DNA of 64,000 nucleotides, taken from Octopus vulgaris. Its lineage: Eukaryota. Location of the stretch: NCBI GenBank assembly GCA_951406725.2, contig OX597833.1:46438001-46502000 (forward strand). Reading direction: 5' to 3'. This document shows positions 1 to 64,000 of this stretch, piece after piece (the stretch's first letter is position 1; the number at the start of each line of letters is the position of its first letter). The notes under the pieces are model-generated. The model was given only the letters and a program-made list of their open reading frames with translations. It did not search any database and was not told the origin of the DNA. Made by a program: the position numbers and the translations under genes.

Positions 1-692
1 TCATTAATAAATGATGACATTAAACGAGTTAAGGAAATAGATATACGAACGTTAAGGGAAGTCAACCGAAATACTAAACCAGACTTAAAAATACTCCCAT
101 ACATCGCTACACAAAACCCTAGAAACTACGAAGCCTTCAACATTTTCATCCAAAATCTACCCATCCTCACAAGAGTTAAAACAATGAACAAAATTTTAGG
201 CTCACACAAAATTATCAAAAGCAAAATGCAACCTAAATCATTGAAAAAAATATTAATCAGCGCACGACTATATCCATTAATAACAGAACCAAAAGTGAAA
301 AAATGTTGTCGACCGAACTGTGGGACATGCCCCCACCTTTTGGAGGGTTCAGAGTTCCGCTTTAAACAAGGTGAAATATGTAAGATTAAACCAAATTTCA
401 CCTGTGCCTCGGAAAATCTAATCTATGCTATTACATGCTTTGGGTGTGGTAATAATTATATTGGCCAATCAGGAATATCACTCTGTCGAAGAACCACTCT
501 CCACAAAGAACAAATCCGCCACCTACAATACAGACAGATACCGGTCAGTGAACACGTGCTTGAAATCTTAATCCTAATTTCCTAATTTTCCCCTTCTATC
601 AATGTTCACAGAACACCTCAGTACAACAAAGAATGAATAAAGAAGCAACTTTCATCAATAAATATCCTCCACAACTCAATATGAACACATAA
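1..692 (+). pseudogene. Penelope-like element ORF C-terminus (linker + GIY-YIG endonuclease), runs off window start, frameshifted near 560
   Basis: Frame +1 is open from 1 to 585: LPYIATQNP, CCRPNCGTCPH, FTCASENLIYAITCFGCGNNYIGQS, RRTTLHKEQI, VSEH. A shifted frame continues FPFYQC...RMNKEATFINKYPPQLN*. This is the PLE GIY-YIG layout with Cys/His motifs. Confidence 0.9.
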
Positions 693-880
693 CATAACAC
701 AGAACACTACTAACCTTTCAGTTAATACCACTAACTCCCATACATCCCATACACCATTCACATTACAGATCTATATCTACCCTAATTGTACCAAATCCAG
801 AACTACTTACCTCACTTACACATAATCTTTTTACTCAGGGACTAGTAGACCTGACACCGTTCAGTAATCGGTGTGCATTC

Positions 881-919
881 AAAGCAATTATTAGTAATAT
901 TACAAAACCGGTATGCTTT
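881..919 (+). ncRNA. Decayed type I hammerhead in the PLE 3' region
   Basis: AAAGCA-ATTATTA-GTAA-ta-TTAC-AAAAC-CG-GTA-TGCTTT. Stems I and II are intact. Core is mutated relative to CTGATGA and GAAAC. Confidence 0.6.
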
Positions 920-1131
920 TGAATCTCTTTAACAATTCACAATAATGACTTTTATTTCTTTTATTCCTACCTCAGTTCATCTAATTGTATATATATCTAT
1001 CGCTACTTTTCATAAAAGCCTTTACTTTTTTTTGATTTCCAATGTGCATTTTCGCTTATTTTTCTTCTTATTTTCCCCATACATTTCGACGTGTAGTTTC
1101 TATTTTCTTTTTGCAACATGCTTCTATTATA

Positions 1132-1328
<197 letters not shown>

Positions 1329-1703
1329 GCACATAACAGACTCACATACAGTACTTCGAGTTTCCTGACAAGCTACGGGCATGAAGTTATCCGATTACCG
1401 ACCGATAATTAAAGCCAGGTCATCAGCTTTTGTTGGACACAACTATATATTCCCCCATTTCAATGATATTGAAATCTACTTTTCTTTTTACACACTTGCT
1501 TTAACGTTATCTGTGTTTCAGTACATACTTATGTATACAAACACGCGCACGCGCACACACACATGCACGCACATACACACACGGACACACACACACACAG
1601 GGTCTCGCAGGTGGACAAACAGATAGAAAAACGAGGAAGATAGCCACACAAGCACAAACACATGGAAAAGGTTAACCTCCTACGTACCACATTTCTCTCT
1701 CTC

Positions 1704-1790
<87 letters not shown>

Positions 1791-2165
1791 AATATACTCG
1801 TCTACAAAAACAAATTTAACGAAGCGTGGTTCCCCGTGTTCAGTGCGATACTCCAGCGTTTTTATTCACGTAAACACATATATAGTTCAAATGCCTCATT
1901 AGCACAACCGTAATAATTCACGCCTCTAAATAAGATATCATACATAATAGATGCTACATACACAAACATTTAAACAATGTAATAGGTTTAACGAAGCATA
2001 GCCATTGCACTGTCAAATCAGTCTCCTCGTCTAGTGCTTGATTAGTCACCGTCTTTCGGTTTCTATGTATTCTACCTATCTCTTCCTCTCTCTTTATATA
2101 CATATATATATACATATATATATATATATGTGTGTGTGTATATATAAAGATATAGATATAGATAT

Positions 2166-2206
<41 letters not shown>

Positions 2207-2219
2207 TATAGATATAGAT

Positions 2220-2395
2220 ATCAAATAAACAAACAATTCAAATAGACGAATAAGATTAACGGACAACGAAAAGACGTACATAAGAAGTGTATTAGCTTGA
2301 CGCTCGGTGAGAGAAGAGAGTTTGACGTTTCGAGAATAGCTCATCATCAGAAATGAGAAATGGAAAAGTCCAAAGAAGGAAAAGAAATCGCCAAT
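2220..2395 (-). mobile_element. ~200-nt (TA)n-embedded element, family A, with minimal HHR at 2321-2353
   Basis: Minus strand: TTT-CTGATGA-T-GAG-ctatt-CTC-GAAAC-GTC-AAA. Confidence 0.75.
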
Positions 2396-2456
2396 ATATA
2401 TGTGTGTGTGTTTGTGTGTGTGTATGTGTGTATCTATGTATGTATGCATGTGTATA

Positions 2457-2690
2457 TATTGGGTCATCCCATAAATAATGCGGTTTTCTTATACTTCTTT
2501 TCTCCTTCAAAGTTATGATAAACAGAATTCTTTTTTTAATCTAAAATATACTCTCCTTCATTTTCTACATTTTCCACCTATCTAGTAGACTTGCAAGTCC
2601 CCTCTTCCAAAATTCACTTGTCCGTGACGAAGAATCCTCCTCCAGTATTATTCCGACCGCGTCTACAGAATTCATATTTTTTCCGTCTCA
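2457..2690 (-). mobile_element. mariner transposon 3' fragment (TIR + transposase C-terminus)
   Basis: TA-TTGGGTCATCCCATAAATAATGCGG TIR. Minus-strand translation SEFWKRGLASLLDRWK...VENEGEYILD* fits a mariner C-terminus. Confidence 0.75.
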
Positions 2691-3144
2691 TCTCATAAGC
2701 TCGTCCTCCTAGCGTTCATAATAATTTTTCTTTCTTCTTGGCTTAACAACCCTCACCGTTTGTTTTTACTGTCTTGTTCTCACTGTCCTGTTCTTGTTAC
2801 CACTTTCACCCTCCGCAAAAAATCCCAAATTTTGTTTAATTTGCTTTGCGTGAAGGACTGTTTCAACGAAGTCGCGTATTGTACTTGCCTTCGACGCGGA
2901 GTAGATGAAACAGGGACAACTGATGAAGGGGATTATTCTTTATGTTGCATGTCTCGTTCCTCTGTTTGTTTTTGTTTTTTTTTTCGTTGTTGGAAAAATG
3001 TTTGCTTTCTATGTTTTTGTTTTTATGTTTTCGTTTCTCATTGTGTTAAACGTTTTTTTAATGTCCTGTACTCATATAAACAGGTATATATACATATATG
3101 TGTAGGTATCTACAAATATGTATGTATATATGAATATATTTATA

Positions 3145-3216
<72 letters not shown>

Positions 3217-3217
3217 T

Positions 3218-3365
3218 CGTAGTTTCGTTTTGTGTTCCTTTCTGTGGAAGAGCGTAGGCTCGAAACGTTAAAGACTTTTTCACTTCCCGAGCGTTATACT
3301 AATATATTTGTTTGTTGTCTACACCACCTGTCTTCGTCTTTTGTTTTTTTTTTGTGAATTCTCGC
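3218..3365 (+). mobile_element. Family A element, minimal HHR at 3238-3273 (A6U core)
   Basis: CTTT-CTGTGGA-A-GAGC-gtag-GCTC-GAAAC-GTT-AAAG. Flanked by TA tracts. Confidence 0.7.
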
Positions 3366-3453
3366 TATATATATATGTGTGTGTGTGTGTGTAAAGTGTA
3401 TATATATATATTAACGCGTAAGCTGTTGGGTAATTCTCAGTCATTTACGTGTA

Positions 3454-4005
3454 CAGTAATCCCTCGACTATTGCGGGTGTTACATTTCAAAAACCTCCCG
3501 CGATAGCTTAAAATCCGCGAAGTAGAGACAGTACTGTACTGTGTATATTTTTTATAATTTTTATAATTTGCATATATTTATTTGATTATAAATGCAAAAC
3601 AACACTGCACACTCACCTCTCGAGTTTCATTTCATGCTGTATTTGCCATTCTTTGTTTACTTATCTACGGTACACTACGTATTTTCTTTTAATATATTTT
3701 AATTAATGTGTTATACAATGCAGTAGTGTATTCTATTTTTATCAATTAATTTATCAATTTTTAGGCGTAAAAATGCTCATTTTACCACAGAAATGATAAA
3801 AACCTAAAAACTAAATACCTTATCGACCGCAGAAACCTGCGATATACTGAAGAGGCCGCGATATAAATTTACATATATGAGCCAGAAAAATCTGCGATGT
3901 ACTGAGTGCGCGATAGGTGAACTGCGATGTACTGAGTGTGCGATAGGTGAACCGCGATGTACTGAGTGCGTGATAGGTGAACTGCGATATGGCGAGGGTT
4001 TACTG
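3454..4005. mobile_element. Tigger/pogo-like MITE with internal 3x30-bp repeat (3892-3981)
   Basis: TIRs CAGTAATCCCTCGACTATTGCGG / CTGCGATATGGCGAGGGTTTACTG, with TA on both sides. Confidence 0.8.
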
Positions 4006-4084
4006 TACTCATTAATGCAACTCTCTCAACAATCAACGTGACATTATATGACAAAGAGGAGTGTGGACAATAAACTGAGGCTTC

Positions 4085-4330
4085 TTCAACCGGTTTAAGT
4101 GGAGGTACGTAGTTTACTGGCTAGGGTATTTGCATTCATGATCATAAGATTGTTGTTTCGATTCCTGAACCGGGCGATGCTTTGTGTTTTTGAGCAAAAC
4201 ATTTCATTTCACCTTCCGCCAGTCCACTCAGCTTGTAAAAACTAGTAATCCTGCAACGGACCAGCGTTCCATCCGGTGGGGAATACACTCGCCACAAGAA
4301 CCGGGAAACCGACCCTATGAATCTATATGA
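4085..4330 (+). mobile_element. SINE family 3, degenerate
   Basis: B-box-like GTTTCGATTCC followed by TTGAGCAAAACATTTCATTTCAC core. Confidence 0.6.
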
Positions 4331-4643
4331 CTTAGCTTAACTACGTGGAGAGGAACCAACAAGATTTAATTTCTCATTGCAATTATTTCAGAGATTTCCT
4401 GCGTGCTGTAGCGATAATCCTTAATCATCAGTGGTCAGGTTTCTTTAAGCAAATAGCCCAGCCTTGCCACTAACCCACGAAATTAAAACGCCAGAGTGAA
4501 GTAGGTCTTCCGGCGCAGATCAGTCTCATTATTACTTGGCTCCTGCGAAAGTTCTGTCTCAAGTTTCCTGAAACTACAAACAGACGGCGGATATTTTATT
4601 GCAGCGGTCGAGGAAAATCGCACGTGTACAAAAATCAAATACC

Positions 4644-5053
4644 TATTTCTTTATTACCCACAAGGGGCTAAACATAGAGGGGACAAACAAGGACAGACAT
4701 AGGTAGTAAGTCGATTACATCGACCCCAGAGCGTAACTGGTACTTAATTTATCGACCCCGAAAGGATGAAAGGCAAAGTCGACCTCGGCGGAATTTGAAC
4801 TCAGAACGTAGCGGCAGACGAAATACCTATTTCTTTATTACCCACAAGGGGCTAAACACAGAGGGGACAAACAAAGACAGACATAGGTATTAAGTCGATT
4901 ACATCGACCCCAGTTCGTAACTGGTACTTAATTTATCGACCCCGAAAGGATGAAAGGCAAAGTCGACCTCGGCGGAATTTGAACTCAGAACGTAGCGGCA
5001 GACGAAATACCGCTAGGCATTTCGCACGGCGCGCTAACGTTTCCGCCAGCTCG
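4644..5053 (-). mobile_element. SINE family 1 (tRNA head + Nin/Deu-like core), internal 184-bp dimer
   Basis: Core GCCTTTCATCCTTTCGGGGTCGATAAATTAAGTACC. 15-bp TSD CAAAAATCAAATACC at 4629-4643 and 5054-5068. Confidence 0.9.
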
Positions 5054-5497
5054 CAAAAATCAAATACCATCTCTTCCGTAAGTTTTCTCGCACATGAAAG
5101 CACACGGAAGGAGTAGTATCGGAAGCTATTGCGATTCTCCGATCGACCACAGTACAGGGCTGAAACTTTATTTTATTGATTCTCAACGGAGGAACGGTAA
5201 AGCTGACCTCCACAGTATTAGATATCTCAGCGCAGAGAGCCGAAACAAATTCCGCGCGGTATTTTATCAGTTGCTGACCGACAGAAATCCGATAGAATAG
5301 AATTAGTTGAGCCGTTAGAATGTCGGACAATATATGTTGCGATAATTGGTCCGGCTCTTAAGATTCTCAGTTCAGATCCCTCCCAAGTCGACTCTAACCT
5401 CTCAGGAGTCGACAAAATAAGGCATCAGCCGTGTACAGGATTCGATGGTATTGGCGAATCGCCTCCCTAAAAATATGCTGGCCATGAGCCTAAATTA

Positions 5498-5579
5498 CTA
5501 TTGTTGTTGCTATTATTACTGTTGTTGTTTATATTGTTATTATAATAATTATCATTATTATTATTATTATTATTATTAT

Positions 5580-5630
<51 letters not shown>

Positions 5631-5721
5631 CAGCAGCAGCGGCGGTGGTGGTGGTGGTGGTGGTGGTGGTGGTGGTGGTGGTGGTGGTGGTGGTGGTGGC
5701 GGTGATGTTGTTGGCGGTGGT

Positions 5722-5780
<59 letters not shown>

Positions 5781-5781
5781 C

Positions 5782-5816
<35 letters not shown>

Positions 5817-5866
5817 CAGCACCAGCAGCGGCGGTGGTAGTGGTGGCGTCGGCGTTGTTGGCGGTG

Positions 5867-5897
<31 letters not shown>

Positions 5898-6001
5898 TAG
5901 CAGCCGCAGCAGCAGCAGCGGCGGTGGTGGTGGTGGTGGTGGTGGCGTCGGCGTTGTTGGCGGTGGCAGCAGCAGCAGCAGTAGTAGTAGTTGTAGTAGT
6001 A
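5498..6001. repeat. Compound trinucleotide array (TTA/TAG/GGT/CAG)
   Basis: Direct reading. Confidence 0.95.
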
Positions 6002-6947
6002 TTCGTGTTGCTTTGTTATGAACTTCACCCTTTGTAATATGATAAGCATACGTTACTCCCCACGAGTACCGAGGTCGATGAAAACAGTTCTCGGTCCTCC
6101 AGCATGGCCGTAGTCAAATGACTGAAACAAGTAAAAGAGTAAAGAGAGAGTAAGAAAGGCTACAAATCCACTACACTTGTCAGGGATGGCGCTCTAGAAA
6201 GTCACGAATCGATTGCACGATTCAGCTGCCCACTTTTGCCTTTTTGATAAAGCGGGAGCATCATCTCCTAATATAGGAAGCATGTCAGTATGAATGACTT
6301 TGAAGACAAAATCCTTTCTCTTCAAATTTTGTCCATTTACAAGAGAAGTCGCTACTTGCTACTTTTGAAGTGTTCTTTGAATAGTGTAATGTCAGTTTAC
6401 CTAGAAACAATTCAGTTATTAATAAAAAAAAAACAGTTGAAATTGAAGCATGTAACATTTCACAGCTCTAGAATCCCTCATTCATAGACAACCTATGAAC
6501 CTTTCAGCCCACCCTCGTACTTCCTCGAGCACTACTCCTTGAAGTGGGATCATATATTGGCTATATTATTCTGATCGGTGCTCCAGCAAGGCTACAAATA
6601 ATCCACAGCCCGAAAAGCCATTAAAATACTATCTCCTTATTTCTATTGAAGTGCGAAACACTGAAATTTTTATCAGATATATCAAAATATTTCGTTTGAA
6701 TTCTCTACTCTCTTTGGCCGTCTCAAACAATTTTATGTATGGTACGTTTATTTCTAGCTTTAAAAGAAACTCGTGTCAGCCCGTGTCAACTGGGTATATA
6801 TCACCTTGGTAACGGAAGTCGCAAAGAATAATCCCAAATTCTCGGGGACTTTAATTGCAGTCACACATCAGCAAACACACAAATACACGCAAACGTGTAC
6901 ACACACACTCACACACACACATGCATACGAAACCGACCTATACACAC

Positions 6948-7015
<68 letters not shown>

Positions 7016-8498
7016 ATGTGTGTGTGTATTTATATATGTATCTATCCACATATATATACACACACAACATACATACACATATTCACAGAATATTTTGTGT
7101 ATTTATGTGTGCAAGTGTGTGCATATATATGTATATTTGTAGCATGTATGTGTGCGTGTACGTGTGCTTGAATTTGTGTATATTTATATGCGTACGTGCA
7201 TGCATACATACGCGCGCGCGAGCGCGCCACTGTGATGAATAAACAGATTCGTTAGATCGTAGGACAACATACCTAGCTAGCATTTGTTACCATTTTCTAC
7301 ATTTTGAGTTCAAATCCTGCCGAGGTCAAATTTAACTTTTCTCATATTAGAGTCTGTAAAATAGTTACCAGTCAAAGGACGTTGATTGGTGATCGTATGT
7401 CTTTTGATATCTTTAGTGTCCTGCAATATTATGACATTAATAACTGGCCACACTCCATCTGTCTGTACTGTGGGAAACGGATCTGTTCCTTATGTAGTGT
7501 GGTTCTCCGTCCAAGTGCCATATTTGTCTGTCCTATATAGTTATGTCTACAACCTGAATAAGTTATAACACATTAAATTCCCGGAAGCACAAGTGAAGCT
7601 GGTTTTAATTGTGAAGCTTTCCCCCTTGTTTGAATAGGAATTCCGAGACTTCCAGTAGGTTTAAATAAAGAAAATCTATATATCGGAAAATACAGAACAC
7701 GCCTAAGTATGAACGCATAACTAGCTTTGATCTCAGAATATATTTTAATTCATGATCATTTAGCCATCACTGTACATATTTCATCTCACTACTTCAGCTT
7801 TTGAGTTTTTGTATATTCATTTATCCTCTCCCCAAAAATATAATAATGATCATCAAATCCATCCCCTTAGATTTTTCTACTTGTTAATACATTAACAGAC
7901 TCACAAACTTCCACACACATGGACCAAAATCTTCTCAAGAAAATACGAAATTACAACTTCAATGTCAAGATTAGCGAAAGCGAAACCGGTTGACATACAC
8001 ACTCTTTCATATATAAAACATTCTTTACGCGCGTCAGCGAACAAGTCACATGGTCACATTGAATATTCTTGTTTCCACAGTAAACATTTGCCCTCAAATA
8101 TATTGAGTTAATGCTAAGGAAGAGAGAATCCAATAGGTTTGCCAAACGTACAATACACACACACACACACATACATACATACACCCACGCACAGACATAT
8201 ATAAAGCACAACAAATCAGGAAACTTCATAACATATTTAGTTACTCCATCTTATGCGAATTTCATTAACAATGAAAAATATCAGATTTATAACAAAAATC
8301 TTAAAGCAGATTGCATTGTCAAATCTTCAGAGATTGCATGACTCTCATTTGTAATCGTTAGTTTTCATACAGGACTGGTGACACTGTTATTTATGGACTA
8401 TTACAACAGTTACATGTATATATATATAAACGAACACGCAATCCAACGAGAAAAGTATAAATCCATCCATACATACATACATACATATATATATATAT

Positions 8499-8646
<148 letters not shown>

Positions 8647-8828
8647 ATGGAGGAATGGATGGATATATACATTTTTTTGCTGGATTGCGTGTTCGTTTCT
8701 CTTTTTGCCATCTGTGATTTTATTTTTGATCTTCTATATAAACAAAGATATTTCCTTCGTCTGGCTGCTTTTCTTTCTACAAAACGAGAAGTTACATTGC
8801 GGAACTGTTATTTTTAACGAGTTGTATT

Positions 8829-8946
8829 TATTTATCACCCGACGAGATACATCTACACCACCGGATGCTCCTGAAGCAGTTGTTCAATGTCCCATCCATG
8901 AGGGATCGATGCTAGATGTGTGGAAACAATCGTCGTGATTAATAAT
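8829..8946 (+). ncRNA. Type I HHR with long stem II insertion (within an element of ~8650-8984 ending at TA tract)
   Basis: ATCAC-CCGACGA-G-ATACATCTA...(57 nt)...TAGATGTGT-G-GAAAC-AATC-GTC-GTGAT. Confidence 0.7.
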
Positions 8947-9082
8947 AAATTATCGTATACTCCTTCTTCCGGCTTTCATTTACCATATATATATACATAC
9001 ATACATACATACATACACACACATTTATATACATATGTATATATATATATATACATGTATATATCCCATACACACACATACT

Positions 9083-9174
<92 letters not shown>

Positions 9175-9671
9175 CATACATATAATATATATGTGTATAT
9201 ATATATATATTTGAATGGTTGTATATATGCATGTGTACATACATATATACATCTATATGTATAAGTTTCTATATATGCATTTGTGTGCATCTGTGGGAAT
9301 GTCAGCATACAAACACACACATACACACACACATACACACACATACACATACATGCATACATACACATATGCGGTGTACCGAATTAAGGAAGTGTTACGT
9401 AAATCTGCCGTCCTTGTGTCAGGTGATTCTACGTAATTAATTAATATAAAACAGTTGCTTTTATATAAATGTGCGTGTATATGTTTGTCTGTTTTATGAA
9501 GGGTACATACGCAGTCTAATATAGCTATATATGCTTTTTAGCCCTTGTTACGTTTATGTGTGTGTGTGTGTGTGTGTGTGTATGCGCGAACCCGCGGAGA
9601 CTTGTATAAGAATGTCACGTATGTGGCCATGTGTCCGTATGTGTTAATTGAATTTATGTATGTATGTGTGT

Positions 9672-9726
<55 letters not shown>

Positions 9727-9861
9727 CTCCTATGAATGTGTATAGGAGGGATGTCTGTCTGCTTTAGTGTAGAATTATGTATACATGTTATTAGACACTC
9801 TGAACATATCAAACGCATCATTTCCTATTTCCGATAAACAAGAAAAACAAAAAACAAAAAC

Positions 9862-9932
<71 letters not shown>

Positions 9933-10066
9933 AGATGATGATGATGAAAATAATAAAGAATTCCGGGATTTAACGACATAAAAGCGGATATACCCTCTTT
10001 CTGAATTAATACGTTTTACATACATCTATCTACGCATGTTTACGAGTTCTCATATATATATATATA

Positions 10067-10108
<42 letters not shown>

Positions 10109-10237
10109 GTGTGTGTGTGTGTGTGTGTATACATATATATATATATATATATATAAACACAAATATACATACGTTAATATATATAAATACCCATGTACAC
10201 TTGCATACATAGAAATATGCATACATGTATATATGTA

Positions 10238-10351
<114 letters not shown>

Positions 10352-11098
10352 TGCATGTATTTCTGTGTGTATATATTACACATACACGCGGGCGCTCATG
10401 CACATACACACACATACACACACGAGGGGGTGTTTTTGGTAAAAGAAAATACAGGGACATCAGTTATGATTTTACTCAACCTATTCCTCTTCTCAGATTC
10501 ACACACTTATTGCAGCGGTCCTTCAGTTTTTCTAAGCCCAGTAAAAGAACTTGAAAGGTTGGGCGTCCAATCAGGCCTTTCGCAATAACCTAAAAGCCAA
10601 GAACTATTCAGCAACTACTCGTACATATATGTATTTTCTCATATTCACACAGAAACATTGACCTGTATGTATATATGTTTGCAGGCCATAATGCGTGTAT
10701 AGTATATCTCTCTGTATGTATACGCGTATTGCGGGTTTACATATGTGTATTACGCACATTTTGAAATCTATTTAACTATGCAAACAGAAGTGTCATATTT
10801 TTTTTCCTCTCAAAATAGCAGACACTAAATTACTATACCATTCTGAGAAATAATTTAGCAACCAGCAACGTATCACCAACGCCGCCGCCTCTCTGCTGTA
10901 ACCTCCCTCTACACACCGCCACCACGAGATCACCATCATTACAGACATAATCCTACGCTATGATAAACTAACAGTTAACTCTGTTACAGTAATCCTGCAA
11001 CGTAATAAACCATTCAAGTAGCCCACCAAAAGCATTAGATCTATATTTCGATCATATGTACATATACGCACACATAATGCATACACAAACACACACAC

Positions 11099-11174
<76 letters not shown>

Positions 11175-11176
<2 letters not shown>

Positions 11177-11369
11177 CCTCGTGAAGACCACTTGCATTTT
11201 TTTCCCTCTGTCCTCCCACCTCGGGATCTTTCTTTCTCCTATGTTTCCGACGAAGAGCTCCGCTCGAAACGTCATACCCTCCTTCTTCCCTTCTTTCCTG
11301 AGCGCCCAATAATACTTTATTTGTTCCACATCCTCGCGTTGTCTTTTTGTTTTCTTGTTTGGATTAACT
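11175..11369 (+). mobile_element. Family A element, minimal HHR at 11243-11277
   Basis: GTTT-CCGACGA-A-GAGC-tcc-GCTC-GAAAC-GTC-ATAC. Close relative of 43039-43230. Confidence 0.75.
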
Positions 11370-11370
11370 T

Positions 11371-11900
<530 letters not shown>

Positions 11901-11902
11901 AA

Positions 11903-11966
<64 letters not shown>

Positions 11967-12056
11967 ATATAAATAAAATATATATATATAAACACACGCA
12001 CACACATATATGCATATATACATAAATATATATACATATATATATATATGTATATA

Positions 12057-12195
12057 GTGAGAATTTACAAAAAAAAAGCAAAAGACGAAGACGGGTATGT
12101 AAACAACAAACATGTATTAGTTTAATGCTCGGGAAGTGAGAAAGTCTTTTACATTTTGAGCCTATGCTCTTCGACGGAAAGGAACACAGAAATAA
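12057..12195 (-). mobile_element. Family A element, degenerate HHR
   Basis: Minus strand: CTTT-CCGTCGA-A-GAGC-atag-GCTC-AAAAT-GTA-AAAG. Homologous to 3218-3365. Confidence 0.65.
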
Positions 12196-12253
12196 ACATA
12201 CTAACCTTGCCCTTCATTTTAACACTAATTCTGGAGTTTCTACGCTAATGTGG

Positions 12254-12310
<57 letters not shown>

Positions 12311-12520
12311 GTTCTTTATTACAGACTAATATCTGTGACTAGCTGCCTTGTTTAAGTTTGTTTACAACGAATATACAACACTTGTTGCTGCTGTTGAGTT
12401 ATTTATGCCTCTCTGCATAAATGGCCAAATGTGATGTTATCAGCAATGCTTTTCTTTTTACTTCTGTTTAAGAAATTGGAATAAAAAACAAACAAAGCAA
12501 AGAAAAAACTATATTATCAG

Positions 12521-13055
12521 CCATGGCTGTGGTTCAAAAGCTTGCTTTACAACCATGTGGTTTCGGGTTCAGTCCCTCTGCACAACACTTTAGGCCAGTA
12601 TATTCCACTTTTATAGCCCTGGGCTGGCTAATGCTTGAGAATGAATTTGGTAAGCGGAAACTGTGTGGAAGCCCGTCGTTTATATGTGGCTGTGCGGTAA
12701 GAAGCTTGTTTCCCAACCACATGGTCCCGGGTTCAGTCTCATTGCGCGACACTTTGGGCAAGTGTCTTCTATTATAGCCTCGTATTAACCAAAGCTTTGT
12801 AAGTGGATTTCGTAGACGGAAACTGAAAGAAGCCCGTCGCATATATGTGTGTGTGTCTTTCTGTCTGTATTTGTCCCCTCATCACCGGTGTCGGTGTGTT
12901 TACGTCCCCGTATGTTAGTGTTTCGGCAAAAGTGAAACGATAGAACAATACTGGGCTTTAAAATATATGTCCTGGGGTCGATTTGTTCGACTAAAACCTT
13001 TCAAGGTGATGCTCCAGCATGGCTGCAGTCAAATAACTTAAGCAAGTAAAAAGAC
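12521..13055 (+). mobile_element. SINE family 2 with duplicated head
   Basis: Two successive heads (12521, 12686) followed by the tail. Confidence 0.8.
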
Positions 13056-13061
13056 AAAAGG

Positions 13062-13112
<51 letters not shown>

Positions 13113-13804
13113 TGTGTGTGTGTGTGCGTGCGTGCGTATGAGTATGTGTGCGTATATGTGTGTCAGTGTGTGTGCAAGCGTATGTGTGTGTGCGTGTAAG
13201 TGTGTGTGTGTGCTTGTATGTGTATGTGTGTGTGCGTGTATGTGTATGTGTGTGTGCATGTGTGTAGTTTAACAAATTACACTATTACGCAATCCAATAA
13301 ATTTTAAATACAGCAAATGCTTTTCTTATTTATATTATTTTGTATTTTATTACCATTTTCGCTATGTTTACGAAAATCTCTCTCATTATTCCTGTAATTC
13401 TATTCCTGATTATGAAATTCCAGCGCCGTTTTATGAAAGACTTCTTTGTTTTCCTCGCAGTTTATCTTTTTTTTCTTTTCTATTTTTACATGTTCCTTTC
13501 ACTCGAATCTGCCTACTACGCTTTTATTAGATTTTAGACATGCATTTATATAAATATATATGAACGTGTGTGTGTGGTGTGTGTGAATGTGTGCGTGTGC
13601 ATGTGTGTTTGTACACATACACACACATACGTTCATACATTCATGTTTACAATTTATACATACATACATACATACATACATACATACATACAAAAATGTG
13701 TGTACATATGTGTGTATGTGCATATCTTATCTATCTATCTATCAACCTATCTTGTTATCTATCTATTTATCAAACTTATGCAACTACCTATCTATTTATC
13801 TATT

Positions 13805-13864
<60 letters not shown>

Positions 13865-13878
13865 GTTTGTGTGTCTAA

Positions 13879-13914
<36 letters not shown>

Positions 13915-14009
13915 ATATATATATATCTATTTATCTGTATGTCTGTCTGTCTGTCTGTCTGTCTGGACAAACATAATCTGTTTTCCCTTTTTACATTGAC
14001 ATTTCTGTG

Positions 14010-14226
14010 ATACACGATCCCTATTGATCGGTCCCACTTTTTTTTTCACACGATCCCTTTTGATCGAAATTCTCCACCCCCACCCCACCCCCATTTTTTT
14101 TCTTTCACGATCCCTTTTGATCGGAATTCGCCCCCATTTTTCCTCCTTCTCTTCTTCCCAACTAGAAAAGCTCTACTTTGTATTTTGTACCTTCTGTGTT
14201 TAGCCCTGCGTGGCCAATAAAGAAAT
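14010..14226 (+). mobile_element. Tx1-like LINE 3' UTR fragment ending in (CTAT)n, with three ACGATCCCT(A/T)TTGATCG repeats
   Basis: Tail TGTGTTTAGCCCTGCGTGGCCAATAAAGAAA matches the LINE end at 61098-61127. Confidence 0.6.
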
Positions 14227-15463
14227 CTATCTATCTATGTATCTCGCGGGTCAAAATATACTTTAAAACTCCAATCAGAAGACATGTACGCAGTCATACA
14301 TCTATACATGCATCTACCCATGAATACATATATACACCATCATCATCCTTCGATTGCACAACCAATCCCAACCAATCGGTATTCACAGTAGAGGTTGTAC
14401 TATTCATCCTTTCGATCGCTGAACACACAAAAAATGACTCGCGTGACCTTCGTTCGGGTGATTTTCCTGAGTCGTGTGGGCACCAATCCGACCCATTTTC
14501 AGATGAATGGATTAGAGTAGCGTTGACGGAAGTGTTTGGCTCATCGAAACCGTGACCTTGCGATTGTGAGAACAACGTCCTACCCATTAAGCCTCTCGCC
14601 TTCACATGCTAGTTAACCCATACCTGGGATCCTAACGGGTGCTACTACTCCGGGTTAGAATAGACCCGAGAACAATTGTGAATCAGAGGTGATTCCACAC
14701 TCCTTAAAATCCTGCGACTTCCGATCCAGGTTCCCACTACGGGATGCAGTTGAAAGTCATACACATACATACATACATACATACATACATACATACATAC
14801 AAACATACATACATACATACATACATACATACATACATACATACATACATACATACATACATACATACAGAGGCATTCATCTCGTCATACACACACATCC
14901 CAATAAATAATACATAACAATGGATAGTAAGAATTTATTACTGCTATATAAGCATTATTTCTATCTTTATCTTCAAGTAAACTTGAGTGAAGACGAGTAC
15001 CAACTAACTACTGGTGCAACCCTCTCCCATTCTCATGCTGCGTGTTCCACAGGGTCAAGGATGGGAAGACCAAGAGAGCGTCTGTCTGCTACGGAGGAGC
15101 TCAAAACAGAGCGAAATCACGTGATCTGCAGCTCCGACAGTCGTAGCAGCAGGTTCTTCTCTGTTAGCGATATAAATACTAGTACTTTTATGTACCACGA
15201 GTTCATTATAAGAGGTTTTCTGAAGGTAAACAACACTGTATTATGTGTTCTAATACAACATCCAATTGAGTTGGAGATAAAAATTGCTTTTCAGTTTAAT
15301 AGGCTTCTTTCGTTATGTGTGTGTGAGTGCACGTGTGTGAGGGCGCGCGTGTGTGTGTAATATGTATGTATGCATGTATGTATGTATGTATGTATGTATG
15401 TATGTATGTATGTATGTATGTATGTATGTGTGCATGCATGTATGTATATATGCACACTTACGT

Positions 15464-15497
<34 letters not shown>

Positions 15498-15516
15498 TTA
15501 CTACCTACAGAGGTAG

Positions 15517-15612
<96 letters not shown>

Positions 15613-15931
15613 TTATACACATACTTACATGCCTGCATGCGCGCACGCTTGCATGCCTTCATATTTATATATAAACATACATGCCTATAGTTGACTATGT
15701 TAGCAAATTTTTAAATGACACATTCGAAATCTAGTGTTTTTGCAAGCAATGAAACAGACCATCTAACAATCACTTAACAAATACAATATGTAAGCAATAC
15801 AAATGCGAAACTTTTCTAAAGTTCAACTTATAGCATTTATCCCTCCTAATTACCAGCAACGATGGTGTCTCAAGCGCGGGCGTGTTTCTTTGTTTGAAGC
15901 CAGTTTTTTCCTCATAAGAATCCAAAAAATA

Positions 15932-16150
15932 AGGCAGAACCGTTAGCACGCCGGGCGAAATGCGTAGCCGTATTTCGTCTGACGTTACGTTCTGAGTTCA
16001 AATCCCGCCGAGGTCAACTTTGCCTTCCATCCTTTCGGGGTCGATAAATTAAGTACCAGTTACGCACTGGGGTCGATGTAATCGACTTAATCCGTTTGTC
16101 TGTCCTTGTTTGTCCCCTCTATGTTTAGCCCCTTGTAGGTAATAAAGAAA
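15932..16150 (+). mobile_element. SINE family 1
   Basis: Full core and tail. CATAAGAATCC flanks both sides. Confidence 0.9.
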
Positions 16151-16286
16151 CACATAAGAATCCCAATAATTAAAAATCAAAGTCATACATACACACATAC
16201 ATACATACATACATACATACATACATACATACATACATACATACATAGACATTTGAACAGTGTTTCACTGTGATTGTTATTATATT

Positions 16287-16634
16287 CAGTCCCACTGCGT
16301 GGCACCTTCGGTGAGTGTCTTCTACAGTAGCCTCGGGCCGACCAAAGCCTTGTGAGTGGATTTGGTAGACGGAAACTGAAAGAAGCCCGTCGTATATATA
16401 TATGTGTGTGTGTGTGTATTTGTGTATATGTGTTTGTCCCCCAACATAGCCTGACAACCGATGCTTGTGTGTTTACGTCCCCGTAACTCAGCGGTTCGGC
16501 AAAAGAGACCGATAGAATAAGCGCTAGGCTTACAAAGAATAAGTCCTGGGATCGATTTGCTCGGCTAAAAGCGGTGCTCCAGCATGGCCACAGTCAAATG
16601 ACTGAAACAAGTAAAAGAGAGTAAAGAGTAAAGA
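16287..16634 (+). mobile_element. SINE family 2, 5' truncated
   Basis: Homology to 50795-51270. Confidence 0.9.
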
Positions 16635-16679
16635 GATATGGTAATATTTTCAGTGACCACTTTAAATCTTTTTTGTTGA

Positions 16680-17240
16680 AGATATCTGGAGGATTCATGA
16701 GCGACTCACTGAAAGACAAAAACAATAACTTTATTGCTTCTCGTGCACAATCTAGAAGAATATGCTAATAATGTTAGTCTTATTAAGAGTATTGCTCTAG
16801 GTATGACATTCTTAAAAGATACAGGGATGGAGCTTGGCCAGGATGAATATTCTAACAGACTGTAAAAAAGTGGGAAGAACTTCAACTTAATTTCAGAACC
16901 AACCACTGGTGTGATTATTTCTCCGATTTCTGTGGAGGAGTGTCGCAGATATATCGGAATGGATAGAAATATCATACGAAGGCATTTGTCACAAAAGATA
17001 CACGGATGGAACTTAGCCAGGGTGAATATTCCTAACAAACTGTAAAAAGTGGGAAGAACTTCAGTCTAGTTTCAGAACCAACCACTGGTGTAATTATTTC
17101 TCCGATTTCTGTGGAGGAGTGTCGCAGATATATCGGAATGGGTAGAAATATCATACGATGACATTTGTCACAAGGAATGCGTAAAAAGGGATTATTACAT
17201 CCGGATAAACAATATGTGAATCTCAGAGCTCTCTACATAC
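16680..17240 (+). pseudogene. Degenerate non-LTR RT fragment (possibly R4/Dong-like) with ~179-bp tandem duplication
   Basis: IISPISVEECRRYIGMD occurs twice, then KKDYYIRINNM*ISELS. Resembles YKYLG...KEYxxRxxxIxxSEL of R4-type RTs. Confidence 0.35.
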
Positions 17241-17599
17241 TAGAATTGATTTCACTTATATTTTTATTGCTTTGGTCTGGAGCAACAGGATGTTTGCATG
17301 GCCTTCGTCGTCCCCATGTCTAACAACCCAACCTCGAAGCGAGTGAGAACAACGAGATTAATAGCATTGTTGAACAACTGCTACTTGTTGGCTGCAGGAA
17401 AAAAATTCGGAAATTCCTGATGGATGACGTTCTGGAGAATAAGAACAGGACATGATCATTCGATTTATACTTAATATTTATTTATGGTAAAATTCTCATT
17501 AAATTTAATTCTAATCCTTTTCATATTATTTAATGGGAAGATGATAATGATATAATTGTGCTTAGCAGTATAATGATGATTTTAAAAAATGTTATTTTA

Positions 17600-17925
17600 A
17601 TGGCTCTCCGTCGGTTACGATGATGAGGGTTCAAGTTGATCCGATCAACGGAACAACCTGCTCATCAAATTAACATGCAAGTGGCTGAGTACTCCACGGA
17701 CACGTGTACCCTTAACCTAGTTCTCAGGGGTATTCAGCGTGAAACAGAGAGTAACAAGGCTGGTCCTTTTCAAATACAGATTCTACTCATTTTTGCCAGC
17801 TGAGTGAACTGGAGTAACATGAAATAAAGTGTCTCGCTCAAGGACACAACGCGTCGCCGGGAATTGAACTCACGATCTTACGATCGGGATTCGAAAACGC
17901 TAACCACTAAGCCACGCACCTTCAC
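17600..17925 (-). mobile_element. SINE family 3
   Basis: Head TGGCTTAGTGGTTAG...GAGTTCAATTCC. Core CCTTGAGCGAGACACTTTATTTCA. Confidence 0.85.
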
Positions 17926-18066
17926 TAATGAGAAATATTGTAATGATGATTATATATGATATAATTGTGCCTAGAATTGTAATGATAAATACAACATTAA
18001 CAGGGAAAAAATTGCTATTCATAAAGAGTAATGCAACAATAAATTGCAGCTTTAATATTGAACATT

Positions 18067-18150
18067 GGAGGCGAAATGGCCAGTGGTTAGGGCAGCGGAC
18101 TCGTGGTCGGAGAATCGCGGTTTCGATTCCCAGACCGGGCGTTGTGTGCG
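18067..18150 (+). mobile_element. SINE family 4 head (tRNA-Arg-like), truncated
   Basis: Homologous to 23355 and 50502. Confidence 0.8.
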
Positions 18151-20013
18151 TTCTATTCCTATGCAGATAAGCATAGGTCCGCTGTCTCACCCGTCGATTC
18201 ACTGATCGGTGATAACGGTATTTTCCAACATGGTACTAAAAGAAATGGCAGAAGTACTGCAAAAACCATACTGCTCTGTCTTTAGTGATCTCACTGATAC
18301 TGACCTAAGGGATGTGAATGAAGTTGATTCTCAACATATAATCGTGGACATAACCTTTACTGCTTCAGATATCATAGCAGCAATAAATGACATCAAATAC
18401 TATTCTGCTGTAAGCTCTGATAGATTCCCCGCTAGTTTCCTGGTAGAATGTAGACACCAATTTGTAGTCCCTATATCCGACCTCTTGAGAAATTCTTAAA
18501 ACTCAGGTTATATACCGAAACAGCTCTTATCCCAGTTTGTCATCCCGGTTTTCAAACAGAGAAACAGATCCTTCGCAGACAACTATCGCCCAATTTCACT
18601 CACTTCCCATATCATTAAAGTGTTTGAAAGGTTGGTGAGATCAAGGATAGCTTCCTGGAGAGCTACAATCTCCTAAATTAAAACCAGTAGGGGTTTCGCT
18701 GCGGCAAAGACTGTCTAACACAGCTCTTACACCACATCGATGATCTCGTTAAAGCCTTGGGATCAGGTTCGAACTCTGTTGTTATATATCTTGACAAAAG
18801 CGTTCGACAGAATCGGTCACAATGTCCTACTGTTGGAATTGTCAAATGCTGGAATCCGTGGAACACTACTACACTGGACTGAATATTTCCTGGAGAACAA
18901 AACACAAGTGATCGATGTGGTCCATTCAAGCCCAGTGGAAGCCACCGGTGGTGTCCCTCGGGAGATTGTCTTGGGCCCGCTCTTCTTTAGAGTCTATATA
19001 TACGAACTTTCCAGCGTCATAGAGCACAGCAGGGTGAGAATGTTCGTTGATGATTCCAAGTTCCAGAAAATTATCAATGGAGAAGACAGAATTGAACTCC
19101 AGTCTGATCTACATGCTGTGAGTCAATGGCCAGACAAAAACAAAATGCAACTAAACGAGAAAAAATTTGAGCTGATGTATTTTGGAAGAAAGAATATACT
19201 AAAACAGCCATACTCTCTTCCTTCAGGGGAGCCACTCACAGCAACTAATAATATCAGAGACCACGGAGTAATTGTTGACAGCAATCTCAGCTAGGATGCC
19301 CACATCAACAATAAGGTCGATATAGCTCGTAGGATGAACTCCTAGATCCTAAGAACCTTCCAGTCCAGGGAACAAGGTGTCATCATTCCTCTTTTCTCCT
19401 CTTTGTACGGCCACATCTCGAATACTGCTGCTCCCTGTGGTCTCCCCATACAAAACAAAATATTTCAAAAATTGAATCACCCTAGAGAGCATTTACTAAA
19501 AGAATTAAGGGCATGACTGATCTCGATTATTGGGACCACCTTAAAGCATTGAAACTTTATTCTCTCCAGCGCTGCCGTGAGCGATACATCATTTGTACGA
19601 TGTGGAGAATATACCACTAGCATTGCCCAAACGGCCGCAACATTAGCTTCAAAATTCATCCAAGGCTAGGACCACGGGCCATACATCCCCTACCCAATTC
19701 AGGATCACAGCACATAAATACACTGCAACACAGTTTCTTTTCCTCAACAAGCCCTGCCCGATTTAACATTGTTCCGAAACAGATCAAAGAAGAAAAGGAT
19801 CCGATCACCTTTAAACGGAATCTGGACAGATTTCTTCAAGGAATACCGGATAAGCCACCTATTCTGGATACAACACACTCAACAACAACTCCCTATTCTA
19901 AAGGACCATGAAACCATAAAACTTGACTTTAAAAGGATTTAGCTAATCCTATCAGGTGGTGCTATTAAGTTAGGCATGGCCTGGACCAATCTTTGGTCGA
20001 AACATATCTAAGT
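18150..20013 (+). pseudogene. CR1-clade LINE ORF2 (RT) and 3' UTR, 5' truncated, many stops and frameshifts
   Basis: NYRPISLTSHIIKVFER, Q*GFR, KAFDRIGH, GVPREIVLGPLFF, MFVDDSK, IRDHGVIVDSNLS, VRPHLEYCCSLWSP, LYSLQRCRER. Confidence 0.92.
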
Positions 20014-20015
20014 CT

Positions 20016-20190
20016 CTGCCGCTACGTTCTGAGTTCAAATTCCGCCGAGGTCAATTTTGCCTTTCATCCTTTGGGGGTCGATTAAATAAGTACCAGTTAC
20101 GCACTGGGTTCGATGTAATCGACTTAATCCCTTTGTCTGTCCTTGTTTGTCTCCTCTGTGTTTATCCCCCTGTGGGTAGTAAAGAAATAA
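20016..20190 (+). mobile_element. 5'-truncated SINE family 1 inserted in the CR1 tail
   Basis: 15-bp TSD GAAACATATCTAAGT at 19999-20013 and 20191-20205. Confidence 0.9.
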
Positions 20191-20214
20191 GAAACATATC
20201 TAAGTTATCTAAGT

Positions 20215-20267
<53 letters not shown>

Positions 20268-20784
20268 ATATATACAAAAATGTATTCTTCCGCACTTTTA
20301 TTACAGTCACACAATATATTTGCATACTGATTTGAATGCAGGAGATTTAATGTGTGATCAGAATAAATTCCGCTATTCAAGCGCGTAAATAAATACAAAA
20401 CACACACGCGCACACATACATGCTCAATCGGTCATATAAGTGTGTGTGCGCGCGCACGAACGTGCATATATGTGTATGTCTGTATGAGTGTGTATGTGGC
20501 CGCGGATATACATATATATGGAAAAAATTGAGTTGAGTATCTTATTTTTTGTGCGTATGCATGTATGTGTATATATGTATACACAGACATGTATATAAAA
20601 AAACAACACTTAGAAGCGCTCAAATTGTTTGAACTTACTCTCCGAAAACCTTTACCGAGGATCAAGTTCTGAAAAGAATTTTGAGTGTAAGTTCAAATCA
20701 TTTGAACGCTTCTAAGTATTTTCTATATTGAGAATCTTTGGATCTTATCTGTTCATTTTACACACAAACACACACATATATGTT

Positions 20785-20816
<32 letters not shown>

Positions 20817-20846
20817 TGTATGTATGTATGTATGTATGTATATATA

Positions 20847-21079
20847 CTCTTTACTCTTTTACTTGTTTCAGCCATTTGACTGCGGCCATGCTGGAGCACC
20901 GCCTTTAGTCGAGCAAATCGACCCCGGGACTTTTTCTTTGTAAGCCCAGTACTTATTCTATCGGTCTCTTTTGCCGAACCGCTAAGTGACGGGGACGTAA
21001 ACACACCGGCATCGGTTGTCAAGCAATGCTAGGGGGACAAACACAGACACACAAACATATACACACACACACATATATA

Positions 21080-21120
<41 letters not shown>

Positions 21121-21276
21121 GACAGGCTTCTTTCAGTTTCCGTCTACCAAATCCACTCACAAGGCATTGGTCGGCCCGGGGCTATAGCAGAAGATATTTG
21201 CCCAAGATGCCACGCAGTGGGACTGAACCCGGAACCATGTGGTTGGTAAGCAAGCTACTTACCACACAGCCACTCC
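20847..21276 (-). mobile_element. SINE family 2, full length
   Basis: Near-identical to 54633-55043. Confidence 0.92.
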
Positions 21277-21278
21277 TC

Positions 21279-21405
<127 letters not shown>

Positions 21406-21647
21406 GAACAAACAACATACATTTCGTGAGGGAAATTGCGCAAATAAGCCTACAAATGGCTGTATATTTATGTAACGTGCATGCACACATGAAGGGCAGA
21501 AATGGGGGCAGAAATACATTTATATGCATCAATATGTAGACGCGCCCTTCCTATTTTTTCTTTTTTTTTTTTTTTTCTTTGAAGTATATACATATTTACA
21601 GATAAAGAAAAACACACGCATAGTAGTTACTTAGAAATTCACACAAG

Positions 21648-21706
<59 letters not shown>

Positions 21707-21889
21707 GCATATAAATACCTTTGTTCTATTTCTCATTTGCTCATTAAATTTCGGAAGTATAAAATATCTCGTACGATATTCCGTTAAGTACCGAAGGGTA
21801 TTGTCAACATCACGTGTTAGCAGATTATATATATCTGCATATATTATATGTTTGTGCATGTGTGCGTAGGGGCTAATGTATGCGTGTGA

Positions 21890-21942
<53 letters not shown>

Positions 21943-22195
21943 CAAATATATATATATATTTATGTGTGTATGGGTGTGTGTTTATATATATTTATATATA
22001 TATATGTGTGTGTGTGTATGTATATATGTATGTATGTGTGTGCGTATATATATATATATAGAGAGAGGGAGAGGTGAATACAAAACCCGGATACTAATGG
22101 TGGAAACCATGTTGACAAAGTTATTCATTAATGTAGATGAAAAGAATATTGAAAATATGCATTTCCGCCAATATATGCAGTATTTACGGTCATCC

Positions 22196-22950
22196 TGTGT
22201 GTGTGTTTATGTGTGTGTGTGTGTGTGTGTGTGCGTGTGTGTGTGTGTGCGTGTGTTTGTATTTGTGTGTGTGTGCTTGTGTGTATTTGTACGTGAGTTT
22301 GTGTGTGTGTGTGTGTGCGTCTGTGTGTGCGTTTGTGTGTGTATCTACGTGTGTGTGTATTTGTGTGTATGTGTTTGTGTGTTTGTGCGTGTATGTGTGT
22401 GTGTTTGTGTGTGTGTTTGTGTGTGTATTTGTGTGTGTATTTGTCTGTGCGTGCGTGTGTGCGTGTAATTACATAATATTAAATAGAGTATATGCATATA
22501 TATATGTGTGTGTGCGTGTGTTTGTGTTTGTGTGTGTGTTTGTGTTTGTGTGTGAATTTGTGTGTGCGTGCGTGTGTGTGTGTGTAATTACATAATGTTA
22601 AATAGAGTATATGCATACATATGTATGTGTGCGTGTGTGTGTGTGTGTGCGTGTGTGTGTGTATTTGTGTGTGTGCGTGTGTGAGTGTAATTACATAATA
22701 TTAAATAAAGTATATACATACATGTGTGTGTGCGTATGTGTGCTTGTGTGTGTGTGTGTTTGTGTGTGTATTTGTGTGTGCGTGCGTGTGTGTGTGTAAT
22801 TACATAATATTAAATAGAGTATATGCATACATATGTGTGTGTTTGTGCGTGTACGTGTGTGTGTGTATTTGTGTGTGTGCGTGTGTGTGTGTAATTACAT
22901 AATATCAAATAAAGTATATATACATACATATGTGTGTGTGCGCGCGCGCG
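22196..22950. repeat. Compound minisatellite: (TG)n tracts punctuated five times by TAATTACATAATATTAAATAGAGTATATGCATA
   Basis: Motif at ~22466, 22585, 22688, 22797, 22892. Confidence 0.85.
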
Positions 22951-23047
22951 CAATATCTAATAAAGCAATCTACAGAAAATAAAGGCATTTTCGAATGCAG
23001 GATGGCTGTAAAGACAGCTCAGAAAGTTGAATAAATACCATTTACAA

Positions 23048-23700
23048 CAGTGGTTCTGAACCGGGGTCCATATTGCCTCTGAAGTTCCATATATAAGATT
23101 TTGCAGATTTCACGCAACAAAATAGTCAATTGAGGATCCACAATTAAGGGTCCCGCGAAAGATGTTGCTTGAGATGTACGTATTGGTATGTATTGCAAGA
23201 AATGGGTAGGTTTCTTTCTCTGACATTTTACGTAGTTCAACCTACACAAGTTAATGTGTGAAAAGTAAAATAGTTTTGAAAAAAGCTTCCATAAAACTAG
23301 TGGAATGGCTATGGGGATTCACCAGAATGAAAAAGTAATCAAAGGGGTCCAGGTGGAGGCACATGGCCTAGTGGTTAGAGCAGCGGACTCGCGGTCGAGG
23401 GATCGCGGGTTCGAATCTCAGACCGGGCGATGTGTGTGTTTATGAGCGAAAACACCTACGCTCCACGCGGCTCCGGTAGAAGGTAATGGCGAACTTCTGC
23501 TGACTCTTTCGCCACAACTTTCTCTCACTCTTTCCTCCTGCATCTTGCAGCTCACCTGCGACGGACTGGCGTCCCATCCAGGTGGGGAACCTATACGCCA
23601 AGGAAACCGGGAAACCGGCCCTTATGAGCCAGGCATGGCTCGAGAAGGAACAAACAACAAAAAATGGGGTCCAGGGTTAAAAAATGGTTGAGTTCCACTG
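23048..23700. mobile_element. hAT-like MITE interrupted by a SINE
   Basis: TIRs CAGTGGTTCTGAACC / GGTTGAGTTCCACTG. Confidence 0.65.
23355..23660 (+). mobile_element. SINE family 4, full length
   Basis: TGGCCTAGTGG A box, GGTTCGAATC B box. GGGGTCCAGG duplicated on both sides. Confidence 0.9.
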
Positions 23701-24358
23701 CTTTGGTAAAAAAAAAATGGCCAGTAAGCATCCACAAAGAATCGAACCCTGCATCGCTTAAATTCCGGTACGGAAATTAGTTGCTGCAGTTCACTGAAGC
23801 TACCGGATGTGTTGTATATGTAACCAGGCTGGCTGCTTATTTTTCAGTTTGGTCAAATGATGTAAACACCTTTGAAAATCGAATTAGGCTGGTCGCCATT
23901 ATTTTCAGTCAACGGAGAAATAGTGAAATTTTGTTTGCAATCAACAGAGTAGATAAGTTTTCCAAGTTTGTATATTTTCTGTGATTGCTTACAGATAAAA
24001 AATTTGAAACAGTGCCACAGGGAAAGGCTGGATAAACTCGACTATACTACCTGGAGCGAAAGCGCGACAGATATGTAATAATGGAAAATTCTATAAGGGC
24101 TAGTACTTAATTTCGGCATTGAGTGTTTATACAAATGCCCGAACTGGGCGCCGTTGTATTTCTATCAACGGTACTGTCCATTCCGTCTAAATTCAGGACC
24201 CGGTACTGCGTCTACATATTGATGCATATAAATATATTTATGTCCCTATTTCTGCCCTTCATGTGTACATGCACATTACATAAATATACAGCCATTTGTA
24301 GGCTCATTTGCGCAATTTCCCTCACGATATGTATGTTGTTTGTTCGTGTATATATATA

Positions 24359-24744
24359 TCTCTCTATATATAAACGGCAGTTTGTCTGTGCGTGTTTCTG
24401 TGTGTCTGTTTGCTTGTACCCTCACCCTGACCACGGCTTTCAACCGATTCTGATGAAACTTGACACACACATAGCCCAATGTCATAATTCAAAACTAACG
24501 GAGCGAAAATTTTGAAAAGTTCCCCCAGTTCTGAAAAAAATCGATAAATTCGACATGGGGTCGAGAATCAGGAATACGAACCACAAATTGTCTAGGGGAC
24601 GCAACTCTACCTTTTTTAAATCTCAAAAAAAAATTTACCATCATTTCTTTCCATTTTTTTTGCTATTTTTTGGCTATAACTCTCTAAAAATGCTTTATAG
24701 TTATTTCCCTTACAAACCTGAGCAACGCCGGGCGATACTGCTAG
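24359..24744 (+). mobile_element. Non-autonomous Helitron
   Basis: A|TC start, subterminal CCTGAGCAACGCCGGG hairpin, CTAG|T end, no TSD. Confidence 0.85.
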
Positions 24745-24766
24745 TATATATATAAACTTAGAAAAA

Positions 24767-25058
24767 CTTAGATATGTTTCGACCAAAGATTGGTCCAGGC
24801 CATGTCTAACTTAATAGCACCACCTGATAGGATTATTCGAATCCTGTTTAAGTCAAGTTTTGTTTAAGTCAAGTTTTGTTCAAGTAGTGAGTTCTTGTTG
24901 GGTGAGTTGTATCCAGTTTTGTTCAAGTAGTGAGTTCTTGTTGGGTGAGTTGTATCCAATTATGGGTGGCTTATCTGGTATTCTTTGAAGGAATCTATCC
25001 AGACTCTGTTTAAAGTTGATGGGATCCTTTTCCTCTTTGATCTCCCTCGGGACAATGT
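24767..25058 (-). mobile_element. 3' end of the same CR1 family as 18150-20013, with two short tandem duplications
   Basis: NIVPREIKEEKDPINFKQSLDRFLQRIPDKP and near-identical 3' UTR. Confidence 0.9.
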
Positions 25059-25218
25059 TATATATATATATAGATATATATAAACTTACTTGGAGAAGCG
25101 AAACGAAGAGAAACGACGCGTGCGTTCGATCATATAATAACAATATAATAAATACATAAAATATATGCATATATACATACATATATGTACATACTTACAT
25201 CTACATGTATATATACAA

Positions 25219-25259
<41 letters not shown>

Positions 25260-25402
25260 AGTACAGGACACCACAAATAAACGTAGAACACGAGAAACGA
25301 AAACAAAATCAAACAAGGAATGCTTGTATATATACATGTAGATGTAAGTATTTACATATATGTATGTATATATGCATATATTTTATTTATTTATTATATT
25401 GT

Positions 25403-25433
<31 letters not shown>

Positions 25434-25649
25434 GCAATAATAATTCTCTAAATGAGATATAGACAGTAACTGCTCCATAACATAAGGGACTAAAGCCATC
25501 TGAATATGGCTAGGGACAGGGCAGGGTGGTAGGGGTGTTACTGTTGCATTTAGCCCCAGGCGAACATCAACGTCGCCAGATAGGCTTGACACCATCACGG
25601 CGTCCTCTATCCTGCAAAGGGAGATAATTCACCGATGAAGCGGAAACCA

Positions 25650-25694
25650 CACACGGACCTAGGTTTCAAGGTGTTTGCCTATTATCAACGTATG
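25650..25694 (-). ncRNA. Type I HHR (U3-A8 core)
   Basis: CATACG-TTGATAA-T-AGG-caaaca-CCT-T-GAAAC-CTAG-GTC-CGTGTG. Confidence 0.8.
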
Positions 25695-26066
25695 GTAGGC
25701 ACCGCTTCCTCGACGAACAACTCACTCTGCAGGATATTTATATATAGATTTTCAAGCAAAATACATTTGCTGATTTCGAAAATCTGTTCGACAGCAATAA
25801 TAATTCTCTAAATGAGATATAGACAGTAACTGCTCCATAACATAAGGGACTAAAGCCATCTGAATATGGCTAGGGACAGGGCAGGGTGGTGGGGGTGTTA
25901 CTGTTGCATTTAGCCCCAGGCGAACATCAACGTCGCCAGATAGGCTTGACACCATCACGGCGTCCTCTATCCTGCAAAGGGAGATAATTCCCCGATGATT
26001 TTGCTTGAAAATCTATATATAAATATCCTGCAGAGTGAGTTATTCGTCGAGGAAGCGGTTGCCTAC

Positions 26067-26111
26067 CATACGTTGATAATAGGCAAACACCTTGAAACCT
26101 AGGTCCGTGTG
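26067..26111 (+). ncRNA. Type I HHR (U3-A8 core), predicted cleavage after 26105
   Basis: Same motif as 25650-25694. Palindromic loop III (CTAG). Confidence 0.8.
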
Positions 26112-26474
26112 TGGTTTCCGCTTCATCGGGGAATTATCTCCCTTTGCAGGATAGAGGACGCCGTGATGGTGTCAAGCCTATCTGGCGACGTTGATGTTCG
26201 CCTGGGGCTAAATGCAACAGTAACACCCCAACCACCCTGCCCTGTCCCTAGCCATATTCAGATGGCTTTAATCCCTTATGTTATATATATATATACATAT
26301 ATATATATGGTTACTGGCGCCCCAGGCAAGCTGAACTTTGGCGTGTACAAGCTGACGGTCGTGGAAATGTCCTTGTTTTTGTCACGCCCTCCTTGTCACC
26401 CTCTAGTACATGGCGCCCCGGGCGACTGCCCGAGTTGCCGGTACCTTGAGCTGGCTCTGGGTACTGCATTAGCT

Positions 26475-26760
26475 TAAGGTTCAAAGGCCCACAGCTCTTC
26501 GATGCCCTACCACAAAAAAATTATGAAAGTTAACAATGTGGACGTTGATGTCTTCAAATAGGAACTGGACATTCTTCTCTCAACAATACCAGATGAACCG
26601 ATGGCCCGGCATAAAGTACAGAGCAGCGGTGTCAAACTTCTTCGTTGCACTATACGGGCCAACGGCCGGGACAATGGTATGTACAGGAGTGGTGATGTGA
26701 AATCCCACCACCCTGGGGAAACAGCCGAAGGGAAATCATATGTAACGGTAAAAAAATTAT
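26475..26760 (+). mobile_element. Degenerate CR1-like LINE 3' end
   Basis: GPQLFDALPQKIMKVNNVDVDVFK*ELDILLSTIPDEP. Confidence 0.7.
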
Positions 26761-26826
26761 TACGTGCTCCAGTATCACCGCAGGTGCATAACTGAATCGA
26801 ATAAAAGATTACACACGCACACACAT

Positions 26827-26859
<33 letters not shown>

Positions 26860-26863
26860 CGTA

Positions 26864-26912
<49 letters not shown>

Positions 26913-26924
26913 TCCGTTATTCTG

Positions 26925-27230
26925 TGGCTTAGTGGTTATGGTAGTCAGCTCACAATCGTAAAGTTGTGTGTTCAATTCCTGACGACGCGTTGTATTTTTG
27001 AGCAAGACACTTTATTTCACCTAGCTCCAGTCCACTCAGATGGCAAAAATGAGTAATAGCTGCATTTCAAAGAGCCAGCCTTGTCATATTCTGTGTCACA
27101 TCGAATCTTCCTAAGAATTATATTATGGGTAAACGTGTCTGTGGAGTGCTCAGCCACTTACACGTTAATTTGACCAGCAGCCTGTTAAGTTCATTGGATC
27201 AGCTTGAACTCTCGTCGTCGTAACTAACAG
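26925..27230 (+). mobile_element. SINE family 3
   Basis: Homologous to 17600-17925, including the tail. Confidence 0.85.
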
Positions 27231-27261
27231 TGTGTACGAATATATATGTATGCAAGTAGAC

Positions 27262-27326
<65 letters not shown>

Positions 27327-27800
27327 CATACATACATACATTCATACATACATACATACATTCATACATACATACATACATACATACATACATACATACA
27401 TACATACACACATACATACATACATACATACATACATACACACACACGCACGCACATACACATACACACACACCTACATATATACACGCATATGTGCGAC
27501 GATTTGACATGGTTTCAAATTCCGCAGAGGTCAACTATGCTGTTCGTCGTTTCGTTGTCGGTAAATAATGTAACAACATGGTTACGAGATCGATTCTTAT
27601 TCTTTTTCTCTATGCTCTATGTCTTTCTCACTTTCTCTTCCTCCATTTCAATACTGAAGAAATCGACTTTACAACTCTACCACGAGTAATGTCCTTACCA
27701 CCAACAAATATGTGCGCGCATATGACTGTCTCTATATGTGTAAAGATGTATTAAATGCTTTCTGGAAAGTCGTATTGATTACAGAATATACTCTCCCAAA

Positions 27801-27854
<54 letters not shown>

Positions 27855-27858
<4 letters not shown>

Positions 27859-28131
27859 TATTAATCAATATAAGAGTAGCAAAAAATTCAATAGAAATTT
27901 TTTGCCACCAGCGGTCTAGTGAGAAAGAGAAAATAGTCACAGACTATGTATATAATTTCAACAACATTGAGGAACGGCCCCGATAGAGCCATTCGACCCA
28001 CTAGAAAGAGCAGCCAAGACTCAAACCGCTAAATAGTAGTAATTCAGAAATTAAATTTCTGAAGTCTTGGCTGCTCTTTCTAGTGGGTCGAATGGCCTAT
28101 CGGGGCCGTTCCTCAATGTTGTTGATGTTGA

Positions 28132-28134
<3 letters not shown>
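27855..28134. mobile_element. Family B fragment with ~63-bp inverted arms, within (TA)n
   Basis: Arms 27959-28021 and 28063-28125. Carries hairpin + CTAGAAAGAGCAGCCAA motif. Confidence 0.7.
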
Positions 28135-28166
<32 letters not shown>

Positions 28167-28308
28167 GAGTGTATTTTACCTTGTTAACAATTAACACGGA
28201 TAAATGAATGAATAGTTACCAGGGCAGCAAAATCTCACAAGTAAAGACTAATACATATGTAGAAAGAAAAAATACTTGTTTAAACCTGCGTTGACTCCAT
28301 TTTTTATT

Positions 28309-28346
<38 letters not shown>

Positions 28347-28349
<3 letters not shown>

Positions 28350-28928
28350 ATTTTGTTCCTGTCGAATTTTATCCCTAATTTTATGGTTATAGAACCTAGC
28401 TGTTCTTTCTAGCGTGTTGAATCCCATGAATGGATTCCTCATGTGCTTAAATGTACACTGTATCTTATGACTAATACATAGTCTTTTTGACCAATTTTTT
28501 TACACGTTAGACCAATGGAAATGGAAATTTTAATTAATTTCTATTTCCCTTTGATACGATTAAATATTGTAAGTTTTGGGATAATTTTCGGTCTTTAAAA
28601 GTTGGCATTTTTTTATTGCTGGCGAAGGGCTGCGGCTGCGCAGTAGATTTTGAAAAAGTTAGGATGTCTAAACAAGAGGCACGTAGTTTGAGCGCCTCGT
28701 GTTTATACGTTTAACCCTAGGTGTTCCTGCTGAAGATTTCATCTGGCGAGTATGTATGTTATTCATTTGCTTGCTAAACTAAAATCAGAAACCAATTGGT
28801 CCAGGAAACTAGTTGGTAAAATGTTTTTATTTTTTCATTTCGTTCCTTTCGAATTTTATCCCTAATTTTTGTGGTTATAGAACCTAACTGTTCTTTCTAG
28901 CTTGTTGAATCCCATGAGTGGATTCCTC

Positions 28929-28934
<6 letters not shown>
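28347..28934 (+). mobile_element. Family B element, ~488-nt unit with ~90-bp terminal direct repeat, within (TA)n
   Basis: 28356-28444 is repeated at 28843-28932. Weak HHR-like motif TTGCTAA...GAAAC-TA-GTT at 28764-28823. Confidence 0.7.
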
Positions 28935-28975
<41 letters not shown>

Positions 28976-28989
28976 TCATATATATATAC

Positions 28990-29092
<103 letters not shown>

Positions 29093-29148
29093 CATATATA
29101 TATATACATACATATATATATATACATACATATATATATATACATACA

Positions 29149-29180
<32 letters not shown>

Positions 29181-29237
29181 CACTTAAATACATACTTATT
29201 AGGTATGATCTTTATATGTATGTGCATATGTGTGTGT

Positions 29238-29271
<34 letters not shown>

Positions 29272-29381
29272 GGAAAGAGGGAAGCTGTTTTGATAATAAC
29301 TTACATATGTACAAGTTTACCAGGACCACCAGGCATGTAGACCAAACAGTCGCGCTGGAATGGTACTGACACGGGCGCGCA

Positions 29382-29429
<48 letters not shown>

Positions 29430-29504
29430 TGCCTATATACACACAGAATCCACACACACACACACAAGTGTTACAAGCATGCATACGCATGCAACATTCG
29501 TTGA

Positions 29505-29540
<36 letters not shown>

Positions 29541-30139
29541 TGCACACACATTCAAAGTAGCCAACAGATCACCGTGTAATATCCACCCCCATCCTCGTTT
29601 AAGATGATGTCGAACGACAGAGACAAGTAACAATAATTCATCTCTGACCTAATGACGTCAATTGCAGAGGATCCAGGTGGCGCCACTTCAGTTGATTAGC
29701 TCGCTCCAGACCAACAGATCACCGGACCTCCACCGTCTAAGTTGCCTTTCCCTCCCTCGTCAGTCGATGACAGCAGCTAGAGACACGCCACTTCATTCTC
29801 AACAATCTCCAACGCCGCCGTCACCATCACCAACACCAACATCGGCACCACAAAAATATAGACCACATCATGAAACGTCAAGCGTTTAATAAAGTCTACA
29901 GGTGAGTATTGTTTAATCGATAAATGTATTTACGAGGAAACGAGACGATATAAGCGAATGTAATCTTCTTTACCTTCACCACCAGGTCGACTACCTACTC
30001 GCCAGAATCTTCTGACCGAGATATGTGGGGTTAATTAACGTCTTGTCTTTCTTTGATCTGTTGTTTCGTTTACGTTCCTGTTTCCAAGCGGTTCAGCAAA
30101 AGAGAGCAATAAAAAAATGCACCCGACTTTAAAATTATA

Positions 30140-30335
30140 GCACTGCTTTTCTACTCTAGGCACAAGGCCCGAAATTTTGGAGGATGGGCCCAGTCGATTA
30201 GATCGACCCCAGTAAGCAACTGGTAGTTAATATATCAACCCCGAAAGGATGAAAGGCAAAGTCGACCTCGGCGGAACTTGAACTCAGAACGTCGCGGTAG
30301 ACGAAATACCTATTTCTTTACTATCCACAAGGGTA
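30140..30335 (-). mobile_element. SINE family 1 variant (alternative tail ...GCCTAGAGTAGAAAAG)
   Basis: Core match. Same tail at 31400-31450. Confidence 0.8.
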
Positions 30336-30376
30336 GTAAAGAAGGCGTTGTTCCAGCATGACTGCAAGTAAAAGAT

Positions 30377-30715
30377 GGGAGACCTCCTTCGGTCATGAAT
30401 GACCATGGGATTGCACCTAGAAAGTTACCCTCCGAGGTACGAGTCCGGGCAAGGTTGTTTATGGAAGGCCAGCAGTCGCCCATGCATACCAGCCTCCCCT
30501 CTCCACACCACTGATGTTATCCAAGGGAAAGGGAAAGGTCGATACAGCTAGGCACCAGTGACTTCGCAACTCATTTTTACAGCTGAGTTAACTGGAGCAA
30601 CGTGAAATAAAGTGTCTTGCTCAAGAACACAACACGCAGCCCGGTCCGGGAATCGAACTCACAACCATCACGATCGTTAGCTCGACGCTCTAACCACTGA
30701 GCCATGCGCCTTCAC
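30377..30715 (-). mobile_element. SINE family 3, alternative tail
   Basis: Highly similar to 35935-36270. Confidence 0.9.
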
Positions 30716-30762
30716 TCAAGTAAAAGATAAAGGATTAAAAAGACTACTTTAAGATACATTGG

Positions 30763-31550
30763 TGCAGGCGTGGCTGTGTGGTGAGAAGCTTGCTTCCCAA
30801 CCTCATGGTTCCGGGTTCAGTTCCACTGCGTGGCAATTTGAGCAAAGCCTGGTGAGTGAATTTGGTAGATGGAAACTAAAATAAGCCTATCATATGTGTG
30901 TGTGTGTGTGTGTGTGTCTTTATGTCTATGTTTGTCTCTCATCACCGCTTGACAACCGGTGTTGATGTGTTTACATCCCCATAACTTAGCGGTTTGGCAA
31001 AAGAGAGCAATAGAGTAAGAACCAGGCTTTAAAAATCATAATAATCTTGGGATCGAAGGCGGCGAGCTGGCAGAGATGTTAGCACGCCGGGCGAAATGCG
31101 TAGCCGTATTTCGTCTGTCTTTACGTTCTGAGTTCAAATTCCGCCGTGGTCGACTTTGCCTTTCATCCTTTCGGGGTCGATTAAAGTACCAGTTACGCAC
31201 CGGGGTCGATATAATCGACTTAATCCGTTTGTCTGTCCTTGTTTGTCCTCTCTGTGTTTAGTCCCTTGTGGGTAGTAAAGAAATAGGTATTTCGTCTGCC
31301 GCTACGTTCTTAGTTCAAATTCCGCCGAGGTCGACTCTGCCTTTCATCCTTTCGGAGTCGATATATTAAGTACCAGTTGCTTACTGTAGTCGATCTAATC
31401 GACTGGGCCCATCCCCAAAAATTACAGGTCTTTTGCCTAGAGTAGAAAAGAATACTTCTGGGGTCGAGTTTATTCGACTAAAACCTTTCCAGGCCGACTA
31501 ATGCTCCAGCATGGCCGCAGTCAAGTGACTAAAACAAGTAAAATAATACT
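30763..31550 (+). mobile_element. SINE family 2 split by a family 1 dimer (31058-31450)
   Basis: Head at 30763. Tail resumes at ~31458. Confidence 0.85.
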
Positions 31551-31994
31551 ATTAAGTATCAAAATTTTGTCCTAAAAGGAAAGAAGCCTACAATATTATC
31601 ACCGATACTCTATTATTTTCTATCTCTGAAATATCCTCTTTAGTTTTCAAGTGGAAGATTGAAACTAGCGCTGAAATATAATTCTTGTTAAGAAAAATCG
31701 TGTCAATCATTGAAACGTCCTCTAGGCTTAGCGACGAACACTTGATGTTTATAATTTCCGGTTATGGCTGGCTGCCTTCTCTACTTACTTATGTCACAAG
31801 AGGCAATTAAGACCCACGACATGGGTTCACTTTACATGTTAAAAATAGCAGCCATATCTTCCTTGAATCACACATCCCTGTTGTTTTTTGTTACTTTTTA
31901 GAGACGACGGATGTAGAATGGAGCCTTGGATTCACTATGAAGATCCACTTAGATCTAGAATGGAGCCTTCGATCCACTTAAAGTTACAAACTTT

Positions 31995-32425
31995 GGATCT
32001 TTTCGGTTTGAACGGCAGTTTTTTCTAGCGGTGTCATATCAAATTGTCGCCCATAATTATGACCCTAGAATCGATCTATTGCATTTCAATCTCTTTTAGG
32101 GTTAGGGTTAGTTAGGGTTAGGGTTAAGAGTGGGAGAAGGGTATCTTTTTTTTTCACAAATGTAAATAAACCCAATCTGTTTCTTAACGAGGGACATATT
32201 CATACGGCACAGAATATTTTTTTTACCTCAATGGACGTCAGTGATTGGTTGAAATTGCAGAAATTGAAGAAAAAAAACAACAAATATCTTACAAACTATA
32301 GAATTTTCTCAATAAAGCCAAGAGAAAAAGATGTTTTGTAAACACATTCTACCAGTATACGAAGTTTAAATTTTTTAGTTACCTAGAAATTATGTTAAAA
32401 ACTGCCGTTCAAACCGAAAAGATCC
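31995..32425. mobile_element. MITE, Merlin-like (GG-starting TIR, 8-bp TSD), with internal TTAGGG repeats
   Basis: TIR GGATCTTTTCGGTTTGAACGGCAGTTTT. TSD CAAACTTT at 31987-31994 and 32426-32433. Confidence 0.85.
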
Positions 32426-32888
32426 CAAACTTTTAAGTTAAAAATAGAATTAAAGTAAACGGTCTTCCAAACAGAAAATATCAGTGCCTTATGAGGTTTC
32501 CATACAGTTATGTTTTCTTTTATTTACAGGACCCGCCTCCTTTTTTTTTTTTTTTAACTTGTCTGATTCTGTCCTTCATATCCACTCATTTACATCCCAG
32601 TAGCGTTTTGCTGTTGACGCCAACATATTGAACAATCTATTTGATAAAGTGTCGAAATTGTGAGGGTTTTTGGCCGATTACTGACGAGGGAAGAGCCTGT
32701 CCACGTCAGTTGTGCATTTCTCCCGTCTTCCTTATGTTCCATCATCGTCTTTCTGTGCAGCATTTTACTATAGATGTGTGTGTGCGTATGTGCGTGCGTG
32801 TGTGTGTCTGTGTGTGTGTGTGTGCGCGCGCGCGCGCATGCGTGTATGCGTTTATATAATATATACATACATACGTGCACACACACAT

Positions 32889-32930
<42 letters not shown>

Positions 32931-33704
32931 CGAGAGAGAGAGAGAGAGAGAAAGATAGACAGAAAATAGAAATAAGGGGAACGGAACGAGGGAAATGAGG
33001 GACCAGTGAAAGAGAGAGTGGTGGGGAACTGGGCAAAGACAAGGTGAAAGAGGAAGAGATTAAGGGAGAGAAAAAGAGCGGGGGAGCAGGAGCGGAGAGA
33101 AAGACAAATAAATGAGAAATTAACAAAGAGCGTCGTCGGTGGTCCTGGTTCAGATTTTTTGGTGGTGGTGGTCGTGGTGGTGGTGGTGGTGGTGGGATGA
33201 CAATTAGCGATAGAGGTGGGTAGTTGGCAGGAGTGTGGATTTAGAAAAGTTAAGACGGTGGCGGCGGCGGCGGCGGTGGTGGTGGTGGTGGTGGTTGTTG
33301 GTGGTGGTGGTGGTGGTGGTGGTGGTGGTGGTGGTGGTGGTGGTGGTGGTGGTGGTGTCGGTGGTAATGTTGCAGCGATTGGAAGTGGGAAATATCAATA
33401 GGACAAAGTAGGGGCGTGGGTGGTGGTGGGAGTCTAGGACAGGACAAACGCGATGCGTGTGGTTTTAATGACGCGGGTGGTGTTAGTGATGGTCGTGGAG
33501 GTGGTGGTCGTCGTTGTAATAGTAGTAGTGGTCGCAGTAGTAATGTTGCGGTAGCGGTGGTGGTGGTGGTGGTGGTGACGAAGTAAAAGCAGAGGTGAAA
33601 GATACTTAACTAATTACACTTTCTTCCTCTCCACCGCCCTCTCTCTTTCACCCCTTCATATTTCTGCTTCTCGGTATCAATTTCTCTGTCTCTGTCTTTA
33701 TTTC

Positions 33705-33767
<63 letters not shown>

Positions 33768-33778
33768 CTCTCTATCTA

Positions 33779-33827
<49 letters not shown>

Positions 33828-34236
33828 TTGTTTATAACCATCAAACACATTGTCACTTTCAGCTCATGGATGGCGAAGAGAGAAAGGGAGAGAACTGGAG
33901 TTGAAGGGGGAGGTGAAAGGCGGAGGAGAAGGAAGGGGAGAAAGAGAAGAGGTGAAAAATACAAATCGAGAAGAAGAAAGGTAAGTATAAGGAAGGGAGA
34001 GAAGAGAAGAAAAAGAATAAAACGCAACAACAGCGACGAACATGAGAACAACAACAAGATGAAGGGAATGCGATAATGGATGCAAAAGGTCCTTTAAGTG
34101 TGAAGTTTGAGTCATGATATGTAACGAATTCTATACCAGGGGTTTCTTTGTATGTTATATGGTATGTATGTACTATACTACATACATACATACATAAATA
34201 AGTACGTAAATAAATAAATCTATTTTCACACGTACA

Positions 34237-34304
<68 letters not shown>

Positions 34305-35934
34305 TTGTAACCTATTTCAGTTATTTTGGGGAACAGATAAGAAAAGTATTTGTGTGCTACAGCAATGCAGATAGAGCATTAAATATTTTTTTTAAAAACT
34401 AATAACAGCAAAGACATTGAAACGTTACCATAGAAATATTTGATTAGTTTTGATATTTCGAGTTGTAAACTCCTTTTCAAATGCCTTGAAAACAAGTGAG
34501 AATTATAAATTATGCAGTTAGTATATGGAATCCTCATGTGAGATATTCGAATTGCCATGTGGGTGAAGTTGTACAATTATTGGCTGTGGATTTTATTCCA
34601 TTGGCTGTTAGTTTCAGGCTGGGCTACCATGTGTACGAGGAAGTTTGGGTCAAATATTGTAGTGCATAGCATTTAGAGTATCCATGAGCACCTTTTCTAT
34701 CATCATCATCGTCGTCATCTCAACCCCCTGGACATTACTGACTCTAGTCCTGAGGCTCATAGGGCTAGTTACCCAGTTTCCATGGCGTATAAGTGATCGG
34801 GATCACAACGTTCTTCCTGAACGGGATGCCAGTCCGCCGCAGGTTTACTCATTTCACAGCTGAGTGGACTGGAGCAACGTGAAATGAAGTGCTTTGATCA
34901 AGAACACAACGTGCCGCAGGTCTTGGAATCGAAGCTACGATCCAGCGATTACCGATAGTGGTGTTTTTAAGCTCCTGTGACTTAGCGGCTCGGCAAAAGA
35001 GAAAGGTAGAATAAGTATCAGGCTTAAAACGAAAGATAGAAAGAAATACTGGGATCAATTCATTCGACTACATTTCTTCAACACATTGCCTCAGCATGGT
35101 CGTAGTACAATGACTGAAACAAGTAAAATATAGATGAAAGATATACCCGTATGTGTGCATGCTTATACGTGTGTAGCCGTACACATTTAGTTTCATTACT
35201 TCATGACTTTAGATTAAAAGCAATTAATGTACGAAAACTGCTTGACACATGGAACCTCTGTTATATTATAATTATTGTGGCTTCCTTCGTTATCGTCTAA
35301 GATATTCAATAGATCCTCAAATTACATGATGGTGGTGGTCTTAATTATTAATACGTATTTTGACAGCTAATTAGTGCGAGTCTTAAGAGACGTATAGTTT
35401 GTCCGGAAGGAGGAGATATGTCACGTGATTTTGATGCCTATCATTACCAGCTGTTCTTGTTGCTAAAATCTTTCAATGAAATACTTTAGTATTTCAATGA
35501 AATACTAAATACTTTCAATACTAAATACTTTATCGTAGGGCTTCGATTTTATATTCAAAATGACGGATGTTATTTCGAAAAGTAAATCTTAAGACGGTAT
35601 TCTTTGAAAATACAGTCTACATCTGTTTGTCTATATTACATCTTTATATATGATGTTATATTGATGTATTTATTAATTGAATAATAGAAGCCCTTCAAAG
35701 CGTTTTTGTTTGACATATACATGTAAGACAGACTTACGAGTTTGGGTTTTTAACAAGCATCCATTTTAAACTTCCCTGTTAAAAGTATACGCTACAGCTA
35801 AATCACACTTTTTTCTGACATCAGAGAAAAAAACACCGGCTAACAACGTTCGGAATGTTTACTACCTCATCAGGTACGTTCATGTGCATGTGAGTGACTG
35901 CGTAGGTATGCTTATATATCTACACACTTATATG

Positions 35935-36270
35935 GGAGATACCCTTCGGCCATGAATGACCATGTGATTGCACCTAGAAAGTTACCCTCCGAGGTACAAG
36001 TCCGGGCAAGGTTGTTTATGGAAGGCCTGCAATCACCCATGCATACCAGCCTCCCCTCTCCACACCACCGATGTTATCCAAGGAAAAGCAAAGGCCGATA
36101 CCGCTAGGCACCTGTGATGTCGCAACTCATTTCTACAGCTGAGTTAACTGGAGCAACGTGAAATAATGTGTCTTGCTCAAGAACACAACATGCAGCCCGG
36201 TCCAGGAATCGAACTCACAACCTCACGATCGTACGCTCGACGCTTTAACCACTGAGCCATGCACCTTCAC
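35935..36270 (-). mobile_element. SINE family 3, alternative tail
   Basis: Homologous to 30377-30715. Confidence 0.9.
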
Positions 36271-36308
36271 ACACAAATATAGGTATACCAATACACACAC
36301 ACACACAC

Positions 36309-36404
<96 letters not shown>

Positions 36405-38198
36405 AAAATATATAGGTATGTCTATGTATGTGTGTGTGTTTGTGTCTGTCTTTGTGCTTGTGTTTGTCTCCCACCACTATTTGGCAACCGGTGTTGATTT
36501 GCTTCGGTCCCCCTAATATAGCAAAAATTCGCCAAAAGAATACGTCCCAAGTTTTAAAAAAATAAATGGTAGGATCGATTCGTTACACTAAAATCCAGTA
36601 TGGCCGCAGGTTAATGACTGAAACCAATAAAAGGTAAAAAGTTATGTATTTGTGTATGTTTATATGTGTGTGTGTGTATGTGTATATGTGTGTGTTTATT
36701 TTAACCAATTTAATATTAAGACAGTCGTATTTTCCAACAATATTTATGATTCGTATAAAATGTAGGTTTCATGCAAATCATAAATCTTAATTCTTTGAGA
36801 AGTAGAAGGAAACGAAAGGTAAACTGCTGAAAAAAATGATCACGCACGTAGCCATCTTCAAAGGAGATATGTGCAAGTACTTCGTGTTTTATAGAAATAT
36901 GCGATATTCTCTTTAACAAATGTCTGTACTGGAATTTAATAACTGGACTTTGTTATGGATGCCAAATTTGTTCTAAAATTTTCACCTCTACGTACTACAT
37001 ACACTTATTCATTCATTCATGTATTCATTCATTCATTCATATATACGTACATACATAAATTGTAAAGTATTTCAGGCATGCTCCGTGTGAGGTTCCTGAG
37101 TGAAACTAAGCACGCAATCACATATACACGCATGCACAATTATAAAGAGTAACTAAACATACATATACTTTTGATTTAACGTGATAAGTATACCCACAAG
37201 CGCAAGTTCATCCTCACGACTACACATATACTCGACACAGATGCACATATATACACATCAACCGATTCAGTTAAACTCAAGCCCAAAGAGCTTCATTTAA
37301 AAGAGCCTTACCACTTCCCGGCAAAGAAGAAACACATACTAACATACCTGCATACATATATACATTTAAACACACATGCATACATGCATGCATACACGAA
37401 TACATGCACATATAAATGCATGCATACATACGTTCATCTATGCATACATGCATACATACTTGCATGCATGCATACATTATGTACAGACATACATACATGC
37501 AGACACAAATACATACAAACATGCATACACATGCATACATACATACATACATACATACATACATACATACATACATACACACATACATACACGCATATAT
37601 ATTTGCGTGCATACATACAAGTATACATATATACATGCATCCATACATATACGCCTGCATAGACACATACATACATACATACATACATACATACATACAT
37701 ACATACATACATACATACATACATACATACATACATACGTAAATACATACACACATTCATACATACATGCACACATGTATGCGTATGGGAGCCGGTGTAT
37801 GTGCGTGCGTGCATATATATCTGTGTGTGAGAGGAGAGAATGAAAGAGCAAAGATGATTACTTTCTCCAACAGACAACGATTATAGTTATTTTTTTCTCG
37901 TTTATTCCACCAAAACTTTCGTAAACCACATTTCCCTCCTACCACTACCAACACAGCAGATCTCATCCGGCTTCCATTTCTCTAAAAAACACTTATAATT
38001 ACAATTAAACCTAATTACGTCATATGTAAACAAATATAGGTTTGTTTTTGAAGCGCTAAAATATATTGTGGTACAAGTATTTTTAACGTGTAAGTACTGA
38101 TAGAACAGCGTATATAGGAAAATCCTTATAGAGCAGAAAAATATGTCAGCAACCAGTCTGCTGACAGATTTTTCTGCTCCGTAAGGATTTTGTCCTAT

Positions 38199-38674
38199 TG
38201 AAATTTTGTGTCTAAAGTCCAACTGGTGACGTTGATCGCCTGGGGCTAAAAGCATCAGTAACACCCCACCCCCAGTGGCTAGCCACATTCAAATGGCTAG
38301 TACACCTTACGTTGTCGAGCGGTTACTGTTTATATCTTGTTCAGAGATTTATTAATGCTTTCAGACAGTTTTTCTAAATCAGTGACTGTGGTTGCTGTGA
38401 AAAACGTTAAATATTATTATTTGCAGAGGGTCTCCTTCATCGAAAACCGGTGTTTACCATGCGTTGACGAGAGGCAATTACCTTGAAACTATAGTCCGTA
38501 TGTATCACTTAGGTTTTCGAGGGAGGATGACCTCCCTTTGCAAATAACACAAGGGCACTGAAATTTTGTGTCTAAAGTCCAACTGGTGACGTTGATCGCC
38601 TGGGGCTAAAAGCATCAGTAACACCCCACCCCCAGTGGCCAGCCACATTCAGATGGCTAGTACACCTTACGTTA
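38199..38674 (+). mobile_element. Retrozyme-like element, 360-nt monomer x1.3, ending at TA tract
   Basis: 38201 = 38561. Diverged homologue of 25433-26283. Confidence 0.85.
38458..38502 (+). ncRNA. Type I HHR (U3-G8 core), predicted cleavage after 38496
   Basis: CATGCG-TTGACGA-GAGG-caatta-CCTT-GAAAC-TATA-GTC-CGTATG. Confidence 0.8.
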
Positions 38675-39036
38675 TATATATACTGTTCTATCAGTACTTA
38701 CACGTCAAAATATATATCTTTCTCCCTGTACTACAATAAATCTAACATTTATTCATAAGGCGATTATTTTCCTAATTGCCCTTCTTTTCATTTTTCTTTT
38801 CTTTTTTCTGTTTTATTGTATTTTATTCAGTTATTTCTTCTCTTTTTTCGATACAGACGATAGGAGACAGAACATCTGTTTAAGCTTTTCTGTCGCGACA
38901 CGACACACAACTTCCGGTCAAATACTATCTGAGTATATATTTGTTTACATGTATGAATGTGTAGTTAAAAAGTTCGCTTCTCATGACGCGGTTTCTGATT
39001 TGATCCCTTTACCTGGGAACTGAGTAGAAGTGAAAC

Positions 39037-39797
39037 ATCTTTATTGCCCACAAGGGGCTAAACATAGAGGGAACAAACAAGGACAGACAAACGACCCCAG
39101 TGCGAAACTGGTACTTTATTTATCGACCCCGAAAGGATGAAAGGCAAAGTCGACCTTGGCGGAATTTGAACTCAGAACGTAACGACAGACGAAATACCTA
39201 TTTCTTTACTACCCACAAGGGGCTAAACACAGAGAGGACAAACAAGGACAGACGAACGGATTAAGTCGATTACATCGACCCCAGTACGAAACTGGTACTT
39301 TATTTATCGACCCCGAAAGGATGAAAGACAAAGTCGACCTTGGCGGAATTTGAACTCAGAACGTAACGACAGACGAAATACCTATTTCTTTGCTATCCAC
39401 AAGGGGCTAAATACAGAGGGGACAAACAAGGACAGACAAACGGATTAAGTCGATTACATCGACCCCAGTGCGAAACTGGTACTTATTTAATCGACCCCGA
39501 AAGGATGAAAGACAAAGTCGACCTCCGCGGAATTTGAACTCAGAACGTAGCGACAGACGAAATACCTATTTCTTTACTAACCACAAGGGGCTAAACACAG
39601 AGGGGACAAACAAGGACAGACATAGGTATTAAGTCAATTACATCGACCCCAGTGCGTAACTGGTACTTAATTTATCGACCTCGAAAGGATGAACGGCAAA
39701 GTCGACCTCGACGGAATTTGAACTCAGAACGTAGCGGCAGACGAAATACCGCTAGGCATTTCGCCCGGCGTGCTAACGTTTCTGCCAGCTCGCCGCT
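39037..39797 (-). mobile_element. SINE family 1 tetramer (184-bp internal unit)
   Basis: GAAATACC recurs at 39191, 39375, 39559, 39743. Confidence 0.92.
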
Positions 39798-40243
39798 TTA
39801 CTGAGCAAAACATTCCCAGCCGTGATCACCCCAATGTTTTTGTCTCAGACTTACATTATCTAATTGTGCTGTTAGTCTCGTTTTCTTTCTTTTCTTAAGA
39901 TGCCAATGTATAAATTGAGTGGAGTTCAGCAGGTATGGCTATGTGCAGGCGCATGCATGGTTGTGTGCTTGTGCATGCATGTGTGCGTCTGTGCAGGCAA
40001 GGCTTTGTGATTAAGAACTTCGCTTAGCAGCCACAAAGTTTTGGGTTCAGTCTCACTGCGCGTTATCTTGGGCAGGTGCCTCCTATTATAATCCCAGGCT
40101 GACCAATTCTTTATGAGTGAATTTGGTTGATGGAGACTGAATGGAAGCTTGTCGTATATGTGTGTGTCAGTGACTGTATGTGCATTTTTGTCTGTTTGTT
40201 ACCTCGATTGACAACTAGTGTTGGTCTGTTTACGTCCTCGGAC

Positions 40244-41029
40244 CTTGTTAAATTTCTTCCAGCCTCTTCATATTTTTAAAATTTTCACCAGATTATTTTG
40301 GAAACAAAAATGAAGTTCTAATATAATGTAAAGTATAGAAGCCATCTTATCATGGCTAACCACATTGGGGAGGGGGTATTACTGTAGCTTTATAGCCCCA
40401 AGAGATGTTCGTTTCTAGCTGGCTTTAGACACAATATCAGTGTCCTTGGACGAAGACGAAGATCTCTTGGGGCTATAAAGCTACAGTAACACCCCCTCCC
40501 CAATGTGGTTAGCCATGATAAGATGGCTTCTATACTTTACATTATCGAGCGATTACTGTTTCAATCTCATTCTGAGATTTAATTATGCTGAGTTCTAATA
40601 TAGTTTCAACGAAAATCGCATTCACTCTTTCTAAATAATAATGAAATAGTTACAAGTATCTAAAACTATGTAATTCTAGTCAATCGACGCCTCGATTACC
40701 AAATATACCAGAAGGTGTGACAGTTTGTTTCTATGGGAGCGGCACACGCGAAACCTTTACTTGATCTCACGATTTGCTAGAAATCGCAACCCAAGGGAAA
40801 AAACAGTGACGACTTCCGGTATATTCAGCAGTCAAGGCTTCGATTGGCTAAAACTCGTACATACTTGAAAACTGTTTTATTTATTAAGTTTTAGAAAAAG
40901 AGAAAGCGACTTTTCGTTATCAGCATGCGCAAACACATCATAACTACATTTTTTTCTGAATAAAATAATCTGGTGAAAAACTTGGAGTTGCTGGAAAAAA
41001 TTTAACAAGTTCCAAAGACCTTGATAAAA
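40244..41029. mobile_element. Old MITE with ~70-bp imperfect TIRs, host of the 40322 insertion
   Basis: CTTGTTAAATTTCTTCCAGC...TTTTCACCAGATTATTTT versus AAAATAATCTGGTGAAAA...GCTGGAAAAAATTTAACAAG. Confidence 0.65.
40322..40590. mobile_element. Truncated, inverted third member of the 360-nt family
   Basis: Arms 40322-40406 and 40462-40546. 12-bp TSD AGTTCTAATATA at 40314-40325 and 40591-40602. Confidence 0.8.
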
Positions 41030-41175
41030 TAAATACAAAACTTATAAAGTTTATCTCTAAATATTTATAGAAAATCTCTAGGGATCAGCTTAAAGTGAGA
41101 ACATCGCACTGCTAACACAAAAGGCGTAATATTGACTTTTAAAACTTTAATAACTTAATAGTATATATATATATA

Positions 41176-41448
41176 TATAACATACATATAAGAGGGATGA
41201 CCACTACGTGGACATCCATTATGCTAGGAGTAGATCCGCTATGATGTTACCACTAAGAAAGGAATGTTCTCAAGAAAATTTAGCAAACGCCAGAACTTCA
41301 AGCATAATGGATATCCACGTAGTGGTCATCTCTCTTATATGTATGTAATATAATTATTCTGAATCTTCAGATTTTAATATGCTAGACCACTGGTTTTAAA
41401 TTGATATTAATCAAATTAATATTCAATTTTTCACCCTTACTAATTTAA

Positions 41449-41450
<2 letters not shown>
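41176..41450. mobile_element. Family B fragment with ~50-bp inverted arms, within (TA)n
   Basis: Arms 41176-41225 and 41301-41350. Confidence 0.7.
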
Positions 41451-41478
<28 letters not shown>

Positions 41479-41479
<1 letters not shown>

Positions 41480-41674
41480 GGAAGAGTTTACGAAAAAAAC
41501 AAAAGAGGAAGACAGGTGGTGTACATAACAAACAGATGTATTAGTATAACACTCAGGAATAGAAAAAGTATTTTACATTTCGAGCCTACGCTCTTCTACA
41601 GAAAATGACACAGAAAAAACAAGGAGAGAAACAAAGAGAGAAAAAAATGTGTGTAGTGGCTAACGATCGATCAT
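41479..41674 (-). mobile_element. Family A element (CTGTAGA core)
   Basis: Minus strand: TTT-CTGTAGA-A-GAGC-gtag-GCTC-GAAAT-GTA-AAA. Confidence 0.7.
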
Positions 41675-41675
41675 A

Positions 41676-41739
<64 letters not shown>

Positions 41740-41741
<2 letters not shown>

Positions 41742-42049
41742 AAATGAGGTAATCAGAAGATCGGATGGTTCATATTTACAGATACTTATTTATATATTAC
41801 ATTTTTTACATATATATCATATCATTCAGATCATTAGCGCTTTCTCCCATTCTAGTGGGGTTTTCAAATCAAAAAATTTTTTGATTTGAAAACCCCACTA
41901 GAATGGGAGAAAGCGCTAATGATCTGAATGATATGATATATATGTAAAAAATGTAATATATAAATAAATATCTGTAAATATGAACCATCCGATCTTCTGA
42001 TTACCTCATTTCTTCTAATAAATAATACCTGTACATCATCTCCAAACCT

Positions 42050-42054
<5 letters not shown>
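41740..42054. mobile_element. Loopless 274-bp palindrome of a PLE-type terminus with HHR-like motif in each arm, plus ~40-nt extra tail
   Basis: Arms 41740-41876 and 41877-42013. TTGAAAA-C-CCCA-ctagaa-TGGG-A-GAAA-GCGC-TA at 41886-41918. Confidence 0.75.
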
Positions 42055-42095
<41 letters not shown>

Positions 42096-42148
42096 GGTTG
42101 CAGATCGAAATACTGTGACCTTGCTAACGTCTTTTTGTTCGACTAAAG

Positions 42149-42443
42149 CAGTGGTTCCCAAAATTGGCGGTACTGCCCCTCTAAGGCGGTGGAAAGATCC
42201 AAGGGGGGCGCTGAAGAAAACTGGGGTCGATAATGGGGTGACCAAAAGTGACAAAAATGTAAAAGTGACAAAGTATTGAATTAATTAGGTTAAGTTTTTT
42301 TTGTGAAAAACAGTTGTTTTGAATTTGATGCAGAATTTTGAATTCGATTGTCTATGTGTGTGGTGGTGAGTGAAGGAGGTGACACTAGGAATGTGGCCCC
42401 GGTGCTAAGGTGACAGCAACACGAAATAGTTTGGGAATCACTG
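42149..42443. mobile_element. hAT-like MITE inserted in a SINE family 2 tail
   Basis: TIRs CAGTGGTTCCCAAA / TTTGGGAATCACTG. 8-bp TSD (G/A)ACTAAAG. Confidence 0.85.
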
Positions 42444-42702
42444 AACTAAAGCTTATCAAAGCTGTGCCCCAGCATGACCATAGTTCAATCACTGAAACAA
42501 ATAAAAACAAAACAAAAGAGATAGTTAAATGTATGAAACATTCATTCATTCATTTACGCATGCTCTTGCTTGCTGGGGTTGGGGTCATCTCCCAGGTTAA
42601 TGGTCCCAGAGGTGTCATCGTGCGTAGAGCCGTCCAGATCCACCAGTGCCATCATACACACACACACACATACACACATACACACACACACACACACACA
42701 CA

Positions 42703-42771
<69 letters not shown>

Positions 42772-42773
<2 letters not shown>

Positions 42774-42971
42774 GCTTTATGAAAATAGACAAAAGACGAA
42801 GGCAGATGGAGTACAAACAAACAATTGTATTAGTATGGCGCTCAGGAATATAAATAAAACAAGGCTTTTACGTTTCGAGCCTACGCTCTTCAACAGAAAG
42901 ATACACAGAAAAGAAACACAGAAAGAGACAAGGAGAGAAAAAAAATGCGTGCAGAGGCTAGTGAATCAACA

Positions 42972-42972
<1 letters not shown>
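42772..42972 (-). mobile_element. Family A element (CTGTTGA core)
   Basis: Minus strand: CTTT-CTGTTGA-A-GAGC-gtag-GCTC-GAAAC-GTA-AAAG. Confidence 0.75.
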
Positions 42973-43038
<66 letters not shown>

Positions 43039-43043
<5 letters not shown>

Positions 43044-43228
43044 ATCCAAACATGAAAACACAAAGAGAGAACACAACAACGCGAGGACGTGGAACAAATA
43101 TAGTATTATTGGACGCTCAGGAAGGAAGAGAAGAAGGAGGGTTTAACGTTTCGAGCGGAGCTCTTCGTCGGAAACATAGGAGAAGGAAAGATCAAGAGAA
43201 GGGAAGACAGAGGAAAAAAATCGCCAAC

Positions 43229-43230
<2 letters not shown>
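43039..43230 (-). mobile_element. Family A element (CCGACGA core)
   Basis: Minus strand: GTTT-CCGACGA-A-GAGC-tcc-GCTC-GAAAC-GTT-AAAC. Confidence 0.75.
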
Positions 43231-43288
<58 letters not shown>

Positions 43289-43323
43289 GAGAGAGAGAGA
43301 GAGAGAGAGACCAGCAGACAGAA

Positions 43324-43354
<31 letters not shown>

Positions 43355-43411
43355 AAGACATACACACACACGCACGCACGCACATGCGAACACACACACA
43401 CACACACACAC

Positions 43412-43602
43412 AGCATCGCTGACGGCCCTGTGCCAGCGCCTCTACATTCTCCAGGATGGCGTCGAACTTTTGGAGATCTTCGTTAATGACGTCCAACCAT
43501 CTAGTGCGAGGCCCTGCCGCGAGGTTTCCTCCGAGCCGCAGCTGCTGCGTCGAACGAGACTAAGGCCCAGGTAGGACGATCTGGCGGGAGGCGGAGGACA
43601 TA
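43412..43602 (-). mobile_element. RTE-clade LINE C-terminal fragment
   Basis: VLRLPPDRP...RKPRGR...PRTRWLDVINEDLQKF...ALAQGRQR. Confidence 0.75.
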
Positions 43603-44452
43603 CTAAACGAGATTACAAATACGAGTGGTCCGAAATATATAGAAATGTTGACACACATTATGAACAAAAAAACTCGTTTCTATCCAGTCTTTAACTCTTT
43701 CGTTATTATTTAGTGACAAATATTTTTTCAGCTTATATCATGAAACTTATCCCTCCCTGCCTTTGTTGGTCTATAAATATAAGAACGAGTTGGTGGTTGC
43801 AATGGTAGAGGGGGCGTTTTTGTCATTATTGTCTTTGATAAATCGTATCAAGGCGGAAAGTGTCTTCATCTTCACGCTAGTATGTATACCACCATTTTCT
43901 TTGGTAGTATTTTGTCTCATTTTTTTCTTTCCCTCATTTTCATTTTCAGACTCTAGTGTGAACTGGTGCCAACTACTTTCTGTGTCAAAATATCAAAATA
44001 TTTATAGTATTGACTATTCTTCCAATGTATATAGTTTTTTTTATTTTATTTATTATTATTTTTTCTTTCTTTTTTGACCAAGATTTCTTCTATGTCTGCT
44101 GTTGATATATTCAGAGTGCCGACAACAGCAGCAACAACAAAATCTGGGTGACTTAGAGACAATGCAGTCGATTGTCTCTTTGCAGTCGCCACAAAGTCTG
44201 TTGCCATTTATCATGGTGTTACCTTATGAAGCTGTTTTTCGTAAGTAGACGGGAACTAGGCTTTCCAACGAGCAAATCATGAAGTGTCTAAGCGAGCACG
44301 CTTCCTACCAAAGATAGCAACCAAATCTATATCAAATAGTACCCAACGGTCTTTAATAAGGAGGGACACTTTACATAATGTAATTCTAAATCCATTATAC
44401 TGGTGAGAGGAATGGTGTAAGATTGACAAAACTAGAATGTTTTTGACAAGGT

Positions 44453-44683
44453 CGCGAGCTGGCAGAAACGTTAGCATACCGGGCGAAATGCTTAGCGGTA
44501 TTTCGTCTGCGGTTACGTTCTGAGTTCAAATTCCGCCGAGGTCAACTTTGCTTTTCATCCTTTCGGGGTCGATAAATTAGGTACCAGTTACGCACTGGGG
44601 TCGATATAATCGACTTAGTTCCTTTGTCTGTCCTTGTTTGTCCCCTCTATGTTTAGCCCCCCCTTGTGGGTAATAAAGAAATA
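44453..44683 (+). mobile_element. SINE family 1, full length
   Basis: AAAACTAGAATG duplicated on both flanks. Confidence 0.9.
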
Positions 44684-44927
44684 AAACTAGAATGCTCTTG
44701 ACCATATTATCTGCTTGCAATAGCAGCCAAATTTCCCTCAAATTACATCTTTACTACCACCAATATAATCGGAAGGAGGGTGTATGATATCTTTGTCTTC
44801 AACCTGCAACTAACGAGATGCGTTCCACTACGCCGTGCCTTGTTTTATTCGATCCCATGCAACTTAAAGTCTCGTAGGCTCTTCACAAGAACCTAACTCG
44901 TGTGTGTGTGTGAGAGAAGAAGTTTTC

Positions 44928-45057
44928 TTACCAACTATATCGATCCTGGTTCAGTCCCACTGCGTGACACCTTGTGCAAGTGACTTCTAGTACAGGCTCG
45001 AGCTGACCAAAGTCTTGAAAGTGGATTTGGTAGATGGAAACTGAAAGAAGCCTGTCG

Positions 45058-45100
<43 letters not shown>

Positions 45101-45312
45101 ATGAGTCTTTCTGTCCGCGGTGTCTACCCTCCGCCGCATGCCGCTTTACTACCGGTGTTGGTGTGTTTACGTCCACGTTTCTTAGCGGTTGGGCAAAAAC
45201 GACCGATAGAATAAGTACTAGGTCTTGGAGTCGATTTGTTCGACTAAAACCATTCAAGGCTGTGCTCCAGCATGGCCGCAGTCAACTGACTGAAACAAAA
45301 TAAACAGTAAAA
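44928..45312 (+). mobile_element. SINE family 2
   Basis: Homology to other copies. Confidence 0.85.
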
Positions 45313-45923
45313 GGATACAATATAAGATGCCAACGTACTCGATATTTTTTTCTTGTTAGTGTTTCTACTACTGCTGCTACTACTATTACTACTACTACTA
45401 CTACTTCTACTACTACTACTACTACTACAACCGCCATCACCCTCATCTCCTCCATCATCACCATCGTCAATGCCAGCAACAATTAACACAGTTTATCTTT
45501 TCACCTCGTCGAATTCTAAATTAATCTAGGTTATCAAACGGTGCTATTTATTTTACTAACAAATATTCACATAGGATATCAAAAGCTATATATATATATT
45601 TTCTGGCATAGAAGACAAACACACACATACACATACACAGACACGTAAACACGTGAATACACACATACACACACACGTAAACACACACGTAAACACGGGA
45701 ATACACACATACGCATACACACACGTGAACATATAAGCATTTATAATGAAGGCGAATATTATTAGCATTCATACAGTTTTCAAGGCAAACATAAAGCTTC
45801 AGATACGTACAAAAACAGTTATACGTATATAAACTTATGAGAACGCGTTATAGGGACTCACACACTCGCACACGCACACACAAGCATATACACTCACACA
45901 TGCACAAACACACACACACGTAC

Positions 45924-45962
<39 letters not shown>

Positions 45963-45972
45963 AGAAATCAGT

Positions 45973-46038
<66 letters not shown>

Positions 46039-46081
46039 TATATACAGGTTCATTAAAGTCTGAAGGTTATATCAAATGTAT

Positions 46082-46138
<57 letters not shown>

Positions 46139-46173
46139 CAGTCAGACACACAGACAGACACACAGACAAACAC

Positions 46174-46270
<97 letters not shown>

Positions 46271-46416
46271 CAGTCAGACACACAGACAGACACACAGACA
46301 AACACACACACACACAGACAGACAGACAGACAGACAGACAGGCAGGCGGACAGACAGGCAGGCAGGCAGGCAGGCAGGCAGACAGGCAGGCAGACAGACA
46401 GACAGACAGACAGACG

Positions 46417-46483
<67 letters not shown>

Positions 46484-46918
46484 TGATAGATTGATAGATA
46501 TGCATATCGCCATACATACAAATCATCCATCTGTATGTGTGTGTGCTTGCATGAGTGTGTGTGTGTGAGTGTGTGCGCGCGGGTATGATCGTGTGAATGT
46601 ATGCAGAATTTATAAACGCATAAATTTACTTGCATATTTCCTTAAGTTTCAATATGTACACGAGTATATATGTAATATATGTGTATAAGTTTGAGCTTCC
46701 ATGTAAACGCTTGTTTGTGTGTAATTATGTATTACAGTGTGTGTGTGTGTGTGTGTTTGTGTGTGAATAATTAAAGGATCCATACCAAAGAGTAAAAAAT
46801 AGATTGAGATATACAACAGGAATATTTCGGTTGGCAAATAATTAACACCGTTTGATAACCAACATTTCCTTGGAATTTGACGTGGTAAACTCGAGAGTAT
46901 ATTTATATATATATTTGA

Positions 46919-46995
<77 letters not shown>

Positions 46996-47030
46996 CGTGT
47001 GCGCATGTATGTGTGAATATATATATATAT

Positions 47031-47276
47031 AAAATTACAATTTAGGGTATCTAAGAGATACTACCACGCTGAAAATAGCAGTCAAAACTTGGCTCTAGAA
47101 CCACATAAAATGTTCATATAAATGTTCCTAGTGCTATATGAACATTTAATGTGGTTTTAGAGTCAAGTTTTGACTGCTATTTTCAGCGTGGTGGTATCGC
47201 TTAGATACCCTAAATTATAATTTTAGATAATTTTTTTACCTTTGAAAGGTTTTTTATTCCCATGCTGGCCACCTGA
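47031..47276. mobile_element. Family B fragment with ~90-bp inverted arms, within (TA)n
   Basis: Arms 47031-47120 and 47135-47224. Contains GCTGAAAATAGCAGTCAA. Confidence 0.7.
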
Positions 47277-47305
47277 TATATATATATATACATATATATA
47301 TATAC

Positions 47306-47390
<85 letters not shown>

Positions 47391-47404
47391 TCATATATAT
47401 ATTG

Positions 47405-47829
47405 ACGCAGGTGTAGATGTGTGGTAAGAAGGTTGCTTCCGAACCATATGACTCTGGGTTCAGTCCTCAGCCTCGGGCCGACCAAAGCATTGTCAGTGGA
47501 TTTGGTAGGGGGAAACTGAAACACACGTCGTGTGTGTGTGTATGTGTGTGTGTGTGTGTGTGTGTATGTGTGTGTGTGTGCGTGAGTGTGTGCGTGTGTG
47601 TGTGTGCGTGAGTGTGTGCGTGTGTGTGTGTGTGTCTATGTTTGTCCCACCATCACCGCTTGGCAATCGGCGTTGTTGTATTTGCGTCCCCGTAATTTAG
47701 AGGCCGATAGAATAAGTACTAGGCTTAAAAAAACATAAGGCCTTGGGTCGATTTGTTCGACTACAACCATTCAAGGGGGTGCCCCAGCATGGTCACAGTG
47801 AAATGATTAAAACAAGTAAAACATAAAAG
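47405..47829 (+). mobile_element. SINE family 2 (internally deleted)
   Basis: Homology to other copies. Confidence 0.8.
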
Positions 47830-47871
47830 ATATATAAGTATGTGTGTGTGTGTGTATTTATACATACATGC

Positions 47872-47938
<67 letters not shown>

Positions 47939-47942
<4 letters not shown>

Positions 47943-48168
47943 CTTTATTACCCACAAGGGGCTAAACATAGAGGAGACAAACAAGGACAGACAAACAGAT
48001 TAAGTCGATTATATCGACCCCAGTGCGTAACTGGTACTTAATTTATCGACCCCGAAAGGATGAAAGGCAAAGTCGACCTCGGCGGAATTTGAACTCAGAA
48101 CGTAACGGCAGACGAAATACGGCTACGCATTTCGCCCGGCGTACTAACGGTTCTGCCAGCTCGCCGCC
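47939..48168 (-). mobile_element. SINE family 1, full length
   Basis: Complete head, core and tail. Confidence 0.92.
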
Positions 48169-48926
48169 TAAGCCAGTGAGTTCAATAATCGGGACACCTG
48201 GGTCGTTAAATCTACAACCGCACTTTCATTTAGGAAGTAGCTACTATTTTGTCAAATTGAGTCGTGACGTCGGCAAAAATCTAGCCAATAAAATTCAATG
48301 AAATCAACTTCTGGATATTCGAGTCGCAAGAAATCTGCCCAATCAGATTTGATTTGGAGAGTATATGAAAAAAGAAGCTAGATCTGAAGACAAGAAGGCA
48401 ACTGACAGACAAGAGAGAACAGTGAACCGAACGCGATGGCATAATTTTGACCTGAGACAACGCAACATAAGCCTTACCAAACATGACATTTAGTGACACG
48501 TGATTGAAACGAGAACATCTTAACCGCGTGCACGTTGTGTTGGAGGGAGAGAGAGAGGAAGAGAGGGAGAAAATCAGTTACAAAGAAACTTCTGTGAAAA
48601 TGCTCCGTTTAGACGAATTAAGATGTGCTTTGTGCAGTACCCGTGTATTCCATTTTGCTATAAATATATACATATACACGCATACATACATACATACATA
48701 CATACATACATACATACATACATACAAATACACATACACACGCGCAGGCACACGCATACACTCACACATGCACACTACGAGGGTGTATGAAAAGTCTTGA
48801 GCCTCAAAAACAAACAAAACATAGTACAAGACTTCAAGGCTCAAAACTTTTCATACACACCTTGTATATAGTTATATATTCAGATATACACAGATATACA
48901 TATATATATATACACACGCACACACG

Positions 48927-49023
<97 letters not shown>

Positions 49024-49029
49024 TGCAAT

Positions 49030-49219
49030 TTCTACTCTTCTCCTCTGGAAGCCATCTACTCGCGATTACCAGAGGGCGCACACTCTCCTACCCTGATGTA
49101 ATCACCAGGGATACAGGCGTCCAACAACAGGACCTCCGTAATGCTATAACGGATCGTGAAGTCTGGCGTAGCATGGTAAATTCCATTGTCTCGACCACGG
49201 TCGAACAATGATGATGATA
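49030..49219 (+). mobile_element. RTE-type LINE 3' end with (TGA)n tail
   Basis: RGRTLSYPDVITRDTG...DLRNAITDREVWRSMV. Confidence 0.8.
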
Positions 49220-49519
49220 TCTTTATATATAAAAGTGAAGTTGTGTGTCTGTCTACTCCGATTTAAATTCCTAACTACTCCTACATTTTGCGGTGCAGTT
49301 TAACCAAAAGCGGGTATCTTATAGTCGTGATTCATATCGAGCCCTTCTGGGTATTAGCGCGCGTCTACGATGAGTCTACGATTAAAAAAAAAAATTACCA
49401 TCATTTTACCGCATTATTAATGCATTTTTGCTCGGTTTATATAAGGGAAGTAACTTTCTAAAAATGCTTATATAGTTATTTCCCTTACAAACCCGAGCAA
49501 CGCCGGGCGATACTGCTAG
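49220..49519 (+). mobile_element. Non-autonomous Helitron
   Basis: A|TC start, CCCGAGCAACGCCGGG hairpin, CTAG|T end. 3' part shared with 24359-24744. Confidence 0.85.
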
Positions 49520-49755
49520 TATATATATAAAATATATGTATGTATTGTAATAAAGCAGCCAAATAAAAAGAAATAATTTGGAGATTATAATCAAAGTTAT
49601 AACTTTTGGAATACACACACACACGCACACACATACACACTAACACGAACACGCACACATATATACATAGATAGTATGACCTTTTAAAAAGAGATGATGC
49701 CGTTGGTAGAAAAGTTTACGACCAATCCCTCTTCACTTCAAAGATTATGTCGATA

Positions 49756-49801
<46 letters not shown>

Positions 49802-50034
49802 TGTGTGTTTTTGTGCGTGCGTGCCCCTGTGTGTGTGTGAATATGTAGGTTTGTCATATTTGAAGATTTTCATTGCTTTTCTCTTGAGAGTAATTCCAGA
49901 TTTTGCGTTATTCCTTCTGTGTTTAAAACTATTACATTGCAAGTATTACATCACCATTTTGTTCTGTTGCATCGTCTTTCGGAGTAAAAAATTGGTCAGC
50001 ATGGTTGTTACTGTTGTTTGTTTGTTTGTAGAGC

Positions 50035-50378
50035 GAAGCGGTCTTCGTCCTAGAAATCCGAAACGTGGTCCTTTGCTATTCGTAAGACCCGCAGAGGAGA
50101 AAGCAGGTCAACCCCCGACACCTAGAGCATCGACGGATGGATGAATGCGCATCAAGGCTCAGCGGTTGCGTAGGAAATCGGGGACAAGAAACAAGGAGAA
50201 AGAGTGAGAGAAAGTTGGAGCGATAGAGTACAAAAGGGGTCGCCACCACCCCCTGCCGGAGCCTCGTGGAGCTTTAGGTGTTTTTGCTCAATAAACACAC
50301 ACAACGCCCGGCCTGGGAATCGAAACCGCGATCCTCCGACCGAGAGTCCGCTGCCCTAACCATTGGGCCATTGCGCCT
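50035..50378 (-). mobile_element. SINE family 4
   Basis: tRNA-like head with A/B boxes. Confidence 0.85.
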
Positions 50379-50501
50379 GTACTTGCTGTTGTTGCAGTTG
50401 AGAGAGTTTGAAACATTGTCAGGTGATAAGTAATTTTTTTCAAGAAATTTTTCCTCAAATTTTTACCCTAATGTAATTGAGGTTGCTAATAAAATATCTG
50501 T

Positions 50502-50715
50502 GGAGGCGCAATGGCCCAGTGGTTAGGGCAGCATACTTGCGGTCGGAGGATTGCGGTTTCGATTCCCAGACCCCAGACCGGGCGTTGTGTGTGTTTATGG
50601 AGTGAAAACACCTAAAACGCTCCACGAGGCTCCGGGGGGGGGGGGCCTGTTGTACTCTTTCGCCACAACTTTCCCTCACTCTCTCTTCCTGTTTCTTGAG
50701 TAACGCTCTGCGATG
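50502..50715 (+). mobile_element. SINE family 4
   Basis: tRNA-like head with A/B boxes. Confidence 0.85.
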
Positions 50716-50794
50716 GAAGTAGAATTTGGCTAATTTACTACCTTAAATACAGAAAAAAAGTGACTAATTAGACAAACTTACAAATTAGCTGAAC

Positions 50795-51270
50795 AGGCGC
50801 AGGAGTGGCTGTGTGGTAAGTAGCTTGCTAACCAACCACATGGTTCCGGGTTCAGTCCCACTGCGTGGCATCTTGGGCAAGTGTCTTCTGCTATAGCCCC
50901 GGGCCGACCAATGCCTTGTGAGTGGATTTGGGAGACGGAAACTGAAAGAAGCCTGTCGTATATATGTATATATATATGTGTGTATGTGTGTGAGTGTTTG
51001 TGTATGTGTGTTTGTCCCCCTAGCATTGCTTGTGTATGTGTGTGAGTGTTTGTGTATGTGTGTTTGTCCCTCTAGCATTGCTTGACAACCGATGCTGGTG
51101 TGTTTACGTCCCTGTCACATTAGCGGTTCGGCAAAAAGAGACCGATAGAATAAGTACTGGGCTTACAAAGAATAAGTCCCGGGGTCGATTTGCTCGACTA
51201 AAGGTGGTGCTCCAGCATGGCCGCAGTCAAATGACTGAAACAAGTAAAAGAGTAAAAGAGTAAAAGAGAG
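50795..51270 (+). mobile_element. SINE family 2, full length with ~51-bp internal duplication
   Basis: Head to (GAGTAAAA)n tail. Confidence 0.92.
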
Positions 51271-52069
51271 TTTTATACAATAAATTTAAAAGATGAGAAC
51301 TGTAAAGAGTGATAAATTAGAACTGGCATTCTTTGCTGCAATATTTTAAGTAAAAAGTTTCTTATTCTTTACTAGAAGTAATAGCTTGTCCTGTACTTTT
51401 CCAGGTTTATAATCCTAAGAATATTACTTTTCATGCTCGCATTTTTCCATGTAATAACTATTTCTTTTAAATTTTTACTGCTGTGAAATTGTATCAGGAA
51501 AACCGCTGCGGGATGTTGAATGCCAGGGTCTTGATACTGCGCAATACTGCAGCAACTCACATGGTTCATGTACTAAAGACGTCTATTGGTGACTATGACT
51601 TTGAAGAGTAATCTCACTTAGTCTATTTCATGAGGTCTTGCTCCCTGTGAATTTCACCTGTTTTTAAAATTTGAAGCAACGTTGAAAGAGAAAGCAATTC
51701 TCCTGCGAGGAAGAACTGCAGGTGGGCTACAGCGAACAGTAGCTGGCTAAACCAAGACAAGCAGTTTTAGTTGAAAGACATTGAGCACCTGTGTGAGCGT
51801 TAAGAAAATTATTATGAAGTTACCTGTGATTGTGTTGAAAAATATTTAACGAAAAATAAATAAAGTTAAATAAATGCATTCTTTTCTTGCTGTCGTAAAT
51901 TTAAGTATAAAATACAGAAAAACTTTCGAACAGTTCTCGGATGAATGTTTGAATGTATATCTATGTGTGCGTGCTTGCGAGTGCGTTTGCGTACATGCGT
52001 GCGAGTGTGTATGCGTATGTGGTTGCGTGTGCGTGCGTGTACGTATGTATTTTGTATGCGTATGTACAT

Positions 52070-52233
52070 AGGTGCAGGAGTGGCTGTGTAGTAAGTAGCT
52101 TGCTTACCAACCACATGGTTCCGGGTTCAGTCCCACTGCGTGGCATCTGGGCAAGTGTCATGTACTATAGCCCTTGGGCCGACCAAAGCCTTGTGAATGG
52201 ATTTGGTAGACGGAAACTGAAAAAAGCTCGTCG

Positions 52234-52292
<59 letters not shown>

Positions 52293-52518
52293 TGTGTGTA
52301 TATATGTTTGTGTGTGTGTGTCCCCAACGTCGCTTGACGACCGATGCTGGTGTATTTGTTTACGTTCCCGTAGCATTAGCAGTTCGGCAAAAGAGACCGA
52401 TAGAATAAATACTAGGCTTACAAAGAATAAGGCCTGGGGTAGATTTACTCGAGTAAAGGCGGTGCTCCAGCATGGCCTCAGTCAAATGACTGAAACAAGT
52501 AAAAGAAAGAGTAAAGAG
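52070..52518 (+). mobile_element. SINE family 2, full length
   Basis: Homology to other copies. Confidence 0.92.
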
Positions 52519-52561
52519 TATGTATGTATGCATAAGTATATTTGAGTGTATAGATAGATAG

Positions 52562-52617
<56 letters not shown>

Positions 52618-52618
52618 G

Positions 52619-52661
<43 letters not shown>

Positions 52662-52728
52662 GGATAGATGGATTGATGGATAGATAGATAGATGGATAGA
52701 TGGATAGATGGATAGATGGATAGATGGG

Positions 52729-52760
<32 letters not shown>

Positions 52761-52766
52761 TAGATG

Positions 52767-52915
<149 letters not shown>

Positions 52916-54107
52916 GCTTTTATGTATGCATGTATGTGTAAATGCGTACATAACCGATATGCACACGTTAAAACACAGCAATTCCCGGAGACATGCATTC
53001 ACACACACACTCACACATGTACATACACAAGGGTGAGGGTCACAGGAGACGTTTTTCTGTCTTTATTACTTATTCCCTCTCTCTCACTCATTCTCTTACT
53101 CACTCTCTCTCTCTCTTTCTCTCCCTTTTCCTCTCTCCTATTCTCTCTTTTTCTCTCATCATCTCATACACAGATGTCCTATAATTAACTGACACCAGAT
53201 ATATATTTGTTTCTGTCTCTTAGCCCTCCATATCTCTAACACAGGCACACACACACACACACACACATACACACATTAGGATTTCCACATACGCACACGC
53301 ACACACACATGCTATCACCGCGACAAAAATCTCTGCTGTCACAGCTAGTCAACCAGCCAACAAGCCAGCCAGCCAATACTAAATCACATTTTTTCCATCA
53401 GCGCTTTTAATCAGGGTCGGATTTAAACGTTGAGAGACCCCAAGCTACATAAAGTCTGGAGGCCGCTCGTTAATAAAATTACACCAGAAAGTGTCACAAT
53501 AATCGAAAACATATATGCCTTTTAATTATTTCGAAATCTTAAGCCGAAGATTGTTTAACATATATCTAAATCTGACATGGCTCTTAATCCAGAGGTCTGC
53601 AACGCTATTTCCGTGATAGATTCCCATATAGTTATTCTCTATCTTTACTCTAAAGTATTCTTAATTAATTACCTTTCGGTGGGTTTAGAAAATTGTTCGT
53701 TTTATTCATTTATTTGTCTGGGGTTTTTTTTTTTTTTGTTGTTTTTGTAAATGTTGTGTCGTATCATAAGGACATAAGGGCAAAGACGACAACTTCGTAA
53801 AATCTAATAAATTTGCGATATCCTTAAGGCATTGTCGGTGTCATACCAAAATGTTTGGGCGACTCTATTGAAAAATCATTGCTTTAATCCTGGTTCCTCT
53901 ACCCCCATCCACAATCCTCTATCATTACTGATCCCCATATCATCTCTACACCGAGTCTGACCCCCAAAATTTCCCCTAACTTTTTTGTATTTTTCTCTTT
54001 ATCTTTTTTCCATAAATATGCTATACTCTATTTTCATTAAATCCTAAAGTGGTCGTTTATTTTTCATTCTTTTCCTCCGAATTTAGCGGTTTCTCGCAAA
54101 AAAAAGA

Positions 54108-54628
54108 CCGTAAATCCTCGAGTATAATCCGCACTTTTTTCTCAAAATTTAAAGATCAACATCCCTAGTGCCTACTATATACGAAGTTAAAAATGAAAAA
54201 TATTTTCTAAGCAAAGTCCGATTCTCTATTTGCTGTCCGGCAATGTTTATTCAGACGCATTTTGTGATGTCGGGCGCGAAAATACCTTAAGCTAAACCTG
54301 AAAGCAATGAAGTCATAAAAGAATCATCCATAACTTGCAGTAAGCAACATTTATTAAAATAAAAGTATTCAGAACACAGAATAACATGTAACAAAAACAA
54401 TTTGCAAACATATTTACATTCCCATATAACAGTTAAGAACATCACCATTATTGTATTGCGCATACGCGGAAGTGTTTGTTCAACTAGGTGCTGCTGGCTT
54501 AATTTCACACGACTCAAGTTAGAGAAGGGGTGCGTATTAGACACAATGTTTAGGTTTTTCAGAAGTACAACCCCCTAAAAATCCCCTGCGTATTATACTC
54601 AAGGGCGGACTATACTCGAAGATTACGG
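54108..54628. mobile_element. pogo/Tc2-like MITE
   Basis: TIRs CCGTAAATCCTCGAGTATAATCCGC / GCGGACTATACTCGAAGATTACGG, followed by TA. Confidence 0.8.
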
Positions 54629-54632
54629 TATA

Positions 54633-54847
54633 CTCTTTTACTCTTTTACTTGTTTCAGTAATTTGACTGCGGCCATGCTGGAGCACCGCCTTTAGTCGAG
54701 CAACTCGACCCCGGGACTTATTCTTTGTAAGCCCAGTACTTATTCTATCGGTCTCTTTTGCCGAACCGCTAAGTGACGGGGACATAAACACACCAGCATC
54801 AGTTGTCAAGCAATGCTAGGGGGACAAACACAGACACACAGACACAT

Positions 54848-54878
<31 letters not shown>

Positions 54879-55043
54879 CATATATACGACAGGTTTCTTT
54901 CAGTTTCCGTCTACCAAATCCACTCACAAGGCTTTGGTCGGCCCGGGGCTATAGCAGAAGACACTTGCCCAAGATGCCACGCAGTGGGACTGAACCCGGA
55001 ACCATGTGGTTGGTTAGCAAGCTACTTACCACACAGCCACTCC
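54633..55043 (-). mobile_element. SINE family 2, full length
   Basis: Homology to other copies. Confidence 0.92.
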
Positions 55044-55231
55044 TAAAAATATAGATATTGGGGTCGATTTGTTCGATCAAGCTATTCGAAACAGTACCCC
55101 TTACGACTGCAGTCCAATGACTGAAACAAGCAAAATATAAAAGATAAATAATCAAATATATGGCCGTTGCCTTCTCTGTGTCTGTTACTGACGTTCGTTT
55201 AAGTTCTGTATTTGTTATATCTTTAAGAGTA

Positions 55232-55440
55232 AAGGGGCATGGCTTAGTGGTTAGGGCATTCGGCTCATGATCGTAAGGTCGTGAGCTCAATTCCTGGTGG
55301 CGCGTTGTGTCCTTGAGCAAGACACTTTATTTCACATTGCTCCAGTCCATTCAGCTGGCAAAAATGAGTTGTACCTATTTTTCAAAGGACCAACCGTGTC
55401 ACATTCTGTGTCACACTGAATGTCCCTGAGGAACTACATT
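55232..55440 (+). mobile_element. SINE family 3, truncated
   Basis: Head and core. Confidence 0.85.
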
Positions 55441-55912
55441 ATGAAGTATGGCCATGCCGGGGCACCGTCTTGGAGTGTTTAGTCGAACAAATCGATCCCA
55501 GGATTAATTTTTATGTTTGTTATTTATTCTATTGGTCTCTTTGCCGAACAGCTAAGTTATGTTAACAGAGAACAGAGACCAGTGCCGACTGCTGACTACG
55601 AAAGCGTCTAGAATAGCACCCCAACGACCGGTTGCATCAGTTAAAGAATCTTGATGATGAGGATAGAAATCTTTTGAGGGAAAACATATAAAAAAATGTA
55701 CTGAAACTCAACTTCTACAGACAGGAATGCTAGTTCCATTCCATTCTATATATATTATGAATACCATACATATCGTTATTTTAATTTAATTTTCTTTCAA
55801 ATGATTTGATTCTAGCCTGGACACCTTTCACACAAATCATTGAATATTTTGTTAACTGATTTTTCTACTAGAACGAACGTTTGGACTATGTTCATAATGT
55901 CCAGGTGGATGT

Positions 55913-55957
55913 TCGTCACTGAGGAGACGAAATTAGTCGAAACATCGGGTCTGGCGA
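55913..55957 (+). ncRNA. Type I HHR with fully canonical core, predicted cleavage after 55951
   Basis: TCGTCA-CTGAGGA-GAC-gaaatta-GTC-GAAAC-atcgg-GTC-TGGCGA. Confidence 0.85.
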
Positions 55958-56731
55958 TCACCGACGACATTCTGAGCGAGCTCTGTTTTTTTAAGCATAT
56001 GACTCTTTGAGAAGCTTCTCTTAGACAAAATAATTATAACCGAATCACTAAGTTGCGAGGAAGGTAGACAAACCGTTTGTCAAGCGACGATGGGGCAAGT
56101 ACAAACATAAAGACGCGCATGCACACACACTAACATTTCTTTCAGTTTCCTTCTATCGGATCAAGTCACAAGGCTTTAATCGGGGCTATAGTAGAAGACA
56201 CTTGCCCAAGGTGTCACGCAGTGGGACTTAACTTGATACCATGTAGTTAGGAAGCAATCTTCTTACCACACAGCCATGGCTGCGTCTACGTCTATATATT
56301 TTAAATGTTATACACATCGTTGTTTACATCTGATGCAGTTTCAAAAGCATATTTACTGAAGAGCGCATACTGAAGAGCGTGTAACTTCCACAGGTTCTCA
56401 GTCAGAAATGGTCTTTAAATTCGTAACGATTTCTTCTTTCTTTTATTTATTTATCTATCTATCTATATATTTATTTTATTATTTACTTTTATTATTTAAG
56501 TTTATTTTATTATTTACTTTTTTCATTTATTTATGTGTTTTCATTTTATCAGCAACAATAAACGGTTTTATCTTAATCTTGATAAAATATCTGAGGGACG
56601 AAAAGAGGAAAAATCGCGGGGAAATGTGCCAACAGAATAACAAACACCATGTTCGTAATGTAGAAATTTACTTTGAACTCTTCTCTTAGACATCTTACTA
56701 CGTTATTTGTTCCCCCATCTGCCCTCTGAAA

Positions 56732-56764
<33 letters not shown>

Positions 56765-57196
56765 CTGTGTGTGTGTGTTTGTATGCGTGAGTGTGTCTCG
56801 GTATTTCATTATTAGCGAGGAAAGCCATATTAGTTCAAAATAGCGATCTGTATATCATACTTAAAGTATATATTCTGTTGAAAGCCTTCTAAGCTGCAGT
56901 ATTCTCCGCGAGACAGCATCCGTTATAGACGTATTGTGTTAAAATAAAGCACACAGAAATAAATCAGCAGCAAGCAAAACTTGCCCAGTGGTGGTGATGT
57001 CAATGTTAAAACCGGATTTCTACTTGTTATATTTTCATCGGTAGTAAGTATCTACTGGCACCGCATTGCTAAGTGAAAATATAAACTGCGAGCTAATATA
57101 GTTAAACTGTGGTGGAAAAGTCACAGATATTGCATATATATATATATATATGTGTGTGTATGTATTGTTGCATATATATATATGTGTGTGTGTGTG

Positions 57197-57235
<39 letters not shown>

Positions 57236-57283
57236 TACATATATAACACATGCATATACGTATATATACATACATATACATAC

Positions 57284-57333
<50 letters not shown>

Positions 57334-57345
57334 GTGTGTGCGTGT

Positions 57346-57470
<125 letters not shown>

Positions 57471-58063
57471 GTTTGTGCAAAGATCTGCTTACTGAAATCG
57501 TTGGCAATAAGTGAAGCATATTATTTGGAAATGTTATCTGGAGATTTTTTGTAATATTGTTGTTCCCACCCATTTTATTTCGTGGAAATAAACAAAAAAA
57601 TGAGAAATGTTATTTTTAAAAGTAGAAATTGCACAAAAAAAAACAGAAAAGGGAAGAAACTGATCTCGTACTTTTGCTTTATAGCTTTGGGGAAGCTAAT
57701 CTCTAATGTCCGATGTCTGATACTGACTGGGAGATGTGGCAATGTTTAGGACTGGTGACGTAACTAACTGAAAGGGTTCTTTGTCTACCATTATAAAAAA
57801 GAATCCTACTTTGATTTAATGTTAATTCAAGCTGCAACGACAGAACGACACCAGCAGCAACAAATAATAATAATAACAACAACAACAACAACGACGATAT
57901 CAGCGACAATAATAAATAAGAAAAGAAAAGAAAACCGCGCTCTGATACTTAGACCGTTTTGTGTTTGTACTGTAATAAATAATACATGTACACACTCGTT
58001 ATATATATGTGTGTGTGTGGTGTGTGTGTGTGTGAGTGTGTGTGTATACGTATATGTTAAAAT

Positions 58064-58127
<64 letters not shown>

Positions 58128-58665
58128 ATATATATATGTATGTATGTATGTATATATGTATGTATATATATATGTATATGTATATATATATATGTATGTA
58201 TGTATATATATGTATGTATGTAAATGTGTATGTATGAGTATATGTATATATGTATATATATATATATTTGTGTGTGCGTACATACTTATCACACATACGT
58301 GTGTGCATGTGTTAGTGTGTGTATGTGTGTATACATGTCTGAGTGTATGTGTTTTGTGTTTGTGCGTGTGTGCATGTGTATATGTATGTGTTTTGTGTAT
58401 GTGTGTATGTGTATGTGTATGTGCATTTGTGTGTGTGTGTGTGTGTGTGTGTGTGGCTCAAACATTTGCTTGTGTATATTTAGATGTAAATAACCACAGC
58501 TATATTATACATGAATGCATTTATATTGTATCAAGCTATTTATTTACGCATTAAAGTTGCAATTACTACGTAAAAAGAGTTATAATGGTTCCTAACACGG
58601 GCAACAAGCCGCGAACTGCGCGGGAGCGACTGAAGCCGTTATGTTTTGGCACTTTGCAAAACATA

Positions 58666-59078
58666 GGAGTGGCTGTGTGGTAAGTAGCTTGTTTACCAAC
58701 CACATGGTTCAGAGTTCAGTCACACTGCGTGGCACCTTGGGCAAGTGTCTTCTACTATAGCCTCGGGCCGACCAAAGCCTTGTGAGTGGATTTGGTAGAC
58801 GGAAACTGAAAGAAGCCTGTCGTATATATGTATGTATGTATATATATATATGCGTGTGTGTGTTTGTGTGTCTGTATTTGTCCCCCCTAGCATTGCTTGA
58901 CAACCGATGCTGGTGTGTCTATGTCCCCGTTACTTAGCGGTTCGGCAAAAGTAACCGATAAAATAAGTACTGAGCTTACGAAAGAATAAGTCCCGGGGTC
59001 GAGTTGCTCGATTAAAGGCGGTGCTCCAGCATGGCCGCAGTCAAATGACTGAAACAAGTAAAAGAGTAAAAGAGTAAA
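58666..59078 (+). mobile_element. SINE family 2, full length
   Basis: Homology to other copies. Confidence 0.92.
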
Positions 59079-59686
59079 GCTGTTTTCTAACCAAAAGCTT
59101 CATACCCCTCTCTCTGTTTCCCTCCATCGTCTCTATCTGTACACTCACGCACATAAATACAGATATTCAGACACATAATCAGGAGTATGTATGTATGTAT
59201 GTATGTATGTATGTATGTATGTATGTATGTATGTATGTATGTATGTATGTATGTATGTACGTATGTATGAATGCGCAGGGACATAGAAATAATCGGACTG
59301 AATACCCGATCGCGCGGTTAAACCATGGAAGTTAAGGACTCCTAGCCTTTTTTAGGGCATCCTTCTAGGAGAAGGTAACTCAGGTAACTGGGATAACTCT
59401 AACATAAAACCTGCGGCTCAGTGGTTACCGATGATGTTGACTTGTTCTTTTCAGATTATGATTGCTGTTGCTTAGTGAGGGGGATTGACTCGGTGCACAG
59501 CCTTTCCTCACTTTAAAAAAAATTATCTTGTACAAGCATTGCACGATAACAATATTGATTAATCTTCGTGCAATGGTCATACTCGATAACGAGGGGCAGC
59601 CACCATATATATATAAGAATGTTTTGTGTAATGAGATAAAAAAAAAACCAAGGTTGTATAGCTATTAGAGCATTTATAGATAGAAG

Positions 59687-59738
59687 GTCTTACAGCTGTT
59701 TCTAGGATATTAATTAATAATATCCCTTTATCGAAGAC
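59687..59738 (-). ncRNA. Type I HHR-like motif within a TA-flanked PLE-type fragment (~59615-59835)
   Basis: GTCT-TCGATAA-A-GGGATATT-attaatt-AATATCCT-A-GAAAC-AGCT-GTA-AGAC. Confidence 0.7.
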
Positions 59739-59831
59739 GACGTGCGAGGAAAAATTAAGTCAGTTAGTTTCGATGTGATACAAAATAGAGAATGAGGTAG
59801 GGGAAAGAAAATAGATGTAAGATATGTTAGT

Positions 59832-59887
<56 letters not shown>

Positions 59888-59921
59888 ATATATGTGTATA
59901 TATATATATATATATATGTTA

Positions 59922-60009
<88 letters not shown>

Positions 60010-60015
<6 letters not shown>

Positions 60016-60145
60016 CAAAAGAACGAAGAACAAACACAAAAAACAACAACGCGCGGACGTGGTACAGGTAAAGTATTAGCAGATGCTCAGGGAAGGAAAG
60101 AAATGCGGTTTCACGTTTCGAGCAAAGCTCTTCTTCAGAAACGGG
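60010..60145 (-). mobile_element. Family A element (CTGAAGA core, G at cleavage site)
   Basis: Minus strand: GTTT-CTGAAGA-A-GAGC-ttt-GCTC-GAAAC-GTG-AAAC. Confidence 0.75.
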
Positions 60146-61128
60146 AGCCCTTGATCAAGAGCAGACCAAGAAAGGGTGCTTGGTACCTGGTGTGTCGGCA
60201 AGCGCTCACGGCCTTCTGCCTGTCGGGCAATGCGGTCGCTGGAAGTTCCACCATGGAGTTCTATAGAGGATTAGCGGAGGGAAAGAGCGATGACCTACTC
60301 GGGAAAATTCTGGAATCAAATGACTGGTCTTTTCCGGAGAACTTTTGGACCAGAGTCTATGGATAACTTCCAAAGATCCCTGGCCTGGTAGTGCTACCGG
60401 GGAGCTCTGCCGCTTCCAGACAAGCTCTGCAAACACGGAAGTGCAATCAGACGGACCTGTCCGAGGTGTGCGTAGAGCGATGAAAACGTCCTGCATGCAC
60501 TCGTCCAGTGACCGTGCATTGCTGACCTGTGGAGCTTTGTCGAACAGCTATTATCATGTGTTGGACGGATCAGCCGAGTCCGTTGTGAGGATCGCCCCGC
60601 CGCCTTCTTTTGGCCGGGAGGAAAAGGCAGTTTTCCTCTACCTGGTGGCTCTAACGAAAGAGGTAGCGTGATTGACAAGGTTGAAAAGACTGAAAACAGA
60701 CACTTTCCTCTTCGACCGAGCCTTCATTGACTTTTACAAGTTCCACCTGAAAAGGAAAGTGAAGGTAGAGAAAGAAGTACTGCTCCTCCCCCTCCCCCCG
60801 CCTGTAAGTTTGTTGAAAGGTGGGTTATAATGGCTCGTGTGAATGGGCCTACCCTGAATATTCGTCTGTAAGCTGGAGCAGTTGAGGGAAAGAGGGGTGC
60901 CTACCTGGCGTGCCCTTGGCAGTCAAGGTGATCAGGATGTGTGGAGGTATCCTGGTTGGCCCTGGGCGGAACTCCCCCATTGGGGAATTTCGTTGTTTTT
61001 ATCTTTGTTGTTAACTGTTTTTGTTTTATTGTTTACACTTTGTTTTATTGTTTTAAACCACACTCGTCCTTTGTTTTGCATCGTCCCTAATTGTTTTTGT
61101 GTTCAGCCCTTGTGGCCAATAAAGAAAG
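60143..61128 (+). pseudogene. Tx1/L1-clade LINE ORF2 C-terminus and 3' UTR, decayed, ending before (ATC)n/(ATT)n
   Basis: W*CYRGALPLPDKL...TCPRCA*SDENVLHALVQ*P...LWSFV zinc-knuckle region, AATAAA at the end. Confidence 0.85.
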
Positions 61129-61157
61129 GATTATTATCATCATCATCATCATCATCA

Positions 61158-61215
<58 letters not shown>

Positions 61216-61262
61216 CATCATCATCATCATTATTATTTTTATTATTATTTTATTATTATTAA

Positions 61263-61312
<50 letters not shown>

Positions 61313-62389
61313 ATCATCATCATCATCATTATTATTATTATCATTTCGGTACACAATGACAGTAACGTTGAAACAGTTGCCAAAATCTGAAATGTGCCTC
61401 TTGACCCCATCACGTGTCACTGAAGTTTCTTTTTTGTTTTTTGTCTTTTTTTTATATATAGATTTTGTTTAATGTCGTTATTGTTCACACCATACCTTGT
61501 TCCCAGTGAAACTTGTCCTGTAGTTCCTCTTCCTTTCCTTCCTTTTTTTCCCTTTCTTTTTGTTTCTTTCCAATGTCTTCTCTTTGTTTTCTTGTTTTTT
61601 TTTTTCTTTTTTCGGAAATAAAGGGGAAAATATTTTCCCAAGATATCATTTTACTTATCATTGCTATCACTACCATAATTAACACTATAACTATCATCAG
61701 CAGCAGCAGCAGCAGCAGCAGCAGCAATAGCTGCACCATCATCATCATCATCATCATCATTGTTATCGTCCTTGTCATTGTTGTGGTTATCATCATCATC
61801 ATCATCATCATCATCGTCATCGTCGTCATCATTGCTCTGTGAATATACTACAATTGACAGCAACAGACAAGTAAGACATCACTTCAGTGACCTGTGTGTG
61901 TATGTGTATGTGTTGTGTATGTGTTATGTACGTGTTGTGTATGTATGTTGCGTGCGTGTATGTGTGTGTGTGTGCATGTATGTGTGTGTGTGTATGTTGG
62001 CAATGACATATCAGTCCATCTTCCATGTAAACTCCCACCTACACATATACAGTTTAACAAAAGAAGTCTCGGGCCACTGCACGGTCATTCATTCGACTTC
62101 CAGAAACAAGAGCTTATTCCCCTCAAATTAATACTCTAACCACCATAAAAAAAAAAGGGAAGGATACATTGGTTAATGTAGTTCTCAATACCATGTGTAC
62201 TTGATAAATTGCTAGAAGTAGCAGCTTATTCTCGCCTTCAAATCAACTCATTAACTATGATGAAAAGGGACGGATACGTAGTCACTGGGGATATTGCAGA
62301 CAGAGAAGGGCCTACAGTTCGTTTCAGATCTTATGTCGCGAGTGGAGCCAGGCTGCATGACATCTTTTACCAACCACATGGTTCCGGGT

Positions 62390-62444
62390 TCAGTCCCACT
62401 GCGTGGCACCTTGGGCTTGGGCAAATGTCTTCTACTATAGCTAG

Positions 62445-62495
<51 letters not shown>

Positions 62496-62512
62496 CATAT
62501 ATATATATATAT

Positions 62513-62561
<49 letters not shown>

Positions 62562-62724
62562 ATATACGACGGGCTTCTTTCAGTCTACCAAATCCACTCA
62601 CAAGCCTTGGTCGGCGGCGAGGCTATATTAGAAGACACTCGCCCAAGGTACCGCGCAGTGGGGCTGAACCCCAGAACCATGTGGTTGGGAAGAAAGCTAC
62701 TTACCACACAGCCACCCCTACGCC
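62390..62724. mobile_element. Two convergent SINE family 2 heads separated by (CA)n/(TA)n
   Basis: Plus head 62390-62441, minus head 62566-62724. Confidence 0.8.
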
Positions 62725-63118
62725 TAGAATATAAGAATATACTACATAATGTAGTCCTAGATGCACTGTGTCTGATATAGCATGATCACGGCTAGAAAGT
62801 CTGTGATCATGTTTTTCCTATTGGATCTTACCTGAAACTAAACATCACCGCCAGCAGCAAGACTGGTGCCAAAGCAGTCGCTCAGTCTACAAGAAATAGC
62901 AGCCAAATTTTGATGACACCTCATTCTATTATCATAACAAAACCCCAAAAAAGTAGATTTTATAAAGGTACATTGTATCTGGGGGGTGGATGAAACAGAG
63001 ACAAATAGTGAAGGGTGGAGCGCCTTCAGCTCGATTGGAACCGACCTGGGAGAATATGTCAGGAACGAGACATGACACATACTGTATTACAAATTAGAAA
63101 TATCTTTTTATACACATA

Positions 63119-63158
<40 letters not shown>

Positions 63159-63254
63159 TATATATATACATACGTGTGTGTATCTGCGTCTGTGTTTGTC
63201 TTCCCATAAATATATATAATGTGTGTGTGTGTGTGTGTGTGTGTGTACACGCGT

Positions 63255-63455
63255 GCCTTTGTGTCTGCGTTTGTCCCTCCATCACCGCTCTGATAACCGG
63301 TGTCCGTGTGTTTATGCCCCCACCCCCGTAACTTAGTGGTTCGGCAAAATTGTCCGATGGAATAAGTACTAGGCTTAATAGAAAAATTCTGGGGTCGATT
63401 TGTTCGACTAAAACCCTTCAAGGCAGTGCTCCAGTATGGCCACCAAAAGAATAAA
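63255..63455 (+). mobile_element. SINE family 2, 3' half
   Basis: Homology to other copies. Confidence 0.85.
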
Positions 63456-63466
63456 AAAAAGAAGGA

Positions 63467-63497
<31 letters not shown>

Positions 63498-63775
63498 TAT
63501 ATATGTATATACATATATGTATGTATGTATATCAATTCTTTTTTAAATATAGGGTAAAAATTAAATATTAATTTTTTACCAGCGTTAGAAAAAGATGTCC
63601 GTAGACTGAAAATATTATTATATTATATTATATTATATTATATTATACTTCGGAGTACGAAAATGACAAATCATTTTTGAATTCTCTCAAATTGTCCTGT
63701 CACCCTTTAACTCCCATTTCTAGCGTGTTGGAAAACCACTTAGTGGCTTTCCCTTCGTGTATAACACAGCATAAT

Positions 63776-63827
<52 letters not shown>

Positions 63828-64000
63828 TGCATGCTCTGGTGACAGGCATAAGCTGTTTTACCGCAGCGAAGTCACGCTCGGTTAAGAGAGCCGTGGTTAC
63901 TCATGCCTTTTATCCGCGCCTGGTTGAATTTCTTCACTTTGACATTCGGAGCTCAAACAGAAATCACATCGCATCTATACATTTCGGTGATCGGATCCCA

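Follow-up and report, generated by a model that had tools for sequence, protein, structure and literature searches.

What kind of element occupies positions 38199 to 38673 of a 64,000-nucleotide stretch of Octopus vulgaris DNA, referred to here as the window? A preliminary description had noted two diverged copies of a repeat, near 25–26 kb and 38 kb. It proposed that both retain a paired RNA structure and a length of 360 nucleotides (nt), as viroid-like replicons do. Our analysis indicates that the second copy belongs to a non-coding, hammerhead-bearing repeat, most likely an animal retrozyme and not a viroid.

The element and its relatives in the window

The window holds members of three families of the repeat, named A, B and C. 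The copies, and the sequence into which the family A copy is inserted, are as follows.

38199..38673, plus strand: family A insertion, single arm, 5'-truncated (475 nt, 1.32 units of a 360-nt repeat)
38674..38681, plus strand: (AT)4 target run at the 3' junction, from sequence reading and relatives of the host repeat
38081..38198, no strand assigned: left part of an older foldback (MITE-like) host repeat, outside the element, with its other arm at 38675-38710
25433..25998, minus strand: family B copy, long arm, 1.57 units, with a tailed 3' end in (TA)n and core U3-A8
25998..26284, plus strand: family B copy, inverted second arm, with a short 3' end in (TA)n
40324..40589, both strands: family C copy, two back-to-back truncated arms, with a short end on the minus strand and a tailed end on the plus strand

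The span first proposed, 38199..38674, covers a real element, the true end of which is 38673. At this position the copy stops at the 'short' 3' end of its family (unit position 115). Nucleotides 38199-38313 recur as 38559-38673 (115 nt, 98% identity, spacing 360), and the copy contains one hammerhead motif. In the family B copy 206 nt are repeated, also at spacing 360. The reported divergence of these two copies is genuine (71.6% identity across 496 columns) and every motif quoted for them was found where it had been placed. The family C copy retains no hammerhead.

The family A element inserted into a short TA run of the older foldback repeat. Among relatives of this host repeat, the empty site holds a short TA run. 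A 36-nt inverted repeat flanking the locus was considered as the terminal repeat of the element and rejected; it belongs to the host repeat. The host repeat itself (window 38030-38198 and 38674-38730) has 241 first-look candidates at ~70–90% identity. Separately, the family B insertion has a 91-nt inverted repeat (98%; 25132-25222/25320-25410) as its immediate neighbour.

A type I hammerhead motif

The ribozyme candidate lies at the tip of a long predicted rod.

38458..38502, plus strand: type I hammerhead motif, read from the sequence and by a fold constraint test
38417..38547, plus strand: long imperfect rod with the hammerhead at its tip (outer arms 38417-38430/38534-38547, inner arms 38440-38448/38512-38520)

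Briefly, stem I is formed by 38458-38463/38497-38502 and stem II consists of four pairs, 38471-38474/38481-38484. The core is UUGACGA (U3.G8) at 38464-38470, with GAAA at 38485-38488. Stem III has two pairs and a palindromic loop (38490-38493), and the cut is predicted after 38496. A search of the window against Rfam yielded no match that reached the gathering score. Even at E<=10, neither this unit nor that of family G, with its canonical core, matched a hammerhead family. The motif is therefore called a ribozyme from the descriptor and its conservation.

A genome-wide search with the hammerhead pattern gave 1,814 exact matches, compared with 0 for a control pattern, and uncovered families D, E and F. 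Families A, B, C and G were found independently of the pattern, and the catalytic core is conserved in all four. Across six families the core is kept with variation at positions 3-8, which are C-G in family G and U.G or U-A elsewhere (U3.G8 in family A, U3-A8 in family B). U3-A8 is reported as a natural, active covariant (PMC3088659; PMC4209133); our literature search found no activity data for a U3.G8 core.

Palindromy of loop III, first proposed from TATA in one window copy and CTAG in the other, extends to the whole clan. It was present in 187 of 197 motif matches, among which residual duplicates are possible, and takes the form of eight different palindromes. Weak palindromic stem III is a published sign of dimer-dependent cleavage (PMC4209133). 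In our ensemble calculation, the pairing probability of stem III in the monomer was <=0.0003. Stems I and II covary in an alignment of 22 sequences. Family C, which is very young, has a predicted cleavage triplet of GUU, not GUC (for example at locus L141).

A clan of short repeats of similar length

The clan comprises at least six families genome-wide, with representatives 47–91% identical (A-B 68%, A-C 73%, A-D 53%). In the 2.8 Gb genome, first-look candidates numbered 2,977 for family A, 1,496 for B, 1,555 for C and 2,620 for G; these are not copy numbers, and 40 were scored in each search. Best matches were 97–100% identical in families B and C, and 99–100% in C. Judged by such identities, the families are near-clonal bursts.

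The longest stop-free frame in six family representatives is <=78 codons. Tandem arrays are short, with up to 4 units seen, and GC content is <50%. By the definition of a 2026 preprint (10.64898/2026.07.22.740005), an 'active' retrozyme locus has two or more complete ribozymes in succession. The 38199..38673 locus lacks such a pair; two ribozymes one period apart occur at 6 of 75 position-ordered motif loci of the clan. Hence, the family qualifies and the 38199..38673 copy is a truncated offspring. Neither a tRNA nor, with 2 mismatches allowed, a Pol III B box was found in the six representatives, where a single A-box-like match stands alone. Ahead of the rod (38407-38425) comes an AT-rich, TATA-like sequence and then an octamer-like word, with equivalents in families B, C and G. 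It could be a promoter or merely stem sequence. The unit is covered by contigs from presumed-RNA sequencing runs, one of them reaching across the unit junction; tandem DNA copies would look alike, so the contigs do not bear on expression.

The preliminary description took the retained 360-nt length as a sign of selection on size. Both window copies do show spacing 360. However, the commonest period is 355 in family A (9 of 28 arms, with 360 in 3), 360 in B, 357–358 in C and 362–365 in D, E and F. The shared 360 of the two window copies is therefore a coincidence. What stands is the narrow range, with a period of 353–365 nt in 83 of 89 arms. Pairwise indel-balance tests gave no further support for selection on size: 0 of 28 reached p<0.05, and indels balance no better than random.

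Probable selection on the RNA fold

Folding of the unit as a circle had been suggested as a check. For the 38199..38673 copy this gave -111.0 kcal/mol (z -4.5 against 40 dinucleotide shuffles), and the 25 kb copy gave z -5.4. The minus strand was also more stable than shuffles (z -2.5 and -5.0). We then used an alignment-free test, in which real family representatives are compared with simulated neutral divergence of family A. Excess stability over mononucleotide shuffles was 23.5–36.9 kcal/mol in each of the six representatives. Family A copies mutated site-independently to equal divergence retained a mean of -3.6 to +0.8 (best of 56, -16.6).

Covariation was assessed with 22 sequences hand-picked from 57 full-length monomers. 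On this alignment, a 59-pair structure had 91.6% of cells paired and 25 of 59 pairs with two-sided change. Its covariation score was 0.395, compared with 0.182 for shuffles and <=0.107 for slid controls, the structure being derived from the same 22 sequences. A pair-count measure was not convincingly above shuffles (42/500). In the outer helix of the rod, 7 of 11 pairs had two-sided change. Counts of G.U against A.C were 11 vs 2 in families A-C and 16 vs 6 overall, using a structure from plus-strand folding.

For a non-circular test, one family was folded and another scored, in 10 comparisons. Folding A and scoring B kept 21 of 47 pairs (14.0 expected, p 0.01); A to B2 gave p 0.001 and A to C gave p 0.02. 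Folding B and scoring A kept 15 of 42 pairs (14.5 expected), which is not significant. The overall outcome was mixed, with 7 of 10 comparisons not significant. Register shifts within the rod probably contribute to the weak results.

The strongest signals of structure selection are in the ribozyme, at loop III and core positions 3-8. Together with the stability test, the pair counts and the G.U excess, they support the original proposal of selection on RNA structure, and the fold is very probably under selection. Particular pairings fared differently. The compensatory change reported for stem I is, between the window copies, a one-sided G.U change; two-sided change appears only across further families. 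CAGTAAC/GTTACTG and AGCCA/TGGCT are kept as described, but are identical in the window copies and so carry no covariation information between them. A proposed TGGGG/CCCCA pairing has a probability of <=0.001 in both units, the GGGGCT stretch pairing upstream instead. The same low value (<=0.001 in both units) disfavours an alternative, inactive fold via TGYYT/AGGCA.

Insertions have the anatomy of Penelope-like elements

Two further features of the 38199..38673 copy concern its 3' ends.

38256..38328, plus strand: predicted branched 3' domain, closed by 38256-38262/38322-38328, with a hairpin at 38281-38285/38294-38298
38314..38361, plus strand: ~45-nt 'tail' segment with a terminal hairpin at 38334-38338/38344-38348, on a basis that includes the end census

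The predicted 3' domain encloses the short 3'-end site, which is 38313 in the first lap and 38673 in the second. The end of the tail segment (unit position 157-163) is the second fixed 3' end of family A. For the end census, overlapping loci were removed (3 of 30 in A, 5 of 30 in B). Arms stopped at one of the two fixed 3' sites in 37 of 43 cases in A and 39 of 43 in B. These sites are ~45 nt apart; 5' ends are scattered. We infer that the short site and the tail end are each a start site for reverse transcriptase (RT).

The two ends are combined in a regular way. Among 100 position-ordered motifs, opposite-strand neighbours were head to head in 13 of 13 cases. A short end was combined with a tailed end in 46 of 47 classifiable two-armed insertions; a further nine such loci, where an arm stops at some other site, are not counted here. 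One insertion was short plus short and none was tail plus tail. By family, the short-plus-tail pairing was found in 11 + 7 loci of A (two of which are probably one duplicated insertion), 12 of 13 of B, and 16 of C, a set chosen for having a tailed arm. Of 39 family B ends, 37 run into (TA)n; of 37 in family A, 16 do so and another 15 are AT-rich. Individual copies show foldback rearrangements, for example at locus L102.

Hallmarks of Penelope-like elements (PLEs) are 5' truncation, partial tandems and an inverted 5' copy, along with a tail of 30-40 bp that is usually at one end (10.1101/2021.04.23.441226). Clan insertions include 5' truncation, partial tandems and an inverted 5' arm. When a PLE protein was studied in vitro, both strands of the target were cut and extended, and the tail was bounded by two internal RNA sites at which the RT starts (PMC11167929). 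We conclude that the ends, arms and targets of the copies are the insertion signature of a PLE.

The template of copying

In a position-ordered sample of family A, 20 of 27 arms cross the predicted cleavage site and 8 exceed one unit. No pile-up of breakpoints was seen at the predicted cleavage site. No stop of reverse transcription was seen there; the cDNA reads through.

Successive laps within an insertion agree at diagnostic sites in 108 of 120 comparisons in A and 40 of 40 in B. Likewise, the two arms of one insertion agree in 74 of 80 comparisons in A and 34 of 34 in B. Random draws from the family would give roughly 45% (A) and 39% (B) discordance. The 12 of 120 discordant lap comparisons in A indicate that some insertions do not copy one homogeneous circle, being either mixed or altered by later mutation. 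Lap agreement would fit a one-unit circle, or jumps of the RT from one cleaved monomer to the next. Homogeneous uncleaved tandems would fit as well, and the genomic data do not separate these templates.

Candidate helpers in the genome

PLE open frames of 781 and 775 aa are each present in many near-identical copies. RT and GIY-YIG domains were confirmed in the 781-aa protein, which also has a cysteine linker motif like those reported from Neptune and Nematis. Both families have (TA)n ends of short and tailed types; for the 781-aa family, 13 of 18 ends were short and 5 tailed. This family also has a U3-A8 hammerhead-like motif near its end. These young PLE families were located at L178 (G000:C16:20835500-20841500), L238 and L246, and have long low-complexity 3' UTRs, (TA)n targets and tails of 30-40 nt. 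An upstream open frame of at least 327 codons precedes the 781-aa frame. In a third PLE family (L180:1321-4483), a 766-nt inverted arm is 100% identical and a hammerhead-like motif lies ~130 nt before the 3' end.

We compared the unit with 74 PLE loci, which come from a few dominant families and are a small sample of 6,136-16,965 first-look candidates; none has a 3' UTR or pLTR that resembles it. Copies of families C and G are not preceded by a long PLE ORF. A PLE is proposed as the partner on the insertion signature only. Two apparent links were rejected. Profile matches near PLE ORFs at L079, L180 and L242 were separate insertions, and motif pairs 1.4-3.6 kb apart, considered as a pLTR-ORF-pLTR arrangement, were host segmental duplications.

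Possible origins of the repeat

We conclude, with a probability of about 0.8, that the repeats are a clan of non-LTR retrozymes likely mobilised by PLEs. A PLE reverse transcriptase/endonuclease likely copies the repeat into TA-rich DNA. The following steps are proposed. The minority of loci with at least two tandem ribozymes would be transcribed. Two ribozymes would pair via palindromic loop III, cut, and release a monomer of ~360 nt; the single ribozyme of this monomer is predicted to be occluded. A host ligase would probably circularise the monomer, as published for mussel and axolotl retrozymes. A Neptune/Nematis-type PLE protein would bind the 3' domain and nick both strands of a TA run. 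One nicked strand would prime cDNA at the short site and its partner at the tailed site, and the cDNA would run through the cleavage site, often past one unit. Finally, the two cDNAs would join head to head, or a single one would survive as at 38199..38673. Having one ribozyme, this locus is unable to release a monomer alone. Likewise, with paired ribozymes at 6 of 75 motif loci, most copies could not do so. This scarcity speaks against the retrozyme reading, as do the negative Rfam results, the U3.G8 core of family A, the discordant laps, the negative comparison with 74 PLE loci and, in the published systems described below, the low rate of cleavage among Xenopus dimers and the dispensability of cleavage for the anole PLE.

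Identical end anatomy is expected if the repeat is a free pseudo-LTR, derived from a PLE but not autonomous, and if its template is a linear tandem transcript that has not been cleaved. In that case the hammerhead would be conserved for a structural or protein-assisted role, and circular RNA would be unnecessary. Passage of cDNA through the cleavage site without a breakpoint pile-up agrees with this origin, as do the discordant laps, and unprocessed RNA is the main insertion substrate of an anole PLE (PMC11167929). However, the palindromic loop and the core pair survive many substitutions, most simply through selection for dimer cleavage. Moreover, laps in A and B are mostly homogeneous at diagnostic sites, while serial copying of linear tandems should give lap-specific differences and shorter arrays. 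We consider such an origin unlikely. A DNA-level origin, in which self-complementarity is a by-product of template switching or foldback in a SINE or satellite mobilised otherwise, would account for rearranged copies such as L102. It is also compatible with the stability of the minus strand and with the non-significant majority of the non-circular comparisons. The plus-strand excess of G.U over A.C argues the other way, and so do the single-stranded catalytic core conserved in A, B, C and G, the fixed paired ends and the lack of a tRNA or a Pol III A and B box pair. We judge it very improbable.

Hammerhead viroids and viroid-like circular RNAs have a similar size, a rod-like fold, a hammerhead motif and a dimer-dependent stem III. 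A viroid-like replicon, copied from RNA to RNA and occasionally reverse-transcribed into the genome, would match the unit's size, fold, motif and narrow length range. In mussels, some circles match no genomic entry, and the possibility of RNA-RNA replication is mentioned (PMC7229834). Ribozymes in both polarities were not found in the octopus repeat; neither unit A nor unit B has a minus-strand hammerhead core, and no other Rfam ribozyme class matched. Unlike hammerhead viroids, the repeat thus has its ribozyme motif on one strand only, and it is genome-resident with retrotransposon-type ends. The near-clonal bursts all carry PLE-type DNA integration ends. The viroid-like inference of the preliminary description fails on these points, and we hold it to be very remote.

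A bolder form of the retrozyme reading is tentative, and we lean against it. Here, a long-lived clan of circular-RNA parasites without sequence kinship to a helper pLTR would recruit PLE proteins solely by RNA shape. In one concerted event, both nicked target strands would be primed, each at a different fixed site of one ~360-nt circle, with the RT rolling past unit length. If true, this would be the first genomic proof of animal retrozyme integration, and would also prove the two-ended PLE priming mechanism in vivo.

Relation to known systems

Mussel retrozyme repeats are ~350-390 bp and those of axolotl 330/350 bp (Cervera and de la Pena 2020, PMC7229834). Mussel retrozymes were shown to cleave and to accumulate as circles, and PLEs were proposed as helpers (PMC7229834). 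Like metazoan non-LTR retrozymes as described there, the octopus repeat is a short non-coding tandem repeat with <50% GC and thousands of candidate copies. It has one type I hammerhead per unit with a short stem III and palindromic loop, a highly paired predicted circle, and PLEs that co-occur. Unlike them, octopus loci mostly have fewer than two ribozymes, in arrays of up to 4 units, and the core is U3.G8 or U3-A8 except in family G. The PLE tail, inverted arms and TA targets of octopus copies have no counterpart that we found in the accessible portion of PMC7229834. Cleavage and circular RNA were demonstrated for the retrozymes of PMC7229834, whereas in the octopus clan both are predictions from genomic sequence.

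A recent preprint argues that retrozymes are non-autonomous PLE derivatives (Li, Clavereau, Pollet 2026, 10.64898/2026.07.22.740005). The argument draws, mainly for vertebrates, on the co-occurrence of the two and on homology to pLTRs. Of 57 retrozyme families in Xenopus, 24 matched known transposable elements, nearly all PLEs; when 9 predicted Xenopus dimers were assayed in vitro, only 1 cleaved. The proposed PLE partnership is shared with the octopus clan, for which the evidence is insertion anatomy, with no pLTR homologue found.

Compared with EN+ PLEs (Neptune/Nematis-type; anole Poseidon, PMC11167929), the octopus copies share 5' truncation, partial tandems, an inverted arm, a tail on one end, a hammerhead upstream of two 3' ends and AT/TA targets. 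For the anole PLE, cleavage is dispensable for insertion in vitro (PMC11167929). Unlike EN+ PLEs, the octopus repeat has no ORF, its tail is ~45 nt, compared with the 30-40 bp reported, and its putative start sites are 177 and ~222 nt downstream of the predicted cut. Hammerhead SINEs of Schistosoma (PMC6765202) are likewise short hammerhead-bearing retroposons, often in tandem; in contrast to these, six octopus family representatives have no Pol III A and B box pair.

Animal hammerhead repeats are already known, and their link to PLEs has been proposed from co-occurrence and pLTR similarity. Added here are the near-perfect pairing of short and tailed ends and an insertion anatomy that itself points to PLE machinery. 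We found no description of a cephalopod hammerhead or retrozyme, or of retrozymes with a PLE tail, in the literature searched, which was largely open-access main text. The words ribozyme and retrozyme are absent from the main text of a 2026 octopus repeat annotation.

The anatomy gives two likely priming sites at near-nucleotide resolution. Young families (97–100% identity) share one genome with PLE frames of 775 and 781 codons, which makes several questions testable: which enzyme mobilises animal retrozymes, whether its template is a circle or a multimer, and whether PLEs acquire their tail because each target strand is primed at a site of its own. The clan is also a natural series of core variants (C3-G8, U3.G8 and U3-A8) and of eight palindromic loops for ribozyme assays.

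Other repeats of the window

A tandem repeat with a 184-bp unit, which we take to be an octopus-type SINE, occupies 4637-5011 and 39092-39750 and is extremely abundant in four sequencing runs. At 16814-17173 there is a two-copy tandem repeat of period 179. Lastly, a 191-codon frame at 18719-19294 resembles, by eye, a fragment of a LINE reverse transcriptase.

Follow-up and report, generated by a model that had tools for sequence, protein, structure and literature searches.

The insert at positions 40326-40590 of a 64,000-nucleotide stretch of Octopus vulgaris DNA (the window, meaning the whole stretch that was analysed) raises a simple question. How does a short repeat without a reading frame of its own come to be inserted as two arms that face each other? 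The insert consists of two arms of a 360-nt repeat, arranged head to head, and it is flanked by two copies of the 12-mer AGTTCTAATATA on the plus strand (40314-40325 and 40591-40602). The initial annotation had described the insertion as bounded twice by this 12-mer, and a scan of the whole window bears this out, since the 12-mer stands at both borders and occurs nowhere else on either strand. It is also the only exact 12-mer repeat at a spacing of 277 among 53,912 non-microsatellite start positions. When the spacing is allowed to vary by 10 in either direction there are 22 matches, and the 21 others fall within low-complexity tracts.

The two arms end at different places. The inverted arm (40323-40448, minus strand) covers offsets of about +54 to +177/179 of the repeat unit and terminates at a position called site A here. 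The direct arm (40455-40590, plus strand) covers about +92 to +223/224 and terminates at a second position, site B. Between them, at 40449-40454, lies a local duplication of 6 nt in which GACGAA occurs twice (40449-40460). The arms are 98% complementary across 90 nt. About 38 nt of 5' sequence in the inverted arm are absent from the direct arm, and a tail of 45 nt running from site A to site B (40546-40590, plus strand) is present in the direct arm alone. The last three letters of the left 12-mer, ATA (40323-40325), also fit the site A end of the element; thus the stagger at this locus is 9-12 nt.

Two further loci of the family were found in the window by BLAST and profile search, making three in all, with the insert above being locus 3. 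The profile search, run with nhmmer and a four-sequence model, returned only these three in the window, two weak matches (E 0.14 and 0.44) being set aside. Locus 1 is also inverted. Its long arm (25433-25998, minus strand; 566 nt or 1.57 units) reads through one GUC, the predicted ribozyme cut discussed below, and has its 3' end at site B beside (TA)n. Its short arm (25998-26284, plus strand; 287 nt) has its 3' end at site A, again beside (TA)n. The arms overlap by 1 nt at 25998, and the A-ended arm is entirely nested within the B-ended arm. Locus 2 is a single direct arm (38199-38675, plus strand; 475-477 nt, 1.3 units) with its 3' end at site A. Thus two of the three loci are inverted, and two of the three are partial tandems.

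In loci 1 and 2 the period is exactly 360 nt, and the unit closes on itself at this period in two subfamilies that are about 74% alike. The loci are 70-77% alike, compared with 98-99% between the arms or units inside one locus; each inversion therefore arose at or after its own insertion. The GC content of the unit is 0.44 and 0.43, and the monomer folds better than shuffled sequences (z -3.7 and -4.6). No open frame runs through the unit, stops being present in all three sense frames tested, and one long frame over locus 1 has no match in Pfam. A 20-base pattern of the family had no matches in metagenome contigs and none in viral contigs. At one position of a C-rich run, the copies within locus 1 carry three different bases, C, T and A (approximately 25889, 25529 and 26230), hinting at either an error hot spot of the reverse transcriptase (RT) or more than one template.

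Loci 1 and 2 contain predicted hammerhead ribozymes. A scan of the window with Rfam gave no matches at the gathering score, and the hammerheads were called by a motif scan for a type I core with a paired stem I. Two predicted cores are found in locus 1, at 25656-25688 on the minus strand (cut after GUC at 25656) and at 26073-26105 on the plus strand (cut after GUC at 26105), both of them U3-A8 variants. The predicted core of locus 2 (38464-38496, plus strand; cut after GUC at 38496) is a U3-G8 variant. These pairs replace C3-G8, and in the same scan a stem III of two pairs is seen round a palindromic tetraloop. A U3-A8 core is described in a Schistosoma Penelope-like element (PLE) in the available text of PMC4209133. 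The motif scan found no hammerhead in locus 3. Each arm in the window has one hammerhead or none, so that a direct tandem of two is missing from every locus and none of these loci could release a monomer. A separate hammerhead-like motif at 55919-55951 (plus strand) has a C3-G8 core and a stem I paired at 6 of 6 positions. It shows no match to the 360-nt family in BLAST or profile searches and is possibly the pLTR remnant of another PLE.

The ends of the arms are the main evidence for how the family is inserted. The three loci provide five 3' ends, three at site A and two at site B, with an A end and a B end in both inverted loci. The site A ends, at 26284 (plus), 38673-38675 (plus) and 40323-40325 (minus), lie +177 to +179 after the GUC and all stand directly before a [GC]GAGC motif. 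The site B ends, at 25433 (minus) and 40590 (plus), lie at +223/+224, so that the two sites are 44-46 nt apart. The five 5' ends, by comparison, are scattered (+18, +253, +63, about +54 and about +92). When five random ends were placed on a 360-nt unit, equal clustering occurred in 106 of 2,000,000 simulations. The rule of one A end and one B end rests on two inverted loci. Three claims of the initial annotation hold up here: that one end is common to all three loci, that the opposite arm runs about 45 nt further in both inverted ones, and that the ends lie away from the hammerhead cut. Its placing of the locus 2 end at 38674 is correct as to site A; the final A has no counterpart in the upstream unit, which has G at 38314, and is common to element and target. 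Termination at the ribozyme cut was rejected, as none of the five 3' ends and none of the five 5' ends is found there.

The region of the two sites has a predicted fold that is common to three subfamilies. In it, a CAGUAAC/GUUACUG stem encloses site A together with a C-rich run and a small hairpin, and a second hairpin precedes site B. Across the three sequences only 1 of 29 pairs between A and B is changed on both sides, so that the support from covariation is weak and the fold, based as it is on invariance, is a candidate RT-binding domain only. Some 20 nt upstream of site A, a conserved ATG opens a stretch of 22 codons, free of indels, that reaches site B (40524-40590 and the homologous sites at all three loci) and has a stop near its end in two of the three. 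This recalls the PLE pLTRs that, in the available text of PMC3846280, can include the start of an ORF; the hairpin explains the conservation equally well.

The target duplication is less constant than the ends. At locus 2 it is at most TAT (38196-38198 and 38675-38677). This limit comes from an internal control: the element interrupts a multi-copy palindrome of the host (38060-38198), whose right arm resumes at about 38678-38735, and the uninterrupted arm of the palindrome represents the empty site. At locus 1 any duplication is masked by the surrounding (TA)n. The length is therefore variable, locus 3 having 9-12 bp and locus 2 no more than 3 bp. The 12-bp duplication of the initial annotation is thus real at locus 3, at 9-12 bp; a fixed 12-bp duplication as a trait of the family was rejected.

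Two of the three loci lie in or beside AT-rich palindromes of the host (25132-25222 with 25320-25410, and 38060-38735). Locus 1 abuts an inverted repeat of 91 nt at 98% likeness. Such a neighbourhood may reflect a preference of the endonuclease for cruciform or TA-rich DNA. Another interspersed repeat of 184 bp, presumably an octopus SINE-like family, has tandem copies at 4637-5011 and 39092-39750.

Contigs from public sequencing runs provide a view of the family beyond the window. Contigs from 4 of 24 runs (two from organism A, one from B and one from C) were aligned to 37850-38950 at 80% likeness; locus 2 was chosen for having site A, site B and the GUC all in its interior. The 24 listed runs include none of RNA, which says nothing either way on expression. 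In most bins the summed depth on the unit is in the tens of thousands or higher, compared with 7-39 on the unique left flank, which indicates that the family is abundant, depth not being a copy number. At 38360, which is site B inside locus 2, loose ends were found in 29 contigs of run X1 and in 22 of run X4. Their agreement is only 0.54 and 0.50, and so many unlike flanks adjoin site B. This position is listed in two of the four runs, among 24 of 744 rows listed. Most other rows inside the unit that involve several contigs have an agreement of 0.85-0.99 (0.66-0.92 for those at 38489), and they look like subfamily variants. Depth also falls across site B in all four runs, by 7.7, 8.9, 9.9 and 10.0-fold; subfamily divergence beyond B could account for part of this drop.

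Among the same 24 of 744 rows listed, there is no pile of loose ends at site A and none at the GUC. For site A the test is probably blind, since the reference has this site within a direct repeat of 115 bp, where contigs would fit two places. Near the GUC, the rows at 38489 (3-4 contigs, three runs) continue through GTC. One X1 contig with a depth of 108.6 joins opposite strands, from 38451 to the predicted cut at 38496, in one of the four runs. If this joint is head to head, the cut would coincide with the 5' end of an arm, a hint that the template is sometimes cleaved RNA.

The contigs also bear on locus 2 itself. A joint that skips it, from 38195 to 38675 with 3 shared letters, is present in all four runs, with paralogous host repeats a possible source; like the host palindrome, it sets TAT as the upper limit of the duplication. 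In organisms B and C, contigs of the single-copy flank halt at 38196 and restart at 38677 or 38673, never entering the element; flank contigs of X1 do enter it. This suggests an orthologous empty site in B and C, with none of the listed pieces spanning both unique flanks. In X4 the right flank has zero cover and is uninformative.

The closest known parallel for these features is the insertion of PLEs. According to the available text of PMC8557442, PLE insertions include an inverted 5'-truncated copy, a tail of 30-40 bp at one end and a bias towards microsatellites. That of PMC3846280 reports duplications of 8-10 bp around inverted pLTRs, and pLTRs that are sufficient in cis. The 360-nt family likewise has two positions for its 3' ends, an inverted 5'-truncated arm and a short duplication of variable length in AT-rich or microsatellite DNA. 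As far as the accessible portions of PMC3846280, PMC8557442 and PMC8969392 describe EN+ PLE insertions, the resemblance covers the head-to-head 5'-truncated arm, the tail at one end, duplications of 8-10 bp or none, partial tandems and microsatellite targets. Compared with those insertions, the 360-nt family has no ORF between its repeats, loci 1 and 3 have no palindrome at the inversion junction, and the tail and the duplication are slightly longer.

An experimental counterpart is PAc, a Poseidon PLE of the lizard Anolis carolinensis. In the available text of PMC11167929, the purified protein nicks and extends both strands of the target, prefers AT-rich DNA and begins reverse transcription at two internal sites that bound the tail. 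Ribozyme cleavage is unnecessary, the RNA used being mainly uncut; a dimer is predicted. The octopus family shares with PAc, as that text presents it, two internal sites downstream of the hammerhead (in PAc that of the pLTR) that bound a tail, AT-rich targets, ends off the ribozyme cut and an A/C-rich stretch by the first site. The two differ in that PAc is autonomous, with its tail in the start of an ORF, whereas the 360-nt unit is ORF-less and closed on itself. The PAc tail is given as 30-40 bp, compared with 45 nt, and its first site as about 85-92 nt past the cut, compared with 178 nt.

The octopus repeat was also considered as an autonomous PLE. This was rejected, given a closed unit of 360 nt, stops in three sense frames and no Pfam match. 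Among 80 frames listed for the window, three of which were sent to Pfam, none was identified as a PLE ORF. A fragment of a reverse transcriptase at 18719-19291 (plus strand) matches Pfam RVT_1 with E 1.6e-08. By its motifs it is presumably LINE-like rather than PLE-like.

The repeat unit has another set of relatives. Like the unit of a retrozyme, it has a type I hammerhead motif, a length within 150-450 nt, a GC content below 50% and no coding capacity. The metazoan non-LTR retrozymes, in the accessible parts of PMC7229834 and bioRxiv 10.64898/2026.07.22.740005, are similar in their type I hammerhead and their well-folded, non-coding tandem units of about 360 nt and <50% GC. Duplications of >4 bp and a proposed dependence on PLEs are further points of likeness. 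Two consecutive hammerheads, the mark of a retrozyme, are present at no locus in the window; this and the U3-A8/U3-G8 core set the octopus family apart. From co-occurrence and the phylogeny of pLTRs, the available text of bioRxiv 10.64898/2026.07.22.740005 argues that animal retrozymes are derived from PLEs. That text and the part of PMC7229834 available draw the PLE link without mapped insertion ends or tailed inverted arms. The family appears to behave like a non-autonomous PLE, and in its sequence it resembles the unit of a non-LTR retrozyme from an animal. An active non-autonomous PLE is reported from Chlamydomonas in PMC9977147, whose available text says nothing about tails.

Taken with the junctions, these likenesses suggest that the 360-nt ORF-less hammerhead repeat was probably inserted in trans by the reverse transcriptase and GIY-YIG endonuclease of a PLE, starting at two internal sites 45 nt apart. 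The window directly yields the ends, the duplication, the geometry of the arms and the reading through the GUC. At locus 3, the endonuclease would first nick both strands of AT-rich DNA at points separated by 9-12 nt, and so expose two 3' ends. Extension would begin at site B (+223) for one of them and at site A (+178) for the other, and a 3-nt ATA/UAU match may have helped. The two cDNAs would be copied separately from RNA, would halt at scattered points and would be joined head to head through 1-2 nt of microhomology. Finally, repair would fill the stagger and so create the target duplication. Priming on one side only may give direct-only copies such as locus 2. The RNA would be uncut at the ribozyme, most likely a tandem transcript and possibly a circle. 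The initial annotation had proposed PLE-type priming at two internal sites, and all the junctions in the window agree with this. The idea was largely in print already, since the same was demonstrated for an autonomous PLE in the available text of PMC11167929.

The form of the template is where the next explanation departs. The initial annotation had taken the two end sites to fit a circular or multimeric template. The template was indeed probably longer than one cut monomer: the GUC is read through in three of the five arms, and two arms (566 and 475 nt) are longer than the 360-nt unit, which excludes a cut linear monomer as their template. The pair of end sites is in itself no argument for a circle, since the lizard PLE makes such ends from linear uncut RNA, as described in the accessible portion of PMC11167929. 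A rather doubtful possibility is that the template was a covalently closed monomer circle, formed by ribozyme cleavage and ligation and copied for more than one round from the same two starts; the PLE priming step is common to both explanations, and only the template differs. This is the retrozyme model in the available text of PMC7229834, which reports retrozyme circles of similar size in mussel and other animals. A unit that closes on itself at a period of 360 in two subfamilies, arms of more than one unit and monomers that fold better than shuffles all agree with a circle. The same arms are explained by an uncut multimer, however, and the two direct-tandem hammerheads that the release of a monomer would take are absent from every locus in the window. 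In the text available, the RNA that the lizard PLE uses is unprocessed, and the three bases at one position of locus 1 are a weak hint of more than one template. Uncut tandem transcript and circle would both fit, and the PAc data appear to favour uncut RNA.

A bolder form of the same idea, which is unlikely, is that a Penelope RT acts as a dimer and primes the two nicked strands simultaneously, its subunits sitting at different fixed sites (A or B), each on its own ribozyme-made circular RNA. If this were true, asymmetric double priming would have left the 45-nt tail as its footprint, and the circles of animal retrozymes would be direct templates for transposition.

Another model concerns the origin of the inverted arm. 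Here priming occurs once, at site B, the inverted arm arises when the cDNA folds back or switches template, and the endonuclease resolves the intermediate at site A. Self-priming and resolution models of this kind have been published for PLEs (in the available text of PMC3846280 and PMC8557442). Locus 1 taken alone is also compatible with fold-back, its A-ended arm being fully nested in the B-ended one with a junction overlap of 1 nt. At locus 3, however, the A-ended arm extends about 38 nt further in the 5' direction and the B-ended arm has 45 nt extra, so that neither arm could have been simply copied from its partner unless there was an extra deletion. Since each arm holds sequence that the other lacks, two separately templated cDNAs are favoured there. 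Locus 3 argues against simple fold-back of one cDNA; locus 1, with its nested arms, does not discriminate. Locus 2 also stops at site A with no inverted partner, and both sites are RT starts on both strands in vitro in the accessible text of PMC11167929. Fold-back is thus an improbable explanation for the family.

A foldback DNA element, or a later inversion by DNA rearrangement with the shared ends inherited from one or two founder copies, is scarcely credible. Locus 3 does resemble terminal inverted repeats with a target duplication, but the arms differ by a tail that is constant, the positions of the 5' ends vary, the duplications are unequal (9-12 vs <=3), the loci are 70-77% alike while the arms within one are 98-99% alike, and the flanks at site B are heterogeneous in the contigs.

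The probable insertion by a PLE from two internal starts has a limited and definite meaning. The junctions of the 360-nt family reveal no new mechanism, and no account of the family or of mapped retrozyme termini was found in the openly accessible papers. What is new is modest: a closed, ORF-less, retrozyme-like unit that bears the published insertion signature of PLEs. As far as the available papers go, the earlier argument that PLEs mobilise such units in animals was one of co-occurrence and sequence likeness, and to this the octopus family adds support at the level of junctions. It also places the probable cis signal within some 120 nt that surround the two sites, a region small enough for a direct test in vitro.
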